Source: Candidatus Hodarchaeota archaeon
GTDB lineage: Archaea > Asgardarchaeota > Heimdallarchaeia > Hodarchaeales > Hodarchaeaceae
Reading direction: 5' to 3'
DNA length: 64,000 bases
Assembly: GCA_016840035.1 (NCBI GenBank)
Contig: JAEOTC010000086.1
Coordinates: 32,001-96,000, forward strand
In this document: positions 1 through 64,000 of the stretch, piece after piece
Position numbering within the stretch: the stretch's first letter is position 1
Layout: every line of letters starts with the position of its first letter
Notes under the pieces: model-generated
The model's database searches: none
Told to the model about the DNA's origin: nothing
The model's input: the letters and a program-made list of their open reading frames with translations, nothing else
Program-made: the position numbers and the translations under genes

Positions 1-73
1 CTGAAACGCCAAGATAATTCCCATCGTTTAATAAACAATTTTATTGCGATTGGAAAATTTATCATATTCACCG

Positions 74-424
74 TTATCTGACAGGTGACACTCTAACAGC
101 TGTACCATATGCAATAGTTGCTGTATTTCCACCTTGACCGATTTGATCGCTATCAAACTTTAATCCAATAATTGCATTTGCACCCATGCGATTGGCATCG
201 CTGAACATACGATTTATTGCTTGATTTCTCGCTTCGAGAGCCATTTCCGTAAAAGCAGTTACTTCTCCACCACAGGAGGACTGACAACCCGCTAAACAGT
301 CTCCTCCCATTCCACGACTTCTCACTGTTGCACCAAATGCTAATCCTAAATATTGATCGATTTTATATCCTGGAATCTCATCAGTTGTACTGACTAGAAT
401 CCTTTCTTGCTGTTGATATGCCAT
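74..424 (-). CDS. YbjQ/UPF0145 family protein
   Basis: STTDEIPGY, GGEVTAF, ARNQAINRM..A..MGANAIIG, AYGTAV motifs. Confidence 0.9.
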   Translation of the reverse strand: MAYQQQERILVSTTDEIPGYKIDQYLGLAFGATVRSRGMGGDCLAGCQSSCGGEVTAFTEMALEARNQAINRMFSDANRMGANAIIGLKFDSDQIGQGGNTATIAYGTAVRVSPVR

Positions 425-603
425 TGGAGTTCACAAAGGTCACAATTTTTGAAATTATAAATAATTTCGGATTCCAGATCCTAGAAGTACAGCTTTTTCG
501 GGGATATCTGAAAGGAAAAAGATCTTCATGAATTTCGATAAACATTTGAATCATGAGTTATTTCATTGAGGCTAGTTCACTAGAAGAAATCTAGTTTTGT
601 GAT

Positions 604-1218
604 GTGACCAAAATGAATATTAAGTATAATACACGAATGGTTGTCCTTTTAGCTTTTCTTATTGGAGTAACCATTTCATCTATGGTTCTTATTGGGTTTG
701 GACAATATGTTAATGCCTCTACAACCAAAACTCAATATCCCAGCTATAGTTCAGTTTCTATGAATCTGTTTGTTGAAGGGATTGATGGTGAGTCAATTAT
801 TGCGGGTCGAGAAAAGTCAATAACTGTTCTAGGTTATTCTCATAGTATTAGTAATCCATATGATTTGTTTACTGGAGATCTTACAAGCAAACAACATTCC
901 CCTCTCCGCGTAATGAAGCTAATTGACAAATCAACTCCAAAACTTCAAGAAAAATGTGTTAAAAATGCCGTTATCCCTACTGTAACTTTACGGTTTTATT
1001 TTGAACCTGCTGGATTAAATTTCTACACGATTGAATTAACTAATGCCAAAGTAACATCCTTCCAGGGATTTGGTACGATATCTGCTGATGAAATACCGAG
1101 AGAAACTGTTTCTTTCACCTATGAATCCATTAAATGGACTTATACCGAATATGATGATGCAGGGAATCCCAAAGGAAATGTTGAAGCTGAAGACAATTGG
1201 ACTGATCAGCCAAATTAG
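604..1218 (+). CDS. hcp: Hcp1/TssD-like tube protein with N-terminal signal/TM segment (start may be ATG 613)
   Basis: GIDGES, QHSPLRVMKLIDKSTPKL, FYTIELTNAKVTS, ETVSFTYESIKWTY are Hcp motifs; hydrophobic N-terminus ending VNA. Confidence 0.85.
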   Translation: MTKMNIKYNTRMVVLLAFLIGVTISSMVLIGFGQYVNASTTKTQYPSYSSVSMNLFVEGIDGESIIAGREKSITVLGYSHSISNPYDLFTGDLTSKQHSPLRVMKLIDKSTPKLQEKCVKNAVIPTVTLRFYFEPAGLNFYTIELTNAKVTSFQGFGTISADEIPRETVSFTYESIKWTYTEYDDAGNPKGNVEAEDNWTDQPN

Positions 1219-1229
1219 GTTGAGTAATC

Positions 1230-1892
1230 ATGAAAATGAAGAATAAGCAGGTATTAACACTCACTTGCCTTCTTTTTGTCTCATCTTCCCTTTTGACTCT
1301 TACAAATGCCCATATAGTTTCATCTGCTGTTTCTATCCTAGAAGTAACTCAGAATGGTTCAAATATCATTATCACTCTTGATTTTAATCTTTCTATTCCA
1401 CCAGATAGAGGAGAAACAAAATCTTTAGTGGTTTTAATACTGTGTCCTCTTATTCCAGAAGAAACAAATAGTTATAGTGGAGCTATGTTGTTTTTTCGTT
1501 CTCCAGATGGAGATAATCGATTATTTTGGATGTTAGGAGACCCTTTTTCCTTTGAAACCATATGGAATTCGGGGAGTAATCCAGAACACTTCAGAATCGA
1601 TCAGAATCAACTTCTATTGGTATTTATAGAAAATATGCAAACCTCACATTCCAACCTTGAGGTTCAAGTTTTTGCTAAATATCAAGAAATTGAACCAATT
1701 TCTGATTATTCAAGCGATTTTCAACCAATTTTAACGTTGTTTCAACCTGATCTAGAATTCCAAAGATTAGAAGTTGAATTTACAAGTTTGGATCAAACCA
1801 CAACTACTACGAGTGATAAAGGATTCCCAGGCCTATTACTTCCTATAAGCATAGGAATCATCGCACTCTTAGGGATAATACGACGAAAGTAG
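1230..1892 (+). CDS. Secreted surface protein with PGF-CTERM-like sorting signal
   Basis: N-terminal signal peptide; C-terminal TTTTT linker, GFPG, TM helix, RRK. Confidence 0.7.
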   Translation: MKMKNKQVLTLTCLLFVSSSLLTLTNAHIVSSAVSILEVTQNGSNIIITLDFNLSIPPDRGETKSLVVLILCPLIPEETNSYSGAMLFFRSPDGDNRLFWMLGDPFSFETIWNSGSNPEHFRIDQNQLLLVFIENMQTSHSNLEVQVFAKYQEIEPISDYSSDFQPILTLFQPDLEFQRLEVEFTSLDQTTTTTSDKGFPGLLLPISIGIIALLGIIRRK

Positions 1893-1940
1893 TTTATAAT
1901 GAAAGTGGAAAGGAGTAAGCTACCTTATTCCTTTATTTTT

Positions 1941-4616
1941 TTACCCAATAAATTCTTTAGAGATCAACGACAATTCTAATTTAAACAGTGATCTTAATGC
2001 TGGAAATTGAGTAACCAAACTAGTAAATAATATCATCAGGAAGATGAATATGAGTGAATTCAATTCAAAAACGGTTTGAAAATAGACCATTATCGGAAAC
2101 ATCGTATTTACAATGACTTCTGTTAGTTGAAATCCAAAGGGAATTCCTAGGATCAACCCAAACAGAGTCAGAATGAGGTATTCTGATGAAAATAAGATGA
2201 TGATTTCTCTATCGGAGGATCCAAGTATCTGCATGGTAAGTAATTCTTTCTTTCTTTCGTGGATATTAAGGAAAACCGTTGTCGATATCGATAAGATCGA
2301 GATAATAATTGCTACAATTATCAGAAGCAGTATTAAAACATTAAATATTTGTAAATAAGCTTTTATTCCTTCTTGAACATTTTCTATGGTTAAAATTGAT
2401 TGAACATCATTCAAAGTATGTAGAAGATCATTAACGACCTGTGATTGGATACTTTTACCATGTGAACTAAGTTTGATGAAGATCTTAGATACCGGTGTTA
2501 GATCGATCCCTAGTTCTGTGAAAAGACTCAATCCTAATAAAGTGCTCATTTTTTCCAAGGAAACATAATTTACGGTTCCCCAAAGCTCTTTTGAGACTCC
2601 ACCTATAGAAATACGGCTATTCTTACTAAGTAATTGTGTACTTGAATTGTAATTAAAGAGATATGAGCTCTCATTAAATTGCTCTTTTAACAAGTTCAGA
2701 GTGAGGTTTTTTCCGTTCTGGAGATAAAACAAACGCAGCCAGAGCTCCTCCTCAAGACTAATAATCCTGGGGTGATTAACCACAATTTCATTTACCTCCT
2801 TCCCTTCGATACCAAGATAATTTACCAATCCTGAAGTAAGTACAATGCTCGATTCTGGATTTTCCCAACGGTCAGAAAATTTCTTATTCCAATTGAAATT
2901 ATGAGTATTAGGGGTTGTGGAATTAAATCCTATTAATACTCCTTCATTTGATTTCTTCATATCTCCAGAAAAGTATTTTACAGGAATTTCCAAAACACAG
3001 TCATAAGTTTCTATCCCATAGGTATCTTTAATTTCCTCTAACTTCCCTATCTCTTGATAGAGAGTAAGATCACCTAATTTTGGTCTTGTAAATGAGACTT
3101 CTAAATCGTAATCTCTTATTTGGCTAAATTCAGTCTCTATCGTGGAAGATGCAGAAATAATCAAGGTAAAGGATAAAAAGAGGATAATCATTGTACTGGC
3201 TGCTCCAATGATATTTGTCAAACTTCTCCAGCCATTTCTGATTGAATTTCGAATTAATAATTTCCAAACAATGTTTAAATGCAATCTATCCAATGAACTG
3301 AATTTTGCGTACTTTCCAATATTTACCATTTTATTACTGTTACTTATGGCTTCTTTTGGGTTTAATCGACTTCCAACCCAAGCAGGATAGAATCCTCCTA
3401 TAATTGAAGCAAAATAACCTAATAAACATGAGTAAATAATAGTAATCTCATCCATTTTTACAGATATATCTGGAATGGAAGAAATAGCACCGAAGAAGCT
3501 AGCTACTACTTGTGTGAATAGCACCCCTACTACAATTCCTAATAATCCTCCAATGGTTGCAATAGATAACATATAAACTGAATAATGGAACAGAATATCG
3601 TTAGGTGTGTACCCCAAGGACAAGAAAACTCCGATTTCATTTTTCTGATGGTAAATGAGTCGATTAAATGTAATAAAAATGGTAAGAATGGCTACTAGAA
3701 GCACAAGAAAGGGTAAAAACTGAGCTATTTCCTTAAATCCATTAATATTGAGTCTTATAAACCAATTAGAGATCTGATATTTTGAGGATACTGGATCAAG
3801 AAGACTAACATTCAATGATTCTGAAATCAACTCAAAATAATCTTCAATTATTTGGTTCTGCTTTTGTTCTGTTGTTTCTGACTTGAATTTCAAGAGAATA
3901 TTATTTACTTTCCCAGTTAGGTTAAACACCGTCTGGATATTGGATAGAGGCATGAAGAAGATCCCATATTGGTTTATTGGGAATATTGAGCCCCACTTAG
4001 AAGGAATAACAACCACATATTCTGGTGAAAAAGCAATTCCTCGCACACTTAGCTCTGTTCTGTCCAAAAAATTGAGATATACTGTATCATTTATTTCCAG
4101 ATTTACTCGTTTAGCAAATTGATTATTCACTATGACTTTGTTTGTATATTCATCCGTAATATTAGGATAACCGTCCGATGTACTAAACGCCTTCCCTTTT
4201 TTCAGAGATAACTGATTAATCTGTTGATCGACTGGCACACTAATATTATATCCAATAACCCTCCCTGGACCCGTAATAGGATTACTCCCCTTGGAGATGT
4301 TATAACTACTTCCCATTATCAACCGAAAATTAAACAACTGGATGGCTGGGTATTCGCTGTGAAAGTCCTCACTGAGTCGTCTCAGAAGACTTTGATTAAT
4401 CCATTGTCCCTCACTGGCTTGAATCTCAAAATCATGAAAATTTTGCTCCTTATAAAATTCCTCGTATGAGTACTCAAGAGACTGGTAACCCATCACCAGA
4501 GCGATGTACGATGCTACTCCGATAATGGTTAAAAGAAGGAGAGAAGTTACTAGTAACTTATTTTTCTTTGAATCTCGAAGGAGGATTCGGAAGAGATGTC
4601 GTGTTATAATTGGCAA
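1941..4616 (-). CDS. FtsX/MacB-like ABC transporter permease (two repeats)
   Basis: KNEIGVFLSLGY and ERKKELLTMQILG motifs, large extracytoplasmic domains, multiple TMs. Confidence 0.85.
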   Translation of the reverse strand: MPIITRHLFRILLRDSKKNKLLVTSLLLLTIIGVASYIALVMGYQSLEYSYEEFYKEQNFHDFEIQASEGQWINQSLLRRLSEDFHSEYPAIQLFNFRLIMGSSYNISKGSNPITGPGRVIGYNISVPVDQQINQLSLKKGKAFSTSDGYPNITDEYTNKVIVNNQFAKRVNLEINDTVYLNFLDRTELSVRGIAFSPEYVVVIPSKWGSIFPINQYGIFFMPLSNIQTVFNLTGKVNNILLKFKSETTEQKQNQIIEDYFELISESLNVSLLDPVSSKYQISNWFIRLNINGFKEIAQFLPFLVLLVAILTIFITFNRLIYHQKNEIGVFLSLGYTPNDILFHYSVYMLSIATIGGLLGIVVGVLFTQVVASFFGAISSIPDISVKMDEITIIYSCLLGYFASIIGGFYPAWVGSRLNPKEAISNSNKMVNIGKYAKFSSLDRLHLNIVWKLLIRNSIRNGWRSLTNIIGAASTMIILFLSFTLIISASSTIETEFSQIRDYDLEVSFTRPKLGDLTLYQEIGKLEEIKDTYGIETYDCVLEIPVKYFSGDMKKSNEGVLIGFNSTTPNTHNFNWNKKFSDRWENPESSIVLTSGLVNYLGIEGKEVNEIVVNHPRIISLEEELWLRLFYLQNGKNLTLNLLKEQFNESSYLFNYNSSTQLLSKNSRISIGGVSKELWGTVNYVSLEKMSTLLGLSLFTELGIDLTPVSKIFIKLSSHGKSIQSQVVNDLLHTLNDVQSILTIENVQEGIKAYLQIFNVLILLLIIVAIIISILSISTTVFLNIHERKKELLTMQILGSSDREIIILFSSEYLILTLFGLILGIPFGFQLTEVIVNTMFPIMVYFQTVFELNSLIFIFLMILFTSLVTQFPALRSLFKLELSLISKEFIG

Positions 4617-4751
4617 GCTCTCACCAAGATTTTCTTTGAGGAAAAACCATATAGTCTTTTTGCAGGATCTAAATTCTTACTTTAATGTATGTGTTCTTCG
4701 GAATTATCGTACTGGGATTAACATAAAAGCTGACCATTAAAGGAGAATTCG

Positions 4752-5537
4752 ATGTTAATGGAAATTTCATTGAAACTTGCGGAGAAAGGGGATGCTAATA
4801 TATTAGCATTAATTTCAAAGAAAGCTTTTGATAGTGATGCCGAAGTTGACGCTCCTGGACCGGGAGGCCCTCCAGGTTATGACTCTAGTTCCTTTCAAGA
4901 AAAAGTAATGAACTTTATGGACTACTACAATATCCTTCTAAATGATACTATTGTTGGGGGGGTTATTGTTGCTGCTAAGAATAGATTTCACCTGATACTT
5001 GAGAGAATTTTTGTTGATCCAGCTTACCATAATAGGGGAATTGCCTCTTGCGCAATGATCGAATTATGGAAAAAGTATCCCAAAGCTCAACTTTGGACAT
5101 TGGGTACCCCAGAATGGAATATTAGAACTCAACATTTTTACGAAAAGCTGGGGTTTAAACAAGTGGGTTGGGAGGTAGGTCCTTTCGATTGGCGAGGAAT
5201 ATGGTTTCAAAAGGAAATGGATCCCTCTTCTCCGTTTATTTTGCAGAAAATCAAAGAATTAAAGAATGGAATGAAAAATATTTCCGTTGAAGGTTTGGTG
5301 AAATCAATTTCTACCACTCGTGATGTAGTTTCTCGTACTACAGGAGAATCCCTTAAGGTAGCTAACGCCAAATTAATGGATAATAGTGGTGAAATTGAAT
5401 TAATTTTGTGGAATGAACAGATCTCTCAATTGAAGGTTGGTGATCGCATAAGAATTGAATTCGGATACATAAAAGATTACCAGGGGGTTAACCAGATAAA
5501 TATCGGATGGTCAGGTAAACTTATTTTGCTGGAATAA
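4752..5537 (+). CDS. GNAT acetyltransferase fused to C-terminal SSB/RPA-type OB fold
   Basis: IFVDPAYHNRGIA, FYEKLGF; C-terminal KIKELKNGMKNISVEGLV..LMDNSGEIELILWNEQ..LKVGDRIRI. Confidence 0.8.
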   Translation: MLMEISLKLAEKGDANILALISKKAFDSDAEVDAPGPGGPPGYDSSSFQEKVMNFMDYYNILLNDTIVGGVIVAAKNRFHLILERIFVDPAYHNRGIASCAMIELWKKYPKAQLWTLGTPEWNIRTQHFYEKLGFKQVGWEVGPFDWRGIWFQKEMDPSSPFILQKIKELKNGMKNISVEGLVKSISTTRDVVSRTTGESLKVANAKLMDNSGEIELILWNEQISQLKVGDRIRIEFGYIKDYQGVNQINIGWSGKLILLE

Positions 5538-5624
5538 GATCGACTCCAGATAATAAGACTTAATAGGACTCGAAATCGGTGCTCTGATGAATCTTTATTG
5601 GGTGTGAATTCTCCTTAGTTAATT

Positions 5625-6134
5625 TTGAATTATCTATCACATCTCTACATATCGAATCATTCATTTAAACTATTGAAATTAGGTCTTCCTATGGATGAAA
5701 AAATCAAGCTTCGACCTGGAACATCAGAGGATCAAGAATTTCTTTACAACCTGAAGAAAATAACCCTCAAAGAATATGTATTGCAGGTATGGGGTTGGGA
5801 TGAGGATTTTCAACGTTCTCGCCATAATGAAACGGTGGATCCTAATACTCATGAAATAATTCAATTTTCGGAGGAAGATATTGGTTGTATAAAGATTGAA
5901 GTTCGGCCAGAAACATTATTTTTAAGCGTAATAGGGATCTTACCATCTCATCAGAACCAGGGGATTGGAACAAAACTCATTTCAGATTTAATTACTCGAG
6001 GCCAGCAAGAGGAAAAAAATATTGAACTTCAAGTTTTGAAAGTGAATCGAAAGGCTCATCGACTTTATCAAAACCTAGGGTTTGTTGATTCTGGTGAGAC
6101 TGATACCCATTTTCTGATGGAATATCTTGTTTAA
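5625..6134 (+). CDS. GNAT acetyltransferase (likely start ATG ~5691)
   Basis: ILPSHQNQGIGT, NRKAHRLYQNLGF. Confidence 0.85.
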   Translation: MNYLSHLYISNHSFKLLKLGLPMDEKIKLRPGTSEDQEFLYNLKKITLKEYVLQVWGWDEDFQRSRHNETVDPNTHEIIQFSEEDIGCIKIEVRPETLFLSVIGILPSHQNQGIGTKLISDLITRGQQEEKNIELQVLKVNRKAHRLYQNLGFVDSGETDTHFLMEYLV

Positions 6135-6153
6135 AAGATCCTGAGGACTCCTC

Positions 6154-6942
6154 ATGAAAATACAGCAGATTTCCAACAAGAATATGAATATGATAGGGGA
6201 ATGCTATAATCTTACTACTTTTGATAAACTGGGTAATCTTGTGCTTACTGGAGATTTATTCCCCCCATGTCTTCCACTTACCGAAATCTACTGTGTTTTC
6301 GATAAAAATGAACTTGTCTCCTTCTTTACAGTATTCAATGGATTTGAAATTCCTTCTGTAGTTATATTGAACTCTTCAGAGAGAATTTATGATTTTATTC
6401 TGCGGAACATCTCTACTTTCCTTCCTAAGTGGTTTGTACTTGTATCTTCCACGTTATCAGAAGGAATCCTGAATAAATACCTTACGATCACTGAAAAAAG
6501 TTCTGAAATATGTATGACAACGGATCTAGATGGAGCAAGGTTTTTAGTGTCAGATCCAACGCTCATTCACGGCACTTCCAGAGAATTAAATCGGATTAAT
6601 AACTTTTATAAAGAGAATGATACCTTTCCTTGGAATCCGATACAATTGGAGAGTCAATTCTATTTTTTTAAGGAGGATAACAACCACATTATTGCCTGTG
6701 GAGGAACTCATTTTGAAACTCCAGAGGTGGCACATCTAGGAAACATTCTTGTCCTTCCAGAGTATCGTCGTAAATCGATAGGTACAAATCTTGTATCTAC
6801 TATTGGTAACAAAATTTTAAAAACTAAGAAAAGAATTTCCCTGTTTGTTGAGAGAGAAAACACTCCTGCTATTTCATTATATCAAAAATTAGGATTCTCT
6901 TCCCAAAAGGATTTCACAATCTTCTCTTGTGCCTTGGATTGA
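6154..6942 (+). CDS. GNAT acetyltransferase (C-terminal FR47-like domain)
   Basis: VLPEYRRKSIGT, NTPAISLYQKLGF. Confidence 0.85.
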   Translation: MKIQQISNKNMNMIGECYNLTTFDKLGNLVLTGDLFPPCLPLTEIYCVFDKNELVSFFTVFNGFEIPSVVILNSSERIYDFILRNISTFLPKWFVLVSSTLSEGILNKYLTITEKSSEICMTTDLDGARFLVSDPTLIHGTSRELNRINNFYKENDTFPWNPIQLESQFYFFKEDNNHIIACGGTHFETPEVAHLGNILVLPEYRRKSIGTNLVSTIGNKILKTKKRISLFVERENTPAISLYQKLGFSSQKDFTIFSCALD

Positions 6943-7773
6943 GCTGTGATAAATTGATTTTTTCTAACTCTTTGGATAGAGATGGGATAAATGTATTTTT
7001 CCTTTGTTTCTTGGTAAAACGAATAATTTCGATCCGTGTTTCACCGATGAAAATTGGTGCTTGAGGTGCACAATAATTTTCAGATTAATGAGATCAAGAT
7101 TTTACGGGCCCATTGATTTTTCACCCCACCATGTCCATTGGAAGACTGCATTGCCCAGTTTTCTCAACAGAGGTGAGTGAAAATGACAACAATGGTATCT
7201 AGGCCATTTTTCTTCTGACTACAGTGCCTTTTGCTCCGTGTTACATGGATAATTTCTGATAATCTCAAAGAAATTAGTTCTCTTATCTGCAGGCTTGGGG
7301 CAATGTGAAAGTCTACAGAGAGATCAGGGACAAAATAAATTCGAGAGGATACTCTGTATGTCGTGATCCAAGTTATTCATTTTTGGATTTTCCCTAAAAG
7401 CTACGGAGAAGTGAGATAATTCGAGTTAGATTTATATCGTTGCATAAAAGGGTATGAATATAGAAATATATTGATAGATTGTAGATTTTTTCCCTTTGAA
7501 AAGGACTTAGAAGCAGGTTTATTAAATAGTCTGGTGGTAGTTTTGGATTTAAGGAATACTTTGTCAGTTTTTCGTTTTTTCTCTTTTGTTCTTCTTATTC
7601 TTATGTTGGCTTTCTTTACCTCCACGTAGTTATGGTCCAAAGCTGTATATATACTTATCCTTCTTGGTTTCCTGATTCGGAATCTCATCTCTGAATGTAT
7701 AGAAAAATCCACTTGAATCGTTCTTCCTAACTGTCATAATATTTTTATCAATAGACTATTCTGCTGGATTAAG

Positions 7774-8796
7774 ATGGAAATCGAGAAGGATTTTGAACAA
7801 GAAATTATTGATTGCCTAGACTCTGTTTTTTCTCCCTCCTATAGTGCCAAGGTTGGTGACTTCCAAAAACTTGAGGGTGCAGATACAGAAACGTTCAGTT
7901 TTACTTACTTTGTGAGGGATAAAACAACTCCTCTAATTCTTCGTCTCTACAGGAAGATCTCCAATCGTTCTGAAAGAGAATTTCGGACACTAGAAATGCT
8001 TTCAAAAGTAGGTTTATCTGTTCCAAAGCCTTATCTTTGGAAAAAACAATCACGTGTTATCTCTCGCAGTTTCTTAATAATGGAGAAAATCCCGGGGGAG
8101 TTACTTGCAGATTACATCTTTAGATCAATTTCCACTTTTCAGAGAATGCATGGTTTTCACCAATTCATTCAGCAACTGGTAGATATACATTCTTTTGATT
8201 GGAAACTAAACTTAGATAGTGGATTCCATATAAACAAGCCAGATATTGAATCTAATCCATATATTTATACAGAAAATCTCATCCGATTCCCTAAAGAGAT
8301 GATATTTCAACATAATATCAATGATTTAAAGCCTCTTGTAAAGTGGTGTGAAGCTAACAAAGTTAAAACTGAGAATTTGTCTCTTTTACATGGTGATTAT
8401 CACATGAATAACATCATAATTACACCCAAGAAGAAACTTGTGGTGATTGACTGGGCTGATATTAAACTAGGTGATTTTCGTCACGATCTTGCTTTCGCTA
8501 TTGTGGCTACTTCATCTGCGGGAGAAGATGTTCTAGATACATTTACAAGCCTATATCAAGAATTTTCAAGATTACAAGTTACAGATATTGAGTTTTTTAT
8601 GGTTTTATCCGTTTTGCATAACCTTTTACGTTGTTATAGTGCCTTGGTCCATCCCCATATCACTGGTGAGACCGAACTTACAAAAAAGATGTTTTTTGAC
8701 ACTTATCATACATATACAACCTATTTAACAACCATAGTTAAACAAATTACTGGCATTCAGTTGTCAGTGCTTGAGAAAGCACTTAAAAAAAGGTGA
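7774..8796 (+). CDS. APH/choline-kinase-like phosphotransferase
   Basis: LLHGDYHMNNI, VIDW, GDFRHDLA. Confidence 0.85.
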   Translation: MEIEKDFEQEIIDCLDSVFSPSYSAKVGDFQKLEGADTETFSFTYFVRDKTTPLILRLYRKISNRSEREFRTLEMLSKVGLSVPKPYLWKKQSRVISRSFLIMEKIPGELLADYIFRSISTFQRMHGFHQFIQQLVDIHSFDWKLNLDSGFHINKPDIESNPYIYTENLIRFPKEMIFQHNINDLKPLVKWCEANKVKTENLSLLHGDYHMNNIIITPKKKLVVIDWADIKLGDFRHDLAFAIVATSSAGEDVLDTFTSLYQEFSRLQVTDIEFFMVLSVLHNLLRCYSALVHPHITGETELTKKMFFDTYHTYTTYLTTIVKQITGIQLSVLEKALKKR

Positions 8797-9824
8797 TAAA
8801 AGAAAAATCAATTCACTATAATAATTGGAATAATACTTGGAGTGATTATGTGACAAAGTTCGAACCAGAAATGCTTCTCAAATCTTCTGCATACAATCAT
8901 TCCGCAGAAACCATCAAATTGAGAGATACACCCTTCTCATGGGTGTTTCTTTGTGGGGATTTTGCATATAAGGTCAAGAAACCAGTCAAATTCGGTGATA
9001 TATTAGATTTCTCTTCTCTTGAGTTACGAAGGGAGTTCTGTGAACAAGAAATTATATTAAATTCAAGATTTTCTCCAGATTTATATATTGATACGTTTAC
9101 CATAAACAAGAAAGGTAAAATCAATGGGGAAGGGGCAATCATTGAATATGGAGTGAAAATGAAGCGTTTACCAGAGGATTATCTGTTAGTAAATCTTATC
9201 AAAAGCAAGAGAGTAAGTTCTGAATCAATAAAAGCGATCGCGAAATTTCTTGCTGATTTTCATGACAGAACACAAAAAATTCCTGAATATGGTGATTTGA
9301 AATATATTGGAGAGAAATGGGATGAAAATTTTCGTACTTCGGTTACTTTTCATACCATTGATGATTCATTTCGTGAGAAAATCACCTGCTTTCTTCGAGG
9401 GAATCGGGGTTTATTCCGGGAGCGAATTAATGAGAATCGGATAACTGATAATCATGGAGATTTCCAAGCTCGAAATATTTTTGTTTGTCCTAATCATAAG
9501 GTAGTGACCTTCGATTGTATCGAATTTAACCCCTTACTTCGTTATGGTGATGTAGCTGAGGATGTTGGTTTTTTAGCGATGGATCTAGATTTTTTAGGGG
9601 CAAAAGATCTCTCGGAATATTTCGTTGAGATGTATATTGACTTTAGCGATGATTTTCTACTACAAGAAAATATAGATTTCTTTAAATGCTACCGAGCCTT
9701 TGTCCGTGGTAAAGTATACGGTTTTCAAGCAAAAATTGAAGCAGATCTTGGAAAGAAAGAGCTCAACACAACTCTTTCGAAAAAGTACTTTGAACTCGCT
9801 ACAGAATACTCAAATAATTGGTAA
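8793..9824 (+). CDS. COG2187-type APH-like phosphotransferase lacking the C-terminal P-loop domain
   Basis: AYKVKKPV, LDFSSLELR..CEQE..LN, HGDF, FDCIEFN, DVAED. Confidence 0.8.
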   Translation: MIKEKSIHYNNWNNTWSDYVTKFEPEMLLKSSAYNHSAETIKLRDTPFSWVFLCGDFAYKVKKPVKFGDILDFSSLELRREFCEQEIILNSRFSPDLYIDTFTINKKGKINGEGAIIEYGVKMKRLPEDYLLVNLIKSKRVSSESIKAIAKFLADFHDRTQKIPEYGDLKYIGEKWDENFRTSVTFHTIDDSFREKITCFLRGNRGLFRERINENRITDNHGDFQARNIFVCPNHKVVTFDCIEFNPLLRYGDVAEDVGFLAMDLDFLGAKDLSEYFVEMYIDFSDDFLLQENIDFFKCYRAFVRGKVYGFQAKIEADLGKKELNTTLSKKYFELATEYSNNW

Positions 9825-9877
9825 ACTGTTGAAGAGAATCTTGTATTGGAAAAAAGAAAGGAGGAGAGTCGGATTTT

Positions 9878-10387
9878 CTAATGAATAATACACTGAGCAA
9901 AATATTCTGATCCAATAAATCCCTCGGTATAACCCTTGATTTGCATTCCCTGGAATCCATCACCGCCCTTGCAGACAAACATTCCTGTTACATAGGATTC
10001 TTTGATTTTTATTACTAATAAACCTTCAAAGCTTACATATTCTCCATTATACCAGCCTTTGAAGCTAAAAGCACCCCAACCCACGCTATTCATTGTTGTG
10101 GAAGCCCAAAGATCATCAAAAAGATTTAGATTTCCTACATAGGAGATAGACCCGTAAAAATCTGCCGAATCACTCCAAGCGTCACCAACATGCCCAACAT
10201 TTCGGAGATGCCAAACGTTTCCTGAATTCCATGGTTCGGGATTACCCAAATCTGTCGGAACATTCGTGTACATGAATGTAATTGTTGTACGTGATGATTT
10301 TCCTTGCACAATCATCGTCCCTATGAAGAAAGTACTTATTAAAAGAGATAGACTTGCGATAGTGATTAGTTTTTCCATTTTTTTCAT
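9878..10387 (-). CDS. Secreted beta-rich hypothetical protein
   Basis: N-terminal signal peptide; Gly/aromatic-rich strands. Confidence 0.6.
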   Translation of the reverse strand: MKKMEKLITIASLSLLISTFFIGTMIVQGKSSRTTITFMYTNVPTDLGNPEPWNSGNVWHLRNVGHVGDAWSDSADFYGSISYVGNLNLFDDLWASTTMNSVGWGAFSFKGWYNGEYVSFEGLLVIKIKESYVTGMFVCKGGDGFQGMQIKGYTEGFIGSEYFAQCIIH

Positions 10388-10486
10388 TTTTATTTCCTCT
10401 GTACGTATAGTTCTTCTTTTTAAACCCTATACATATTCATATAGATGAAATAAAGCCCGATATAAACGTTCCTATGATTTTTTGCT

Positions 10487-10533
10487 GTTCTAACGTTAAT
10501 ACATGAAGAATCTAACCGTTCTAAGGTTAGTAC
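10487..10533. promoter_or_regulatory. Two copies of a 16-bp imperfect palindrome (putative operator)
   Basis: GTTCTAACGTTAATAC 10487-10502 and GTTCTAAGGTTAGTAC 10518-10533. Confidence 0.6.
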
Positions 10534-10632
10534 ATCTCGTGAATCGGACTTTTATTTTGTACTCAACATCTTTAATTGAAATTTTGAGCTCTCTCTTTCT
10601 CTCAAATGATAAAAAACAGATAGATTGAATAT

Positions 10633-11208
10633 TTATTTCATATTTAAGGCTCTAATTCTTCTTGATTCCAATACAAAAATAATTATTCCAAGAACCATTG
10701 AGGTAAAAAACAAAATACTTCCTGGATGTTTGATAAAGTCATCTCCCATAAATAGTGCGAGTAAGAAGAACAGCATTAACCCTAAAATACATAAACACAG
10801 GTAGATCGTAAAACGAGGGATAATTCGATAACCAAATCGAATATAAAAGCCTAGAATTCCCGTTCTGACTTCTTCTGTAATGAAATATTTTTCCTCGGCC
10901 TCATTTTTCGCAACAATTCCTGCGTTAATTAATTTGTTCAGTTGATATGATACAATACCTGGAGAAGAAAATTCGAGTAATCTTTGTATTTCTCGTACAC
11001 CAGTCATTCCATTTGTAAGAAGACACCAGTAAACTTGAAGAGTTTTTCCTTTTAATAAATCATCATGTACTGGTTTTTTATTATCAATAGACATTGCTGC
11101 TGAACCTGAGTCCAAAATATTCTGAAGAAAGGTCGCGGATCCATACTTTGTTGTTAGAGAAAACTCCTCTGAACTCTTTCCTAAAAATCCTTCATTTGAC
11201 GATTTCAT
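10633..11208 (-). CDS. Membrane-tethered winged-HTH regulator (wHTH + 2 TM)
   Basis: LKGKTLQVYW..GVREIQRLLEFSSPGIVSYQLNKL then two hydrophobic helices. Confidence 0.75.
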   Translation of the reverse strand: MKSSNEGFLGKSSEEFSLTTKYGSATFLQNILDSGSAAMSIDNKKPVHDDLLKGKTLQVYWCLLTNGMTGVREIQRLLEFSSPGIVSYQLNKLINAGIVAKNEAEEKYFITEEVRTGILGFYIRFGYRIIPRFTIYLCLCILGLMLFFLLALFMGDDFIKHPGSILFFTSMVLGIIIFVLESRRIRALNMK

Positions 11209-13373
11209 TTTAGGTCGAACTCCTCCTTAAAATACTTTGTGAACTTGTTATTGGACAGAATACTAGCAGTAGCTATGATCACGAGTATACCTATTATCAA
11301 TGTAACCCCTGGAAGAAGATAATGGGTTATAATATAGATTGATTCCTCCATTTCTTCCCCTAAACGTATTATTATATTGCCATGTAACTTTGCTTCAACA
11401 TACTGAAGTTCAATATTGCTTTCTACTAATTCTATTCCTTTCCATGAATTTCTGTTTTCATCCCATTGGTTCAATGTTAGGTTTTCTGGATGTAAGGCTT
11501 CAAGTTCTTCGTAATCGTAATAACAACGTAATGTGTACTCAGAAGTTGAATTGGAAACAGAGATCCTATAGAATTTACCTGTTTCGTTTTTATTAGGAAG
11601 AAAAGCACTTAATTCCCGAGAAAGTTCAACGGTTACAGTCAATTTATCTTCTGTAGAAATTAATCCATCAGCTGATGGAAAATAGATAGATTCTCTATCA
11701 ATTTCTATATTTTCAAATCGTGATTGGAAATGTGTCTGGGGAGTGGAGTAGTTGAAGTATATTCCATCGTATGGAACTGGATCAAACCAGACATACGAAG
11801 AAACAGCATTCGTTTTTAAACAACCATGTGTGGACTCAGTTAAAAGTATTAATGGGGTATAACTGAATAAAAGATGAGCAACTACTTCAGCGTAGTGCTG
11901 CTTTTCTTGTTTTACAGGTGTTGTAAGACCTTTGGTTATATAATAATCAATAATATCATCAGAAGTTCCAGCTGTATTAGAAAGCCCATCTGAATGGAAT
12001 AGGTCATATGCGCTGAATATCCAATCCCAATAAAAATAGAAACCGACGAAAAATATATCGAAATCACCACTATAAAATACTCCCCACCAGTCATGCTCTG
12101 TTGTAGGAACATATGTACAATTTATACCGATAGCATCTAAATAAGGGAGGATTAATAAAATATACCTCTCCATCCAATAAACTCCTCTAACTGTCAGAGA
12201 AAACCGATATCCATCTGGATTTCGGAGATAGCCGGCCTCATCCAACAATTTATTGGCCTCCTCAGGATTATATGGAAATGCTGAGTTTGTGTGATTGTTT
12301 TTTAAGGTGTTATCGAGAATAAAGTCTTTTGCGTAAAAAAATTCTGTGAATTTATCTGTATCAAGCTGTTCAATAATTGATTCTTTATCAATGGCATAAT
12401 TGAGCGCTTTCCTCACTTTGTGATTGGATAATTCGACAAAGTTATGGTTTAAAAATCCATAATGCAAACTTCTTGGATATGAATAGTATTGCCAGTAATT
12501 TTCATTGATATCTGAAGAATTTAAAACGCTAGAAAGATAGGGGGCTGTATCTCCTTTTTCTGCTATTATTGCTTCAGCTGCATTGGTTTGGTTCGTATAT
12601 AAAAGATACTGTAGATGCTTGAAAGGGGGTAAACCACGAAAATAATTAGTAAAACGTTTGAAAGTGTAATTAAAAAACGTTCCCTCATCTGTAACACTTT
12701 GAAGTTCATAAGGCCCGCTCCCAACTGGCCAATAATATGAAAACTCACTTATTTGACTTTCATTGAGAGTCCTGGTGATTGCCTCAATTCTTACGTGTGA
12801 AGCAATCACTTTGAAAAAAGCTGAATAGGGTGTTTCAAAGTTAAATTTTATGATGTAATCATCCAATATCTCAATCGATTCGAGAGGAATAAAATTAAAT
12901 TGCCCATTAGCTCTATAACGCTCATTGCTCTCGTTAATAATTGCATCATATGTAGCTTTTACAGCATGTGCATTCAGAATTGAGCCATCATGGCACATAA
13001 TGTTCTCGTGAAGGTAAAATACATAGTGTTTACTATTATTTGAAACAATCCATTGCTTAGCAATTGAGGGGCGTATTTCACCGGTCATTGGATGTATTTC
13101 AATAAGTGTATCAAAAGGAAGAGAGAGCACTGCAATCACATCAGTCATAGGATTAAACCTAGGAGCGAATCTTCCAGCAACAACATATATCATTTTTAAC
13201 GTATCAGGAATTTCCTGGTTTGAATCTTCCGAATCGTCCATATCATTGGCCTTTTGACTTAAAAGGATATTCTCTATAGATAAAATTGGGATAGCGTTCT
13301 GAATAATAAAAGAAAATAGGAATAAGGATATTAATATTAAGGAGAACTGTTTTCGCCGCATACTGTATAACAA
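11205..13373 (-). CDS. Family-5 (peptide/nickel) solute-binding protein with C-terminal extra domain and TM anchor
   Basis: PSIAKQW, HDGSILNAHAV, PVGSGPY, VRKALNYAID, YNPEEANKLLDEAGY. Confidence 0.85.
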   Translation of the reverse strand: MLYSMRRKQFSLILISLFLFSFIIQNAIPILSIENILLSQKANDMDDSEDSNQEIPDTLKMIYVVAGRFAPRFNPMTDVIAVLSLPFDTLIEIHPMTGEIRPSIAKQWIVSNNSKHYVFYLHENIMCHDGSILNAHAVKATYDAIINESNERYRANGQFNFIPLESIEILDDYIIKFNFETPYSAFFKVIASHVRIEAITRTLNESQISEFSYYWPVGSGPYELQSVTDEGTFFNYTFKRFTNYFRGLPPFKHLQYLLYTNQTNAAEAIIAEKGDTAPYLSSVLNSSDINENYWQYYSYPRSLHYGFLNHNFVELSNHKVRKALNYAIDKESIIEQLDTDKFTEFFYAKDFILDNTLKNNHTNSAFPYNPEEANKLLDEAGYLRNPDGYRFSLTVRGVYWMERYILLILPYLDAIGINCTYVPTTEHDWWGVFYSGDFDIFFVGFYFYWDWIFSAYDLFHSDGLSNTAGTSDDIIDYYITKGLTTPVKQEKQHYAEVVAHLLFSYTPLILLTESTHGCLKTNAVSSYVWFDPVPYDGIYFNYSTPQTHFQSRFENIEIDRESIYFPSADGLISTEDKLTVTVELSRELSAFLPNKNETGKFYRISVSNSTSEYTLRCYYDYEELEALHPENLTLNQWDENRNSWKGIELVESNIELQYVEAKLHGNIIIRLGEEMEESIYIITHYLLPGVTLIIGILVIIATASILSNNKFTKYFKEEFDLK

Positions 13374-13480
13374 ATCCCAAGAACTTTCTTGTATTAATCG
13401 CTAATATGATTTATTTTATTGAAAAACACCCGATTTAAACCTTTCTACACCACGGAGGTGTTCTAACACAATAATCTTAC

Positions 13481-13496
13481 GTACTAACTTTGGAAC
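13481..13496. promoter_or_regulatory. Third copy of the 16-bp palindrome upstream of the SBP-wHTH operon
   Basis: GTACTAACTTTGGAAC (reverse complement GTTCCAAAGTTAGTAC); half-site GTTCTAAC at 13460. Confidence 0.55.
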
Positions 13497-13832
13497 AGTA
13501 TTTTTTGATGTATGAAACCTTAACACAGATTCTCTCCTAGTATAATGAATCTCAATATTTTGATGAAAATTTCGTGATGAGCACTTTTTAGGGTGTATTT
13601 CTATCAAAGAGGTGAAAAAGCTCTCAATCTGTATCGACAGGGTACTACTCGCAAAGTAGATGGATGTATTTTTAATAATAAGGAGAATTTAATTCTTATT
13701 CACCCGTATACGAAAATCTATAACTATTGAAGAATATTCATATTGGAATTGAGCTCTCCCTTGTCATCTGAAGGTTTGGTTCCAGTTCCAAACCTGAAAG
13801 ATAAAATTTAATGTAAAAAATAATAATATCTG

Positions 13833-14516
13833 GTGCTTTTATTCATGGAAACTCAGTTAGATAAGCTTTTTGAAGCGACACCAAAACCTGTTGTCTGGAT
13901 TGAAGGTATAATTGGATGTGGTAAAACCACACTAACAAAAACGATTTCAAGAAAGCTTGATTTTCGAGCTATATATGAACCTGTAAATTTAGAATTATTA
14001 GAGATGTTCTACAAGGATCAGGATCGTTGGGCTTTTGCAATGCAGATTGACTTACTCCATCGTCGCTACGCGTTACAAAAACTCGGTTCATTTGAATCTA
14101 TAACAGGTAAGGGTGTGGTAATTGATCGTGGACTGCCTGGGGATCGTGTTTTTGCGAAAATGCTGTATAAAGCTGGAAAAATGGATCGAATTGAGTGGGC
14201 AATTTATGAGCGTGCGTATCAAGTTATGACGAATTCTCTAATCCCTCCAAGTGTCATAATCTTTATGGAGGTTTCCCCTGAGATTGCACAACAGAGGATT
14301 CAAAATAGAGATCGAAAAGCAGAACGTGGGGATCTGGTACCTCTTGCCTACCTCCAAGAATTAGAGCAAGGATATTTGGAACTTTTATCAGAGATTGAAT
14401 CTGCTTATCCTGCATGGAGTCGTGGAATGAAAGTAATTCGACTTCCCTTTAATAGTACGGAGGAATCCGAGGAGTCTATCCAGAACGTACTTGGAATAAT
14501 TCGGGAATTATTGTAG
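13833..14516 (+). CDS. Deoxynucleoside kinase (dGK/dAK family)
   Basis: IEGIIGCGKTT, YEPV, RWAFAMQ, DR..DRVFA, RIQNRDRKAE lid. Confidence 0.9.
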   Translation: MLLFMETQLDKLFEATPKPVVWIEGIIGCGKTTLTKTISRKLDFRAIYEPVNLELLEMFYKDQDRWAFAMQIDLLHRRYALQKLGSFESITGKGVVIDRGLPGDRVFAKMLYKAGKMDRIEWAIYERAYQVMTNSLIPPSVIIFMEVSPEIAQQRIQNRDRKAERGDLVPLAYLQELEQGYLELLSEIESAYPAWSRGMKVIRLPFNSTEESEESIQNVLGIIRELL

Positions 14517-15038
14517 ATGGTTCACATTAATATTGAGTTTAAAGCGAAATGTGAAAATCCTGCTTCTCTTCGTAAAATTTTATTATCTTTAGATCCAGTG
14601 TATAAAGGGAAGGATCATCAAATCGATACATACTTCAAAGTTGAGTCTGGACGTTTAAAACTTCGGGAAGGAAATATTGAAAATGCATTAATCCATTACG
14701 AAAGACCAGACATCGCGGATGTTAAACAATCTACAATACTTCTTCATCATCCCAGACCAGATAACACTTCTTCCCTAAAAGATATCCTGATAAAAACTCT
14801 AGGAGTATTGACTATCGTAGACAAAGAACGTGAAATTTACTTTATTGATAATGTTAAGTTTCATATTGATAGTGTTAAGTCTTTAGGCTATTTTGTAGAG
14901 GTGGAAGCAATTGATTCTGATGGCTCTATTGGTATTCAAAAATTACAAAAGCAATGTGATTATTATCGTAAGTTATTCCAAATTTCTTCCAAGGATCTAA
15001 TTGATTTTTCTTATTCTGATCTGATTATGAGAGAATAA
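14517..15038 (+). CDS. CYTH/CyaB-like triphosphate-tunnel protein
   Basis: NIEFKAK, QIDTYF, RLKLRE, KEREIY, HID.V..LG.FVEVE, SYSDL. Confidence 0.9.
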   Translation: MVHINIEFKAKCENPASLRKILLSLDPVYKGKDHQIDTYFKVESGRLKLREGNIENALIHYERPDIADVKQSTILLHHPRPDNTSSLKDILIKTLGVLTIVDKEREIYFIDNVKFHIDSVKSLGYFVEVEAIDSDGSIGIQKLQKQCDYYRKLFQISSKDLIDFSYSDLIMRE

Positions 15039-15089
15039 ATGACTTAAATTACTTCAAAAGACATTTTCAAACCAGGAGAAATTCTTACT

Positions 15090-15410
15090 ATGCCCACTTT
15101 GAAAGAAAATCCAAGTTTAGCCAATTATCAACAATATGTTGCCGAGCTAGAACAGGAAAGAGATTTTAAAGATCAAACAGTTCTTGACAAATGTTTATTG
15201 CTTGGAGAAGAGGTAGGAGAGCTTTTTAAAGCCGTTCGGAAGAAAGAGGGATTGAATATTGATCCAAATTCGGACACTACTTTGATTTCTCACGAATTAG
15301 TGGATATTTTTATTTTCTTGTGTGCAATCGCGAATCGTTATGATATTAATTTGGACGATGCATTCCTGAATAAAGAAGAAATTAATAAAAACCGCTCTTG
15401 GGTTAAATAA
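15090..15410 (+). CDS. MazG-like NTP pyrophosphatase
   Basis: LGEEVGEL..ELVDIF..KEEIN..R.W. Confidence 0.9.
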   Translation: MPTLKENPSLANYQQYVAELEQERDFKDQTVLDKCLLLGEEVGELFKAVRKKEGLNIDPNSDTTLISHELVDIFIFLCAIANRYDINLDDAFLNKEEINKNRSWVK

Positions 15411-15571
15411 ATGGAGGTTTCTAACTATAAAGTTTGAGTTGGAGTCGGTACTGAAGTCCAAAATATTTTTGGGTGTTTATTAATCGAAAATTCCGTAATA
15501 TGGTATGATGCCACCACGTACAGAACCCTCGAACAAATAGATTTCAGCGAATCCTTTACGAGATACATCCA

Positions 15572-17707
15572 TTGTATACATATCCAACATCATACCATTT
15601 TGAGTTTATTCCTGAAAGAACTGATCAATCAAGTATAAAGTTACTGAGAAATATTCCACATACTTTTACGTTAGAATATGCTATTTTTGAACCAAAAACG
15701 GTTCATATTAGCTTACATGTTGAACCTAAACGACGGATCATAATTCCTACAAAGCCCCATTCTGCTGTTGCAACTCTTCATCAGTTTATAACTTCTCTCG
15801 GCCTTCATGTGGATTTAATTAAGCCAGGTAGAGATCCCATACCGAAACTCCTGAGTATGATCAAACCAAAGTTTTTTCTTGATCCAGATGAACCTTGTCT
15901 ACATAGTGGGGGGATTCTCGGAATAGAACTCGAATCTATTTCTTCCATTACAAATGAGGGGTTTATCAATGGTCTTCTTGAACTAATCACGGAAAATCCC
16001 ACCTTTACACTGTTTCAAATATGTTTTCAAGCTCGTAAAATTCCCAAGGAATTTCGATCTTCTGAATCTCCTGATGATCACAACCAAATTAGGTTTAATA
16101 TTCATCAAGGTAGAGTTGAACGAAGTGCACAACAATTCAACATGAATATTATGGAGGAAGCAGGATGCTTTCAATTTTCAGTTCGGTTATTAGTTGTCGA
16201 AAGAACTGAGGAACAGCTGAAAACGAAGCTGGAAAGAGCTTCTGTCTTTCTTAAAGCTCATGGGGTGAAGACACGGAAATATCCGTCTTTCCTCCGTTCA
16301 TTCAAACGTTTTAAATTTCATCTTAGAAATCGGAAAATCCAACCTGCACTCCTGACGGATGGTTTTACACTCATGAAATTTTTAACTTTTCCAACAAACC
16401 AATACTCCCTGCTTGGATACCAAATTGTCCCTCATAAGGAAAAATATGGGATTTCGTCCACAGGACCGCATCTTAGCACAAGTGACATGATTCGAATTGG
16501 AGTTCCCATTCTAAGTGGAAAAACGGCAACGTCTCCAATGGGCCTTTCAGGAAAAGATTTATCACGTCATATGGCTGTGTTTGGAATGACTGGAGAGGGA
16601 AAAAGCAGGTTTATCTTTAATTTGATTCAGGAATTTCATCAAAACAAAGTAAAATTTTTGATAATTGATCCTAAAGGGGAGTATATTTATCCAGTTCAAC
16701 AATTCTGCAATGATTTCATATATATTAAACCTGGTTCTGACTTATTTCCATGGGGAATTAATATCTTTGAGATACCATTAGACCCCCAAGGGAAGCCACT
16801 AATATCTCGTGAGGATCATATTCAATTTGTTGTTTCATTATTAGATAATGTGCTTGATGAATCAGATTCTCTCTCCCCTCAAATGAGACGTTTAATCCAA
16901 TTAGCGACTATTCAGACTATCAATGAAGAAGGTGATTTTAAATTATTTCTGCAATGGTTAAATAAACCTAATGCCCTGGGTCTTAGAGGAGCCTATTTAG
17001 AAAATACATCTGCAGGAGCAATTAATCGTTTCACTAAATTACTCTTCGGAAATACTGGAAGGTGCTTCACAGTTACTTCCAGCTCGTTTAACATATCACA
17101 ATTTCTTGATCAAAACGTCATTTTAGATTTATCAGCATTTGAAGCCATGGAAGACATAAATGGGAGACAGTTATTACTAGAGGTCATATTTCAGTATCTC
17201 TATTACTTTATTCGGAAATTTCGTCCTCCATTTAAGGAGGAAAAGCTTCCCCAGAACGTAATAATCCTTGATGAAATCAATAAGCTTCTCCCTCCTACAA
17301 CTTACAAGCAATTGACACCAAAATCAATCATTGGTCGGGGTCCATGGACATTACGCGCATATGATGTGTCCATGGTATTCATTGGAACTGATCCAATAAT
17401 AGATCTTCCTATGTTGACGAATGCAGGTGTTTTCACCATGTTCTACTCGAAATTTGATCCATATAAAATTGCCAATTTATTGGGAGTTTCCAAAGATACT
17501 TACAACCAGATGCTTTCCCTTTTGAAAGCAAAACCTGACGAAAGACGTTGTTTAGTCTCAGTTAATAAGAACATTACGCTGATTAAGACTGATCCTATTG
17601 AAATTAAAGTTTCAGGACATTCAACCTTTGATATACTAAAAGATAAACCCGTACAGATTCAGCTACGAGAAAATTATAACCAAAATTCCTTTGAATTAAA
17701 ATTTTGA
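15572..17707 (+). CDS. HerA/VirB4-like (DUF87) ATPase; start uncertain
   Basis: RHMAVFGMTGEGKS Walker A, IIDPKGEY, IILDE Walker B. Confidence 0.8.
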   Translation: MYTYPTSYHFEFIPERTDQSSIKLLRNIPHTFTLEYAIFEPKTVHISLHVEPKRRIIIPTKPHSAVATLHQFITSLGLHVDLIKPGRDPIPKLLSMIKPKFFLDPDEPCLHSGGILGIELESISSITNEGFINGLLELITENPTFTLFQICFQARKIPKEFRSSESPDDHNQIRFNIHQGRVERSAQQFNMNIMEEAGCFQFSVRLLVVERTEEQLKTKLERASVFLKAHGVKTRKYPSFLRSFKRFKFHLRNRKIQPALLTDGFTLMKFLTFPTNQYSLLGYQIVPHKEKYGISSTGPHLSTSDMIRIGVPILSGKTATSPMGLSGKDLSRHMAVFGMTGEGKSRFIFNLIQEFHQNKVKFLIIDPKGEYIYPVQQFCNDFIYIKPGSDLFPWGINIFEIPLDPQGKPLISREDHIQFVVSLLDNVLDESDSLSPQMRRLIQLATIQTINEEGDFKLFLQWLNKPNALGLRGAYLENTSAGAINRFTKLLFGNTGRCFTVTSSSFNISQFLDQNVILDLSAFEAMEDINGRQLLLEVIFQYLYYFIRKFRPPFKEEKLPQNVIILDEINKLLPPTTYKQLTPKSIIGRGPWTLRAYDVSMVFIGTDPIIDLPMLTNAGVFTMFYSKFDPYKIANLLGVSKDTYNQMLSLLKAKPDERRCLVSVNKNITLIKTDPIEIKVSGHSTFDILKDKPVQIQLRENYNQNSFELKF

Positions 17708-17729
17708 TTGTTTAATCAGTTGAATCTCA

Positions 17730-18869
17730 TTATACCATAACTGCAGCTATTGTTGGTGGATCATCCTCTGATATTGTTATTAACCCTTTAGTTACTAGAT
17801 CACCAAGCATCTGTTTCAACTTTAATGGATGCGCGCCTACAGACATAGCTAGGGTAGGAAGATCTAATACGCCGCCTAAATTCAATAGGATGAGAATTGA
17901 TGCATACAGTGGATGAGTAGAGAGTAATCGCTGGGTATATTCTAAAAGAACATTTTTCTCAAGGCGTTCTGTTATTGCTTTTTCTAATGAAGATTTCGCA
18001 TCTGTTAATTCATCTTCAGTCAGAGTCAGAGCTTCTTCCAAGCGCTCTACTGAAATTTTATGTTGCCTTGACATATCATCTATTCTTTTATTCTGGGTTT
18101 CTAACTTCGTTTTCATTTCTTCCAGATCAATTTCCATCTCTTGCCGAATCTCTTTTGTACGAGATTGAATACCATCTTCGAGCATCCGTTGATAATAATT
18201 TTCTTGAATCTGGTAAGTTTCAGCCACTGAAGCTAGTGCTTCTTGAATATCTTTTTCATGGATCAAATCTTTTTCTTTTAACTTACCGATTAGAGCTTCT
18301 TTCATCTCAATTTCATTGATAAGTACTTTAGATTGAGTTTGATGCGTTATTAGCTCTTTTTGTTGATTTTCGAGTTGTGTTCGAACTCGCTTCACATCTG
18401 CCTCAAGTGCGGTCAGCTTATCAGTATTTTCAGCTAATTGAGCAAGTATATCGGTTTTTTCATCCTCTATTTGTTTAAGTTCAGCATTCTTCTCTTTTAT
18501 CTGAGATTTGAACTCAATATTACTCTCCCGTAATTGCTCTAATTCTTTTTCCTGTTCAACAGAAGCCTCGTCTTGTACTATAAACCCACCTTCAGATAAT
18601 CCCTCTTTTATTCGACCTAAGGATTTGATCGTTATGCGAGTTAATTCACTATCTACAATACGAGCGGTCTCTTTCCGTATACTTTTCACTAATGTGTCAA
18701 TATCTTGATAACTGAAGTTCGGAAGTCCTTGAGAAAGTAATGTACTTTTTGTACCTGAAACTACTACGCCAATCTCTTGCTGGGAAACTTTTCGATCTTT
18801 AGCCATCTCATTAATAAATTCTAAACCAAATTCTTTCAGAGAAAATTGTGTCATTTCTTGTTCCCTCAA
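17730..18869 (-). CDS. Long coiled-coil protein with C-terminal winged helix
   Basis: E/K/Q/L heptads; LDLPTLAMSVG..LGDLVTKGLITI. Confidence 0.6.
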   Translation of the reverse strand: MREQEMTQFSLKEFGLEFINEMAKDRKVSQQEIGVVVSGTKSTLLSQGLPNFSYQDIDTLVKSIRKETARIVDSELTRITIKSLGRIKEGLSEGGFIVQDEASVEQEKELEQLRESNIEFKSQIKEKNAELKQIEDEKTDILAQLAENTDKLTALEADVKRVRTQLENQQKELITHQTQSKVLINEIEMKEALIGKLKEKDLIHEKDIQEALASVAETYQIQENYYQRMLEDGIQSRTKEIRQEMEIDLEEMKTKLETQNKRIDDMSRQHKISVERLEEALTLTEDELTDAKSSLEKAITERLEKNVLLEYTQRLLSTHPLYASILILLNLGGVLDLPTLAMSVGAHPLKLKQMLGDLVTKGLITISEDDPPTIAAVMV

Positions 18870-18992
18870 ATGACCTGCTGGTTTTAATGATAACGTCAGG
18901 TAAGTTTTATCTTTGATTGATTATTTAAATCTGTAGGAGGAACTCACATTATCGAGCTTCGATGTTAACAGTGAAGGAGTTGCACATTATTA

Positions 18993-19409
18993 CTACGAGT
19001 TCCATAGATTTTGCAGATCTGGAATTAATGTTGCCGTAAGTATTGTAATTACTCCTTGAATTAAGATCGCCGTAATTAATGCAAATAATATGCTTAGTAA
19101 TGTACCTAACAAATAATATTCAGCAAAATGACGTTCTTTCAGCTGTTCAAATCGTGCCATCGACTTAGCAACGAATACAAACGATATTGTACCAAATTCT
19201 CCCATTAATGCTAGAGTCAGTATTATTGCCCGTTCTACCTGTCCAATTTTTTTTCCCGCGCCTAAAAGACCCATTGATTTCTTTGTTGAATCTGGATCTT
19301 TATAGGGAGATAGGAATCGACCCACGAACCATGCCCCTACGAATATTGCCCATAAATATGCGAACAGATATAGAAACACAAGTATTAGAAATAAATCTAG
19401 CTGAAACAC
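18993..19409 (-). CDS. DUF3307/SatE-like membrane protein
   Basis: GKKIGQVER, AKSMARF, FAEYYLLGTLLS. Confidence 0.8.
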   Translation of the reverse strand: MFQLDLFLILVFLYLFAYLWAIFVGAWFVGRFLSPYKDPDSTKKSMGLLGAGKKIGQVERAIILTLALMGEFGTISFVFVAKSMARFEQLKERHFAEYYLLGTLLSILFALITAILIQGVITILTATLIPDLQNLWNS

Positions 19410-19426
19410 TTAGTATCCTCCTAGGT

Positions 19427-20059
19427 TTAACATACTGGAAAAGTTAAATTATTTAATGTTTCGATAGCAATTCTGATTTCCTCCCAATGAGCGCTTTTAA
19501 GAATATTTGAAACAGCCTGTTTAGTAATGTTGTTACTATTTTTCGTTTTAATCCTTTTTCCAATCTTCTCATATGTCAATCCTTGTCTTCGGTAGTGAAT
19601 CACTTCTTTTTGTCTATCTGTCCATGGTTCCTTCAAGATATTCAATAAAGTAAGTAAAGAATTTGTCAATTGATCGAATGATTTATTCTTTGATTGTATC
19701 CAGACCGATCGTTGGTTCTTATGTGCAATCTCTAGCGCTCCTCTTGATCGATAAAACGCCGGCCCATCCATTTCCATGGAATTTTTCGATATGGTAGTGC
19801 TTATTGTTCCTATCCCTATTCCACAACGGAAATTAAAGGGTAATTCTTCTTCTAATCTCTCAAAAATCGAATAAAAATTCTTTAACTCTTTTAAAACTCC
19901 TTGAAATGAATCTCCCCAGACAATAACGAAGGGAGAAATAATTCTTTCCGAGTAATCAAGGTTTATTTGATTAATTACAGATTTTAATGTTTCCTGTACC
20001 TCTAATCTATTGGTGATTTCTCTTGAATGTACAATATCACAAGTTAAAACAACGTACAT
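19427..20059 (-). CDS. satD: SatD family protein
   Basis: CDIVHSR, GDSFQG, RCGIGIG, DGPAFY, C-terminal HTH ITKQAVS. Confidence 0.85.
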   Translation of the reverse strand: MYVVLTCDIVHSREITNRLEVQETLKSVINQINLDYSERIISPFVIVWGDSFQGVLKELKNFYSIFERLEEELPFNFRCGIGIGTISTTISKNSMEMDGPAFYRSRGALEIAHKNQRSVWIQSKNKSFDQLTNSLLTLLNILKEPWTDRQKEVIHYRRQGLTYEKIGKRIKTKNSNNITKQAVSNILKSAHWEEIRIAIETLNNLTFPVC

Positions 20060-20118
20060 CTGTTTGGATTCACCTCTTTTACTGCATTTTGTTTTGGTTG
20101 TTTTCCTCTAACAATTGC

Positions 20119-20211
20119 ATCAATCTTTTTTCAATTGACTTCTTAGTTGTCAACTTAAAAAGCTTGTTATTTCAAAAGTCAATAAAATATAGTTGACGGA
20201 CATAAAGTCAA
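20119..20211. repeat. 29-bp-periodic array of alternating GTCAA/TTGAC half-sites upstream of satD
   Basis: ATCAA/GTCAA at 20119, 20149, 20178, 20207; TTGAC/TTGTT at 20135, 20164, 20193. Confidence 0.7.
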
Positions 20212-20217
20212 TATGAT

Positions 20218-21300
20218 TCACCTGGCACTCAGGGAGGAATTGCAAACTTCACAGACGGCCTCACTTCCCTCGATAATTTGATTCGTATTATTACAGTGAT
20301 GACAGTACACAAATACCTTTTTTTCAGCAAAAAAACCAAAAGTACCTTTACCAGCTAATATAGTTTTATCTGCTTGTTCTTTCATCTTTTTGAACAAAGG
20401 ATTAGATAAATCCTCTAGACTAGAGATGACACTTTGTCGATCAGTATGTTGTTTTCTGGTAGTTTCTTTTTCTTGAAGATATGCTTCACGTTCAGCAGGC
20501 GACATATTTTCAAGCAGTTGTAGTTCTTTCAATCGAAGAGTATATTTGTTTCGTTGATCTAATGACATAGAATTGAGTATTTGCGGAGAAAAAGATGTTA
20601 GTTCATCTAAACTCGATTCTGCGAAATTAATATGCGAGATATTCGTTGAAGATGTGGGATTGTGTGTAGAAACACTTATTGCACCAGGAGGAGGTGGAGG
20701 AGGTGGATTACTTGTTATAGAATTTGAGTGAGATGAAGCTGGGGGTTTTACATCATTGAGTTGAGCAAGATTCGTAGAGATACTATCTCGGACTGAATCA
20801 CTTATATTTTCAATTACTGTCGATAGGTAGTCTTTCGAGGATAGTTCTTGTTGTTTATTTTCGAGAGACTTCATCTGTGTCTCTAATTCCCCAAGACGGG
20901 TTATCAATTCAACTAATTGTTTGTCGGTCTTAGATTCTTTTAACTCCTTCTCAACAAATTTTAGCTCTTTCTGGTTGTGACAAATATAACAGACATCGTT
21001 TATTAATTCATCATTTAAGGTTCTTCGACCACAATTTTGACAAATAGTAAATATTCTTCCAAGTTCAGAAAGCGCGATTTGAATTCTTTTCTCGTTTGAA
21101 CTCAATTTTAACTTGTTAGAATTAGGGCCACGAGAAATTTTGGGTTTATGAACAAAAATCGAATCCTTAGGGTTCCAATCTTTGGCATTAATCGATCCCA
21201 ATTGCTGAAGAGCTTTCTCAATGTTATAAAAGGGCTTCTTCCTGATATGTGATGAAGAGTTAGGATCAAAAGAAGAAGATAATCTTAATTGTTTTGTCAT
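20218..21300 (-). CDS. Zn-ribbon / coiled-coil / polyproline protein
   Basis: CQNC..CYIC, coiled coil, PPPPPPP, C-terminal CHHC..CEVC. Confidence 0.6.
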   Translation of the reverse strand: MTKQLRLSSSFDPNSSSHIRKKPFYNIEKALQQLGSINAKDWNPKDSIFVHKPKISRGPNSNKLKLSSNEKRIQIALSELGRIFTICQNCGRRTLNDELINDVCYICHNQKELKFVEKELKESKTDKQLVELITRLGELETQMKSLENKQQELSSKDYLSTVIENISDSVRDSISTNLAQLNDVKPPASSHSNSITSNPPPPPPPGAISVSTHNPTSSTNISHINFAESSLDELTSFSPQILNSMSLDQRNKYTLRLKELQLLENMSPAEREAYLQEKETTRKQHTDRQSVISSLEDLSNPLFKKMKEQADKTILAGKGTFGFFAEKKVFVYCHHCNNTNQIIEGSEAVCEVCNSSLSAR

Positions 21301-21316
21301 AATGGGATTCCATACC

Positions 21317-21931
21317 TTAATCTAGAGAACTCGCCTGTTCAAGAAACAACTGAGCAACGGCCCGTGTATCTGGATTTATATCCGATTGACTCTCATTAAT
21401 AACGACTAGTGCAATTCTAGCTAAAAAATCGAAGTTTGGATCAAGAATTTGCTGTAATCCAGTTTTCAGAAACTGTGCAGAGGAAATTTCACGCTCTTCG
21501 GCGATTTTTGTGATTCGAATTAATTCTGATTTGATTACATCTGCTACTTGAGGGTCAATTCCTTCTGAAAAATCTTGTGTCTTTGAACGAGTGTGGTTAA
21601 TAGAAACCGTATCTTCTGTTATAAAAGGCCGAACCACATCCAGAGTATCATAAATTAAAATTGCTCGTTGGTCGATAATATACTGCTCATAGAACGATGC
21701 CCAATATGCTCTTTCTGGGAGTCCGATAAATCTTTGCCGTTGTCCTTTTGGTTTCGAAATATTGACAACTGCAATTGCTTTTTTTTCCACTAGTCGTGTG
21801 ACTGAACCGTCAATTTTTCCCCTACTCCAATTTAAGCGCTCAACCAAATCGTTTATCGTGACTGGCCGTTCGAATTTTGAGAGTTTATGAATCAATTCTT
21901 GGTCAGTTTCATCAGCATTGCCTCGTGGCAC
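21317..21931 (-). CDS. N-terminal winged-HTH protein
   Basis: TINDLVERLNWSRGKIDGSVTRLVEK. Confidence 0.65.
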   Translation of the reverse strand: MPRGNADETDQELIHKLSKFERPVTINDLVERLNWSRGKIDGSVTRLVEKKAIAVVNISKPKGQRQRFIGLPERAYWASFYEQYIIDQRAILIYDTLDVVRPFITEDTVSINHTRSKTQDFSEGIDPQVADVIKSELIRITKIAEEREISSAQFLKTGLQQILDPNFDFLARIALVVINESQSDINPDTRAVAQLFLEQASSLD

Positions 21932-22438
21932 TGTGTTAATTCACCCCATTATATTAGGTTGGCTTAAATTAAGTTTACTTTAGGATCAACTGTATTTCTT
22001 AACAGGATACTACTCAGACATGACTATTTTTTCATATTTTTAGGACCCTAATTTTCTACATGTGTTCTTTATGATATCATTTAGAATTGATATCTACATG
22101 ACTATATAACTTTATTTCTAGATTGAGGATTTAAGTCGGATAATTTTGTTAAAATATTGATATTATGCACGTCTATATAGGCACTGAAAGACGATGAAAT
22201 GAATCTTTTCTAATTTATTTCGTTAACAATAAATAAAACTTGTGATAGCCGTGTCTATGACGTTTTAAAGACTATTGTCCTTAATTTCTATGGTGAACAG
22301 ATTCAGAAGGGTCAAAGATTATTTTAGGCCTGATTATGAAGGATATTGTTTAAGAAGAGAAATCTTTAGAATACTCAAAGCTTTTGTTGATGTAAAATAT
22401 TAAGATCTTTGAGAATTCATAATGTACTGGACTGATTA

Positions 22439-24298
22439 ATGATGGAAATGGATATAAATGACTGTAAGATTGTACTTTTCGATTTTTTTCAGAAAAAAAA
22501 GGCTATTCTTCTTGAAGCTCTCAAATCTGATGAAGTACAAACATTTCTTGAACCCTTAAGCGACATGACAATAATTTTTTCTGATATAAACAATATTGAC
22601 GAGCTTAAGAGTTATCTCAAAACCTTACAGATTCCAAAGGAAAATTTAAAAGATATTTTGATAGTCTTTGATCGTCCATTTCAATCTTCGTTTTCGTGGG
22701 GTTTCCAGGATAAAGAATTTGTTTTCATTCGTCTGGAGAAAGGGACAAAATTATTTCAGAAAAAGAACAGGAAAGGATTGATTGGATTAGTCATCCATGA
22801 AGTTTTACATGGTGTACAGCGTCAAAGAGGATTAGAGATCCGTTTACGAGACTCATTAGATTTTAGCTTAGATTTTTTTACTCAATTAGCAGAGGTCATT
22901 CCTCCTGAGAAATATAAACGTGAAGAAATAATATCATTTCTGAAACAAATATCTCAAGTCGCCTTGTTTGCATTGAAAGATATATTTGTTAATGTAGAAA
23001 TGATAAAAAGAGGTCTTGCTGAATGGTTGGTTATTTTCTACCAGGATGAAGTAGGATTTGGGGAAGAGATTAATATTTCTCCTCCTCAATATGAAACGGA
23101 GTTTGAAAAAGGAATCATTAAAGTAATGGATCTGAATGCATTTGCTAATGCATTCACCTATACTCTTTCATTAATCCCTATTTGGTTGCCATTCATGGTT
23201 CTGGAAACTGACTCCAAAGATTATGAATCTTCACGGAAATTAAAACACTTTATCTTTGAAGAATACTACATTAATCCTTCCTTCATAACTCGAGAAATGT
23301 GGCATATTGAAAATATCTTTCTCGCCAGCTTCTCCTTTTCTAAAAGCTTTCATCGAAAATGGTACGGTGCCATCTTCAACCTTGCACTAGAGTATTTACT
23401 TGGAGAAGATTTTCTATTCTATCATTTATTTAAGGCCACTGAACTTCTAGAAGAACTTTACATTACCGAAGAATCGGAAGAAAGAAAATCAATGGCCATG
23501 ATCCCAATTTTAAAAGCTACTTACATTTATAGACGGGAACACCTAGTTGGAATTCAAAAAAGAAATATCGAAGAATTAAATTCGAAATTGGAGCAATATT
23601 CGATCAGTAAAGACGAACTTTTAGAATTAGAGGAAGCTATTGACAGTTCAGCAGAACATTCTACCTCTCCAGCTCATATGTTTGAAAATCTTATGAAGTT
23701 ATCAATCATGATCATTTCTCGAGATCTGCGTGAAAATGTTTTTTCTGGAGAGAATTTGAAGTTCAAAGTATTCAGTCGAACGATCCTTTCTCTCTTACAG
23801 GCAATTAACTATCTGGGAGACGAATGCGATGATCAATATTACCATACCGTCCGTCTAGGGGTAAAAAGACTTTTACGATCCGATGATTTGTTTAAACGGA
23901 AAAGATGGGTTCTGTTACTAGAGAATTTCGCACAAAATACGATTTTCCAGGGAGAGACCGAACCTACTCAGAATGAAATTGAAGAGTTGATGTACAATTT
24001 TGATTTCTTTGAGATTCCTTTGACTAATTTCTTCATTGATCTTGGAATATCCTTCATTCAGAATATAAAGACCGTAATGAAAACTGTACCTGTCGATGAT
24101 GAGGAATTTCCATTTTTAACCGCCCAACTTATCAATATTCAACTTGGTGGACTCCAGCTTCCAATAGAAGATGATGAACATCTAAACTTGTTGTATGTTA
24201 GTAGTTTAATTGCGACTCGAGGAATTCCTTATCTCCTGATTCAAGTAATGCTTACAGCTTTTCTTCAAGCAAGAGTCCCCCCAGAGGAAGCAGAATGA
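22439..24298 (+). CDS. Hypothetical helical protein with HEXXH motif
   Basis: GLVIHEVLHG; downstream KDIFVN. Confidence 0.55.
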   Translation: MMEMDINDCKIVLFDFFQKKKAILLEALKSDEVQTFLEPLSDMTIIFSDINNIDELKSYLKTLQIPKENLKDILIVFDRPFQSSFSWGFQDKEFVFIRLEKGTKLFQKKNRKGLIGLVIHEVLHGVQRQRGLEIRLRDSLDFSLDFFTQLAEVIPPEKYKREEIISFLKQISQVALFALKDIFVNVEMIKRGLAEWLVIFYQDEVGFGEEINISPPQYETEFEKGIIKVMDLNAFANAFTYTLSLIPIWLPFMVLETDSKDYESSRKLKHFIFEEYYINPSFITREMWHIENIFLASFSFSKSFHRKWYGAIFNLALEYLLGEDFLFYHLFKATELLEELYITEESEERKSMAMIPILKATYIYRREHLVGIQKRNIEELNSKLEQYSISKDELLELEEAIDSSAEHSTSPAHMFENLMKLSIMIISRDLRENVFSGENLKFKVFSRTILSLLQAINYLGDECDDQYYHTVRLGVKRLLRSDDLFKRKRWVLLLENFAQNTIFQGETEPTQNEIEELMYNFDFFEIPLTNFFIDLGISFIQNIKTVMKTVPVDDEEFPFLTAQLINIQLGGLQLPIEDDEHLNLLYVSSLIATRGIPYLLIQVMLTAFLQARVPPEEAE

Positions 24299-24410
24299 TC
24301 CAAAACTCATATTAAAAGGAAATTCTCCCCCTCCTCACAATTAAGGAGGAGATCTCAGAGTATTTGCGCGTAAACGGTCAAGTAACTCTTAACAAAAGAA
24401 AAGGAGGAAG

Positions 24411-24577
24411 CGGCACCAGCAGGAATTTCAGTTAAAAACTGAGTGTTTTTAATTTTTGAACCTGCGACCACTCGGTGTCTGTGTTTCTTTCTTACCGAAA
24501 GATGCCAATTAACAGCCGAACGCTCTACCTCTTCAGAGATAAAGAATAATTCCTTATCCTAACTGAGCTATGATGCC
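24411..24577 (-). tRNA. tRNA-Asn(GTT) with three introns (24531-24560, 24477-24509, 24425-24454)
   Basis: Removing three BHB-like introns (30, 33, 30 nt) gives a 74-nt cloverleaf: GGCATCA/TGGTGCC, GCTC/GAGC, TTCGG-CTGTTAA-CCGAG, GCAGG-TTCAAAT-CCTGC. Confidence 0.9.
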
Positions 24578-24593
24578 TTTTCTACCAAGAATT

Positions 24594-24699
24594 TGGGCCT
24601 GGGGGGATTTGAACCCACGAACCATCCGGTTATGAGCCGGACGCTCTAACCATTTCAGAGGGGGATATCGTTAAACTCCCTAGACTGAGCTACAGGCCC
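24594..24699 (-). tRNA. tRNA with CAT anticodon, probably tRNA-Ile2; D-loop intron 24653-24682
   Basis: GGGCCTG/CAGGCCC acceptor (Ile-like), TCCGG-CTCATAA-CCGGA; 30-nt intron with TCAG/CTGA central helix. Confidence 0.85.
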
Positions 24700-24757
24700 A
24701 ATAGATGTTATTTTGTGGTGTTACCACATTATTTAAGTGATTTCAGCTATTTGATAT

Positions 24758-25339
24758 TTATGTGTTTACCACATAAAGTCCATCTTGAAAGACTGTTGGA
24801 TCTTTGCTTCGTCGTCCTCGCAGTCTTGAGGATTCAGCTAAACGTGCTGCAACTTGGGAAACTATTTCCTTGTCAATACCAGTTAGAGTAACCATTTCCC
24901 CCTTAACTTTGATATTAACCGAGGGATCGTAAGGAACTTTAATGGGATCCCTTCTTCCGTATAGATTCTTAATAAGAATTGTAGACTTTTGGACTTCTAC
25001 CGTGGCGGGAAAGTGAGAAGTTATAATTTGAACCTGATAAGTGTATAATTCTTGAACTCCCTTGATCATGTTGTTTAAATGACCTCTGATTGTCCCTACC
25101 ATTGCAGCATCGGTTTTTTTACCAAAGTGACTAGCAATTGTAAATTTATTATCATCAAGAGTGATTTGAACATTTAAGCGAGTGAAGGATTTTACAATTT
25201 TTCCTTTAGGACCTTCTATTTCGACTGTATAACCCCCACGGATCTGTTTCATGTTAACTTTTATATCCTTAGGGATTTCAACTGTTTTTTCTACAATAAA
25301 ATGAGTCATTGGTTTTTCCACTCCATTTTTAATATACAT
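24758..25339 (-). CDS. rpl6: 50S ribosomal protein uL6 (start probably ATG 25309)
   Basis: [30 protein letters not shown]. Confidence 0.95.
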
Positions 25340-25715
25340 AAGCTAATAAACGTCCGCCGAGATTTTTATCTGCAGCTTCGTGATGAGACATGACACCTTC
25401 TGAAGTTGAAACAACAAGTATTCCCATATCTCTAGCTGGAAGGAATCTTTTTTCCCATTCAACATAATCTATAACTTTAACTGGATATCTCGGTTTGATA
25501 ACTCCAATTTTTGTGATTCGGCCTAAAAGCTGTACAGAGATTATCCAAAGATCTTCCATAACTTCAAATTCGCCAATGGTTCCATATTTTTGGATCACAC
25601 GCAAAACATTTGCAATAATTCTACTCGCTGGTCTAATCGTAACTTCTTTACGACCAAGAATTTCCGCATTTGCTATTGTGGACATCGCATTAGCTAGGGG
25701 GTCATGCATAACCAT
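25329..25715 (-). CDS. rps8: 30S ribosomal protein uS8
   Basis: [39 protein letters not shown]. Confidence 0.95.
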
Positions 25716-25933
25716 ATTTTTCTTCTCTTTTTGGTTTGTTTCATATGAAAATGGCTAGTTAAGCCGAATGATTGGGGTAGAAAGACCTACTTTGCCTTAC
25801 CATCCATCTATACCGTCCATGAACGCACTAGTTAAAGGTTATCGTGAAGGGAGGAGGAGATTTTTTGATCTTTAGAAAAATCTGAGGTTTGCTGCCTCCA
25901 ATAGGGAAGAATTTACTGTTCTAAGAATAACCC

Positions 25934-26449
25934 CTACTTTTGCTTTCTTTTGATCTTAGCAATTGAGCCGATAGTTGTTGCTCGGGGGATAATATCATCA
26001 ACAGTGGAACTTTCGTCAGAGATTTCAGTTTTAAGTTCGATATCTAGTTCTCGCTCTATCTTAGCTACAACTCTGTCAGTAGGTATTACTTTTTCTGATT
26101 CAATTCGTGCCAATAGCGTCTCTTTTTCTTTGATTAATCCAGCAAACTGAGCACGTCCATACCCACGCTTTTTCCGAGCTTCTTGGATTAGAAATCCATA
26201 CCCATCGATAAGTATCTTATCATGAAGAAAGTCCTTCTTCGGTGGTTTCCTAGGAGCAGGTTTTGCTTTAGTTCGAGGCTTAGCCTGATGTTTGCTATAT
26301 CTTGCTCGTTGATCAGGTTTTGGTCGTTTTACTACTGGCTTCCCAAACTTTGCACATTTAGGACAAGCATAAAGTTCTACATGGTCAATTTCAACAAGTG
26401 AAATAAAACCTTCAGATCCGCACATTTCACATTGCTGTATTTTACTCAA
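25934..26449 (-). CDS. mbf1: Archaeal multiprotein bridging factor aMBF1
   Basis: CEMCG..CPKCAKFG Zn ribbon plus Cro-HTH, TTIG; next to PAN. Confidence 0.9.
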   Translation of the reverse strand: MSKIQQCEMCGSEGFISLVEIDHVELYACPKCAKFGKPVVKRPKPDQRARYSKHQAKPRTKAKPAPRKPPKKDFLHDKILIDGYGFLIQEARKKRGYGRAQFAGLIKEKETLLARIESEKVIPTDRVVAKIERELDIELKTEISDESSTVDDIIPRATTIGSIAKIKRKQK

Positions 26450-26790
26450 AAATAAGACTTCCTCAACAGATAATATGAATTCCTGAATTCTATATAACCT
26501 CTTAGTTCAAACCATTAATATTCAGCTAAGATGAAAAATCGTTATTGAAGAATGTATAATATTTTTCCTGCAGCTAAGGAGAAAATTGTATTACTTTTTA
26601 ATCCATTCAACCAACAAAGAAAATTCCTATATACGGTAACCCGTATGAAAAGAAAAATAAAGGATCATTCAGTCTGTAGCTATCAGTGGAAAAAACCTCT
26701 TTCGTTCCTAAAGTTCGTTCAATCAAACACTTTGAAACTTTAGGGAGGAATTAATGGAGATTACTTTCAATCACTAGAGTAGGTATTAAT

Positions 26791-27984
26791 ATGCCAGAAA
26801 GTGTGGATGATAAAAAAACCACGTTCGATGAGTTCACTGATTCTTATACTCGTACAATGGAACGTCGGATACGTACACTGGAAACAGAGAAACAATTATT
26901 AGAAGTCCAGCGAAATAAGCTAGAAGAGGATAGAGATAATCTAAGACTCGAATTACAAAAGCTAAAACAACCTCCTCTCTTCACAGGTACACTTTTAGAA
27001 GTTTTGGAAAATGGAAAAGCGATTGTGAAGAGTTCTACTGGGCCTTCATTTGTTGTTGTAATAGATTCAACAATTCCCAAAGATATTCTTGTTCCAAACA
27101 GCCGAGTTGCGCTTCATCAAAGAAACTTTGCAATTCTGGAAATCCTCCCTCAGAGTACAGATCCCCTTGTTCGAAGCATGGAGATTGATACAAAACCATC
27201 AGAAACATATGGTGATATTGGTGGATTGCGAGATCAATTATTAGATCTTCGTGAAACTGTTGAGCTCCCCCTTTTACAGCCTGAATTATTTGAAAAAGTT
27301 GGGATTGAACCTCCCAAAGGAGTTTTACTTCATGGCCCTCCTGGTTCAGGAAAAACGCTCATGGTGAAAGCAGTCGCCCACGAAACACAAGCTACGTTTA
27401 TTCGAGTAATTGGATCTGAACTCGTTCAGAAATATATCGGAGAAGGAGCTAGATTGGTTCGTGAAGTGTTTGCGTATGCTCGTGATAACTCCCCAAGCAT
27501 TCTCTTTATTGATGAACTGGATGCTATTGGAAGTAAAAGACTTGATATCGCTACAAGCGGAGATAGAGAGGTTCAACGAACATTAATGCAATTGCTAAGT
27601 GAATTAGATGGATTTTCTCCCCGAGGGGATGTGAAGATTATTGGCGCTACAAATCGGGTTGATATTCTTGATCCTGCTTTGATGCGACCTGGAAGATTTG
27701 ATCGGCATATTGAAGTTCCATTACCAGATCTTGAAGAAAGATTAGAAATTCTTAAAATTCATACAAGACACATGAATATCGACAATAAAGTGGATTTGGA
27801 ATCAATTGCAACCCAAATGGTAGAAGCATCTGGTGCGGATATCCGTGCCATAACCCAAGAGGCTGGCATGTTTGCTATCAGAGAAAGGGTCACTATGGTA
27901 AAGTCTGATCACTTTATCTCCGCAATTGGAAAGGTAATTTCTAAGAAAAAAGACATTCTTACCAGTCAAAATGAATATACCTAA
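26791..27984 (+). CDS. pan: Proteasome-activating nucleotidase
   Basis: Coiled coil, OB domain, GPPGSGKT, ELVQKYIGEGAR, SGDREVQRT, RPGRFDR, C-terminal EYT. Confidence 0.95.
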   Translation: MPESVDDKKTTFDEFTDSYTRTMERRIRTLETEKQLLEVQRNKLEEDRDNLRLELQKLKQPPLFTGTLLEVLENGKAIVKSSTGPSFVVVIDSTIPKDILVPNSRVALHQRNFAILEILPQSTDPLVRSMEIDTKPSETYGDIGGLRDQLLDLRETVELPLLQPELFEKVGIEPPKGVLLHGPPGSGKTLMVKAVAHETQATFIRVIGSELVQKYIGEGARLVREVFAYARDNSPSILFIDELDAIGSKRLDIATSGDREVQRTLMQLLSELDGFSPRGDVKIIGATNRVDILDPALMRPGRFDRHIEVPLPDLEERLEILKIHTRHMNIDNKVDLESIATQMVEASGADIRAITQEAGMFAIRERVTMVKSDHFISAIGKVISKKKDILTSQNEYT

Positions 27985-28016
27985 TTTTCACTCGATCTAT
28001 GGTTGAGGGGCAGTCC

Positions 28017-28490
28017 TCATCCATTTTTTACGGAATCCCATTTTGAGTAGCATAGATTCAATACTGCTGTAAATGCAGCAATTGCAGTTTCTTCTTCCTC
28101 TCGTGGGTGATGGAGTTTTTTTGCTGTTAAGTTTTCTATTAGACATTTTGCGAAGTCATTCAATGATACTATACTTTGTATCCAAAAAAATAGGATTAGG
28201 GCTTCAACCTGATCAGCTAATTGCCCTTTTTTCCCCTTGATTCTTAAATATTCGGCCTTAGGCCATAGAGATGATCTGTAAGCGTTAGCTAAAACATGAT
28301 CTGAGACCTTGGTGCCAGTTGTGGCTTCAGTAACTCCGCTTTTAGCCAAAGAATATATGAAATTTACAAAGGAGTCGCCTAGTTTTGCATTTCCTTTGTT
28401 AAAAGTGAAATCACGAATGACCTGTTGAGTATCCTTTCCCTCTAAGGTAGTTTTATACTGATCTTGAATAAAAGACACACTTAAACCCAA
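28017..28490 (-). CDS. Archaeal RNase III-like family protein
   Basis: NKGNAKLGDSFVNFIYSLAKS, ADQVEALI. Confidence 0.8.
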   Translation of the reverse strand: MGLSVSFIQDQYKTTLEGKDTQQVIRDFTFNKGNAKLGDSFVNFIYSLAKSGVTEATTGTKVSDHVLANAYRSSLWPKAEYLRIKGKKGQLADQVEALILFFWIQSIVSLNDFAKCLIENLTAKKLHHPREEEETAIAAFTAVLNLCYSKWDSVKNG

Positions 28491-28514
28491 AATTCAAGGG
28501 CTATAACTAATTAC

Positions 28515-28826
28515 TCATTCTATGCTCGATTCGACAATCTTGGTTAATTCATCACATTGTTTATTAATGGTTTCTGCAGCAATCGCTAGTGCTTCAATTG
28601 GGTTTATCCCTTCAGTGCGAAGATAGAATATCGGATTTTCAAGGAGGGGATGTGGAAATCGATATGCTGCGAATAATACACCATCTTGATCCTTTAAAGC
28701 CTCTCTTAGTAGATTTAGAAAAGTATGATTTTCTCCTGCGACTTCAAATTCTAGTAATGATTCTTCTTTTCGAACGACTTTAGCCTGCAATTGAATTTTT
28801 CGCTCCAGAAGTGATTGTTTTAACAA
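28515..28826 (-). CDS. rpoL: RNA polymerase subunit Rpo11 (L)
   Basis: GENHTFLNLL, AAYRFPHPL. Confidence 0.95.
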   Translation of the reverse strand: MLKQSLLERKIQLQAKVVRKEESLLEFEVAGENHTFLNLLREALKDQDGVLFAAYRFPHPLLENPIFYLRTEGINPIEALAIAAETINKQCDELTKIVESSIE

Positions 28827-28866
28827 CGAATCCTTTCTACCATAGGTTCAAATACTTTCTTTTATA

Positions 28867-29838
28867 CTAATGAGTTTTTTTAGTTAGGTAATTCGCAATC
28901 CATTTGCTTAATTGTGGGGGAACACTTTCTCCAACTTGATTAAATTGGCTGACAATAGGACCAGCAAACGAAAATGAGTCTGGAAAAGACATTAAGCGTG
29001 CATGCTCTCTAACCGTACACAATCGATGGAGAAATGGATGAATGAAACGACTTTTCCCCATAACTGTAGGTGCGTTGGTTTGAGAGTCCAGTCGAATATA
29101 ATTTCTGAAAGTTCTTCTTCCACTACCTGGAAAATAGATAAGAGCTCCGTTTGGAGGTGTTCTTGGAATTTTCTTAGCGAGCTTATGTGGAAGAGGAACT
29201 TCTTCGTGGTTTAAACAATTAAATGAGCTTTGAGATTCTGAGAGTCCACTCAGTACATGCTGAACAGTAGTAATTTCCTTTTCTTCCTGTATAGGAGGAA
29301 ATTCAACATTTGAAATAAAAACTCTCCTTCTAGCACTAGCCACCCCCACGTTTAACGCCTCTAACATATTGAAATGAATTTTAGAATAGCCAGATTTTGA
29401 AAATTCCCTGCGAATATACGTCTGCATGTTTTTACTAGCTACTTGTTGAACATTTTCAATGATAAAGTAACTTGGATTCAGGTCACTAATTAAACGAATG
29501 GTATGAAGCATATTTCTTCCCGTGGCATCTGAATATAGACGATCATAATCAGTCCTTTTTCTATTTACATTTGCGGACGAAAAAGCTTCACAAGGAGGAC
29601 CTGCAAGGATTATATCCACTTGTTTTCCATTTAACTCTTTTAATATCTCCATTGAGTGAAGATAGGTAACATCGCGATTGAGGGTAATTGCAGAGGGGAA
29701 ATTTGTTTCATAGGTTCTGAGAGCCCAATTATTATTGTCTATTGCTAATGATAATTGGTGATGAGGGGAAGCTAAATGAAAACCTAGAGAGAATCCTCCA
29801 GCTCCACAATAAAGGTCAACGATAGTTAGAGGTTTCAA
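28867..29838 (-). CDS. C5-cytosine methyltransferase
   Basis: DLYCGAGG, GPPCE, ENV, RRRVF, TVREHARLMSFPD, QVGESVPP. Confidence 0.9.
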   Translation of the reverse strand: MKPLTIVDLYCGAGGFSLGFHLASPHHQLSLAIDNNNWALRTYETNFPSAITLNRDVTYLHSMEILKELNGKQVDIILAGPPCEAFSSANVNRKRTDYDRLYSDATGRNMLHTIRLISDLNPSYFIIENVQQVASKNMQTYIRREFSKSGYSKIHFNMLEALNVGVASARRRVFISNVEFPPIQEEKEITTVQHVLSGLSESQSSFNCLNHEEVPLPHKLAKKIPRTPPNGALIYFPGSGRRTFRNYIRLDSQTNAPTVMGKSRFIHPFLHRLCTVREHARLMSFPDSFSFAGPIVSQFNQVGESVPPQLSKWIANYLTKKTH

Positions 29839-29840
29839 CG

Positions 29841-30326
29841 TTATTCAGAAATTTGCTTTGAAAGCCCATAAAGAAAAATAGCAGTTGAAGCGACGGGATT
29901 GAGGTCTTTAATGGATTCTTCCAGGAATATACACTCACCTAAATCCAGTTCTTTGCGTGTTAATCCAGAAGGTGAACCTCCGACGACAACTAAAACCTTT
30001 TGCTCCTTAATCTCTTGTATTATGTCCGAAAAAAGAACTAGCTTTTGACCAAATCGTTTAGGAGCAAGTAAATATATCTTATCGGGGTTAAGAGCTTCAA
30101 TAATGTCCTGAATATCTGAAAAGAAGAACAAACTCCCAGGGTTCTCTGAGCCAAGGATAATCTTCTGGGCATCAGGAATCCCCATTGATGCTGCAGATGA
30201 AGTAATTTTACTAAAAATTAAATTCTTGCATAAATGGGGAAAATTAACAACTGTATTTGCGAATAGTTTAACGGTATTAGAACTATGAGTATTATGGAGG
30301 GTAATGAGTAAATTCTGGGTAGACAT
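29841..30326 (-). CDS. DUF2122/COG4080 SPOUT-like protein
   Basis: LHNTHS, SAASMGIPDAQK, VVGG..GLTRKEL. Confidence 0.75.
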   Translation of the reverse strand: MSTQNLLITLHNTHSSNTVKLFANTVVNFPHLCKNLIFSKITSSAASMGIPDAQKIILGSENPGSLFFFSDIQDIIEALNPDKIYLLAPKRFGQKLVLFSDIIQEIKEQKVLVVVGGSPSGLTRKELDLGECIFLEESIKDLNPVASTAIFLYGLSKQISE

Positions 30327-30527
30327 GGTTATTTACTTCCATTTAAACTTTCTTTCTGAAAAGACGGTAAAGTAAACCGTCTCTATTAATATTACACAGG
30401 TCTGACTGACTAGAATAACCTTACTCTCATTAATCCTCGCAAAATTGAATTAAATTTCAATCCCCACTCCCATTAAAAGGATACGAAGGTTAATTAGAAA
30501 GGGATAAGATCGTAGAAAATACAACAA

Positions 30528-30645
30528 GTCGGGATATCCAAGCCTGGTAATCATCCATGATGACCATGCTTGACCAGAATGGAGCCAGCCTGCTAAGTTG
30601 GTGCTCTCCCGTAGCTCGGGGGTTCAAATCCCCCTCCCGACGCCA
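30528..30645 (+). tRNA. tRNA-Ser(GCT) with D-arm intron 30550-30579; CCA encoded
   Basis: GTCGGGA/TCCCGAC, CCAGC-CTGCTAA-GTTGG, long variable arm, G73; BHB CTGG-TAA..CCAG-AAT. Confidence 0.9.
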
Positions 30646-30776
30646 TTATTACTTTTATTATGCCATTACTGCTAATTCAGGACTATATTTTTAATTAACC
30701 AACAAATAAAGGTATAAACCTATAGATTCAGCACATTCAGTTAGAAATTTGATATTTCCTTAAATTAAATTTAAAA

Positions 30777-33236
30777 TCAATATATATCAGGTCGATTAAG
30801 ACATTTATAGTAGAGGTCATAAAGAAGCGTGATTAAATCATTTAGTAGATCATTATAGGTTTTAACCGAGCTTTTGATTTCCAGATAATGGCAAAGAAGA
30901 TTCCACTTTTTCCTATAATAATTCAAAAGTTCAAGTATATCTTCTTCTTCTAGGCTTACATATAATTCTTTGAAGTTATCAGTATTTAATACCCTATTTT
31001 CAATAGTGTGAATCACCCGTGAATCAATTTTTCCTGAAATTATCCGTTGTTTCGGTTTCAAGTAGTATCTAGTTTTTTTAGTTAGTAACCGAAATAATTT
31101 CATGATTGTACTAAGAGATCTGTCCTTTTGATCTATTAAATTAGTTAATTTGCCATTAACTTTGGTTGCAAACTCTTCACCTGAAAAAACAAGCATATAT
31201 AGACGAGTTATATTTTTCATTCGATCTATTTGGGACCAGTAAAACATTCTCATCTTATCTGGATGATCAAGAATAAGACAAGCCAGATCCAATATTACAC
31301 TGAAATAGATATTCTTGATGCTTGAAATTCCTTTTCCATGGCCTGAGAATGATCTAGGAGATTGGATTGTACTCCTTAAATCATAACCAAGGTTAGGAGA
31401 ATTCGCAGCAAATTCTCTAAATGGTCCTGAATCGTTTTTGGTTATCTGAATATCTTTAAAATAAGCAGATATTTTGAATTCTTCCCTTTTTATCTCATTA
31501 ATTAAATAAACAAGTGCATCTGCTTGAGTGAAAAGTTTTTTTGCGTGTTTTTTATGTTCATGCACTAGTGAATATTTCCCCCTCATTTTTTCCCAAATCT
31601 CCTTAAGTTTTATATTTGTGATTGTGTTAATTCTATGATTTGATTGATTTAGATCATGATAAATTACCTTTAACAACTGATCAATTACATTCTTATTCCC
31701 AGGTAGAATATTCTGTTTTTTCATCTGCTTTAGTCGTTTAACAACAAAGCCATTTTTATCATGTGCAAAAATAATCTCTAATTCCTTTGTCGAATTATGT
31801 TTTAGAGGTCCCTTGAGAACTTTCAACTTTGTGAGAGCTTCTTCATAGATTCTGAAATATGATGGAAAATTTGAAGGACTTCTTTCCCGAATTAGAGAAT
31901 ATAGTTTTATTATTGATTGTTTATAGTGCTCTAGGATATCAACATTGTCAAAAGAGAATTGAAAATCTGTTATTGTAAAACCAAGTCTTGACCCTCTATA
32001 ATTTAGAATACCTAATGATTCTAAGTTCTGTAGATGTTCAAAGATTTTAATTTTATTTGTAGGTAAATCTAAATTAGAAAGTATCTTCACAACAGTTTTA
32101 TGAATTTTAGTGCTCTGTAAAGTCCTTATTCCTGAAATACCGGTGAAGTTGCTTTCATTATCACAGTACATCCTTCTAATGACAGAATAGACAATCCATT
32201 CTCTTATTAATCTCTTAATCTCGATTTTACGGCCAGTGTTACCTCTGCCTGAAAGATTTACACAGGAGGTAACTATTCTATTATTAAATAGAAATGAATT
32301 ATTACAATCCTCTTTATTTTCCACTTTCCACTTTCCTGTTACCAGATTTAAGTAGGTGTAAATCAATTCGTATAAAGATAATTTCTTGTTTCCTCCCATC
32401 CATGTACGTTCTCTTCCACTTTTTAATTTAATTTGTCGACTCTTTTTATAATCCTGATCTGAAAATTGAAAGTTAAATTTTATCTCTACTTCATAAATTC
32501 CATCTGTTTTAAATTTCAACAAGAGAGGCCTATTTAAAATCAAATTTCCCATTACCTCACGTGTTTTCTTTGAGAAAGTAATACATTCATCAGATATCTC
32601 AAATTCCAATGTTAACAACCAGTTGAAAGCGTTTTCCATTTGCAAAATCGAACAGCATGATGGTATGTTCTTCATGAAATAAGAAACATTATGGTATCCC
32701 ATTTTCAGGGCAATAAGTTCACAGGATGGATGTAAAAACTTATCAGTCTTAACTAATCGCACTATTCTTGGATTTTTTTTAAGATCGACAACGGCTTTAA
32801 CAAATAATGATATACATGTTTTATATCCATGATAAAAGTTACCTTGGGCGCAAATGGCTGACAATTTCAGAACATTGATATTTTTCAATTTAATACTATG
32901 GAACACTATGTCAAAAGAAGAATTCTCAATTTGATTCTTAACATATCTTGAGCCTGTTTTCTCATTATTTCCATTCACAACTACTGCAACTTTAATTTTA
33001 CTAAATATAACAGTTAAAGCACTTAAGAAATACTGTTCATTAAAATCGAAGTATATTTTTCCAATCCTTCCCATCTCGAAAATTAAAGCTTCAACCTTAA
33101 AATTAGACTGTTCAAATATGTACCATAATCGTGTATCAATTCCTAAATTATCCAAAGTAGACAAGTATTTTGTCATCCCATTGGATTCAAGACCTATTGA
33201 GTTATTAATAGCCAACAGGATTCCTGCTAATCCCAT
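30777..33236 (-). CDS. Large orphan basic hypothetical protein between two tRNAs
   Basis: 819-aa ORF, K/I/N-rich, no recognisable motif. Confidence 0.55.
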   Translation of the reverse strand: MGLAGILLAINNSIGLESNGMTKYLSTLDNLGIDTRLWYIFEQSNFKVEALIFEMGRIGKIYFDFNEQYFLSALTVIFSKIKVAVVVNGNNEKTGSRYVKNQIENSSFDIVFHSIKLKNINVLKLSAICAQGNFYHGYKTCISLFVKAVVDLKKNPRIVRLVKTDKFLHPSCELIALKMGYHNVSYFMKNIPSCCSILQMENAFNWLLTLEFEISDECITFSKKTREVMGNLILNRPLLLKFKTDGIYEVEIKFNFQFSDQDYKKSRQIKLKSGRERTWMGGNKKLSLYELIYTYLNLVTGKWKVENKEDCNNSFLFNNRIVTSCVNLSGRGNTGRKIEIKRLIREWIVYSVIRRMYCDNESNFTGISGIRTLQSTKIHKTVVKILSNLDLPTNKIKIFEHLQNLESLGILNYRGSRLGFTITDFQFSFDNVDILEHYKQSIIKLYSLIRERSPSNFPSYFRIYEEALTKLKVLKGPLKHNSTKELEIIFAHDKNGFVVKRLKQMKKQNILPGNKNVIDQLLKVIYHDLNQSNHRINTITNIKLKEIWEKMRGKYSLVHEHKKHAKKLFTQADALVYLINEIKREEFKISAYFKDIQITKNDSGPFREFAANSPNLGYDLRSTIQSPRSFSGHGKGISSIKNIYFSVILDLACLILDHPDKMRMFYWSQIDRMKNITRLYMLVFSGEEFATKVNGKLTNLIDQKDRSLSTIMKLFRLLTKKTRYYLKPKQRIISGKIDSRVIHTIENRVLNTDNFKELYVSLEEEDILELLNYYRKKWNLLCHYLEIKSSVKTYNDLLNDLITLLYDLYYKCLNRPDIY

Positions 33237-33549
33237 CCTCTATACACTACCAGAAATAATGATTTTTGCCCGTTTAGGAGTAATATTTTGGATCTTGTCT
33301 GAGAGAGAATCAATATCCCAATGTGTGTTTGATTCAATTTTCTTAATGATTGAAGGTATTTCTGGTCATATTCCAACAAGTTAGATATTAAATCTGGATA
33401 CATCTATTCTGACTTGATCACTTTACCCTGAAAAGGTAAATGGAGAGACAGGTCTCTGAAAATGAAGAATTAATAGATATTTGAGGAAAATGAAATTCTA
33501 GAAGAAATTTTGAACTGAATTGTTATTTTCATCAGAGAAAGAGAAAGAG

Positions 33550-33660
33550 GGCCGGTGCGGGGAATCGAACCCCGACATGGTGGGCCACAACCACCGATTA
33601 TAGTAATCTAGAGTTTCCGAAGTAACCCCAGATCAAGACTACCATTATCCTACACCGGCC
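33550..33660 (-). tRNA. tRNA-His(GTG) with encoded G-1 and a ~37-39 nt intron near position 25/26 (~33597/33599-33635)
   Basis: GCCGGTG/CACCGGC, GGTGG-TTGTGGC-CCACC, CGGGG-TTCGATT-CCCCG, C73; intron hairpin GATCTGGGGTT/AACTCTAGATT. Confidence 0.85.
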
Positions 33661-33796
33661 AGAGCATTGGAAATTAGTTTTAATCAGGTAATTTCTTTAT
33701 TTTTACCAACTACTTTGTAGATCATTCTCCATTCGTAATCCATTTATGATTTATCCTTATGGACTCCTTTATTTTATCTAAAAATCCTTGGTATAG

Positions 33797-34390
33797 ATGG
33801 ATGACAGGATAATTTTTCTATTGAACCTAGGAAATAAACAAATGATAAAAGATTCTAAAGGTACTACTTCTTCATCTCTTGGGTGCTTACACATGATTAC
33901 AGGAGATGGTAAAGGAAAAACTACGTCTGCATTAGGTATTGCGCTAAGAGCAGCAGGCCATGGATTTAAAATATTGATGATTCAATTCATGAAAAAAGGG
34001 TGGAATTATGGAGAATTGAAGGCAGTAGAATTAGTTCCAAATTTCAAAATAGTCCAATTCGGAACTCCTGACTTTGTTGACAAAAATAATCCCTTGGAAA
34101 TCGATTTTCAGGAAGCACGGGCCGGATTAAATTTTTTTAAGGATGAAATAGACAAATCGTGGGATATTATCATTTTAGACGAAATTAATGTAGTAATTGA
34201 CTATCAACTAATTCCTGAGCAGGAGATCATTATTCTTCTCAGAACAAAACCTAAAAATCTCGAGGTTATTTTGACTGGTAGATATGCTCGAAAGGCCATT
34301 ATTGACCTTTGTGATTATTATACTAAAGTAGATTCCATAAAACATCCGTATCAACAAGGAATTATTGCTCGAAAAGGTGTAGAATTTTGA
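33797..34390 (+). CDS. cobO: Cob(I)alamin adenosyltransferase (CobA/BtuR type)
   Basis: TGDGKGKTTSALG, QFMK, ILDEIN, LTGR, KHPY..GVEF. Confidence 0.95.
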   Translation: MDDRIIFLLNLGNKQMIKDSKGTTSSSLGCLHMITGDGKGKTTSALGIALRAAGHGFKILMIQFMKKGWNYGELKAVELVPNFKIVQFGTPDFVDKNNPLEIDFQEARAGLNFFKDEIDKSWDIIILDEINVVIDYQLIPEQEIIILLRTKPKNLEVILTGRYARKAIIDLCDYYTKVDSIKHPYQQGIIARKGVEF

Positions 34391-36102
34391 CAGCTTCTCC
34401 GAATAAACCCAAAAAGACCTCTGAACGCAAGACTTCTTCCAAACACACTGAACTACTTCAAAAACGAAAAGAGTGGGAGGAAAAATATGAAAAATTGGTG
34501 AAAAAGAAGCCTGAAAGGCTACCCAGTTTCGTGACAACATCAAGCGTCTCGATCAACCGTCTCTATGGGCCTACCGATATACCTATGACATGGAATTATC
34601 TTGAGGATTTAGGTCATCCTGGAGAATTTCCTTTTACTCGCGGGGTACAACAAACGATGTACAGAGGGCGTTTATGGACAATGCGCCAATTTGCTGGTTT
34701 TGGAGGGGCAGAAGAGACGAATGAAAGGTTTAAATTCTTGTTAGCTAATGGTATGACTGGTTTAAGTGTTGCCTTTCATCTTCCTACTCTATATGGACGT
34801 GAATCAACTCATCTTATGTCTCTAGGAGAAGTGGGAAAGCTGGGAGTAGCAATCGATACGTTAAGGGATATGGAAATTCTCTTCGATGGGATCCCACTTG
34901 ATCAAGTTACTACTTCAATGACTATAAATGCACCAGCGGCTATCTTACTTGCTATGTATATTGCAGTAGCTGAGCAACAGGGGATTTCGTCAGATAAGAT
35001 CGGCGGTACAATTCAAAACGATATTCTTAAGGAATATATGGCCCAAAAATCTTATATTTTCCCACCAAAACCATCTATGCGTCTCATCGTAGATACGATA
35101 AAATACTGTTCCAAAAAGGTCCCGAGATGGAATACTATTTCAATTTCTGGTTATCATATTCGTGAAGCTGGATCAACAGCAGCTCAAGAACTAGCTTTCA
35201 CCCTTATTAACGGGTTTGAATATGTGAGATGGGCTGTAAAATCCGGGATGGACATAGATGAGTTTGCTCCAAGGCTTTCGTTCTTTTTCAATTCACATAA
35301 TGATTTTTTTGAAGAAATTGCAAAGTTTAGAGCAGCTCGCAGAATTTGGGCTAGAAAAATGAAAGAATATTCCCCTAAGAATGAGCGTTCTCTTTGGCTT
35401 AGATTCCATACTCAAACTGCAGGATGTTCATTAACTGCCCAACAACCGTATAATAATGTTGTTAGAACCACAGTTCAATCTATGGCTGCTGTAATTGGTG
35501 GTACACAATCTTTGCATACAAATTCGCTGGATGAGGCGTTAGCTTTACCAAGTGAAGATGCTGTAGAAATTGCACTCCGAACCCAGCAAATAATTGCTCA
35601 TGAGAGCGGACTCACAAATACAATTGATCCCCTGGCGGGGAGCTACTTTGTGGAAAGTCTGACAAACAAGATGGAAGAGGAAGTAGAGGAATATATTCGA
35701 AAAGTGGATCAATTAGGAGGAGTGATTCCTGCAATAGAGAAAGGATTTTTCCAACAGGAGATTGCGAATGCCGCTTATCAGTACCAAAAAGAAATTGAAG
35801 CAAACGAGAGAACTATTGTTGGAGTGAATGATTTCGCAAAGGATGAACAGATCAAGATACCAATTTTACAAATTGGTGAGGAGATTGCAGAACGTCAAAA
35901 GAAACGATTAGAGAAAGTTAAACAAGAAAGAGATTCAGAATCAGTTGTTAACACATTAGCCAGAATTCGTGAAGCTGCGAAAGGGGACGAAAATCTATTT
36001 CCCCTAATTTTGGAAGCTGTTAAATCCTATGCATCTATTGGAGAAATCTGTGATGTCCTAAGAGAAGTATTTGGAGAATGGAAGGGAGATTTGTTATTCT
36101 AA
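34387..36102 (+). CDS. B12-dependent acyl-CoA mutase large subunit, isobutyryl-CoA-mutase-like residues
   Basis: PFTRG, WTMRQFAGF, QNDILKEYMAQK, GYHIREAG, HTQTAG. Confidence 0.9.
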   Translation: MTASPNKPKKTSERKTSSKHTELLQKRKEWEEKYEKLVKKKPERLPSFVTTSSVSINRLYGPTDIPMTWNYLEDLGHPGEFPFTRGVQQTMYRGRLWTMRQFAGFGGAEETNERFKFLLANGMTGLSVAFHLPTLYGRESTHLMSLGEVGKLGVAIDTLRDMEILFDGIPLDQVTTSMTINAPAAILLAMYIAVAEQQGISSDKIGGTIQNDILKEYMAQKSYIFPPKPSMRLIVDTIKYCSKKVPRWNTISISGYHIREAGSTAAQELAFTLINGFEYVRWAVKSGMDIDEFAPRLSFFFNSHNDFFEEIAKFRAARRIWARKMKEYSPKNERSLWLRFHTQTAGCSLTAQQPYNNVVRTTVQSMAAVIGGTQSLHTNSLDEALALPSEDAVEIALRTQQIIAHESGLTNTIDPLAGSYFVESLTNKMEEEVEEYIRKVDQLGGVIPAIEKGFFQQEIANAAYQYQKEIEANERTIVGVNDFAKDEQIKIPILQIGEEIAERQKKRLEKVKQERDSESVVNTLARIREAAKGDENLFPLILEAVKSYASIGEICDVLREVFGEWKGDLLF

Positions 36103-36118
36103 ATAAGGAAGGAATATT

Positions 36119-36529
36119 ATGAGTACAAACCAGAAGATACGTGTCTTATTAGCAAAACCGGGGCTAGATGGTCATGACCGTGGCGTGAAAGTTGTCGCAA
36201 GAGCGCTTCGGGATGCTGGAATGGAAGTTATCTACACAGGCTTGCATAAGAGTCCGGAGGTAATTATTGAGGCTGCATTACAGGAGGATGTAGATGTCAT
36301 TGGCCTGTCTAGTTTAAGTGGTGCTCATTTGGCACTTTTTACTCAGATAATGAAGTTACTCTCGGAAAGAGAAATGGCTGAAGATACTCTTGTCATTGCT
36401 GGAGGAATTATTCCTGATGCAGACATTCCAAAGCTCGAGAAAATCGGTATCAAGGGTATTTTTGGTCCCGGTGCGGATACTGATGACATAACAAATTTTA
36501 TCAGATCAAATCTTAAACGTACCATATAA
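36119..36529 (+). CDS. Acyl-CoA mutase B12-binding subunit
   Basis: [22 protein letters not shown]. Confidence 0.95.
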
Positions 36530-36572
36530 CTGTGATATTGATTTCCATAATCCTACAATATTGGGTTAAAAC

Positions 36573-36719
36573 ATGACGTCCTATTTATGTCAAAAATGCC
36601 ATCAAGAGATTGATCCCGCCGAGTTGGAAACATTACCAGGGATTAGATGTATTATTTGTGGTCATAGAATTCTTTTGAAAAAACGACCCCCAATTATCAA
36701 ACGATTGAAAACGGATTAA
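36573..36719 (+). CDS. rpoP: RNA polymerase subunit Rpo12 (P); absent from ORF track
   Basis: Manual translation MTSYLCQKCHQEIDPAELETLPGIRCIICGHRILLKKRPPIIKRLKTD. Confidence 0.9.
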   Translation: MTSYLCQKCHQEIDPAELETLPGIRCIICGHRILLKKRPPIIKRLKTD

Positions 36720-36819
36720 TCAGTGTCGGACGACTGAAATCTCTAGATAAATTTATATTCTCGCATAAATTAGTGAATGTCAGCTGATTCAACCAGAAAT
36801 TTGAGGTCTAATTAAAAAA

Positions 36820-37131
36820 ATGGGTGAAATTTGTAAAACCTGTGGTTTACCGACAGAGCTCTGTGCTTGTTCGGATATTGCACGGGAAGAACAGACGAGT
36901 ATTCGTGTTTATATCGAAAGAAGAAAATGGGGAAGAGAGGTAACGGTGATAGCGGGTCTATCAAAAGACATCGACTTGAAACCTTTAACTAAACGCCTGA
37001 AGAAAAAACTTGCAACGGGTGGTACGACAAAAGAGGGACGTATCGAACTTCAAGGTAATTTCATGCGATTAGTTGCGCCTATCTTGGTGAAAGAGGGTTT
37101 TCCTGAATCTTCTATTGAACTACGAGATTAA
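36820..37131 (+). CDS. sui1: Translation initiation factor aIF1/SUI1
   Basis: CKTCGLP.ELCAC, LKKKLATGGT, IELQG. Confidence 0.95.
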   Translation: MGEICKTCGLPTELCACSDIAREEQTSIRVYIERRKWGREVTVIAGLSKDIDLKPLTKRLKKKLATGGTTKEGRIELQGNFMRLVAPILVKEGFPESSIELRD

Positions 37132-37232
37132 TTCTGTAGATTTCTCTACCTCTGAATTCTTTTCAAAGAGATCTTCTTTACGTAAAAGAATATTTAAGGC
37201 CCTTACAGTATTGAAGGATATAGAAAAAAAGT

Positions 37233-37260
37233 AATCTTCACCTTTTCGAAAGGTGAGATT
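37233..37260. terminator. Stem-loop between convergent genes
   Basis: AATCTTCACCTT-TTCGA-AAGGTGAGATT. Confidence 0.4.
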
Positions 37261-37301
37261 CAGAATGAATTCTTATTCCTTGTTACTTTTCGCTAGGACG
37301 C

Positions 37302-37634
37302 TCAATCTTGAGGTGTTTCAATTGCCTCAACTAAGTGCTTGCCAGAAATGACTTGGTCAATTGAATGAATCGAACCGTGTAAGTCATTAATTGCCTTTGA
37401 AATCAATTCGTAATCCATATTCGATCCTTCGAGAACCACTTTTAAATTCTCTGTTTTTGCATCTATTTCCACCAGAGTGCAATTTACGGCATTTACTCCA
37501 TCAACTTGTTCTAGTGCGGTTGCAAAAGAAACAAGAGACGGATCATGAAGTTTTAGAACATCTAGCACCAGACGACGCACACCGCCGACCTTTGAAGTAC
37601 TGCTTCCACCCTTCGAATCAGTTTTGTCAGACAT
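37302..37634 (-). CDS. DUF211 family protein
   Basis: VRRLVLDVLK, EIDAKTE, SIHSIDQV. Confidence 0.9.
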   Translation of the reverse strand: MSDKTDSKGGSSTSKVGGVRRLVLDVLKLHDPSLVSFATALEQVDGVNAVNCTLVEIDAKTENLKVVLEGSNMDYELISKAINDLHGSIHSIDQVISGKHLVEAIETPQD

Positions 37635-37746
37635 GACCTCTGTGACACCTAAATTTTTTTCCTATTAGAATAGAATACTGTGAGTATTACTCAACGAAAA
37701 AGGTTTTTAAACCTTAGGAGAAGAATAAATAAAACGTGATGCATGG

Positions 37747-38088
37747 ATGTCAAATCTAAATCGGTTTTTTTCACAGGAAATTGGGGTAAAACCAAAATCC
37801 AAAGAAACTCTTAAGAAAAAAAAGCCTATCCTTTTCACCCGGAATAAACTCCCCAAAGGACTCAACGATTTATCGAAGGAGGATTTACTAGAATTATTGG
37901 AACAGATTTTCCCTCTCATTCCAGGTTTTTTTTCAAATTTAGCTTGGACTAGACAAAAACTTCTTCCAAAGAATCCAAATATTACCCCCAGCGATCTAGC
38001 TAGCGAATTGAACATACCTTTATTAGAAGCATACTACATTCTGGAGAATCTTCAACAAACCTATTCTTCAGAAAGACCATCGGTTTGA
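37747..38088 (+). CDS. Hypothetical protein, possible C-terminal HTH
   Basis: PNITPSDLASELNIPLLEAYYIL. Confidence 0.5.
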   Translation: MSNLNRFFSQEIGVKPKSKETLKKKKPILFTRNKLPKGLNDLSKEDLLELLEQIFPLIPGFFSNLAWTRQKLLPKNPNITPSDLASELNIPLLEAYYILENLQQTYSSERPSV

Positions 38089-39344
38089 AACATTATTTCT
38101 GCAATGTTTTGGTAAGAATTAAGTTTGTTTATGGCCTCAGTACACCCTTCAATTAAAGGTGTATTGTTTGATTCTTCAGCTTTTTGTTTTGCGCCCTCGA
38201 GTAAAGTTGTAGCTTCATTAAAATGCGCTATAGCTTCAGGCATTAGCTGATCGTATTCAACGACCGCATTACAAAACTTAGTCATTGCATCGAAATAATA
38301 AATTTGGGGTTGAAATGATGCAGAGAGTTCTTCACTTGGTAGCTTCGAAAGCATGCCATCCAGAGTTTTACGCGCATTGGTAAAGTTAACAGCAGCCAAT
38401 TCATTATTATCTTTTGACATATGGTCTTTTGCTAATGCCTCGTAATACGATGACATCTGAATCAATTCCTGGAGTTCATATTCAATATTACTTTGAATTT
38501 TACTTAAAGATCTGTAGAGCTGGGCTGATTTACTATACTCCTTGGAGGCTTTGTCATAGATTTCGTTCTCAGATTGAATAATGCCTGTGGAAAAGAATTT
38601 TTCTGCTTGTTTTTCCAATTTTTGAATACCTAAACTTATAATTTGAACACGGGTTTTGTCAAAATCTTTATTACTAGTTTCTTGTCCTAAGAAACGAGCT
38701 TTGCGAAAGAAACGTAAAGCTTGGTACATTTCACTCGAATTTGAGGAAGAAATTCCTCGTAAATTGTATAAGAGACCCGTCACATAATAGATATTTCGTA
38801 ATGAATCAAAATAATGAAAGTAATCCTGAGATTTCTGTTCAAATTCCAATTCATTTGAGTACCGTTTGATCGCTTCAGTATATAGGATCTCGGCTTGTGC
38901 TAGATCATTCTCTTCAAAACTGGTCTGTGCACGAATGTTTTGGACCCGAGCATCAGTTCTTAGCAATAATCGATCGATATCATATTGCCATCTAGAATAG
39001 ACTTCTGGAAAATCTTTCTGAATGGTCGAAATTCCTTCTTGAACCTTCTGGTAATTATTTATTGCTTTAGAAATTCGATTACTGAGAAATAAAAATTCGC
39101 TATTAAAGAATAAACGTAAGTTCTGTAAAAGATGAAGATAGAAATCGATTTCTGGACTTTCTTGCGAGCTTAAAGTCTCATTCAATTCGTCACATATCTG
39201 AACTAATTCAGCAATTCTATCTGCTGAAATTTGATAGTCCTGAGTAAAGATCTCTTTTAATTTCGTCATAGCAATTTTTTCACTCATATATCGATCCACA
39301 CTGACAGTTAAAATATGCACAAGTCTATTCTGGAAAAGAGTCAA
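38061..39344 (-). CDS. TPR-like all-alpha protein
   Basis: Repeated AxxxY/FxxA helices. Confidence 0.6.
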   Translation of the reverse strand: MTLFQNRLVHILTVSVDRYMSEKIAMTKLKEIFTQDYQISADRIAELVQICDELNETLSSQESPEIDFYLHLLQNLRLFFNSEFLFLSNRISKAINNYQKVQEGISTIQKDFPEVYSRWQYDIDRLLLRTDARVQNIRAQTSFEENDLAQAEILYTEAIKRYSNELEFEQKSQDYFHYFDSLRNIYYVTGLLYNLRGISSSNSSEMYQALRFFRKARFLGQETSNKDFDKTRVQIISLGIQKLEKQAEKFFSTGIIQSENEIYDKASKEYSKSAQLYRSLSKIQSNIEYELQELIQMSSYYEALAKDHMSKDNNELAAVNFTNARKTLDGMLSKLPSEELSASFQPQIYYFDAMTKFCNAVVEYDQLMPEAIAHFNEATTLLEGAKQKAEESNNTPLIEGCTEAINKLNSYQNIAEIMFQTDGLSEE

Positions 39345-39454
39345 CTGAACATATCAACGTTCTGGTGGAGTAAGAGAATTCAACGATAAAAAACATTTTG
39401 ATATTTTCTTTAAATCCTCTCTAATATAAGATAGCAACTAAACAACTGGTATAG

Positions 39455-40492
39455 GTGCAAGAAATGACTGATTGGACATCTGAAGAAGGTATTTCTGATG
39501 AAGAGAAAATTTATTATTACCGTAAGGCTGGACAGATAGGATATGAGGTATTAAATTCGGTCAAGGACATGATTAAACCCGGAGTTCCTATCATTGAAAT
39601 TTGTGAAACTGCAGAAAAATTGATCATGGATAAAGGAGCTGAAGGTTTCGGTTTTCCAACAAATGTTTCTATTGATAATATTGCAGCACATTATACCAGT
39701 CCTTTTGGGGATGAGAGTTTAATTCCTGAGTCAGGGAGTATAAAACTTGATCTTGGAGTTCATGTGAACGGTTATATTGCAGATACAGCAGTAACGGTAA
39801 TTCTCTCTGATGAATTAAAGGATCTAAAAAAAGCAGCTGAAGAAGGATTTTCTGCTGGTATGGAAATCATCCAGGCTGGAACACTTCCCTCAATGGTAGG
39901 TGGAAGGATTGAAGAAACCATTACCGGGTATGGATATAGACCAATTAAAGAATTAACTGGTCACAAATTAGGACGATATGAGCTGCATGGGGACAAAAGA
40001 TTACCAAGTGTAAGTGCTCCATTTGACCCTGCAGAAGCATCCTTAGAGGTAGGAGAAGCTTATGCACTGGAAACTTTTGCAACTACGGGTTCAGGGAGTA
40101 TTCATGAAATAAAAGGTTCAAGATACATCTATATGCTCCTTCCACGACGAATTGCGATCCGAAATCCCGTCTCGAGAAAAATATACTCTACGATATACAA
40201 AAAGTATAAAACACTTCCTTTCGCGGAAAGATGGCTCAGTTCATATGACCAATTTAATCCTGCGAGAGTTCGCTTCGCCCTACGTGAATTACTCAATAAT
40301 GGTGGAGCTATTGTATACCCAACTCTTGCAGATGAAAAAGGAAGTTACGTTGCACAGTATGAACATACTTTTGTAATTACTGAAAACGATGGTGTAATTA
40401 TCACAACGAAACCACCATTTAAGTTTGAAGTTCCAGAATCATTGACAGAAAATGGAACTGATAACAATTCCAAATCTTCTGAAGAGGAATAG
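39455..40492 (+). CDS. map: Type II methionine aminopeptidase
   Basis: AAHYT, KLDLGVHVNGYIADTA, LTGH, ETFATTGSG, AQYEHT. Confidence 0.95.
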   Translation: MQEMTDWTSEEGISDEEKIYYYRKAGQIGYEVLNSVKDMIKPGVPIIEICETAEKLIMDKGAEGFGFPTNVSIDNIAAHYTSPFGDESLIPESGSIKLDLGVHVNGYIADTAVTVILSDELKDLKKAAEEGFSAGMEIIQAGTLPSMVGGRIEETITGYGYRPIKELTGHKLGRYELHGDKRLPSVSAPFDPAEASLEVGEAYALETFATTGSGSIHEIKGSRYIYMLLPRRIAIRNPVSRKIYSTIYKKYKTLPFAERWLSSYDQFNPARVRFALRELLNNGGAIVYPTLADEKGSYVAQYEHTFVITENDGVIITTKPPFKFEVPESLTENGTDNNSKSSEEE

Positions 40493-40673
40493 CGAAATCT
40501 GCTCCCTGAAAAACTGTTTATTTTGACTCTGTATTATTCATCATTCGATAGAGGATAATTTCACTAAAATTTACTAATTTTTGAATCTACTAGATTCAAT
40601 AACCTTTTTTTATTCCTCTTCTAGTTTAGTACTTAAACAAAAGAAAAGGATAATTCCGAGGATGTAAGAATAC

Positions 40674-42656
40674 TTGGATTTGGAGAAGAATTTACGCCAA
40701 ATTTTGATGAAACTTCGAACAGATAAGCTGATAGAAGAAAAAGTTCTACTATCACAGCTCGAGAAATTTGAAAAAATAACCAAGCAGAATATAGCATTAC
40801 CTTCACCTCCCTTATTAGCAGTTTTGCAGACTGTTGACCAAAATCAGCTAATAACAGAATTAAATGCAAAAATGGAAGAACTAGAAGGAAAGATTGAAAG
40901 TATAATATCTTCTTGGGAGAGTAACAGAATATCAGATGACGAGGCACGTGGTAAAATCTCTTCTCTTGTGGAATTAAAACAGTTTTATGGTTTACAGAGA
41001 GAGGGTTTAAATAAATTTGTTATGGAACGATTAAATTTTCTTACATCCATTATCAAAGATTCTGGTCAATCTTTTCATGATTTCTTTTTTTCTGAATACG
41101 ATGAAAACGCTTTAGGAATAGAACCAGAAGTAAAGAACACTTTCTTAGAAATTTGGATGAAACATCAAGTCGCTGACTATGATCCTAAAAAATCTTCAGA
41201 TAATCTTTTAGTAAGCGAAATTATAGAGTCAGACATCTTAAAAGCATTCATATTACCAATTTCTGAAGAAAATCAAGTAAAATTTCATTTAGAGGATATT
41301 ATCAAACCCTTCCCAGAAATCATTGATCAAAAACCATTATTTCGAGCCCCTGTAGAACAGAGTATAAAACCTGAAGAATCGATGCAAACAGAGTCACCTT
41401 CTTCCCAAATTCCCCCTGGTGACTCAAATCTGTGGAGATCAGTCGGACTTCTCGCATTCAATACTGAGAATAAGCCAATAGGATTAATTCGAGCTCCAAT
41501 CCAGGTACGAAATGTACAATACTTACCAATTGTGTTAGAGGAATCACTTTCTTTCATGGATATTAAATCAAGGTATCTTTCATCCCTATATGATTTGGGG
41601 ATAGATCTAAATACGACTTCCACAGAAAAAATCCAAAAGAGAATTGCTACAGCGTTGAAAATCCCCCTACAGCTTTCTTTTCAGCCATCATTTTTCAATG
41701 AATGGTTAAACCTCTTATCACCTGACTTAATGCCACTTAAACCAAAAATTGCTAACGTTTGGTTTTACAAGACGAACACAGTGCATATAACATCAGAAAA
41801 TTTGATAATTATTGATGATGCAGATTTAGAAAAAATTACTTTACCTGCTTGGATACCAGCCTCTAGCCCTCATCCTTCTTTTCCTGTCTCAAAGGGTATG
41901 ATAATTAAAGGTATAGCAGGGACCTATTTTGGTGAAATTTCGGGAATATTAAGTGAAACACCCTTCGGTCATTCATTGTTGGTTGAACGGGACATCCCTC
42001 CCTCGAGTTTATTGGATATATTTATACAGGGATTAGGGAAACAAAATTTAGCCGAACTTCGATTCTATTTGGCTAAACAATTGAAAGTTGGCGAAGGAGA
42101 AGTTTTTTCTCCCGATAATTTATGGAAAATTAACTTTCAAGAGAGACTATTACGTTCACCTCATGAGATTGCCATATCATATTATTCAATTGTCCCCTCT
42201 TGTGCATTTTTTATGGCACCTGTACTCAGAGCAAAAATTGGCATTTACTTCAATTCAATTTCCGAATCTTTGCGTTTCTTAATAGGAAAATCTCTGTATA
42301 AGAATGATACTCATTTTGGAACAATTTATGGATTTAAAGTTGAAGATAATCAGCTTTTTGTGCTATATTCTCCACTTTCGGCTGATCAACTGGTTCAACA
42401 AGTTGGGAGAAAACATTCTCATCAACATGTGGATCGATTTCGTAAGCGAATTTCATTAGCTCTCGCTGTTCCAGAAAATGAAAGCTTGTGGCCAAATAAT
42501 CTGGCAGTATATTACCTAAATTTTATTTTTCCAATGAGAGAGGAATTTAACTTGCTACCAAATACTATGGCTGAAATTGAAGCAAAATTCGCCTTAAAGC
42601 TAATCTCTTTTTCGGAATTTGATTCAATTACAGAGGAAGGGTTATTCTGCAGATGA
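40674..42656 (+). CDS. Hypothetical protein: N-terminal coiled coil plus three internal repeats (PRC-barrel-like)
   Basis: Three units each with G-x(9-11)-[IF]G-x-I strands and an [IL][AS]xxLx[IV]..P helix. Confidence 0.55.
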   Translation: MDLEKNLRQILMKLRTDKLIEEKVLLSQLEKFEKITKQNIALPSPPLLAVLQTVDQNQLITELNAKMEELEGKIESIISSWESNRISDDEARGKISSLVELKQFYGLQREGLNKFVMERLNFLTSIIKDSGQSFHDFFFSEYDENALGIEPEVKNTFLEIWMKHQVADYDPKKSSDNLLVSEIIESDILKAFILPISEENQVKFHLEDIIKPFPEIIDQKPLFRAPVEQSIKPEESMQTESPSSQIPPGDSNLWRSVGLLAFNTENKPIGLIRAPIQVRNVQYLPIVLEESLSFMDIKSRYLSSLYDLGIDLNTTSTEKIQKRIATALKIPLQLSFQPSFFNEWLNLLSPDLMPLKPKIANVWFYKTNTVHITSENLIIIDDADLEKITLPAWIPASSPHPSFPVSKGMIIKGIAGTYFGEISGILSETPFGHSLLVERDIPPSSLLDIFIQGLGKQNLAELRFYLAKQLKVGEGEVFSPDNLWKINFQERLLRSPHEIAISYYSIVPSCAFFMAPVLRAKIGIYFNSISESLRFLIGKSLYKNDTHFGTIYGFKVEDNQLFVLYSPLSADQLVQQVGRKHSHQHVDRFRKRISLALAVPENESLWPNNLAVYYLNFIFPMREEFNLLPNTMAEIEAKFALKLISFSEFDSITEEGLFCR

Positions 42657-42925
42657 AATGCCTAAAACAGATTGGAAATGATACCTTAGTAACAATCAAA
42701 GTAAAGACGCGTCAATCAGAGGAATTAATTTTTCGAGAAGAGGAGGAAATCATCATCTTTGTTAAAGAACCACCAGTAAAAAATCGTGCGAATAAAAGAG
42801 TAGTAAATATGATGCGGAAGCAGTTTGGTAATCCCGTATCTATGGAAGCTGGTCATAATTCATCGATTAAAACCTTAAAAATATCTGATATTAACCCAAA
42901 ACGAGTTTTAGAGATTTTAGGTTAA
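42653..42925 (+). CDS. DUF167/UPF0235 family protein
   Basis: VKEPPVKNRAN, GHNSSIK. Confidence 0.85.
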   Translation: MKCLKQIGNDTLVTIKVKTRQSEELIFREEEEIIIFVKEPPVKNRANKRVVNMMRKQFGNPVSMEAGHNSSIKTLKISDINPKRVLEILG

Positions 42926-42956
42926 AAAAAAAGAAAAGAAGGAAAGAAATTCAAGT

Positions 42957-44990
42957 TTAGAACTGAATTTCACCCATCATCTGACGACGAGTAATTAATC
43001 CTTCAACTACTTCAGGGTTTGCTAAAGTCATTGTATTCCCAATGTCTTTCTGTTCTGCAACTGCTTTTAAAATACGACGCATAATTTTCCCTGATCTAGT
43101 TTTGGGAACAGCTGTAGCGAACATAATGATTTCAGGATAGACAGCGGGTCCAGCTACAGAGCGCACATGCTTTTGGATAACCTTTTTCATTTCATCAGAG
43201 GCATCTTCATCATTCATTAACGTAATATATGCGAAGATTGTCGATCCCTTTACAGGATGAGGATAGGGAATAACAGCGCTTTCAGCTACCTTTGGATGTG
43301 AGTTTATAGCGGCTTCAACTTCTGCTGAACCAAGACGATGTCCAGAAACTTTAATTACATCATCTGAACGACCTAGAATGAAGTAGTATCCTTCATCATC
43401 AATTTGGGCATAATCTCCTGTAAAGTAATGGCCAGGAAATTGTGCAAGATATGTATTTACAAATCGCTCATGATCACCCCAGACTGTTCGCATAAGGCCA
43501 GGCCATGGCTTATCATACGCGAAATATGCTTGAGTGTTTGGTGTTTCAACCTTACTTCCAGCTTCATCTAATAAGACTGGATTGATTCCGAGATAGGGGA
43601 AAGTACAACTACCAGGTTTCATTGGTGTTACAGCTCCTAAATTAACCATCATATACGAGCCTGTTTCAGTTTGCCAGTAGCTATCAACAATGGGACGACC
43701 AATGGGTTTTTCTCCACTTGATCCTTTTCCTACCACATCCCAGTACCATTTCCATTCTGGCCAGTTACATACTTCTCCTACTGTACCTATCATCTTTAAT
43801 TTTTCTAAATTCCACTTTGTGACATTTTCGTCACCTAGTTTCATTAGTGCACGGATGGCAGTAGGAGCGGTATAAAAGTGAGTTACTCCAAACTTTTCAC
43901 AAATTTCCCAGAAGCGACCACCATGAGGCCAGGTTGGAACACCTTCGTACATAATCGTAACGGCTCCAAGAGCCATTGGGGAATAAATAATTTGAGTATG
44001 ACCTGTAATCCATCCAATATCGGCTGTACAATACCACACATCTCGGTTTGCAGGAGTATCACCTTTGAGATCAAGTAGACAGGAATAATCCCAAACATAA
44101 TAATTTGTGGAAACTCCAAACACTAAATATCCAGCAGTTGTATGAACAACTCCTTTGGGTTTACCAGTTGTACCAGAAGTGTATAAGATGAATAATGGAT
44201 CTTCTGCATCCATCGGTTCACTTTCACAGGTGGTAGACTGTTCTTCCATAAGAGCTAAAAAGTCAACATCCTTTTCGTATTCATACACATCACCGCCAGT
44301 AAGCTTGATAACTGCAACATGTTCAATTGAGTCACAGGTGTCAATAATCCCCTTAAGATTATCTTTCATTGGTCTATTCTTACCTGCTCTTCGTACTTCG
44401 TCAGCGACAACAAGAATTGTACATTCTGAATCATCGATTCTATCTTTTACAGATTCAGCAGAAAATCCTCCAAACACGATCGAATGAATTGCCCCAATTC
44501 GGGCACAAGCCAGCATAACAATTGCTAGATTTTCAATCATAGGAAGCCAAAGACAAACACGATCGCCCTTTTTCACACCTAATGACTTTAATGCATTAGC
44601 AGCTTTGTTAACTTCGTCTGTTAGAGATTTATAGGTAAATTTTTTTACAGAATCGTCTTCACCCATCCAAATAAGTGCTGTTTCGTCACCATAGCCTTTT
44701 TCTATCCAACGATCCAAACAATTATAGGTAACATTAAGTTTGCCCCCAACGAACCATTTTCCTACAAATTCGTCCTGTTCACCTTGTGGAGGTTGCCACA
44801 CCTTCTGATAGGGGGTAAACCAATCGATCATTTTTGCTTCTTCAGCCCAAAATTCTTCAAAGTTTTCAACTGAATACTTCCATTTCTCGAAGTATGCGTC
44901 CATATTTTGAATACGGGCTTTCTCTGCCAATGCTGGCAAAGGATAATATTTTTTTGCTTTTTCTTTTTCTGTCTCAGTCAGCTCAGACAT
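42957..44990 (-). CDS. acs: AMP-forming acetyl-CoA synthetase
   Basis: ILYTSGTTGKPKGV, TADIGWITGH, YWQTETG, PKTRSGKIMRR. Confidence 0.95.
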   Translation of the reverse strand: MSELTETEKEKAKKYYPLPALAEKARIQNMDAYFEKWKYSVENFEEFWAEEAKMIDWFTPYQKVWQPPQGEQDEFVGKWFVGGKLNVTYNCLDRWIEKGYGDETALIWMGEDDSVKKFTYKSLTDEVNKAANALKSLGVKKGDRVCLWLPMIENLAIVMLACARIGAIHSIVFGGFSAESVKDRIDDSECTILVVADEVRRAGKNRPMKDNLKGIIDTCDSIEHVAVIKLTGGDVYEYEKDVDFLALMEEQSTTCESEPMDAEDPLFILYTSGTTGKPKGVVHTTAGYLVFGVSTNYYVWDYSCLLDLKGDTPANRDVWYCTADIGWITGHTQIIYSPMALGAVTIMYEGVPTWPHGGRFWEICEKFGVTHFYTAPTAIRALMKLGDENVTKWNLEKLKMIGTVGEVCNWPEWKWYWDVVGKGSSGEKPIGRPIVDSYWQTETGSYMMVNLGAVTPMKPGSCTFPYLGINPVLLDEAGSKVETPNTQAYFAYDKPWPGLMRTVWGDHERFVNTYLAQFPGHYFTGDYAQIDDEGYYFILGRSDDVIKVSGHRLGSAEVEAAINSHPKVAESAVIPYPHPVKGSTIFAYITLMNDEDASDEMKKVIQKHVRSVAGPAVYPEIIMFATAVPKTRSGKIMRRILKAVAEQKDIGNTMTLANPEVVEGLITRRQMMGEIQF

Positions 44991-45231
44991 AATATCGCCC
45001 AGAAATTTCTTTAATTAAAATCCTGTATGAATGATGCCATTGACAAATAACAAATATTGTCAAGGTGGTGTTACAGAGTATTGATTAACTCTATAATCCA
45101 ATTCAAATTAGTTCGTCTTAAGATTAAGAAGTTTATTTCTTGTATTGTAATTAATATATAACAGATGAATACTTTGTGACCGAAATTGAGAATAACTTGT
45201 AGAATTACATTCTTTCGGATAATTTCCCTAG

Positions 45232-45250
45232 CTGTTATTATAAATAACAG
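45232..45250. promoter_or_regulatory. Perfect inverted repeat in the acs/MFS divergent intergenic region
   Basis: CTGTTATT-ATA-AATAACAG. Confidence 0.4.
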
Positions 45251-45446
45251 ATTACAGTTGGCTTTGCATTGGATTTTTTTTTTTGTCTCCTTCCTGATAG
45301 TAAAATCTAAGTTAAAATACGACTTTATTGTATCCACTATTAATTTAACTTATGTCACTTTAAATATTTATAGTTCGAAAAATTTTCGACATTCAGATCA
45401 TATTTAGAATATAGAACGATTCATATTCAAAATTGAAAAATTACTG

Positions 45447-46760
45447 GTGAGTAAACTGACAGAGACTTCCGAGACATTGTATAATCGGTATCTTGTTGTT
45501 ATAGGTGCTCTTATTGTTCAATTATGTCTAGGCTCGATATATGCCTGGTCAATTTTCCAGACTTCATTGAAGAAAGCACCTTACAATTTGGGTACGTTCG
45601 AAAGCTTATTGCCTTTTGCCATTGGATTAGCAACTTTCGCCGTTGTAATGATATTTGCTGGAAAGTGGCAGGATAAGGTTGGTCCGCGTCGTGTAGCAAC
45701 GACAGGAGGAATCTTACTTGGATTAGGATACATTCTGGGAACAGGTGTATCTTTTTTTGAAACTGATCCTAATTTAACTTTGATTTGGCTTGTGGTCACC
45801 TATGGTCTTATTGGTGGAGCTGGTATAGGATTAGCATATGTTTGTCCAATTGCAGCTCTTGTTAAATGGTTTCCCGACAAAAAAGGCCTAATAACTGGTA
45901 TTGCTGTAGCTGGATTTGGTGCAGGTGCCTTAATTTTCGCACGAGTTGAGACTGCGTTTATCAATGTTATTTCTCGTGATCTAGATGGAAAAATTTTAGA
46001 AAGTGATATTGCTCCTGCATTATTAATCTGTGGAATTATCTATCTTATTGCTGTAGTACTTGGTGCACAACTATTGAGAAATCCCCCAAAGGGATGGATT
46101 CCTGAAGGCTGGCAACCTCCTGAACCTAAATCTACAGGTTTAGGTCGAGACTATGAATGGCGCGAGATGCTCAAGGTTCCACAGTTTTGGCTACTTTGGA
46201 GTATGTTCGTTCTTGCAGCTACAGCAGGATTGATGACATTGGGTATTCTGAAAACATTTCTTCAAGCAGCAAATAGTTCAATAGATGATAATCTTGCCGC
46301 ATCCATTGTAGGAATTTTAGCGTTGTTTAATGCTGGTGGACGAATTTTCTGGGGATATACATCTGATAGAATTAATCGTGCCCCAACAATGATTGTAATG
46401 TTCGCTTTACTTGCATTAGCTATGTTCACATTTGGTTTCCAAACTGATGTCCTCCTTTTGACAGTAATTGCCTGTATCATTGGATTATGTTTTGGAGGGA
46501 ACTTTGCGTTATTTCCTTCAACTACAGCTGATTTTTTTGGTACAAAGAATGTTGGGAATAACTACGGTTTCGTTTTTTCAGCATATGGAGTTGCTGGAAT
46601 CCTTGGAGCAATCATTCCCGCAGTTGTGATTGATGCCATTAAAGGAAGCGGTACGGCAATTACTGGATCCTCATACGCGCCAGCATTTCTAGTGTGTGCA
46701 GTGGGAGCAATACTTGCTGTTGCATTAGCTGGAATTGCAGAGTACTTAAATCGAAAATAA
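45447..46760 (+). CDS. OFA/OxlT-family MFS transporter
   Basis: LGSIYAWS, GKWQDKVGPR, KWFPDKKGL, GGNFALFP..DFFG.KN.G.NYG. Confidence 0.9.
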   Translation: MSKLTETSETLYNRYLVVIGALIVQLCLGSIYAWSIFQTSLKKAPYNLGTFESLLPFAIGLATFAVVMIFAGKWQDKVGPRRVATTGGILLGLGYILGTGVSFFETDPNLTLIWLVVTYGLIGGAGIGLAYVCPIAALVKWFPDKKGLITGIAVAGFGAGALIFARVETAFINVISRDLDGKILESDIAPALLICGIIYLIAVVLGAQLLRNPPKGWIPEGWQPPEPKSTGLGRDYEWREMLKVPQFWLLWSMFVLAATAGLMTLGILKTFLQAANSSIDDNLAASIVGILALFNAGGRIFWGYTSDRINRAPTMIVMFALLALAMFTFGFQTDVLLLTVIACIIGLCFGGNFALFPSTTADFFGTKNVGNNYGFVFSAYGVAGILGAIIPAVVIDAIKGSGTAITGSSYAPAFLVCAVGAILAVALAGIAEYLNRK

Positions 46761-46793
46761 ATTTCGAGAGAATCTTTTTCTCTCCATTTTTTT

Positions 46794-47327
46794 TTACACA
46801 AGACCTAGTTTCTGAAAATCAGCAATTAGTTTCTGTCTCTCAAGCCAGGCATCTTGAATAGCACCAAGATCTTCTAAAATTTCATTTGTTAATCTACTAC
46901 TGTCGGAGAGCATTCCACTTTCAATAGAATCATCGAATTGTTGAATTTTTTCATCTAATCGATCTATAACATCAATAATAGTTTTTTCCAAGGTGTAGAG
47001 ATAACCTAAATCAAAATCTTTGATCAATCTTGAGTCGAAAAAAGTGCTAATCCCATATTTAGATCCTCTAATTAAATATCGTGCTTCTGTAAAACTGGAA
47101 ACCAATCTATCTAGATCTGACCAGGTTGTAATCATTTGACTCATTAAAGCTGCTTCTTGGATTTTTTTGACATCGTCAGAAGAGGTTGATAATCTGCTTT
47201 CTAAGTATCCTCTAATGGATATATCTGAATTTTTTCTATCTGATTGTTTTTCGTAACACGCATATCCAGGAATTTTATTATTGAGCTTTTTACGTGCATC
47301 ACTACTTTCTGGGTCTAGTTTTGGCAT
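46794..47327 (-). CDS. Conserved hypothetical helical protein
   Basis: KIPGY..Y...DR..SD..IR; last gene of the MoxR cluster. Confidence 0.6.
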   Translation of the reverse strand: MPKLDPESSDARKKLNNKIPGYACYEKQSDRKNSDISIRGYLESRLSTSSDDVKKIQEAALMSQMITTWSDLDRLVSSFTEARYLIRGSKYGISTFFDSRLIKDFDLGYLYTLEKTIIDVIDRLDEKIQQFDDSIESGMLSDSSRLTNEILEDLGAIQDAWLERQKLIADFQKLGLV

Positions 47328-47349
47328 GGTTTCACACTCGAGATAAAGA

Positions 47350-48711
47350 TTAGAGTTCCTCCTCTTCTAATAGCTCCTCTTCTTCAGTATCTTCTGATTC
47401 AGAAACATCACTTACTGCAGTTGGTTGAGGACTTGAACGGTCAAAATCGACTAGAGTATCAATTCTTTGTACAACACGTTGCATTACTGTTCTGGTTTTC
47501 CCGCTTGATAGATAGTTGAGAACTGCTCCAATAAGAATTAGGATGAGTGCCATATTTAGTATTGCAATTGTTTGAAATTCAGGTTGTGATAACTCTAAAC
47601 TGTCCAATAATGCTGGGAAGATGAAGATTTTAATATTTAAGATTGGAATTTCAAGATTTAACATCCCCTCGGGTGCCATGACAAAGTATGAAAGTAAGAT
47701 TACGGCAAACAATCGAAATAACATTGCGGGAACAAAATATCTGATTAATGAGGAGGTGTCGGGTTGGGCTGTTTGTGCTGCTAACTTTGATTCTGTTCTA
47801 GGATCACTTTGTTGAAGATTAGCAAGGTAAGATTGTAATCTCATCATAGACTTTGAATCACGAACAGTGTCCCCTCTTCTAAATACTCGTCGTTCTACCA
47901 TTTCACGAAGATAGCTTGAAGCTAAGAGGCCGAACTTTTTTGATTGCATACTTTGTATTGATTGATCAGTAGTTGCTATTCCTTCTTCTGTTGGGACAAA
48001 TGTACGAATGCGCTTAAGGTGTTCCTGTATCCGTTTTTCACGTTCAGCCATAGGTTCAATGATATTCAGAGTATACGAAGTTTGGAAAGCTACCTCGAGG
48101 AGTAAATATAAGAGAAAGCCTAAAGTAAAGATCGGGCTTAGAATCATTGAAGGTAACGAGCTAGTATCGATCTGGGTTGAAATCTTAATTTTCTGAGTAA
48201 AAATCGCTACAATTAATATCATTTGAAAACCTAAAAACGAATAGATCGCTAATTTAGTATCTCCTTCTCTCAGAAATCCGATACCAGAGAAGAAAGCAAT
48301 TGGAAGCAATACTAAAATGATAGTTGCACCAATAAATACTGAAACGTCTGTGATGATATCAGCCTGAGCAAGATCTAGTGTAGAATGAGGGAAAAACCCA
48401 TTAGCCGGATTAAAAATACTTACAAGCATCTGTTCAATGTCAGTAACATTAATTGTTCCTAAACTAGGATCTCCAAGAAAAGGAATAGCTGTCTTACCAG
48501 AAAGAATAATATTTGTAATAATCTTTGCTACTCCACCTAGAGCACTGACAAGCCCTTGAACAATTAGTAATAGATAATTTAAAATTTCAAATACTTTGGT
48601 GAAGTCAAACATTGCTGGATCAATGCTTGATAAGACAAGGAATCCAGAGAAAATAAATAAGATAATATAGACTACTCGGAAGAAGTATGCCGCACTTTGA
48701 CTTGTTGCCAT
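47350..48711 (-). CDS. Multi-pass membrane protein with acidic tail
   Basis: Several TM segments; EEEELLEEEEL tail. Confidence 0.65.
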   Translation of the reverse strand: MATSQSAAYFFRVVYIILFIFSGFLVLSSIDPAMFDFTKVFEILNYLLLIVQGLVSALGGVAKIITNIILSGKTAIPFLGDPSLGTINVTDIEQMLVSIFNPANGFFPHSTLDLAQADIITDVSVFIGATIILVLLPIAFFSGIGFLREGDTKLAIYSFLGFQMILIVAIFTQKIKISTQIDTSSLPSMILSPIFTLGFLLYLLLEVAFQTSYTLNIIEPMAEREKRIQEHLKRIRTFVPTEEGIATTDQSIQSMQSKKFGLLASSYLREMVERRVFRRGDTVRDSKSMMRLQSYLANLQQSDPRTESKLAAQTAQPDTSSLIRYFVPAMLFRLFAVILLSYFVMAPEGMLNLEIPILNIKIFIFPALLDSLELSQPEFQTIAILNMALILILIGAVLNYLSSGKTRTVMQRVVQRIDTLVDFDRSSPQPTAVSDVSESEDTEEEELLEEEEL

Positions 48712-48716
48712 ATTGA

Positions 48717-50183
48717 TTACACCGAACCTTTTCCAACTTGTTTTCCTTTCATATAGGTTTTAATTACATTGGGAAGAATATCATCGGGACCAACATTGAT
48801 GATCTCAACTCCAAGTCCTCTTAGACTATCCTCAACTTGTTTACGATAACCTAAATACTCCTCAAAGATTGCTTCTGCAATCGCTCTTTCAGTAGTCGAT
48901 AAATCAGTTAATTTTGCTTCGAATAATGGTCCAAAGGGGGAAATTACTGTTATTCGATTTTTTGTAGAACGTGCACGTTTAGCTGCCTCTGTAAAGATCT
49001 CAGAATCAGATGATTCCAGATCAGTTAGGAATACGTAAAAGGATGCTCTTGGCAATCTCTGCATGACATAATCCACTGCAGCAAGAGGGTCTGAACGTCC
49101 TTCAGGTTCCACCAATGCAAGGATCTCTAAAAGTTGATGGAACATAGATTTGCTTCCTCCAGGAGGTAGATATGATGTTGGTCTATCCGCATAAGTAAGA
49201 AGCCCAAAAAGATCCTGTCGTTCCTCAGCCATTTTCATAACTAGCATTACTGAACGTATGGCAAAATCGAGTTTAGTATTATACGGAATACCGGCCCCCA
49301 TACTTCCACTATGGTCAAGAAAGAGAACAATTCGAATATTCTTCTCGGCTTCAAACTCCCGAACCATTAATTCCCCTGTGCGACTAAAAGCCTTCCAGTC
49401 CAAGGATTTGAACGGTGCTCCAGGATAGTAACGTGCCAGTGCATGAAAATCGTCCCCCATACCTTTTTGTCGAGTTTTATGTGCACCAAACATTTTTCCT
49501 TGTTGTCTTCGTTTACTCAAGGCTTCCATTCTTCGAATATCTTCGTAAGAAGGGTAACACAATACTTCAGTATAGAAGTGTCTCACATCTTCCTCAAAGT
49601 AAAAACCTAATCTATCATGAATGATGACCTTAACTGGGCCGATCTGATATACACCCCGTGTGCTAACTTGTACAATGTAAGAAAATTCCTTTGTTTCATG
49701 ACCAGCTAGTTGTGTGATAATGAAGTTTTCACCGAGGACAATTTCAAACATATCAGGAATAGCATCATAAATTTCAAGAAAATCTATCCGTTTTCTGCCC
49801 GTATTTTCCACTCTAACGGTAACGTGAACGTATTCACCAGCGAAAGCTTTTTCTCGATCTACCAATCGTGTAACACGGATTAGTGATGCATTAGCTGATG
49901 CTCTAAAGAATGGTAATCCGATAACACTAGCTAGGATTAGTAAAGTACCTAAAAACATACTGTAGTCAACAATAGGTGAACTATTCAGAATTTCAAATGC
50001 TTCTAGAAACTCCATTCCTTCAGGAAGACCAGCTGTTTGATTTGTAGACTGTTGAATTAACCCCTCTCCACTAAAGAGAATAGGAACCATTGTAGTAACT
50101 GTTCCAATTCCCTTAGCACTTAATCCAATTGAAAGAAGTAAGATTCCTCCAATTGCAATAAACGCACCACGAGACGAAAGCAT
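48717..50183 (-). CDS. DUF58 family (vWA) protein
   Basis: GDDFHALARYYPG, DWKA, VREFEAE, MIDAS DHSGSM. Confidence 0.9.
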   Translation of the reverse strand: MLSSRGAFIAIGGILLLSIGLSAKGIGTVTTMVPILFSGEGLIQQSTNQTAGLPEGMEFLEAFEILNSSPIVDYSMFLGTLLILASVIGLPFFRASANASLIRVTRLVDREKAFAGEYVHVTVRVENTGRKRIDFLEIYDAIPDMFEIVLGENFIITQLAGHETKEFSYIVQVSTRGVYQIGPVKVIIHDRLGFYFEEDVRHFYTEVLCYPSYEDIRRMEALSKRRQQGKMFGAHKTRQKGMGDDFHALARYYPGAPFKSLDWKAFSRTGELMVREFEAEKNIRIVLFLDHSGSMGAGIPYNTKLDFAIRSVMLVMKMAEERQDLFGLLTYADRPTSYLPPGGSKSMFHQLLEILALVEPEGRSDPLAAVDYVMQRLPRASFYVFLTDLESSDSEIFTEAAKRARSTKNRITVISPFGPLFEAKLTDLSTTERAIAEAIFEEYLGYRKQVEDSLRGLGVEIINVGPDDILPNVIKTYMKGKQVGKGSV

Positions 50184-50229
50184 TCAAGGCTACACCTTTA
50201 CACTCCATTTAATTTAAAGAAATTCCTTG

Positions 50230-51297
50230 TTAATCCTCATCATCAATTTCTTCAATGTACTCTTCATACACCATTTCTTCTTCAACAGGATCAACAGGGA
50301 TGGATAGACTATCTCTGATATCCTCTGAAATCCGAATTTGGGTTATTCCTTCTAGTTCAGCTTCAGGTTTGAGGATTAGACGATGATGGACAATATGAGG
50401 TATCATGAGAATTATATCGTCTGGAATTACGAAATCGCGTCCATGTATCGCTGCACGTGATTTTCCAGAAAGTAATAGACTTTCGCTTCCTCGTGGTGAA
50501 CATCCAAGAATTAACCGTGGATCAGTTCGCGTTGCAACTGTGATGTCACGGATCATTTCTAATATTTCAGGACATACATACACACGTTTAACAACATCCA
50601 TCATTGCTACAATGGTTTGAGGAGAGACAACTTGCCTGATTTTAGCAGGAACAGGTTCATTTTTGAATTTAATTATTCTTAGCTCATCATCAGGTGATGA
50701 GTGATGAATAATCACCTTTATCATAAATCGGTCAAGCTGAGCTTCAGGTAGGGGATATGTTCCTTCCTGTTCAACTGGGTTTGCTGTTGCTAAGACCACA
50801 AATGGCTTTTCTAATCTATGTGTTTCTCCTTCAATTGAAACTTGGCCTTCACCCATAGCTTCAAGCATAGCAGATTGTGTTTTTGGAGGAGCTCGGTTAA
50901 CTTCGTCAGCTAGGATAACATTGCCAAAAATAGGCCCTTTCTTCAGACGAAATGTCCCTGTTTTTGGATTAAAGATGTTAGTACCAACAATATCCGATGG
51001 TAGCATATCAGGAGTAAACTGGATACGACTAAATTCGGTACCAAGACATTGTGAAAATGAATTGGCCATATAGGTCTTTCCAATACCTGGAACTCCTTCT
51101 AAATAAACATGCTTGCCTGTTAGCATTGCTATCCAAAGCATTTCGAATATTTCTGTTCTTCCAATGTAGACTTTCCGGATTTCTCCCATGATTTGTTGAT
51201 ACGCTCGTGCAATATCACTCACATCGAGCATTTCATAGGTGATTTCATCACTTGTGAAATCCTTACCCTTTGCACTGGTGTTACTCATTTCTTCCAC
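50230..51297 (-). CDS. moxR: MoxR-family AAA+ ATPase
   Basis: GVPGIGKT, RIQFTPD, DEVNRAPPKTQSA, GTYPLPEAQLDRF. Confidence 0.95.
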   Translation of the reverse strand: MEEMSNTSAKGKDFTSDEITYEMLDVSDIARAYQQIMGEIRKVYIGRTEIFEMLWIAMLTGKHVYLEGVPGIGKTYMANSFSQCLGTEFSRIQFTPDMLPSDIVGTNIFNPKTGTFRLKKGPIFGNVILADEVNRAPPKTQSAMLEAMGEGQVSIEGETHRLEKPFVVLATANPVEQEGTYPLPEAQLDRFMIKVIIHHSSPDDELRIIKFKNEPVPAKIRQVVSPQTIVAMMDVVKRVYVCPEILEMIRDITVATRTDPRLILGCSPRGSESLLLSGKSRAAIHGRDFVIPDDIILMIPHIVHHRLILKPEAELEGITQIRISEDIRDSLSIPVDPVEEEMVYEEYIEEIDDED

Positions 51298-51334
51298 TTC
51301 TTATTTATTAGCATGTATTACAGTATATTTTTTA

Positions 51335-53047
51335 TTAACTTATTATAGATCCAATATTCTTAAGGAAAAAGTAGTGATCGAGGAATTCCTCCTCAGTTAT
51401 TAATGATCGGGTATCGATTATATTTTCAATTAGTGTAAAGTTTTCTGCGAGATTTTTATAGGAAAAATTCTCTGGAAACTCATTTATTAAATAGGTCGCG
51501 ATAACATCAGGAGTCAAATCCTCCTCTGGACTATAACGTTTGATGATATTTCGCTTCAGTCTTCTAAATATGAGTTCAAGGCCCCTAGAATATTGCCTGT
51601 ATTCAAGGAACCACCTCATTTTTACAGCAAAGAAGCTCCTTCCGTAATAACGTTCGACTCGTGTTAATAGTAATGGTTTTGCTTGTGTTTTTCTTGGTAT
51701 GAATCTACGTGATAATATTAGTGCAATTGGTACAAGAAAAATTGCGAATAGGGGAAACATTGTTATCATATCCAAGAATTTAAGATAAAGACTTAAGGGG
51801 AAAATCGGGGTTAATGGATTATTTGCTAAGTGTCCCTCATCAAAAATAATGGTCTGTCCTGGCCGCTCTTTCATCATAATTCGTATTACATTATCTGCAA
51901 ATGCACGGTTGTCATAACGACTCGCCAGAGGATAATCTGCGTTATCAGAATCAATGTATTGGTTAATAAAGATTGAAGGATCAGAACATAGAATAATTTG
52001 ACCACCTAATGGGAAGGGAAAGTAAACAAATACTGGGAACCCTATGTTCGGATTTCCCCATTCATTGAGATTTGGCTCGATATTGTTGACATCAGCTTTT
52101 GCACCAGAAATATCCGATTCCATCCATGCTTCGGTACTACTATAGAGAACAGCAATTTGAAGACTAATAGACATATCAGGGAGCTCAACTCCTGGAAATT
52201 GTTCACCTAAACTATCATAAGCTGAAGACGCCGAAGCTGGAAATTCTCCCATTGGAACCCATTTCGTAATATACTCAGTGTCATTAAGATTTGACTGAGT
52301 ATTGTTTGGATCGGGATAGCGAACTTTCATGGTTATGATAGAAGCAAAATTTCCGATTACTCCAGTTCCACTTAGACCTGTGGTGAAATCAGTAACCCAA
52401 GGAGCAGGCATCTTATAAGTTGTTCCTTCTTGAGAAGTACTGGGAGATTGAAAGATTGGAGTAAGTGGGGTACCATCGTAACTCCCTTGATCCGCTAGTA
52501 AACTCCCATTAAATGCAATTCCTGCTATGGGAAATGGAATCGAAGTATTTTGACCAGATGTGCTGGTGTTCATACCGAGAGGATTAGTACCCCCCGTATC
52601 ACCAAATCCCATTGAACTCATATCTAATTGAGAGATAAATCCTAAAAAGATTGATAAAACACTGAGGATATCATTTCCTGTCCCAAAATCATCTGCAATA
52701 ATCACTCTACCGCCATTAATAGCATACATAAGTATAGCTAAGGATTCTGAAAAATCGTAATGAACAGATGGTCCAAGAATTATTAACGAGCCTTGATTCC
52801 CTCCAAGCTCTGTTTGATTTAATCGATTAAGGACGTTACTGCTTCCAACAATTGTTGATATCTCGGCCCCTTCCTCGACGAAAAGGTCTTTGAAAGTACT
52901 TGCACCGTTCCAACTGGTATTATATATTGAAAAATGTGTTGTGTTGTTAGTAAATAAAAATCCAAGCATTGATGCAGAAGCAAATGGATAAGATATGAAT
53001 ATGGCTAGAATAATAAGAGCACTTGTCGTTCTATTAATTTCAGCCAT
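51335..53047 (-). CDS. DUF4350-like membrane-anchored protein
   Basis: FSIYNTSWNGAS, GGRVIIADDFG, SDPSIFIN, FDEGH. Confidence 0.8.
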   Translation of the reverse strand: MAEINRTTSALIILAIFISYPFASASMLGFLFTNNTTHFSIYNTSWNGASTFKDLFVEEGAEISTIVGSSNVLNRLNQTELGGNQGSLIILGPSVHYDFSESLAILMYAINGGRVIIADDFGTGNDILSVLSIFLGFISQLDMSSMGFGDTGGTNPLGMNTSTSGQNTSIPFPIAGIAFNGSLLADQGSYDGTPLTPIFQSPSTSQEGTTYKMPAPWVTDFTTGLSGTGVIGNFASIITMKVRYPDPNNTQSNLNDTEYITKWVPMGEFPASASSAYDSLGEQFPGVELPDMSISLQIAVLYSSTEAWMESDISGAKADVNNIEPNLNEWGNPNIGFPVFVYFPFPLGGQIILCSDPSIFINQYIDSDNADYPLASRYDNRAFADNVIRIMMKERPGQTIIFDEGHLANNPLTPIFPLSLYLKFLDMITMFPLFAIFLVPIALILSRRFIPRKTQAKPLLLTRVERYYGRSFFAVKMRWFLEYRQYSRGLELIFRRLKRNIIKRYSPEEDLTPDVIATYLINEFPENFSYKNLAENFTLIENIIDTRSLITEEEFLDHYFFLKNIGSIIS

Positions 53048-53089
53048 GGAATCTCACTTGAATTAAAGTATTTGCACCGTTTTTATCCG

Positions 53090-53590
53090 TTATTCTGACA
53101 TAGGAATTTCTCCAATTGAAGTTGCCATTTGGAGGAATTGATGAAGCCCTGATAAGCCATCCTTGAATTCTTGATTGGTTAAAGGAGTTTGACCATATCG
53201 TGCTTTTTCAAATGCAATAATTATAGCATTAATTGCACTAGGATCAAGATCACCTCTGTTCATAAGCTTAACACCAAGCTGTCTTGCAGATTCATTGGGT
53301 GCACGACCTACACCGAGAAATCCTTCGGAAGCTAAAGTCATTGTTTGCCACATTAGAACAGCTGCATCCTTAAACATCTGTTGTCGTGCCAATTGTCTAA
53401 TTTGTACAAGTCTTTGTTCAATTTCTTGTTCGAGAATCGTCTTTTTAGCTGCGGTAATTCCTAACGCGTCTATAATTCGTTCACGAAAGTAATAGACTAA
53501 AGCACTGGCGACTATTAACACAACAAAAGCTAAGATGTAGAGTTCCGGGCCAATCTGAGCAAAGAAATTTAATCCTTTCATTCTTATCAC
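53090..53590 (-). CDS. DUF4129-like protein with N-terminal TM
   Basis: NESARQ, FEKARYG. Confidence 0.75.
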   Translation of the reverse strand: MIRMKGLNFFAQIGPELYILAFVVLIVASALVYYFRERIIDALGITAAKKTILEQEIEQRLVQIRQLARQQMFKDAAVLMWQTMTLASEGFLGVGRAPNESARQLGVKLMNRGDLDPSAINAIIIAFEKARYGQTPLTNQEFKDGLSGLHQFLQMATSIGEIPMSE

Positions 53591-53741
53591 TAATCTTTTT
53601 TGTTATTGGGTTCTAATTTTTATAAATCTTAATATGTTAATATTGTATTGGTAGAGAGATATGTTAATTTTACCTCATAATATTTTTTTCTTATAATTGT
53701 TCTGAAATCAATTATTTATTTTTCATAACTATAGATCATTT

Positions 53742-56700
53742 CTATCCTTTTCGTCGAGCTTTTACACGCTCAAAGATCACTGCAATTCCAATTCCACTGC
53801 CTAGGGCAATAATATCTAGTAAGATAAACTGAATTAGGTCTATTGGGCGTAATACACCAGGACCGCCAGAAGGGGGTTCTGTTGTTGTTGAAGGAACGTC
53901 AGTTGTAGTCACTGGGTGCAGTATGACAAAATTATCTGAATCAACTGAACGACTGTTGCCTGTGTTGTCAAATACAGTGATTACTACCATATAGTTTCCA
54001 TTATTCAAAATATCGGCATTTAAAGTTAGACTTGCATTTGTATCTGCGATTAAGGACACTTCTGTGTCAGTAGGATCGTAAGTTTGAAGTTCTGTGTTAT
54101 CATCAGCATTGAATAGAGTAAACCGTATGAAATCCACATTTATCCCACTTTTGAGATCATAAAATGAAACTCCAATCTCAAATGTTCCTTCAGCAATAGT
54201 TGGAGGTGGATCTGCTTCAATCAATAATGCTGGAACTTCATCTTCTAATTCGATTGTTAAAACTGTTTCATTAGCATTTCCTGCTGTGTCCGAAACAGTT
54301 ACTATTAATTCCCAAGTAGTTTGGAGTAAGTCGAATGTGGAATTTCTGATTAAAAAGGTGGTATCAAAGATATTCCAGTTATAATTAAAGGAATTACCAC
54401 TTACATTTAGTGCAACATTGTTCAAGCTTAATACTGGCACATCACCTTGAGGTTGAATGTCTAAACTCACACTTGGATTATTTACACCAGAATCACGTCC
54501 CGTACTTGAACTTGAATCGGAAATCGTTCCAGAAATTAATATATCACCGTTGGAATTCATGGTAGCGTATACGGTACTATCTGAAGTTATGGAGGAAGCA
54601 CTAATTGTAGCCATCGGATCAACAACGTCAATTACGGCATAAAAGGAAACATTACGAAGATTTCTGGCGTTATCATATGCAGTTATTGAGATAAAGTACG
54701 TTTGATCAACTGCACTAGATGTATCCCAGTCAAAAGTGAATCTGGTATTTGTGATATTGGTCATTGAAAAGCTCGCCCCATCAATAGTAATCATAATCGA
54801 GCTATAATTCATTCCAAGGGAAACATAACCTATACCAGTATCCCTATCTGGATCAAAAATATCAGCGAAAATTTGTGTTATAGGATTATTCGGCTGTGCG
54901 ATAGTTTCTATGTTTGAAGGACCCATTAGAGTGATACTAGGTGCCGTATCGTCTATAGCAATCCAGTTAAAAGTAACTATAAAGGTTGTTGAGAGGGTTG
55001 TTCCATTATCTAATCTATGTGAGAGACTCCAAATCCATGAGACACTAGTAAACCCAGTAAAAGTGTGATCAAAATTAAATGCTCCACCACTTCCGGCATC
55101 TACTGACGGAAAACTACCATTCCAATCGTCATTAAGCTCTTTCCCCACTAATCCTCGATTGATCTGATCTACAAAATCTCCAAGAATATTGATTTGCCGA
55201 TGAGAATCACCCACAATATAGTAGGTACCACCATTCGCAATTGGAATTGTAGAACCGTTTGCAGGGAGATAAATCTCAAACGAGGAAATACTAATGGCAT
55301 TGTATACGTTTAATGGTTGTGCAAAAAATCGGGGGCGATAATGAATGAGTCCAGGTCCCCAAACGACCTTGGATCTAATAGAAATTCCATTTAATGGATA
55401 GGTAGTTGGTATTTGATAAGATAATGTGAAACTTCCAGAGGTCAGACTTCCAAAGCTTGGACTTCCTACTTCTTGTGAACCGTCATAACCAATATTACGC
55501 ATTAAACCGATAAATTGAGATGAATCAACAATTGAATTTTGGTCGTCACGGATGGTTCCAGAGGAAATCACACTCTCTCCAACAAAGACTGAATTTCCAT
55601 CATATCCGCTTAAGGTATGACCAGATATAGATAACCATGATATTAACCTAACATTTGTGATCGGATTACGGTTCTCTTGGGGAGTAGGAGTTGCCGGATC
55701 CCAACCATAGATTTGAATATCCTGCAATTGAGTAGATCCTGGAATCGTAATGATAGCTGAAAATTCCCCATTAGCATCAGTAACAACATTAGTTAGTGTT
55801 ATCGTTTGTGAGGAAGGAATCGTGATATTATAAGCAAGGCGTACCGTTGTAAAGGGAACACCCATACTCGCTACTGGATCATAATAGCTACCTGAAATAT
55901 TGACTGAGGTTGTCCCCCGATATACCTCGTAATAACCAGTTGTTGCATTTAAACCTGCATCTGGATGAGTTCCGTCAGTAATATCGTTAATTGGATCTTG
56001 AATTAGAACTTGAATTCGATCGACATTTTTTACTTCAAAATTAAATGTCGCTGATGAGATGGTATTTGTGTGTGAACCATTAACCCAAACTCCTGATAGC
56101 TCTCCAGAGGGCACAGAGGAATGAGATATATTGTAAGTTAATCCTTGTGCATCGCCAAAATGAGCAGTAGCATTCACTGTATACCATTTTTCGGGAGTAG
56201 TTCCTGTTGGCTGAAGAGAGAATATTGCTTTACTAACAGCTGAATCTTGGTAGCTTCCAACTGGAATGACATTCATATTGATGGTGGGATCTCCTGGAAG
56301 TTTACCATCTACTTGGATGGAAATATTAACATCATCAATATTCGGAAAAACTGTTCCTGCTCCACTCAAATAAAGTGTAAATTCAATATTTATCCATTCA
56401 GTCTGGCCAATTCGAGTAACGGGATTATCGGCCGGATAGGCAGTAATTTCGCCAAAGAAATATTGGGGATTAACTGTTACTGTTTCTTCGACATCTGAGT
56501 ATGAGGTACTAGAATAGAAGCTGGGATTGGTTGCTTTTTGTCCTACCAACCAGACGCCAGGGTCTGAAGTTAAGTCAGCTGTTGCATTAATTACTATATC
56601 AAGGATTTTCGGGGTTGTAAGAAAAGTTGTGGTTAATTGTATCGTAACATAGCCTGAACCATTTGTCGTAGAGCCTCCTACATAGACGAAGGATACACCC

Positions 56701-58880
56701 GCATAGACTCCTCCAAAAACAACGCTTACATCTACTCCTGCGAGTCCTGCTCCTCCTCCTTCCTGCTGAACTCTAAAGTCTATCTCAAGAACATCTCCAG
56801 AACGTATCGTTGTATCTCCAGACTCATTTGTTGTTGCCAGAATGATCTCATAGGTTGTGAAATTTGGATCGATGTTTAGATTCGTGTCTTGTTTAGTTCT
56901 CCAAGATTTATTCCATTGGGCAAATGTAGCTGTTCCTTGATGTTGATCACCAATCCAACGGACTTGTGAATCATTTTCAAAATCAACTGTAAGGTCTAAT
57001 ATAATCGTTTTCAATATTTCAGGAGTAGTAAGGTAAATTGAATTTACTGTAACTTCTATCATTCCACTTGAATCAGTATACCGGTAACCGTTTGCATAAA
57101 GGGGATTTCGCAGAGCATTAAATGATAAAGAAACACCTGGAGTGACTTGATTTAATTCAATCTTCACTGGAACACCTGAGAAATCGTCTAGTGTTGAAGT
57201 AGAATTCACCTCAAATACGAGTGTGGATGATTCTCCTGGACGAATACTTGATGCTGTGATAGAATTTAGATGAATATCGCCTATCCAGAATTCAGGATCG
57301 ATACTGATCATATCACCCCCCGATGATACATCAAGGGCTCCACCAGAACTTCTTATGTACATATGGAAGTTATTTGGATAACTACTGGGATAAGCTCCTC
57401 CAGGGAAGTCAGAATTGCGTAAATCTGCAAATGCGGTTATTATTGGTGTTTTAGATTGGTATGGGATTGGAAAACCGGCTGTGACAACAAATTGAACCAT
57501 TCCGCTTCCATTTGTTTGTGCCCATCCTGTTCCATTATCGAGAAATCCAGTGCCAAATTGGAGATCAACTCCCGTTGGATACGAATCTAGAGACGCATTT
57601 ATCGGGATTCCTGCAACTTGGTACACATCACTAGTGTATACGTAATCAATATTCACTCGAAATGTTACCAACGTCGAGTTTACATTTGGGGGATCGATCG
57701 AGGATGAGGGTACAGCAGATACAAGCTCCAAGCTAGCGATATCCATTTCATTTTGAACTGTAAAATTGGAAGTACTGGATACCCAGTTGGTTGTAGGATC
57801 TGATCCATCATAATTTTCTGTAAAATAACCAGAGACTGGATCTATTGTGGTGTTAAGAATGAAGTAATAATCATTTTCTGGAGTTGTTGGATAAGTAGTT
57901 GTAACATTTAACCGTAGCTCACCGTTCGTGTCAGTTGTCGTACTTGGTAAGCTGGTGGTCATATCTAAGAGATTGTAGTTTATTCCCTGTCCTCCATTAG
58001 GTATAAGAGTGTGTGTAGCACCATTACGGAGCTCTACATCAACAGTTAAGCCCGAGATGGGTGTTGTACCTGATTGAGCTTTGAGTACTACAGTTGCTTC
58101 CTCTCCCTGACGAAAAGTACTATCGCTGCTGGCAGTATTTACAAATCCTGGACTTGTTTCTGCAAGGGTAGAAAAACCACTAACAATGAAATAATCAACT
58201 TTGGCGAATGCGTTTACATTCTCGATCTCCGCTGTTACATTCGAACTCCCTCCAGGATAATATTGGTAGATAGAAACATTATCTCCAGGTGAAATCCCAT
58301 AGGTATTGGTTAATTCAGACATATCAGGTATAGCAAATGATACATCGATAATTCCTTCAGTTAAATCAAAAGAGATTGATGGAACAGTGGGTGTACCATT
58401 CGTTTTTGCCGTTGTAATTAAGTGATTTGCGTCTGTAAGATCACCATAATCATGTTTATGCAAATAAATACTAATAACCTGAGAAACAATTGCTAAAGGT
58501 CCTGTTTGTGAACTATTAAATCGATTAGTGACACTGATAGTTTCTCCTGGGAAATAAATGGCTTTATCAGGATCAATTGATGTTATTGAGTAATAGGGAG
58601 AGTTTAGCGAATCCTTATTGCGATAGATCCCTGATTGGGGAACAGAGGGAGTGTATGAAAAAGGTTCACGTAAAGAAGTTAAAGATTGATTCGTTGATTG
58701 ATCCTCCTGAGGAAGATTATATCCAAGAAAGGGTAAAAGGAGGGAAGACATAGTTAAGAGAGGAACGATTAGTAAAAACGAGTATAACGACGATAAACCT
58801 TTTAGTTTTGCTGACAAATTCAATTCACCAAACAGAGAATGGATTAGAACCAAGATAAACGTCGGAGTGTTCACTATCAT
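53742..58880 (-). CDS. Giant cell-surface (glyco)protein with tandem Ig-like domains
   Basis: Signal/TM, repeated TDxNG/TNGSG, DxTAP and AYDNARN/VSDTAGN/VFDNTGN motifs, many NxS/T, Thr/Pro linker, TM and basic tail. Confidence 0.8.
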   Translation of the reverse strand: MIVNTPTFILVLIHSLFGELNLSAKLKGLSSLYSFLLIVPLLTMSSLLLPFLGYNLPQEDQSTNQSLTSLREPFSYTPSVPQSGIYRNKDSLNSPYYSITSIDPDKAIYFPGETISVTNRFNSSQTGPLAIVSQVISIYLHKHDYGDLTDANHLITTAKTNGTPTVPSISFDLTEGIIDVSFAIPDMSELTNTYGISPGDNVSIYQYYPGGSSNVTAEIENVNAFAKVDYFIVSGFSTLAETSPGFVNTASSDSTFRQGEEATVVLKAQSGTTPISGLTVDVELRNGATHTLIPNGGQGINYNLLDMTTSLPSTTTDTNGELRLNVTTTYPTTPENDYYFILNTTIDPVSGYFTENYDGSDPTTNWVSSTSNFTVQNEMDIASLELVSAVPSSSIDPPNVNSTLVTFRVNIDYVYTSDVYQVAGIPINASLDSYPTGVDLQFGTGFLDNGTGWAQTNGSGMVQFVVTAGFPIPYQSKTPIITAFADLRNSDFPGGAYPSSYPNNFHMYIRSSGGALDVSSGGDMISIDPEFWIGDIHLNSITASSIRPGESSTLVFEVNSTSTLDDFSGVPVKIELNQVTPGVSLSFNALRNPLYANGYRYTDSSGMIEVTVNSIYLTTPEILKTIILDLTVDFENDSQVRWIGDQHQGTATFAQWNKSWRTKQDTNLNIDPNFTTYEIILATTNESGDTTIRSGDVLEIDFRVQQEGGGAGLAGVDVSVVFGGVYAGVSFVYVGGSTTNGSGYVTIQLTTTFLTTPKILDIVINATADLTSDPGVWLVGQKATNPSFYSSTSYSDVEETVTVNPQYFFGEITAYPADNPVTRIGQTEWINIEFTLYLSGAGTVFPNIDDVNISIQVDGKLPGDPTINMNVIPVGSYQDSAVSKAIFSLQPTGTTPEKWYTVNATAHFGDAQGLTYNISHSSVPSGELSGVWVNGSHTNTISSATFNFEVKNVDRIQVLIQDPINDITDGTHPDAGLNATTGYYEVYRGTTSVNISGSYYDPVASMGVPFTTVRLAYNITIPSSQTITLTNVVTDANGEFSAIITIPGSTQLQDIQIYGWDPATPTPQENRNPITNVRLISWLSISGHTLSGYDGNSVFVGESVISSGTIRDDQNSIVDSSQFIGLMRNIGYDGSQEVGSPSFGSLTSGSFTLSYQIPTTYPLNGISIRSKVVWGPGLIHYRPRFFAQPLNVYNAISISSFEIYLPANGSTIPIANGGTYYIVGDSHRQINILGDFVDQINRGLVGKELNDDWNGSFPSVDAGSGGAFNFDHTFTGFTSVSWIWSLSHRLDNGTTLSTTFIVTFNWIAIDDTAPSITLMGPSNIETIAQPNNPITQIFADIFDPDRDTGIGYVSLGMNYSSIMITIDGASFSMTNITNTRFTFDWDTSSAVDQTYFISITAYDNARNLRNVSFYAVIDVVDPMATISASSITSDSTVYATMNSNGDILISGTISDSSSSTGRDSGVNNPSVSLDIQPQGDVPVLSLNNVALNVSGNSFNYNWNIFDTTFLIRNSTFDLLQTTWELIVTVSDTAGNANETVLTIELEDEVPALLIEADPPPTIAEGTFEIGVSFYDLKSGINVDFIRFTLFNADDNTELQTYDPTDTEVSLIADTNASLTLNADILNNGNYMVVITVFDNTGNSRSVDSDNFVILHPVTTTDVPSTTTEPPSGGPGVLRPIDLIQFILLDIIALGSGIGIAVIFERVKARRKG

Positions 58881-59327
58881 TAAATTTGAGCCAGTAGTGA
58901 AGAAACTCTCCGTATAGTCGTTTTATGTAATCCTGTATTAATTAATGTTGCCTAATTCGGTTGAGAAGTTTCTATTGTAAAATATTACTATAGGTTCTTT
59001 CTCGTGACTTTTTTACACGAAATCTTACTCTGTGCCAGTATAAAAGAAAAATTGAGTTTATTTCCTGATATAAATCCTGTAAAGCTACGGTATTGTGACC
59101 TGCTAGAAGATCTAAAATATCTCCATATTTAAAATTCTGTTTCTATAAGTTAAACTTAACTACTTATATTTTCACGGAAAAATCTTCCTCAGTAGATTTA
59201 ATAGTGTGTAAATCAGACAATTCTTAGGAATCAATACTTAGAAATATTTATCGTTATATATTAGTAATAGAATTAGAAGTTATCTTATTGTTAAGTAATA
59301 CCAGCAATTCGAATATTTATATATGAT

Positions 59328-60110
59328 GTGGGTTTTACTCTATTTGCGGAGTCATTCTTAATGGTTTTATTCAAGGGAAGTAAAGTTAAGAAAGGTCAGG
59401 AAGAGTTCGATCAAGGCATGGCTTATTATGAAACTCAACGATATGATGAGGCCGTGGAGAAATTTAAACGGTCTGCAAAACTCTTTAATGATGGTGATGA
59501 GAAAAAGTTGAGTAAAAGAGCTGAAGCATTCAAACTTTGCGCCTATGGCTATACCGATATGATCCAGATGAATTTCTTAGAGGCAATTCGTTCTTTTGGC
59601 AAAGCAAATGTAATATTCTCAACTGAAGGTTTTTTAGATGAAGCTAAACACGCAAGAACGGTTCAAGCACAAACTCAAGGAGAATTAGCTAAATCTAAGG
59701 CTCAGAATGGGGATTTCATTGAATCCGCCAGATTATATGAATCTGCGGGGGCATTATATTCAACCACAGGGTTAGAGATGGAGGCAGCCAAAGCTCGTGC
59801 GCGTTCCTTTGTTCAACGAGCTGCTGCAATGGAATCAGATTTTGACAAAGCATATTATTTAGAACGAGCCGTTGAGGAATTCAAGAAAGGTAGGGAAGAT
59901 GCTACTCGATATGAGGCACTTGCATTATATAGTAAAGCCAAATCTCTTATTAGTGCTCGTGAAAACATGAAAGAAGCCATTGATTTACTAGTACAAGCCC
60001 ACGAGAAGTATGTCAAGGTTGGAAGCACATCTCAAACCGAGAAAGTAAAACTCTTATTAGAAGACCTAACAGAACAAGTAAAGATTCGTCCATCTGAATT
60101 TGGAGTGTAA
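59328..60110 (+). CDS. TPR/SNAP-like helical repeat protein (start probably ATG 59361)
   Basis: YDEAVEKFKRSAKLF, ESARLYESAGALY repeats. Confidence 0.65.
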   Translation: MGFTLFAESFLMVLFKGSKVKKGQEEFDQGMAYYETQRYDEAVEKFKRSAKLFNDGDEKKLSKRAEAFKLCAYGYTDMIQMNFLEAIRSFGKANVIFSTEGFLDEAKHARTVQAQTQGELAKSKAQNGDFIESARLYESAGALYSTTGLEMEAAKARARSFVQRAAAMESDFDKAYYLERAVEEFKKGREDATRYEALALYSKAKSLISARENMKEAIDLLVQAHEKYVKVGSTSQTEKVKLLLEDLTEQVKIRPSEFGV

Positions 60111-60165
60111 CAAAAAACAAATAATTTAGCCTGTGATGATTTGTTAAAAGGCACAGATTACCAAT

Positions 60166-60966
60166 ATGAAGAGCGATGAGCGGTCTGAGGCTATTTTCCT
60201 TTTAAACTGGAGCCAAGCTACAGTGAACATCAGTATATTTCCTCTAAGGGATTTTCCTCTTATTAATCCTGGTGATCCACTAGCAGATATTATTGTGGAT
60301 GAACTACGAAAGATGGACCTGAAGGATAGAGATATCATTGTAATTGCGCATACTATTGTTTCAAAAGCAGAGAATAAAGTTTTTGATTTAGAAACAATAA
60401 CTCCAAGTCCGTTTGCGTTAGAGATCGGTAAAAGGCAGGAAAAGGATCCACGTAAAATCGAAGTGATTTTACGTGAAAGTAGCGAAATCATTCGTATGAA
60501 TGATAATGTTCTGATAACAGCAACCCACCATGGATTTATCTGTGCTAATAGTGGAATAGATAAATCTAATACACCTGGAGAAACGGTAATCTCTCTTCCT
60601 GATGATCCTGATTCTTCTGCTAGACAAATAAGGGAGGTTATTAAGAAAAAATTAGAGAAGGATGTTGCTATAATAATCTCTGATACCTTCGGTCGCCCTT
60701 TAAGAGTAGGCACTGTTAATTTTGCTATAGGATTAGCTGGGATCGCCCCTTTAGAAGACATTCGGGGTAAAAAAGATCTATTTGGTTATGAATTAAAATC
60801 AACAATTATAGCAAGGGTTGATGAGGTGGCTGCAGCTGCGGGTATAGTTATGGGGCAAGCTGATGAAGGAACACCGATTATTATAGTAAGAGGGGTTGAA
60901 TATTCAATCAGCAATGAGTCTGCACGAGAATTGATACGCGAACCAACAAAAGATGTCTTCCGATAA
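60166..60966 (+). CDS. cofE: F420-0:gamma-glutamyl ligase (start likely GTG 60223)
   Basis: IVSKAE, CANSGIDKSN, LPDDPD.SA, DTFGRP.R.G, DLFG, MGQADEG.P. Confidence 0.9.
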   Translation: MKSDERSEAIFLLNWSQATVNISIFPLRDFPLINPGDPLADIIVDELRKMDLKDRDIIVIAHTIVSKAENKVFDLETITPSPFALEIGKRQEKDPRKIEVILRESSEIIRMNDNVLITATHHGFICANSGIDKSNTPGETVISLPDDPDSSARQIREVIKKKLEKDVAIIISDTFGRPLRVGTVNFAIGLAGIAPLEDIRGKKDLFGYELKSTIIARVDEVAAAAGIVMGQADEGTPIIIVRGVEYSISNESARELIREPTKDVFR

Positions 60967-61030
60967 ATAAAAAACAATAAGGGGAATGCTATTCCTCAGA
61001 CGTTAGTTACATCCTACCGTGTTAACATAA

Positions 61031-61132
61031 GCGCCGATAGTCTAGTCTGGTAGGACTTCACCCTCCCAAGGTGATAGCCCGGGTTCAAATGGGTTTCTCT
61101 GTCGAGATATTCTGAAATTCCCGGTCGGCGCA
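61031..61132 (+). tRNA. tRNA-Gly(CCC) with T-loop intron 61090-61118 (59/60)
   Basis: GCGCCGA/TCGGCGC, TCACC-CTCCCAA-GGTGA; BHB TTCA-AAT..TGAA-ATT; 73 nt after splicing. Confidence 0.9.
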
Positions 61133-61158
61133 TTTAATCTCGAGTGGACTGATATTAC

Positions 61159-61443
61159 ATGGAAATATTGTTTGTTTTTCTTGGTTCTTTACAATATGAC
61201 TTAGGTCATATGGAATTATCCCAGAAATTTGAGGAAGGTATATCTGTAAAGGCCGCAGTTCAAGAACTTTCCAAAATATCAGAATTTAAAGATATAAATA
61301 AATACTTCACTGATTCTTATGAATCCACAAGATCAATAATCATCTTTCTAAATGAACAGGATATTTCTGTGCTGAAAGGGATGGATTCTACACTTCAACA
61401 AGGTGACAAACTTACATTTATTCCAGTAATTCATGGAGGATAA
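61159..61443 (+). CDS. MoaD/Urm1/SAMP ubiquitin-like protein
   Basis: IFLNEQDI..L.G....LQQGD....IPVIHGG. Confidence 0.9.
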   Translation: MEILFVFLGSLQYDLGHMELSQKFEEGISVKAAVQELSKISEFKDINKYFTDSYESTRSIIIFLNEQDISVLKGMDSTLQQGDKLTFIPVIHGG

Positions 61444-61474
61444 TTTTTACTGTTTAATAGGTAGGTAGCTAATA

Positions 61475-62407
61475 ATGGGTAATCAATTAGAAGGAAAATC
61501 AATATTAACGCTTTTAGATTTAACACCTGAGGAAATTCGTTTTTTATTAGATGAAGCAAAAGATTTCAAGAAGAATAGAGAGAGATACATTCAATCTCAA
61601 CCTTTAAAGGGAAAAACACTTGGAATGATCTTTCAGAAAAGATCTACAAGGACTCGTGTGTCAACAGAGACAGCTATGGCCGAGTTAGGAGGTCATGCGC
61701 TATTTCTAGGGAAAGACGATATCCAACTAGGCGTGAATGAATCATTATCGGATACTGCTATTGTTCTTGGACGTATGGTTTCTGCTGTTTTAGCACGAGT
61801 TTTTGACCATGAAACTGTAGAAACTCTTGCAAAGCACGCTAATGTTCCAGTTATTAATGCATTGTCTGACCAATTTCATCCTTTGCAAGGTTTGGCTGAT
61901 ATACTAACGATAGAAGAACATTTGGGAAAATTAAATAACGTAAACCTCGCATGGATTGGAGATGGGAACAACGTTTGCCATACTCTCATGATCGCATCAA
62001 TTAAAATGGGAATGAAGATGAGTGTTGGTACACCCATAGACTATATGCCTGACAATAGTGTAATTGAATATTGTAATTCAAATGCTTCATTTTCAGAACA
62101 GATAACCGTTACAAATGATCCAATTGCGGCAGTTACTGACGCGGATGTTGTTGTTACTGATACTTTCATCTCCATGGGACAGGAAACAGAGACAAAAATG
62201 AAATTGAAGAAATTTGACGGATTTCAAGTTAATCAAGACCTAGTAAAACATGCGTCAAAAGATTATATCTTTATGCATTGTCTCCCACGTCATAAAGAAG
62301 AAGTAGCTGACGATATTATCTATGGTGCTCATTCTGTTGTATTCGATGAAGCAGAAAACCGTTTACATACTGTTGCAGCAGTATTAAATAGCATAATCCA
62401 AAAATGA
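61475..62407 (+). CDS. argF: Ornithine carbamoyltransferase
   Basis: STRTR, HPLQ, GDGNNV, SMG, HCLP, EAENR. Confidence 0.95.
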   Translation: MGNQLEGKSILTLLDLTPEEIRFLLDEAKDFKKNRERYIQSQPLKGKTLGMIFQKRSTRTRVSTETAMAELGGHALFLGKDDIQLGVNESLSDTAIVLGRMVSAVLARVFDHETVETLAKHANVPVINALSDQFHPLQGLADILTIEEHLGKLNNVNLAWIGDGNNVCHTLMIASIKMGMKMSVGTPIDYMPDNSVIEYCNSNASFSEQITVTNDPIAAVTDADVVVTDTFISMGQETETKMKLKKFDGFQVNQDLVKHASKDYIFMHCLPRHKEEVADDIIYGAHSVVFDEAENRLHTVAAVLNSIIQK

Positions 62408-62510
62408 ATTCCTAACTATCAAAAATCAATTATTAAACGACAGATAATTAAGGGAATTAGTTATCCGAATCGAAGGATGGCTAGTTAAAGTACTAACAGA
62501 GGTTAAATAA

Positions 62511-63014
62511 GTGGTTAATACTCCAATATGCAATTTTTGTGCTAAAACTGGGGTGCTATGTAAGAAGTGTAAGCAGAAACTCCGTAAAAAGAAAATCAAC
62601 CAGCTAGATATAGAAATCTCTAAAGCATTTGCGAAAATTGAGTTACGTTTTGCCAAACAATTGCAAAATGTTACTTTCGAGAGAGCTCATAAGATGAATG
62701 GATCAGTGGTACTTTTAACAAGGAATGGACATGTGCTGATCGAGAATGAGGAAATACTGGACTATTTAGAAAGTGAACTAAGACAACCTATTGAAATAGT
62801 AGAAAGAAAAGGGGATACACGTACTACTTTTGCCCAATTCTTTTCTCCATTAGATATTGTGGAAATTGATCAGATCTTTGTACCACCCGAAGGCGATGTT
62901 GAGCTACGTATTACCTTAAATGGAAATCCAGATGACTTGAGGTTTCCATTAAATCAATTAGAGCAAATTGCAAAGCTAATCTCGAAAAATCCTGTGAGAA
63001 TCGAGATTCAATGA
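62511..63014 (+). CDS. Archaeal NusA-like KH protein with N-terminal Zn knuckle
   Basis: PICNFCAKTGVLCKKC, LDIEISK. Confidence 0.7.
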   Translation: MVNTPICNFCAKTGVLCKKCKQKLRKKKINQLDIEISKAFAKIELRFAKQLQNVTFERAHKMNGSVVLLTRNGHVLIENEEILDYLESELRQPIEIVERKGDTRTTFAQFFSPLDIVEIDQIFVPPEGDVELRITLNGNPDDLRFPLNQLEQIAKLISKNPVRIEIQ

Positions 63015-63087
63015 AAGAATAAAACTTCAAACTCGTTTACCAGCAGTTAATAACGCACACCAGTGATATTATTCTCCAAAGTACAGA

Positions 63088-63675
63088 TTACAGGAAGAAT
63101 AAAAAATCAGCAAGAGAAAAACCTATCATCTGTAAGAAACCTTGAATAAAACAAATAACTCCAATTGTTACCGAAATTATAGGGCTGGAGAGAAGTTCCG
63201 CGATGAGGAGATATAGATCCTCAATCATTCGGATTGATCCGTAAATAAGGAGAAATATTATGATAAAAACTCCTGCCATAATTTTAATCTGATTTGCTCC
63301 CAAAAAAACAAGAACTGCCGCACCGAGAAGGCCTAATGCCAATGATAGAAATGTCCCAAATCTAAAATTCTTGATTGGTCTCAAAATAAGGACAAGACCT
63401 AAAACTCCCAAACAGATTAGAGTCACTATATCAAAAGATGAGGGTAAACCTATTGGTTGATAATTAAGGTAAAATGCACTTCCTATCATTAGAAATGAGA
63501 TAATTCCGACGGGAAATCCTAGGAGAGCAACCTTTTCAGTGAGTGAAACTATTTCCTCAGAATCAGAAACTGAAGATAATCGAATCAATAACCATGAAGC
63601 GGCCACACAACCTCCCACTATTAGGAGGAGAAAATTCAAATCCACCAATAGGAATAATCCATCATCAAGTGCCAA
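63088..63675 (-). CDS. Integral membrane protein
   Basis: About six hydrophobic helices. Confidence 0.65.
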   Translation of the reverse strand: MALDDGLFLLVDLNFLLLIVGGCVAASWLLIRLSSVSDSEEIVSLTEKVALLGFPVGIISFLMIGSAFYLNYQPIGLPSSFDIVTLICLGVLGLVLILRPIKNFRFGTFLSLALGLLGAAVLVFLGANQIKIMAGVFIIIFLLIYGSIRMIEDLYLLIAELLSSPIISVTIGVICFIQGFLQMIGFSLADFLFFL

Positions 63676-63869
63676 AATTAATATTCTCCTTTGACCTAGA
63701 AGACTAGTTTTTTTGTCTTTGATCTGCTTAAAAATCCTTATACTTATAAAATTGCTGATTGGAGTACAAAAGAAAGCAAAGTCCTCCTTTTCTTAAACTC
63801 TCCTTCATGATTTCAAATTTAAATCAACTCTGATCCCTAATTTTTATCCCCAATCGACATTTCCTTAAT

Positions 63870-64000
63870 TTAGATTGGTTGCCATCCCACAAATATAAAG
63901 GAAAGAGCGAGATTTAAGAGTAAAACAAATAAGGCGAAATATTTTATCTTTGAATGTAGAGCTTTGTTGTTCTCTCCAAGAAAGAATGCAAGTAACTTAT
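63870..64000 (-). CDS. 3' end of a membrane protein truncated by the window edge
   Basis: Open frame KLLAFFLGENNKALHSKIKYFALFVLLLNLALSFIFVGWQPI*. Confidence 0.4.
   Translation of the reverse strand, partial: KLLAFFLGENNKALHSKIKYFALFVLLLNLALSFIFVGWQPI

What the first reader, a model, noticed from the sequence alone, without database searches (positions are those of the whole stretch)
604..1892. Orphan Hcp tube protein with a signal peptide, paired with a CTERM-anchored surface protein in an archaeon
Seen: a complete Hcp1-like domain behind ~38 aa of signal/TM sequence, and 11 bp downstream a secreted protein with a Thr linker-GFPG-TM-RRK sorting tail. No VgrG, sheath or baseplate genes are in the window. 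Known: T6SS Hcp lacks signal peptides and stacks as hexameric rings inside a contractile sheath. Inference: a Sec-exported, T6SS-independent Hcp forming surface rings or tubes, with the neighbour as anchor or cap.
Basis: partly seen in the sequence, partly recalled or inferred. Interest (0 to 1): 0.78.

Follow-up and report, generated by a model that had tools for sequence, protein, structure and literature searches.

The report
Exported Hcp with anchored surface partner
A Hodarchaeales (Asgard) archaeon with no injection machinery encodes a true copy of the bacterial type VI secretion tube protein Hcp behind an export leader, always followed by a gene for a membrane-anchored surface protein. 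The tube fold therefore seems reused as a two-protein cell-surface device, and the same pair is present in the cultured Lokiarchaeum ossiferum, where it can be tested.

Summary
ORF 613-1218 matches Hcp (PF05638, 9.7e-28). Its AF2 model (pLDDT 90) superposes on solved Hcp1 at 1.5-1.9 Å. It sits behind a conserved 35-residue leader ending V-N-A|S.

Eleven bases downstream, ORF 1230-1892 encodes a signal peptide, an orphan beta-sandwich, a Thr run, P-G-L, a TM helix and RRK.

What the wider searches add:
- **Pair conservation:** it is kept in 28 of 31 Asgard loci from at least three GTDB families, including Ca. Lokiarchaeum ossiferum and Ca. Harpocratesius repetitus. Nothing else is conserved within ±8 kb.
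- **No injection machinery:** TssC, sheath, VgrG and gp25 profiles hit none of the 22 genomes of the genus.
- **Sorting system:** the genome has a heimdallarchaeosortase. 12 of 33 partner relatives match Heimdall-CTERM and 4 match Loki-CTERM, but this copy's tail does not match.
- **Leader-bearing Hcps elsewhere:** orphan copies without the partner occur in Bathyarchaeia, Dehalococcoidia and Acidimicrobiia.

Export and T6SS-independence are well supported. Ring or tube formation and direct Hcp-partner binding remain inferred. I found no paper describing this. The scan noted the same module earlier in three other genomes. I class it as a new variant of a known kind.

The parts
537..552 (+). Conserved A/T-rich upstream element (GATAAACATTTGAATC), candidate archaeal promoter box for the operon
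   Evidence: The same element (GATAAGCATAAGAATCC) stands at the same distance upstream in four orthologous loci whose other upstream sequence differs. Its promoter function is inferred.
613..1218 (+). Hcp gene (201 aa from ATG 613; the longest ORF starts at GTG 604)
   Evidence: PF05638 9.7e-28 and TIGR03344 4.6e-22. 32 homologues at 55-78% identity have the same start.
613..717 (+). Export leader, residues 1-35: MNIKYNTR, a 22-residue hydrophobic helix, then V-N-A before S36
   Evidence: The architecture is conserved in all 31 Asgard loci. There are no indels, and codon position 2 changes least between orthologues. AF2 predicts helix 7-29. Cleavage is inferred from the -3/-1 pattern.
751..1197 (+). 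Hcp beta-barrel domain, residues 47-195
   Evidence: AF2 gives pLDDT 90. Foldseek against PDB: 1y12 Hcp1, rmsd 1.9 Å over 155 columns, TMt 0.85, E 1.3e-13. 113 matches at E<=1e-3; every listed match contains an Hcp, three as engineered Hcp1 fusions.
1219..1229 (+). 11-bp intergenic spacer (GTTGAGTAATC), implying co-transcription
   Evidence: Read directly. The gap is -22 to +58 bp in 28 loci.
1230..1892 (+). Partner gene (220 aa), an orphan family
   Evidence: No Pfam or NCBIfam family. 30 cluster representatives among 1.84 billion proteins. It lies directly downstream of Hcp in 28 of 31 loci.
1230..1310 (+). Partner signal peptide, residues 1-27 (MKMKNKQ, hydrophobic stretch, T-N-A before H28)
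   Evidence: Read directly. Conserved in alignment A3. Helix 4-18 in the model.
1335..1790 (+). Partner ectodomain: beta-sandwich (residues 36-152) plus two helices (165-187). W112 and E134 are invariant.
   Evidence: AF2 gives pLDDT 83 overall, and most core blocks are 90 or higher. Invariant residues. Only generic beta-sandwich matches, best Z 6.6.
1797..1811 (+). Thr run (T190-T194), the linker or stalk
   Evidence: Read directly. S/T-rich linkers of variable length occur in all family members. Residues 189-197 have pLDDT below 50.
1827..1889 (+). C-terminal anchor: P200-G201-L202, hydrophobic helix 202-217, R218-R219-K220
   Evidence: Read directly. G201 is nearly invariant across the 33 family members. 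About 45 ORFs in this genome end in a tail of this type (PG + hydrophobic residue, TM helix, basic end), most with an S/T-rich linker. This copy is not matched by NF045529.

Best explanation
This is a two-gene operon for a cell-surface module that works without any contractile injection machine.

- **Gene 1** is a genuine Hcp-fold protein carrying a Sec-type leader, so it is translocated across the single archaeal membrane instead of being assembled in the cytoplasm inside a sheath.
- **Gene 2** is an exported orphan beta-sandwich protein. It is held on the outer face of the membrane by a Thr-rich (probably glycosylated) stalk and an archaeosortase-type C-terminal anchor.

Most likely the exported Hcp assembles outside the membrane into the hexameric rings typical of the fold, possibly short stacks. 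The co-expressed partner would retain or organise these rings at the cell surface.

**Shown:** the Hcp sequence and fold; a translated, conserved leader; conserved gene pairing and co-inheritance; absence of T6SS/CIS genes; the anchor architecture; the sortase in the genome.

**Inferred:** Sec export; leader cleavage (about 60%, against an uncleaved N-terminal anchor); ring formation; direct Hcp-partner contact; sortase processing of this particular tail.

My odds are about 0.8 for 'exported, T6SS-independent, functionally coupled pair' and about 0.4-0.45 for the specific 'ring tethered by the partner' picture.
For: **Hcp identity**
- Profile matches above the curated cut-offs.
- Best solved relative 7fcf, E 2e-33.
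- AF2 pLDDT 90, and Foldseek rmsd 1.5-1.9 Å to Hcp1 structures.

**Leader is real**
- Present in all 31 Asgard loci with the same layout and small residues at -3/-1.
- No indels, and the fewest changes at codon position 2 (3-6, against 8-14 at position 1 and 11-14 at position 3). This fits selection for hydrophobicity.
- A conserved element lies upstream of the long start.

**Coupling**
- The partner is directly downstream on the same strand in 28 of 31 loci, from at least three GTDB families in more than one class.
- Only these two genes are conserved within ±8 kb in 13 loci.
- Genomes with two Hcp copies keep a partner next to each one examined (9 of the 10 copies).
- The partner tree repeats the Hcp subclades.
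- The 29 Asgard Hcp rows that share one side of a 97% SH-aLRT branch include all 28 partner-linked copies; the 29th is L029.

**No machine**
- No TssC, sheath, VgrG/gpD or gp25 in the own genome or in 21 congeners. These include G066 (one contig, 96% complete) and G074 (99% complete).
- No sheath or gp25 in the single-contig Loki genomes G134 and G137.

**Anchor**
- Heimdallarchaeosortase at 278 bits, cut-off 130.
- 23 ORFs above the Heimdall-CTERM cut-off in this genome.
- 12 of 33 partner relatives hit Heimdall-CTERM and 4 of 33 hit Loki-CTERM.

**Age and geometry**
- GC of the pair (0.35 and 0.34) is close to the genome's 0.36, so this is not a recent import.
- In the engineered fusions 4ksr, 6ap1 and 7o42 the Hcp1 part is at the C-terminal end of the chain. 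From general knowledge, such fusions are used to make the N-terminally fused protein hexameric, so an N-terminal leader or anchor should be compatible with a ring.
Against: - Nothing here shows oligomerisation, secretion or binding.
- The 22-residue hydrophobic stretch is long for a cleaved signal peptide, so Hcp might stay membrane-anchored.
- This copy's C-terminal tail (P-G-L rather than P-G-F-E) is not matched by the Heimdall-CTERM profile even at E<=10. It may therefore be a plain TM anchor.
- Three Asgard loci (f6, two carrying Heimdall or Kariarchaeaceae names) pair Hcp with unrelated large secreted proteins instead.
- Leader-bearing Hcps in Bathyarchaeia, Dehalococcoidia and Acidimicrobiia have no partner at all. 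The partner is therefore not needed for an exported Hcp as such.
- The own genome is only 87% complete.
Confidence: 0.55

Rival explanations
1. Hcp is a type II (N-in) membrane protein. The leader is an uncleaved signal anchor, so the Hcp domain, ring or not, is fixed to the membrane by its own N-terminal helix. The neighbour is a separate co-expressed surface protein that may sit on it or only share regulation.
For: - The hydrophobic stretch is 22 residues, and AF2 predicts a 23-residue helix (7-29), long enough to span a membrane.
- A 17-residue flexible linker follows it.
- The N-X-S/T sequon at N34 is kept in many members.
Against: - Small residues at -3 and -1 (V/A/I and A/S/T) are kept in the Hodarchaeales-type members, including the four that lose the sequon. 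This is the signal peptidase I pattern.
- A sequon that close to the membrane is unlikely to be used. That rests on general knowledge of oligosaccharyltransferases, not on a test here.
Confidence: 0.25
2. Hcp is a soluble secreted ring that carries or chaperones the partner's roughly 17-kDa beta-sandwich domain in its lumen, as T6SS Hcp does for small effectors. The partner would be cargo held on a leash rather than an anchor.
For: - The partner ectodomain is about 150 residues, within the size reported for Hcp-lumen effectors. That size limit is from established T6SS knowledge, not tested here.
- Strict pairing and co-duplication.
- The partner evolves three to four times faster than Hcp.
Against: - No toxin-like domain, and only generic beta-sandwich similarity.
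- No immunity-like third gene is conserved.
- A membrane-tethered cargo has no evident target.
Confidence: 0.1
3. Hcp is the tube of an unrecognised or highly divergent contractile or non-contractile injection apparatus encoded elsewhere in the genome.
For: - The genome is 87% complete.
- One Loki MAG (G138) has a gp25 hit on a 2-kb contig.
Against: - Four core CIS families are absent from all 22 genomes of the genus, including one-contig and 99%-complete assemblies.
- The single-contig Loki genomes lack sheath and gp25.
- An export leader is incompatible with cytoplasmic tube assembly.
- No conserved neighbours.
Confidence: 0.04
4. Annotation artefact or decaying horizontally transferred orphan: the real protein starts at M50 and is a functionless cytoplasmic remnant.
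For: NCBI calls the Ca. Harpocratesius copy at 163 aa, starting downstream of the leader.
Against: - The leader frame is open and conserved in 31 loci, with a coding-type substitution pattern.
- In the mature region, 54-63 codon differences are synonymous against 34-45 non-synonymous in comparisons with four orthologues.
- 17 of 21 congeners keep the gene.
- GC matches the genome.
Confidence: 0.03

Closest known systems
Hcp / TssD, inner-tube protein of bacterial type VI secretion systems (PF05638, TIGR03344; e.g. P. aeruginosa Hcp1 1y12, A. baumannii Hcp1 4w64, T6SS Hcp 7fcf)
   Same: Same family by sequence and by fold, including the DK(S/T)SPKL motif and the C-terminal YTEYD..G..KGNVE block.
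   Different: - Carries a conserved N-terminal export leader plus a 14-residue S/T-rich extension.
- Encoded in genomes with no TssB/C, VgrG or baseplate.
- Always paired with a membrane-anchored orphan protein.
- The loop after beta-2 has a clade-specific conserved sequence with invariant H77 and H95.
Leader-bearing orphan Hcps of Bathyarchaeia, Dehalococcoidia/Chloroflexota, Acidimicrobiia and Verrucomicrobiales (e.g. P0070, P0105, L056, L064, L092)
   Same: An Hcp domain behind an N-terminal hydrophobic leader, in housekeeping neighbourhoods without T6SS genes, in lineages not expected to have a T6SS.
   Different: - 30-42% identical.
- They fall on the other side of the 97% branch from the partner-linked Asgard clade.
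- No partner-family gene next to them.
- As far as my searches show, they are undescribed, so this is a sibling class rather than a characterised system.
Archaeosortase substrates: Heimdall-CTERM (NF045529) with heimdallarchaeosortase (NF045528), Loki-CTERM (NF033507), and PGF-CTERM with ArtA (TIGR04125)
   Same: The partner ends in an S/T-rich linker, P-G-hydrophobic, a TM helix and a basic cluster. The genome has the sortase and at least 23 bona fide substrates. Orthologues match the CTERM model of their own lineage.
   Different: This copy (FPGL, with no acidic residue after PGF) scores below detection with the profile. Processing has not been shown.
Phage tail tube and eCIS tube proteins (the same fold superfamily as Hcp)
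   Same: The tube-protein fold, known from stacks of hexameric rings.
   Different: Those assemble in the cytoplasm on a baseplate. Here there is no sheath or baseplate, and the protein is exported one chain at a time.

Membership tests
Hcp / TssD (PF05638, TIGR03344) | Sequence profile match above the curated cut-off | tested here: met
   PF05638 97.5 bits (cut-off 23.5). TIGR03344 78.7 bits (cut-off 58.9).
Hcp / TssD (PF05638, TIGR03344) | Hcp beta-barrel fold | tested here: met
   AF2 pLDDT 90. Foldseek to 1y12, 8yun, 4tv4 and 3eaa at rmsd 1.4-1.9 Å, probability 1.00.
Hcp / TssD (PF05638, TIGR03344) | No signal peptide; assembled in the cytoplasm | tested here: not met
   A conserved, translated N-terminal leader is present in all 31 Asgard loci.
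Hcp / TssD (PF05638, TIGR03344) | Encoded in a genome with T6SS core genes (TssB/C sheath, VgrG, baseplate) | tested here: not met
   No VipB, Phage_sheath_1, Phage_GPD or GPW_gp25 in any of the 22 genomes of the genus.
Hcp / TssD (PF05638, TIGR03344) | Forms hexameric rings that stack into a tube | not testable with these tools
   No homo-oligomer job was available. Needs SEC-MALS or EM of recombinant residues 36-201.
Heimdall-CTERM archaeosortase substrate (NF045529) | Profile match of the C-terminal tail | tested here: not met
   There is no hit at the partner's tail (C28:33827-33889) even at E<=10, while 23 other ORFs pass the cut-off. 12 of 33 family members do match.
Heimdall-CTERM archaeosortase substrate (NF045529) | Cognate sortase present in the genome | tested here: met
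   NF045528 heimdallarchaeosortase, 278-279 bits (cut-off 130), at C112:39924-40517.
Heimdall-CTERM archaeosortase substrate (NF045529) | Tripartite tail after an S/T-rich linker: PG-hydrophobic motif, TM helix, basic cluster | tested here: met
   TTTTT..GFPGL-LLPISIGIIALLGII-RRK, read directly. The same layout occurs in about 45 ORFs of this genome.
Heimdall-CTERM archaeosortase substrate (NF045529) | Tail removed and the protein lipid-anchored by the sortase | not testable with these tools
   Needs mass spectrometry of the mature C-terminus.
Contractile injection systems (eCIS, tailocins, prophage tails) | Sheath, gp25-like baseplate wedge and spike genes | tested here: not met
   The only exception is a gp25 hit on a 2-kb contig of one Loki MAG.

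The most novel reading that the evidence does not exclude
Sec-exported Hcp is a widespread, undescribed use of the phage-tail-tube fold in prokaryotes that lack type VI secretion (Asgard archaea, Bathyarchaeia, Dehalococcoidia, Acidimicrobiia). In Asgard archaea it self-assembles outside the cell into rings or short tubes held on a glycosylated stalk protein. It could be one of the unassigned surface densities seen by cryo-ET on Ca. Lokiarchaeum ossiferum, with a role in cell-cell contact or exchange with syntrophic partners.
Probability: 0.3. Interest if true: 0.82.

Novelty: new variant of a known kind. Interest (0 to 1): 0.66.

Why it matters
Hcp is the textbook example of a protein that leaves the cell without a signal peptide, as the tube of a contractile machine. 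Here the same fold is routed through general secretion in organisms that have no such machine. [quoted passage not shown]

That points to a machine-independent extracellular job for the tube fold. It also names two concrete candidate components of the poorly understood Asgard cell envelope. L. ossiferum lacks an ordered S-layer and shows unassigned surface densities (PMC9834061). Because the pair is encoded in the cultured Ca. L. ossiferum (UYP44157.1 / NEF87_000442 and the next gene), the idea can be tested directly.

There is a practical point as well. 'T6SS effector Hcp' annotations in archaea and monoderm bacteria should not be read as evidence of a type VI system. At least one database entry also starts the gene downstream of the leader.

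Tried and rejected
- **Complex prediction:** Hcp 36-201 with partner 28-188, both as alignments, scored 0.18 against a mark of 0.32. The verdict was 'no answer', so it counts neither for nor against binding.
- **Partner fold:** Foldseek against PDB gave nothing at E<=1e-3. The VIA-align wide search gave a best Z of 6.6 (C-terminal domain of 1ulv), with CBM9, the cellobiose-dehydrogenase cytochrome domain and Ig V-set domains near Z 5. That shows only a generic beta-sandwich, so no family was assigned.
- **Third gene:** clustering ORFs in ±8 kb of 13 loci found nothing conserved in more than 3 loci. YbjQ and the FtsX permease next to the pair in this window are not conserved neighbours.
- **Large downstream proteins:** the partner HMM against the large proteins of L023, L025 and L029 found no similarity, and those proteins are unrelated to one another.
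- **Other lineages:** the partner HMM against 79 loci of Hcp relatives hit only the five Hodarchaeota/Heimdall loci.
- **Own tail:** the last 50 residues against NCBIfam gave no family. PF09721 Exosortase_EpsH did not detect the sortase, whereas TIGR04178 and NF045528 did.
- **M50 as a relic start codon:** rejected. From my recollection of the Hcp1 sequence, M50 aligns with an internal hydrophobic residue of the first strand; this was not checked with a tool.
- **Type IV pilin-like (class III) leader:** rejected. There is no G/A/S at -1 before the hydrophobic stretch.
- **Lipobox in the partner (LTLTC):** rejected. It is too close to the N-terminus and is not conserved.
- **Literature:** searches for Hcp with Asgard, Heimdallarchaeota, L. 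ossiferum, Dehalococcoidia, signal peptide, NEF87_000442 and Heimdall-CTERM found nothing describing such a protein. The supplements of the two culture papers do not mention Hcp.
Full report
**What is there.** The window is contig C28:32001-96000 of a 4.3-Mb, 293-contig assembly that is 87% complete. On the + strand an ORF runs 604-1218 (GTG start, 204 aa). Gene callers and all homologues use the ATG at 613, giving 201 aa. Eleven bases downstream lies ORF 1230-1892, 220 aa. The closest loci elsewhere (70-78% identical) are titled Candidatus Hodarchaeota archaeon, and database names for homologues say Candidatus Hodarchaeales. The GC content of both genes (0.35 and 0.34) is close to the genome's 0.36.

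**Gene 1 is a true Hcp.**
- It matches Pfam T6SS_HCP over the whole profile (E 9.7e-28, 97.5 bits, cut-off 23.5) and NCBIfam TssD (78.7 bits, cut-off 58.9).
- A profile of 20 homologues finds 21 solved chain sequences, all Hcp or engineered Hcp fusions, the best being 7fcf at 2e-33.
- An AF2 model built on 73 sequences has pLDDT 90. It shows helix 7-29, a flexible linker 30-46 and a beta-barrel 47-195.
- Foldseek places the barrel on Hcp1 structures at 1.4-1.9 Å rmsd with probability 1.00.

**The leader is real.**
- All 20 aligned homologues, and all 31 distinct Asgard loci examined, start with a K/R-rich head and a hydrophobic stretch of about 20 residues. In the Hodarchaeales-type copies this is followed by small residues at -3 and -1 (V-N-A, V-N-S, A-N-T, V-T-A and similar) before an S/T-rich stretch.
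- Against four orthologues there are no indels in the leader codons. Changes are fewest at codon position 2 (3-6, against 8-14 at position 1 and 11-14 at position 3). This is expected when hydrophobicity is under selection.
- In the mature part, 54-63 codon differences are synonymous against 34-45 non-synonymous.
- A conserved A/T-rich element sits upstream of the long start in all five loci, while the rest of the upstream DNA differs.
- The refuting condition 'true start downstream of the hydrophobic segment' is therefore not met.
- Whether the leader is cleaved or kept as an anchor cannot be settled here. The -3/-1 pattern favours cleavage. The 22-residue length leaves the anchor reading open.

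**Gene 2.** It has no Pfam or NCBIfam family. A full HMMER pass over 1.84 billion cluster representatives gives only 30 relatives. The alignment of 33 members shows:
- a signal peptide;
- a domain of about 150 residues with invariant W112 and E134;
- an S/T-rich linker of very variable length;
- (P/S)-G-(F/L), a TM helix and a basic end.

The AF2 model (pLDDT 83, most core blocks 90 or higher) is a beta-sandwich followed by two helices, a disordered Thr linker and a TM helix. Structure searches give only generic beta-sandwich similarity.

**Sorting system.**
- About 45 ORFs in this genome end in a tail of the same type: PG plus a hydrophobic residue, a TM helix and a basic end, most with an S/T-rich linker.
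- 23 ORFs pass the Heimdall-CTERM cut-off.
- A heimdallarchaeosortase is present at 278 bits against a cut-off of 130.
- Among partner relatives, 12 of 33 match Heimdall-CTERM and 4 of 33 match Loki-CTERM. The tail appears to track the sorting system of the host lineage.
- This window's copy has P-G-L-L-L instead of P-G-F-E and is not matched even at E<=10. Sortase processing of this copy is therefore only plausible.

**Conservation of the pair.**
- A profile search of 400 Asgard genomes finds the Hcp in 26 genomes (G000 included). In the own GTDB genus it is in 17 of 21 other genomes; the remaining hits come from three further families.
- In 28 of 31 distinct loci a partner-family ORF follows directly on the same strand, with a gap of -22 to +58 bp.
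- With ±8 kb of flank in 13 loci, only these two genes are shared. Everything else differs.
- Five genomes carry two Hcp copies, and each of the nine copies examined has its own partner.
- The partner tree repeats the Hcp subclades. The partner diverges three to four times faster than Hcp.
- Exact-sequence look-ups name Ca. Lokiarchaeum ossiferum (UYP44157.1, 'hypothetical protein NEF87_000442'; a second strain is annotated TssD), Ca. Harpocratesius repetitus and a Kariarchaeaceae MAG among the carriers. The first two also have the partner directly downstream (loci L030 and L027). The Kariarchaeaceae copy (L025) does not.

**No machine.**
- TssC/VipB, phage sheath, VgrG/gpD and gp25 profiles hit none of the 22 genomes of the genus. 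These include a one-contig 4.9-Mb genome (96% complete) and a 99%-complete one. The controls did ring in E. coli and other reference genomes.
- The single-contig Loki genomes G134 and G137 lack sheath and gp25.
- The only hit is a gp25-like ORF on a 2-kb contig of one fragmented Loki MAG.

**Wider context found on the way.**
- Searching with the mature domain shows that the next relatives (30-42% identity) are a mix of two forms. One is the ordinary 159-aa Hcp. The other is a 180-260-aa form with an N-terminal leader.
- In species-representative genomes, the leader-bearing form occurs in Bathyarchaeia, Dehalococcoidia/Chloroflexota, some Acidimicrobiia, Verrucomicrobiales and a few others.
- Nearly all copies from Planctomycetota, and all from Desulfobacterales and Gammaproteobacteria, are short.
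- Three long-form contexts I inspected hold no T6SS genes. Two are housekeeping neighbourhoods; the third has a second Hcp-domain gene next door.
- None of the non-Asgard loci has the partner.
- In a 112-row tree, 29 Asgard rows, including all 28 partner-linked copies, lie on one side of a 97% SH-aLRT branch. The tree was built with the quick method and is unrooted.
- Two partner-less Asgard copies (L023, named Heimdallarchaeota; L025, named Kariarchaeaceae) fall among the bacterial-type sequences. Like L029, they are followed by unrelated large secreted proteins.

**Mechanism.** The best-supported reading is a two-protein surface module. Hcp is exported by the Sec route and probably trimmed at V-N-A|S. 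It is expected from its fold to form hexameric rings. The partner is a stalked, anchored beta-sandwich that retains or organises it. In the engineered fusions found in the PDB search (4ksr, 6ap1, 7o42), Hcp1 sits at the C-terminal end of the chain. From general knowledge, such fusions are used to make the N-terminally fused protein hexameric, so an N-terminal leader or anchor should be compatible with a ring. Ring formation, binding and the biological role are inferences. The one complex prediction gave no verdict.

**Comparison and novelty.** By sequence and fold this is a member of the Hcp family. It fails two features that define Hcp as a T6SS component: having no signal peptide, and being associated with T6SS core genes. 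I found no paper on exported or Asgard Hcp. The L. ossiferum paper reports a cell envelope without an ordered S-layer, covered with unassigned densities (PMC9834061). This scan had already noted the same module in three other genomes. I rate it a new variant of a known kind, with interest 0.66.

Noticed in passing
L056, L057, L061 (Bathyarchaeia); L064, L074, L125 (Dehalococcoidia); L092 (Acidimicrobiia); L072 (Verrucomicrobiales): Orphan Hcp genes with N-terminal leaders, but without the Asgard partner, occur in other archaea and in monoderm bacteria. Nearly all Planctomycetota copies and all Desulfobacterales copies of the same subfamily are short. The leader state changes at least 7 times on the tree.
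   Followed up: partly
L023:1-1463(-), L025:1836-3296(+), L029:819-2266(+): In three f6 loci (L023 named Heimdallarchaeota, L025 Kariarchaeaceae; L029 unnamed), the leader-bearing Hcp is followed within 5-31 bp by a large secreted protein of at least 480 aa. These proteins are unrelated to the partner family and to each other.
   Followed up: partly
G000:C112:39924-40517 (-) and genome-wide: The genome has a heimdallarchaeosortase (278 bits). 23 ORFs pass the Heimdall-CTERM cut-off, and about 45 ORFs end in a tail of the type PG + hydrophobic residue, TM helix, basic cluster, most with an S/T-rich linker.
   Followed up: yes
ENA contig carrying P0144 (no DNA returned): A leader-bearing 197-aa Hcp is followed 43 bp downstream by a 348-aa protein that also has an Hcp domain. 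An alpha-2-macroglobulin gene lies nearby. The organism is unknown.
   Followed up: no
L027 / cluster 3 (Ca. Harpocratesius repetitus, MCF2140055.1): The deposited annotation calls this Hcp at 163 aa, starting downstream of the leader. The open frame with the leader is 194 aa. This is a likely start-site miscall that hides the export signal.
   Followed up: partly
L064:1866-2747(+) and L074:1807-2751(+): In two Dehalococcoidia genomes a conserved protein of about 300 aa with a lipobox-like N-terminus (..LIAC / ..LVAC) lies directly upstream of the leader-bearing Hcp. It could be a different partner.
   Followed up: no
window 1941-4616 (-) and 74-424 (-): An 891-aa permease with two FtsX domains (MacB/LolCE-like) converges on the partner gene and shares a T-run at 1936-1942. 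A YbjQ_1 gene diverges upstream. YbjQ also lies near the pair in one other genome (L003), but neither gene is a conserved neighbour.
   Followed up: partly
L050 = G138:C910:463-714 (+): A gp25-like (GPW_gp25, 42 bits) ORF sits on a 2-kb contig of one fragmented Lokiarchaeial MAG. It may be viral or contamination.
   Followed up: no
Hcp residues 76-99 (window 838-909): The Hodarchaeales-type Hcps share a distinct, highly conserved loop (SHSISNPYD...KQHSPLRVMK) with invariant H77 and H95. Bacterial relatives have WG.HKPGGGATGQSRRRG at this position. Its meaning is unknown.
   Followed up: no

Follow-up and report, generated by a model that had tools for sequence, protein, structure and literature searches.

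Can a 167-nt stretch that tRNA-detection programs pass over be a working asparagine tRNA gene, and how would the sequences that interrupt it be removed? This is the question raised by a locus in the window, as we call the whole 64,000-nt stretch of DNA analyzed here, which lies on contig C28 of a Hodarchaeales assembly (G000; 4.3 Mb, 36% G+C, 87% complete, 4% contamination). Our analysis confirms a real asparagine tRNA gene in four pieces, split by three short archaeal-type introns. The reading that we favor, at a probability of roughly 0.92, is that this is a functional Hodarchaeales tRNA-Asn gene whose three introns would be removed by an α2β2 EndA, with ligation by RtcB.

The span given by the initial annotation, 24411 to 24577, proved exact, with the strand in need of correction: the stretch reads as a tRNA on the minus strand only, running from 24577 to 24411 of the window over 167 nt. 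Counting window position 24577 as position 1 of the gene, the parts are as follows.

24411..24577, minus strand: whole tRNA-Asn(GTT) gene, 167 nt, CCA not encoded, called by ARAGORN on the spliced product
24561..24577, minus strand: exon 1 (gene positions 1-17), tRNA positions 1-17, with the acceptor 5' strand, U8, the D-stem 5' strand, and the start of the D-loop
24531..24560, minus strand: intron 1 (gene positions 18-47), 30 nt, in the D-loop at 17/17a
24510..24530, minus strand: exon 2 (gene positions 48-68), tRNA positions 17a-37, with the rest of the D-loop, the D-stem 3' strand, the anticodon stem 5' strand, and GUU
24477..24509, minus strand: intron 2 (gene positions 69-101), 33 nt, at the canonical site 37/38
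24455..24476, minus strand: exon 3 (gene positions 102-123), tRNA positions 38-59, with the anticodon stem 3' strand, the variable loop, the T-stem 5' strand, and T-loop UUCAAA
24425..24454, minus strand: intron 3 (gene positions 124-153), 30 nt, in the T-loop at 59/60
24411..24424, minus strand: exon 4 (gene positions 154-167), tRNA positions 60-73, with the T-stem 3' strand, the acceptor 3' strand, and discriminator G73

Introns account for 93 of the 167 nt (56%), in keeping with the earlier statement that more than half of the gene is intronic. When the four exons are joined by scripted excision, a 74-nt RNA results that ARAGORN accepts as tRNA-Asn(gtt) with a full cloverleaf, the canonical product that had been foreseen. 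It has stems of 7, 4, 5, and 5 bp, with GUU in an anticodon loop of 7 nt, and it retains U8, A14, G18G19, U33, U54-U55-C56, A58, and G73, with a T-loop of UUCAAAU. G73 and the anticodon are identity elements for asparagine. The boundaries of intron 1 (within a repeated AGG) and intron 2 (within a repeated A) are ambiguous, the equivalent cuts yielding an identical mature RNA. Before splicing, ARAGORN makes no tRNA call for this gene or anywhere else in the 64-kb window, and Rfam cmscan, at the gathering score and also up to E=10, leaves the unspliced gene undetected, its sole match in the window being a tRNA-Met. Both programs miss the gene because three introns cut it into four, and the expectation that standard scanners can overlook it therefore held for the two.

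The strongest support for the parse comes from orthologous loci. A DNA search of 40 relatives located this locus in another 19 genomes of the genus, and a search with ribosomal protein L6 added two more loci, for a total of 22. The order S8, L6, tRNA-Met, tRNA-Asn, and convergent orf619 is kept in 20 of the 20 loci from the DNA search. All three introns are present in 10 of the 22 genomes (gene length 166-167 nt), introns 1 and 2 in two and introns 2 and 3 in one (135-136 nt), and intron 2 alone in six and intron 3 alone in one (104-106 nt). Two genomes (L027 and L032) have an intron-free gene of 74 nt, joined exactly at the predicted junctions. Counted singly, intron 1 occurs in 12, intron 2 in 19, and intron 3 in 12 of the 22 loci. 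Alleles without intron 1 join as AGTT^AGGTA and alleles without intron 3 as TTCAAR^TCCTGC (the caret marking the junction). As the exons abut at the predicted junction wherever an intron is absent, the splice sites are tested independently of any motif, and the positions and lengths originally proposed for the three introns (30, 33, and 30 nt at 17/17a, 37/38, and 59/60) are borne out by both the parse and these junctions.

Across 20 to 22 loci the exons are near-invariant, while the introns diverge freely. Exon 4 is invariant in 20 orthologues, as is exon 1 except at position 5, where a U-G pair becomes C-G. All 21 cloverleaf pairs form in every one of the 20 aligned orthologues, with two-sided compensatory changes at anticodon-stem pairs 28:42 and 29:41. 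Within the splice motifs, the 12 central-helix pairs all form wherever the intron is present (100% of cells in the aligned orthologues), whereas only 33 to 50% of cells are paired in a control in which partners were slid by 1 to 3 columns. The central helix of intron 2 is paired in 19 of 19 loci, with alternation between G-C and G-U and between U-A and U-G. Two-sided changes occur in seven inner-helix pairs, against about 3.3 in shuffles; the inner helix of intron 1 shows compensatory changes among orthologues, and in intron 3, 9 of 12 loci have G-C as their first inner pair, and two-sided changes are found at five inner pairs. A contig from an independent metagenome assembly covers all three introns and differs at four positions, all inside the intron-1 hairpin, two of them forming a compensatory 28/32 swap. 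Judged from these alignments, the structure is far beyond chance in its cloverleaf pairing, its central helices, and its intron-free junctions.

The same patterns bear on the possibility that the gene is a decaying pseudogene, inactivated by its insertions, and that another tRNA-Asn, undetected or unassembled, does the work. Near-invariant exons next to freely diverging introns, compensatory stem changes, and 4-bp central helices kept in every intron-bearing orthologue all argue against decay, as does the occurrence of the three-intron form in at least 10 species, including the chromosome-titled record CP070665.1. In its favor, the assembly is 87% complete, so a second tRNA-Asn could have been missed, and a transcript of the gene was not found: two metatranscriptome runs share words with the region and neither covers tRNA-Asn; in the first run, one contig from a relative (about 93% identity) covers just tRNA-Met and the sequence upstream of it, and the second run contributes nothing. 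A further point in its favor is that the bin holds a second copy. When the complete assembly was searched by BLAST with the spliced sequence, this gene and one on contig C105 were the only matches. An intact tRNA-Asn, which the initial annotation had treated as the competing possibility, was not found by this search in the 87%-complete assembly; the sole other copy carries introns 2 and 3, without intron 1, and is probably foreign.

The 7.3-kb contig C105 (C105:1-2082) begins within another tRNA-Met, itself interrupted by an intron at 37/38, followed by the tRNA-Asn and an orf619 homologue. The latter shares 55% protein identity with the window copy, and at the DNA level C105 matches the locus of species G013 at 90% identity. 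Because of this divergent orf619 and G013-like DNA, and in agreement with the 4% contamination of the assembly, the contig is probably contamination from a co-binned congener. A second paralogue is less likely, given the Met-Asn-orf619 synteny together with the same two identity values. The two introns and the foreign appearance of the C105 copy also count against decay. We consider decay highly unlikely and the three-intron tRNA-Asn gene almost certainly functional.

The splice motifs can be placed into the context of a functional gene. The central helices, 4 bp each, are UCAG/CUGA in intron 1, CUGU/ACAG in intron 2, and UUCA/UGAA in intron 3, and each is flanked on either side by a 3-nt bulge, just as first described; the predicted cut falls after the second bulge base and restores the mature tRNA. 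In each case one strand is provided by the exon, CUGA of intron 1 pairing with D-arm UCAG (tRNA positions 12-15), ACAG of intron 2 with anticodon-loop CUGU (positions 32-35), and UGAA of intron 3 with T-loop UUCA (positions 54-57). The surrounding helices differ between introns. Intron 1 has a 5' bulge UU^A (the caret now marking the cut), a 10-bp inner hairpin (h'), and a 3' bulge AG^A, with an exon-side helix (h) of 1 bp only. In intron 2 the 3' bulge AC^A is closed by the anticodon stem (h of 5 to 6 bp), while the 5' bulge UA^A is without an adjacent helix (h' of 0), an internal 6-bp hairpin being present. In intron 3 the 3' bulge AU^U is closed by the T-stem (h of 5 bp), and at the 5' bulge AA^A an A-C mismatch precedes an inner helix of 7 bp. 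As a set, the introns fall outside the strict hBHBh' definition, which requires both h and h' to reach 2 bp or more directly beside the bulges. The motif of intron 3 is near-canonical. As one flanking helix is deficient in each of the other two, intron 1 is relaxed and HBh'-like and intron 2 relaxed and hBH-like, which are recognized members of the wider BHB family. The 4-bp helices and bulges of the initial annotation thus stand, with the correction that introns 1 and 2 fall short of a full bulge-helix-bulge. The precursor folds with a z-score of -6.0 relative to shuffles, and the fold containing all three motifs lies at -49.9 kcal/mol, compared with a computed minimum of -56.6 kcal/mol, a difference of 6.7. 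As the three motifs do not overlap, the predicted structure fixes no order of removal.

With intron 1 nearly devoid of an exon-side helix and intron 2 of an adjacent intron-side helix, cleavage would depend on an enzyme of broad specificity, and the genome appears to provide one. It contains two tRNA_int_endo genes. Both lie on C112, the α gene in an ORF that covers 64004-64258 and the β-like gene in one that covers 32711-32971. The 182-aa EndA α subunit matches the A. pernix EndA α chain (3p1z_B, E of 4.8e-42), keeps the catalytic Tyr/His/Lys, and has an RKPK sequence that aligns to the A. pernix loop with K44/R46, K39 and K41 being the aligned residues. The second, β-like protein of 210 aa has Ser in place of the catalytic His, as expected for a structural β subunit. 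A gene for RtcB is also present. The gene content suggests that the host has an α2β2-type EndA with a CSL/L1 (crenarchaeal-type specificity) loop and an RtcB ligase. This is in line with the published account of an α2β2 EndA with the L1 loop in Asgard archaea (PMC5829648). For A. pernix EndA, experiments have shown that the specificity loop, including K44, enables the enzyme to cut D-loop and BHL introns (PMC3241643). As the host α subunit has a loop of the crenarchaeal type, it would be expected to accept introns 1 and 2 despite their relaxed motifs.

It can be asked whether at least one insertion is instead removed, or tolerated, by a route without EndA, be it another nuclease or an enlarged D-loop in which intron 1 is kept. 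The relaxed motifs at introns 1 and 2 and the position of the three-motif fold above the computed minimum would be in line with this, and D-arm insertions have been reported to form canonical motifs only about one-third of the time (2026 preprint, 10.64898/2026.10.13.758758). On the other side, a perfect 4-bp helix with 3-nt bulges is found at each site in the register that restores the mature sequence of intron-free orthologues, and the EndA α loop is of the kind shown to permit D-loop and BHL cleavage. In tRNA, G18 and G19 contact the T-loop. Retention of intron 1 would place a 30-nt hairpin in the D-loop and break these contacts. A route of this kind is in our view very improbable for any of the three introns.

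The pathway that we propose with α2β2 EndA would then run as follows. The tRNA-Met and tRNA-Asn would probably be transcribed as one precursor, in which three local structures would each present a 4-bp helix between two 3-nt bulges. The heterotetrameric α2β2 endonuclease would cut after the second base of each bulge, RtcB would join the four exons, and the ends would be finished by RNase P, RNase Z, and a CCA-adding enzyme. Transcription, cleavage and ligation, removal order, and aminoacylation are all steps that we infer from sequence.

The surroundings of the gene, listed below, are compatible with such a precursor.

24594..24699, minus strand: tRNA-Met(CAT), Rfam RF00005 at 53.7 bits, 16 nt upstream of tRNA-Asn
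24727..24737, minus strand: candidate archaeal TATA-like element cacTTAAATAA, 27-37 nt upstream of tRNA-Met, read from the sequence
24391..24410, minus strand: T-rich tract, candidate terminator, directly 3' of tRNA-Asn and T-rich in most orthologous loci
22439-24298, plus strand: orf619, 619 aa, convergent with tRNA-Asn

The spacer between tRNA-Met and tRNA-Asn is 14 to 17 nt in 19 of the 22 loci, and the two genes probably share one transcript. The promoter and terminator would be assigned to the elements listed, the candidate promoter element TTAAATAA upstream of tRNA-Met being conserved in the five nearest species only. The tRNA-Met has a 30-nt intron of its own (24653-24682) at D-loop 17/17a, whose central helix, UCAG/CUGA, is shared with Asn intron 1. 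Orthologues of this tRNA-Met have 0, 1, or 2 introns, in the D-loop and/or at 37/38. Its T-stem includes one non-standard pair, 49:65. The protein encoded by orf619 has no Pfam match, and all 20 loci recovered by the DNA search encode it at this position, with 50 to 83% identity.

Intron load across the genome was estimated with a home-made tRNA census, in which acceptor and T-arm anchors with optional inserts were followed by motif-guided excision and an ARAGORN check; where central helices contain mismatches, the boundaries that it assigns are heuristic. Including tRNA-Met, it comprises 34 tRNA genes, nine of them uninterrupted, 17 with one insert, five with two, and three with three. By this rough count the load is at least 1.06 introns per tRNA gene, a minimum estimate, as many isoacceptors are still absent from the census and a gene becomes harder to find the more it is interrupted. 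The evidence points to a Hodarchaeales genus that is at least moderately intron-rich. Besides tRNA-Asn, the genes with three intervening segments in the census parse are the following.

C112:91951-92116, plus strand: tRNA-Thr(GGT), three inserts
C233:5094-5288, plus strand: tRNA-Phe(GAA), three inserts

With at least these two further genes, the three-intron tRNA-Asn is not unique in this genome. The 59-nt D-loop insert of tRNA-Phe(GAA) may be two introns. A T-loop intron of 28 to 36 nt, at or next to 59/60, is present in seven tRNA genes, namely, tRNA-Asn and those at C14:7540-7671, C28:93031-93132, C28:107080-107182, C109:712-849, C112:91951-92116, and C233:5094-5288. Each of the seven introns contains a hairpin and terminates at its 3' end in (T)GAAA(N), and their interiors look unrelated. 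Two other entries of the census have unusual ARAGORN labels after splicing: a CTA (amber) anticodon at C184:61714-61821 (minus strand) and a TTA/TCA anticodon at C71:6373-6507 (plus strand), the latter of which may be the tRNA-Sec, its intron boundary having been set wrongly.

Placed alongside known systems, the gene adds a well-supported case to a phenomenon that is itself not new, since Asgard tRNA genes with many interruptions have been reported before. The earliest three-intron tRNA genes came from Thermoproteales, where three was given as the maximum (PMC4033280), and the initial annotation framed them as mainly a feature of that group. This framing is outdated, as the host is an Asgard archaeon and multi-intron Asgard genes were reported in 2018, 2024, and 2026. 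The placement of the host in the Hodarchaeales is supported by ribosomal protein L6, encoded beside the tRNA genes, whose closest relatives lie in Candidatus Hodarchaeota or Heimdallarchaeota records such as B3_Heim and CP070695. Kaneta et al. (2018) described multiple-intron tRNA genes and incomplete tRNA sets in Asgard archaea (PMC5829648), and Valentin-Alvarado et al. (2024) found 92 to 95% of tRNA genes interrupted in Atabeyarchaeia and Freyarchaeia, more than half of them with several introns (PMC11291895). The preprint of Goswami et al. (2026) reports up to five introns per gene and D-arm insertions that are systematically missed (10.64898/2026.10.13.758758); for several Heimdallarchaeia lineages, a value of less than one intron per gene is given (2026 preprint, 10.64898/2026.10.13.758758). 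The present gene resembles these published cases in its short introns, often several per gene and often at non-canonical D- and T-arm sites, in D-arm inserts that are missed, and in an α2β2 EndA with L1. It differs in its host, the published focus being on Atabeyarchaeia and Jordiarchaeia/Freyarchaeia (PMC11291895 and 10.64898/2026.10.13.758758), whereas here it is Hodarchaeales, with at least about 1.06 introns per gene, and in that one orthologous Asn gene has from 0 to 3 introns among congeners.

For Thermoproteales, the work of Sugahara et al. (2007, 2008), as outlined in PMC4033280 and PMC4090602, describes a similar arrangement of up to three BHB or relaxed introns at D-, anticodon-, and T-arm sites. 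These organisms also resemble the Hodarchaeales host in having an α2β2 EndA with the crenarchaea-specific loop, although they belong to another phylum, Thermoproteota, and sequence-similar introns there are reported to have spread across tRNA species by transposition. Here, by contrast, introns at the same site of different tRNAs share, by eye, little beyond the bases forced by exon pairing. A eukaryotic nuclear tRNA gene likewise has three introns, which interrupt the same three arms; it relies on eukaryotic splicing machinery, and nothing points to a common descent of its introns with those of the archaeal Asn gene.

The distribution of introns among orthologues also gives insight into their turnover. 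Within the genus, the intron-free state and five of the seven possible combinations are seen (2; 3; 1+2; 2+3; 1+2+3). A tree built from three proteins (S8, L6, and the C-terminus of orf619) has an unresolved backbone, with 5 of 20 branches well supported, so that shallow clades alone are resolved. On this tree, intron 1 requires at least 5 changes, intron 2 at least 2, and intron 3 at least 6; by our own reasoning, about two changes per intron suffice if weak branches are collapsed. Mixed states occur inside well-supported clades, L006 and L007 having three introns and L008 lacking intron 3 in one, and L017 having three introns and L019 intron 3 only in another. Intron turnover within the genus is therefore real. 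Tentatively, it is possible that the spread of combinations reflects recent and repeated gain or loss, and that Hodarchaeales are richer in introns than the published Heimdallarchaeia census suggests. Transposition of introns between tRNA genes was considered and rejected, as the shared 3' ends at the same site (CTCTGAA, TGAAA) are largely forced by pairing with conserved exons and the interiors are unrelated by eye.

The advances made here are modest and consist of an orthologue series with 0 to 3 introns that validates the junctions and of evidence that the genus is at least moderately intron-rich. In practical terms, where the introns go unrecognized, this genome and at least nine related three-intron genomes appear to be without tRNA-Asn, which would lead to wrong inferences on Hodarchaeales annotation, completeness, or codon usage. 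The Hodarchaeales are the Asgard group placed closest to eukaryotes, and in eukaryotes the counterpart of the Asgard α2β2 endonuclease is the Sen complex. A 0-to-3-intron series at one syntenic locus, with exact validation of junctions independent of motif, provides material for the study of intron turnover and of the substrate range of this endonuclease. If the combinations do reflect recent gain or loss, the locus would be an unusually clean natural experiment on the arrival or departure of archaeal tRNA introns.
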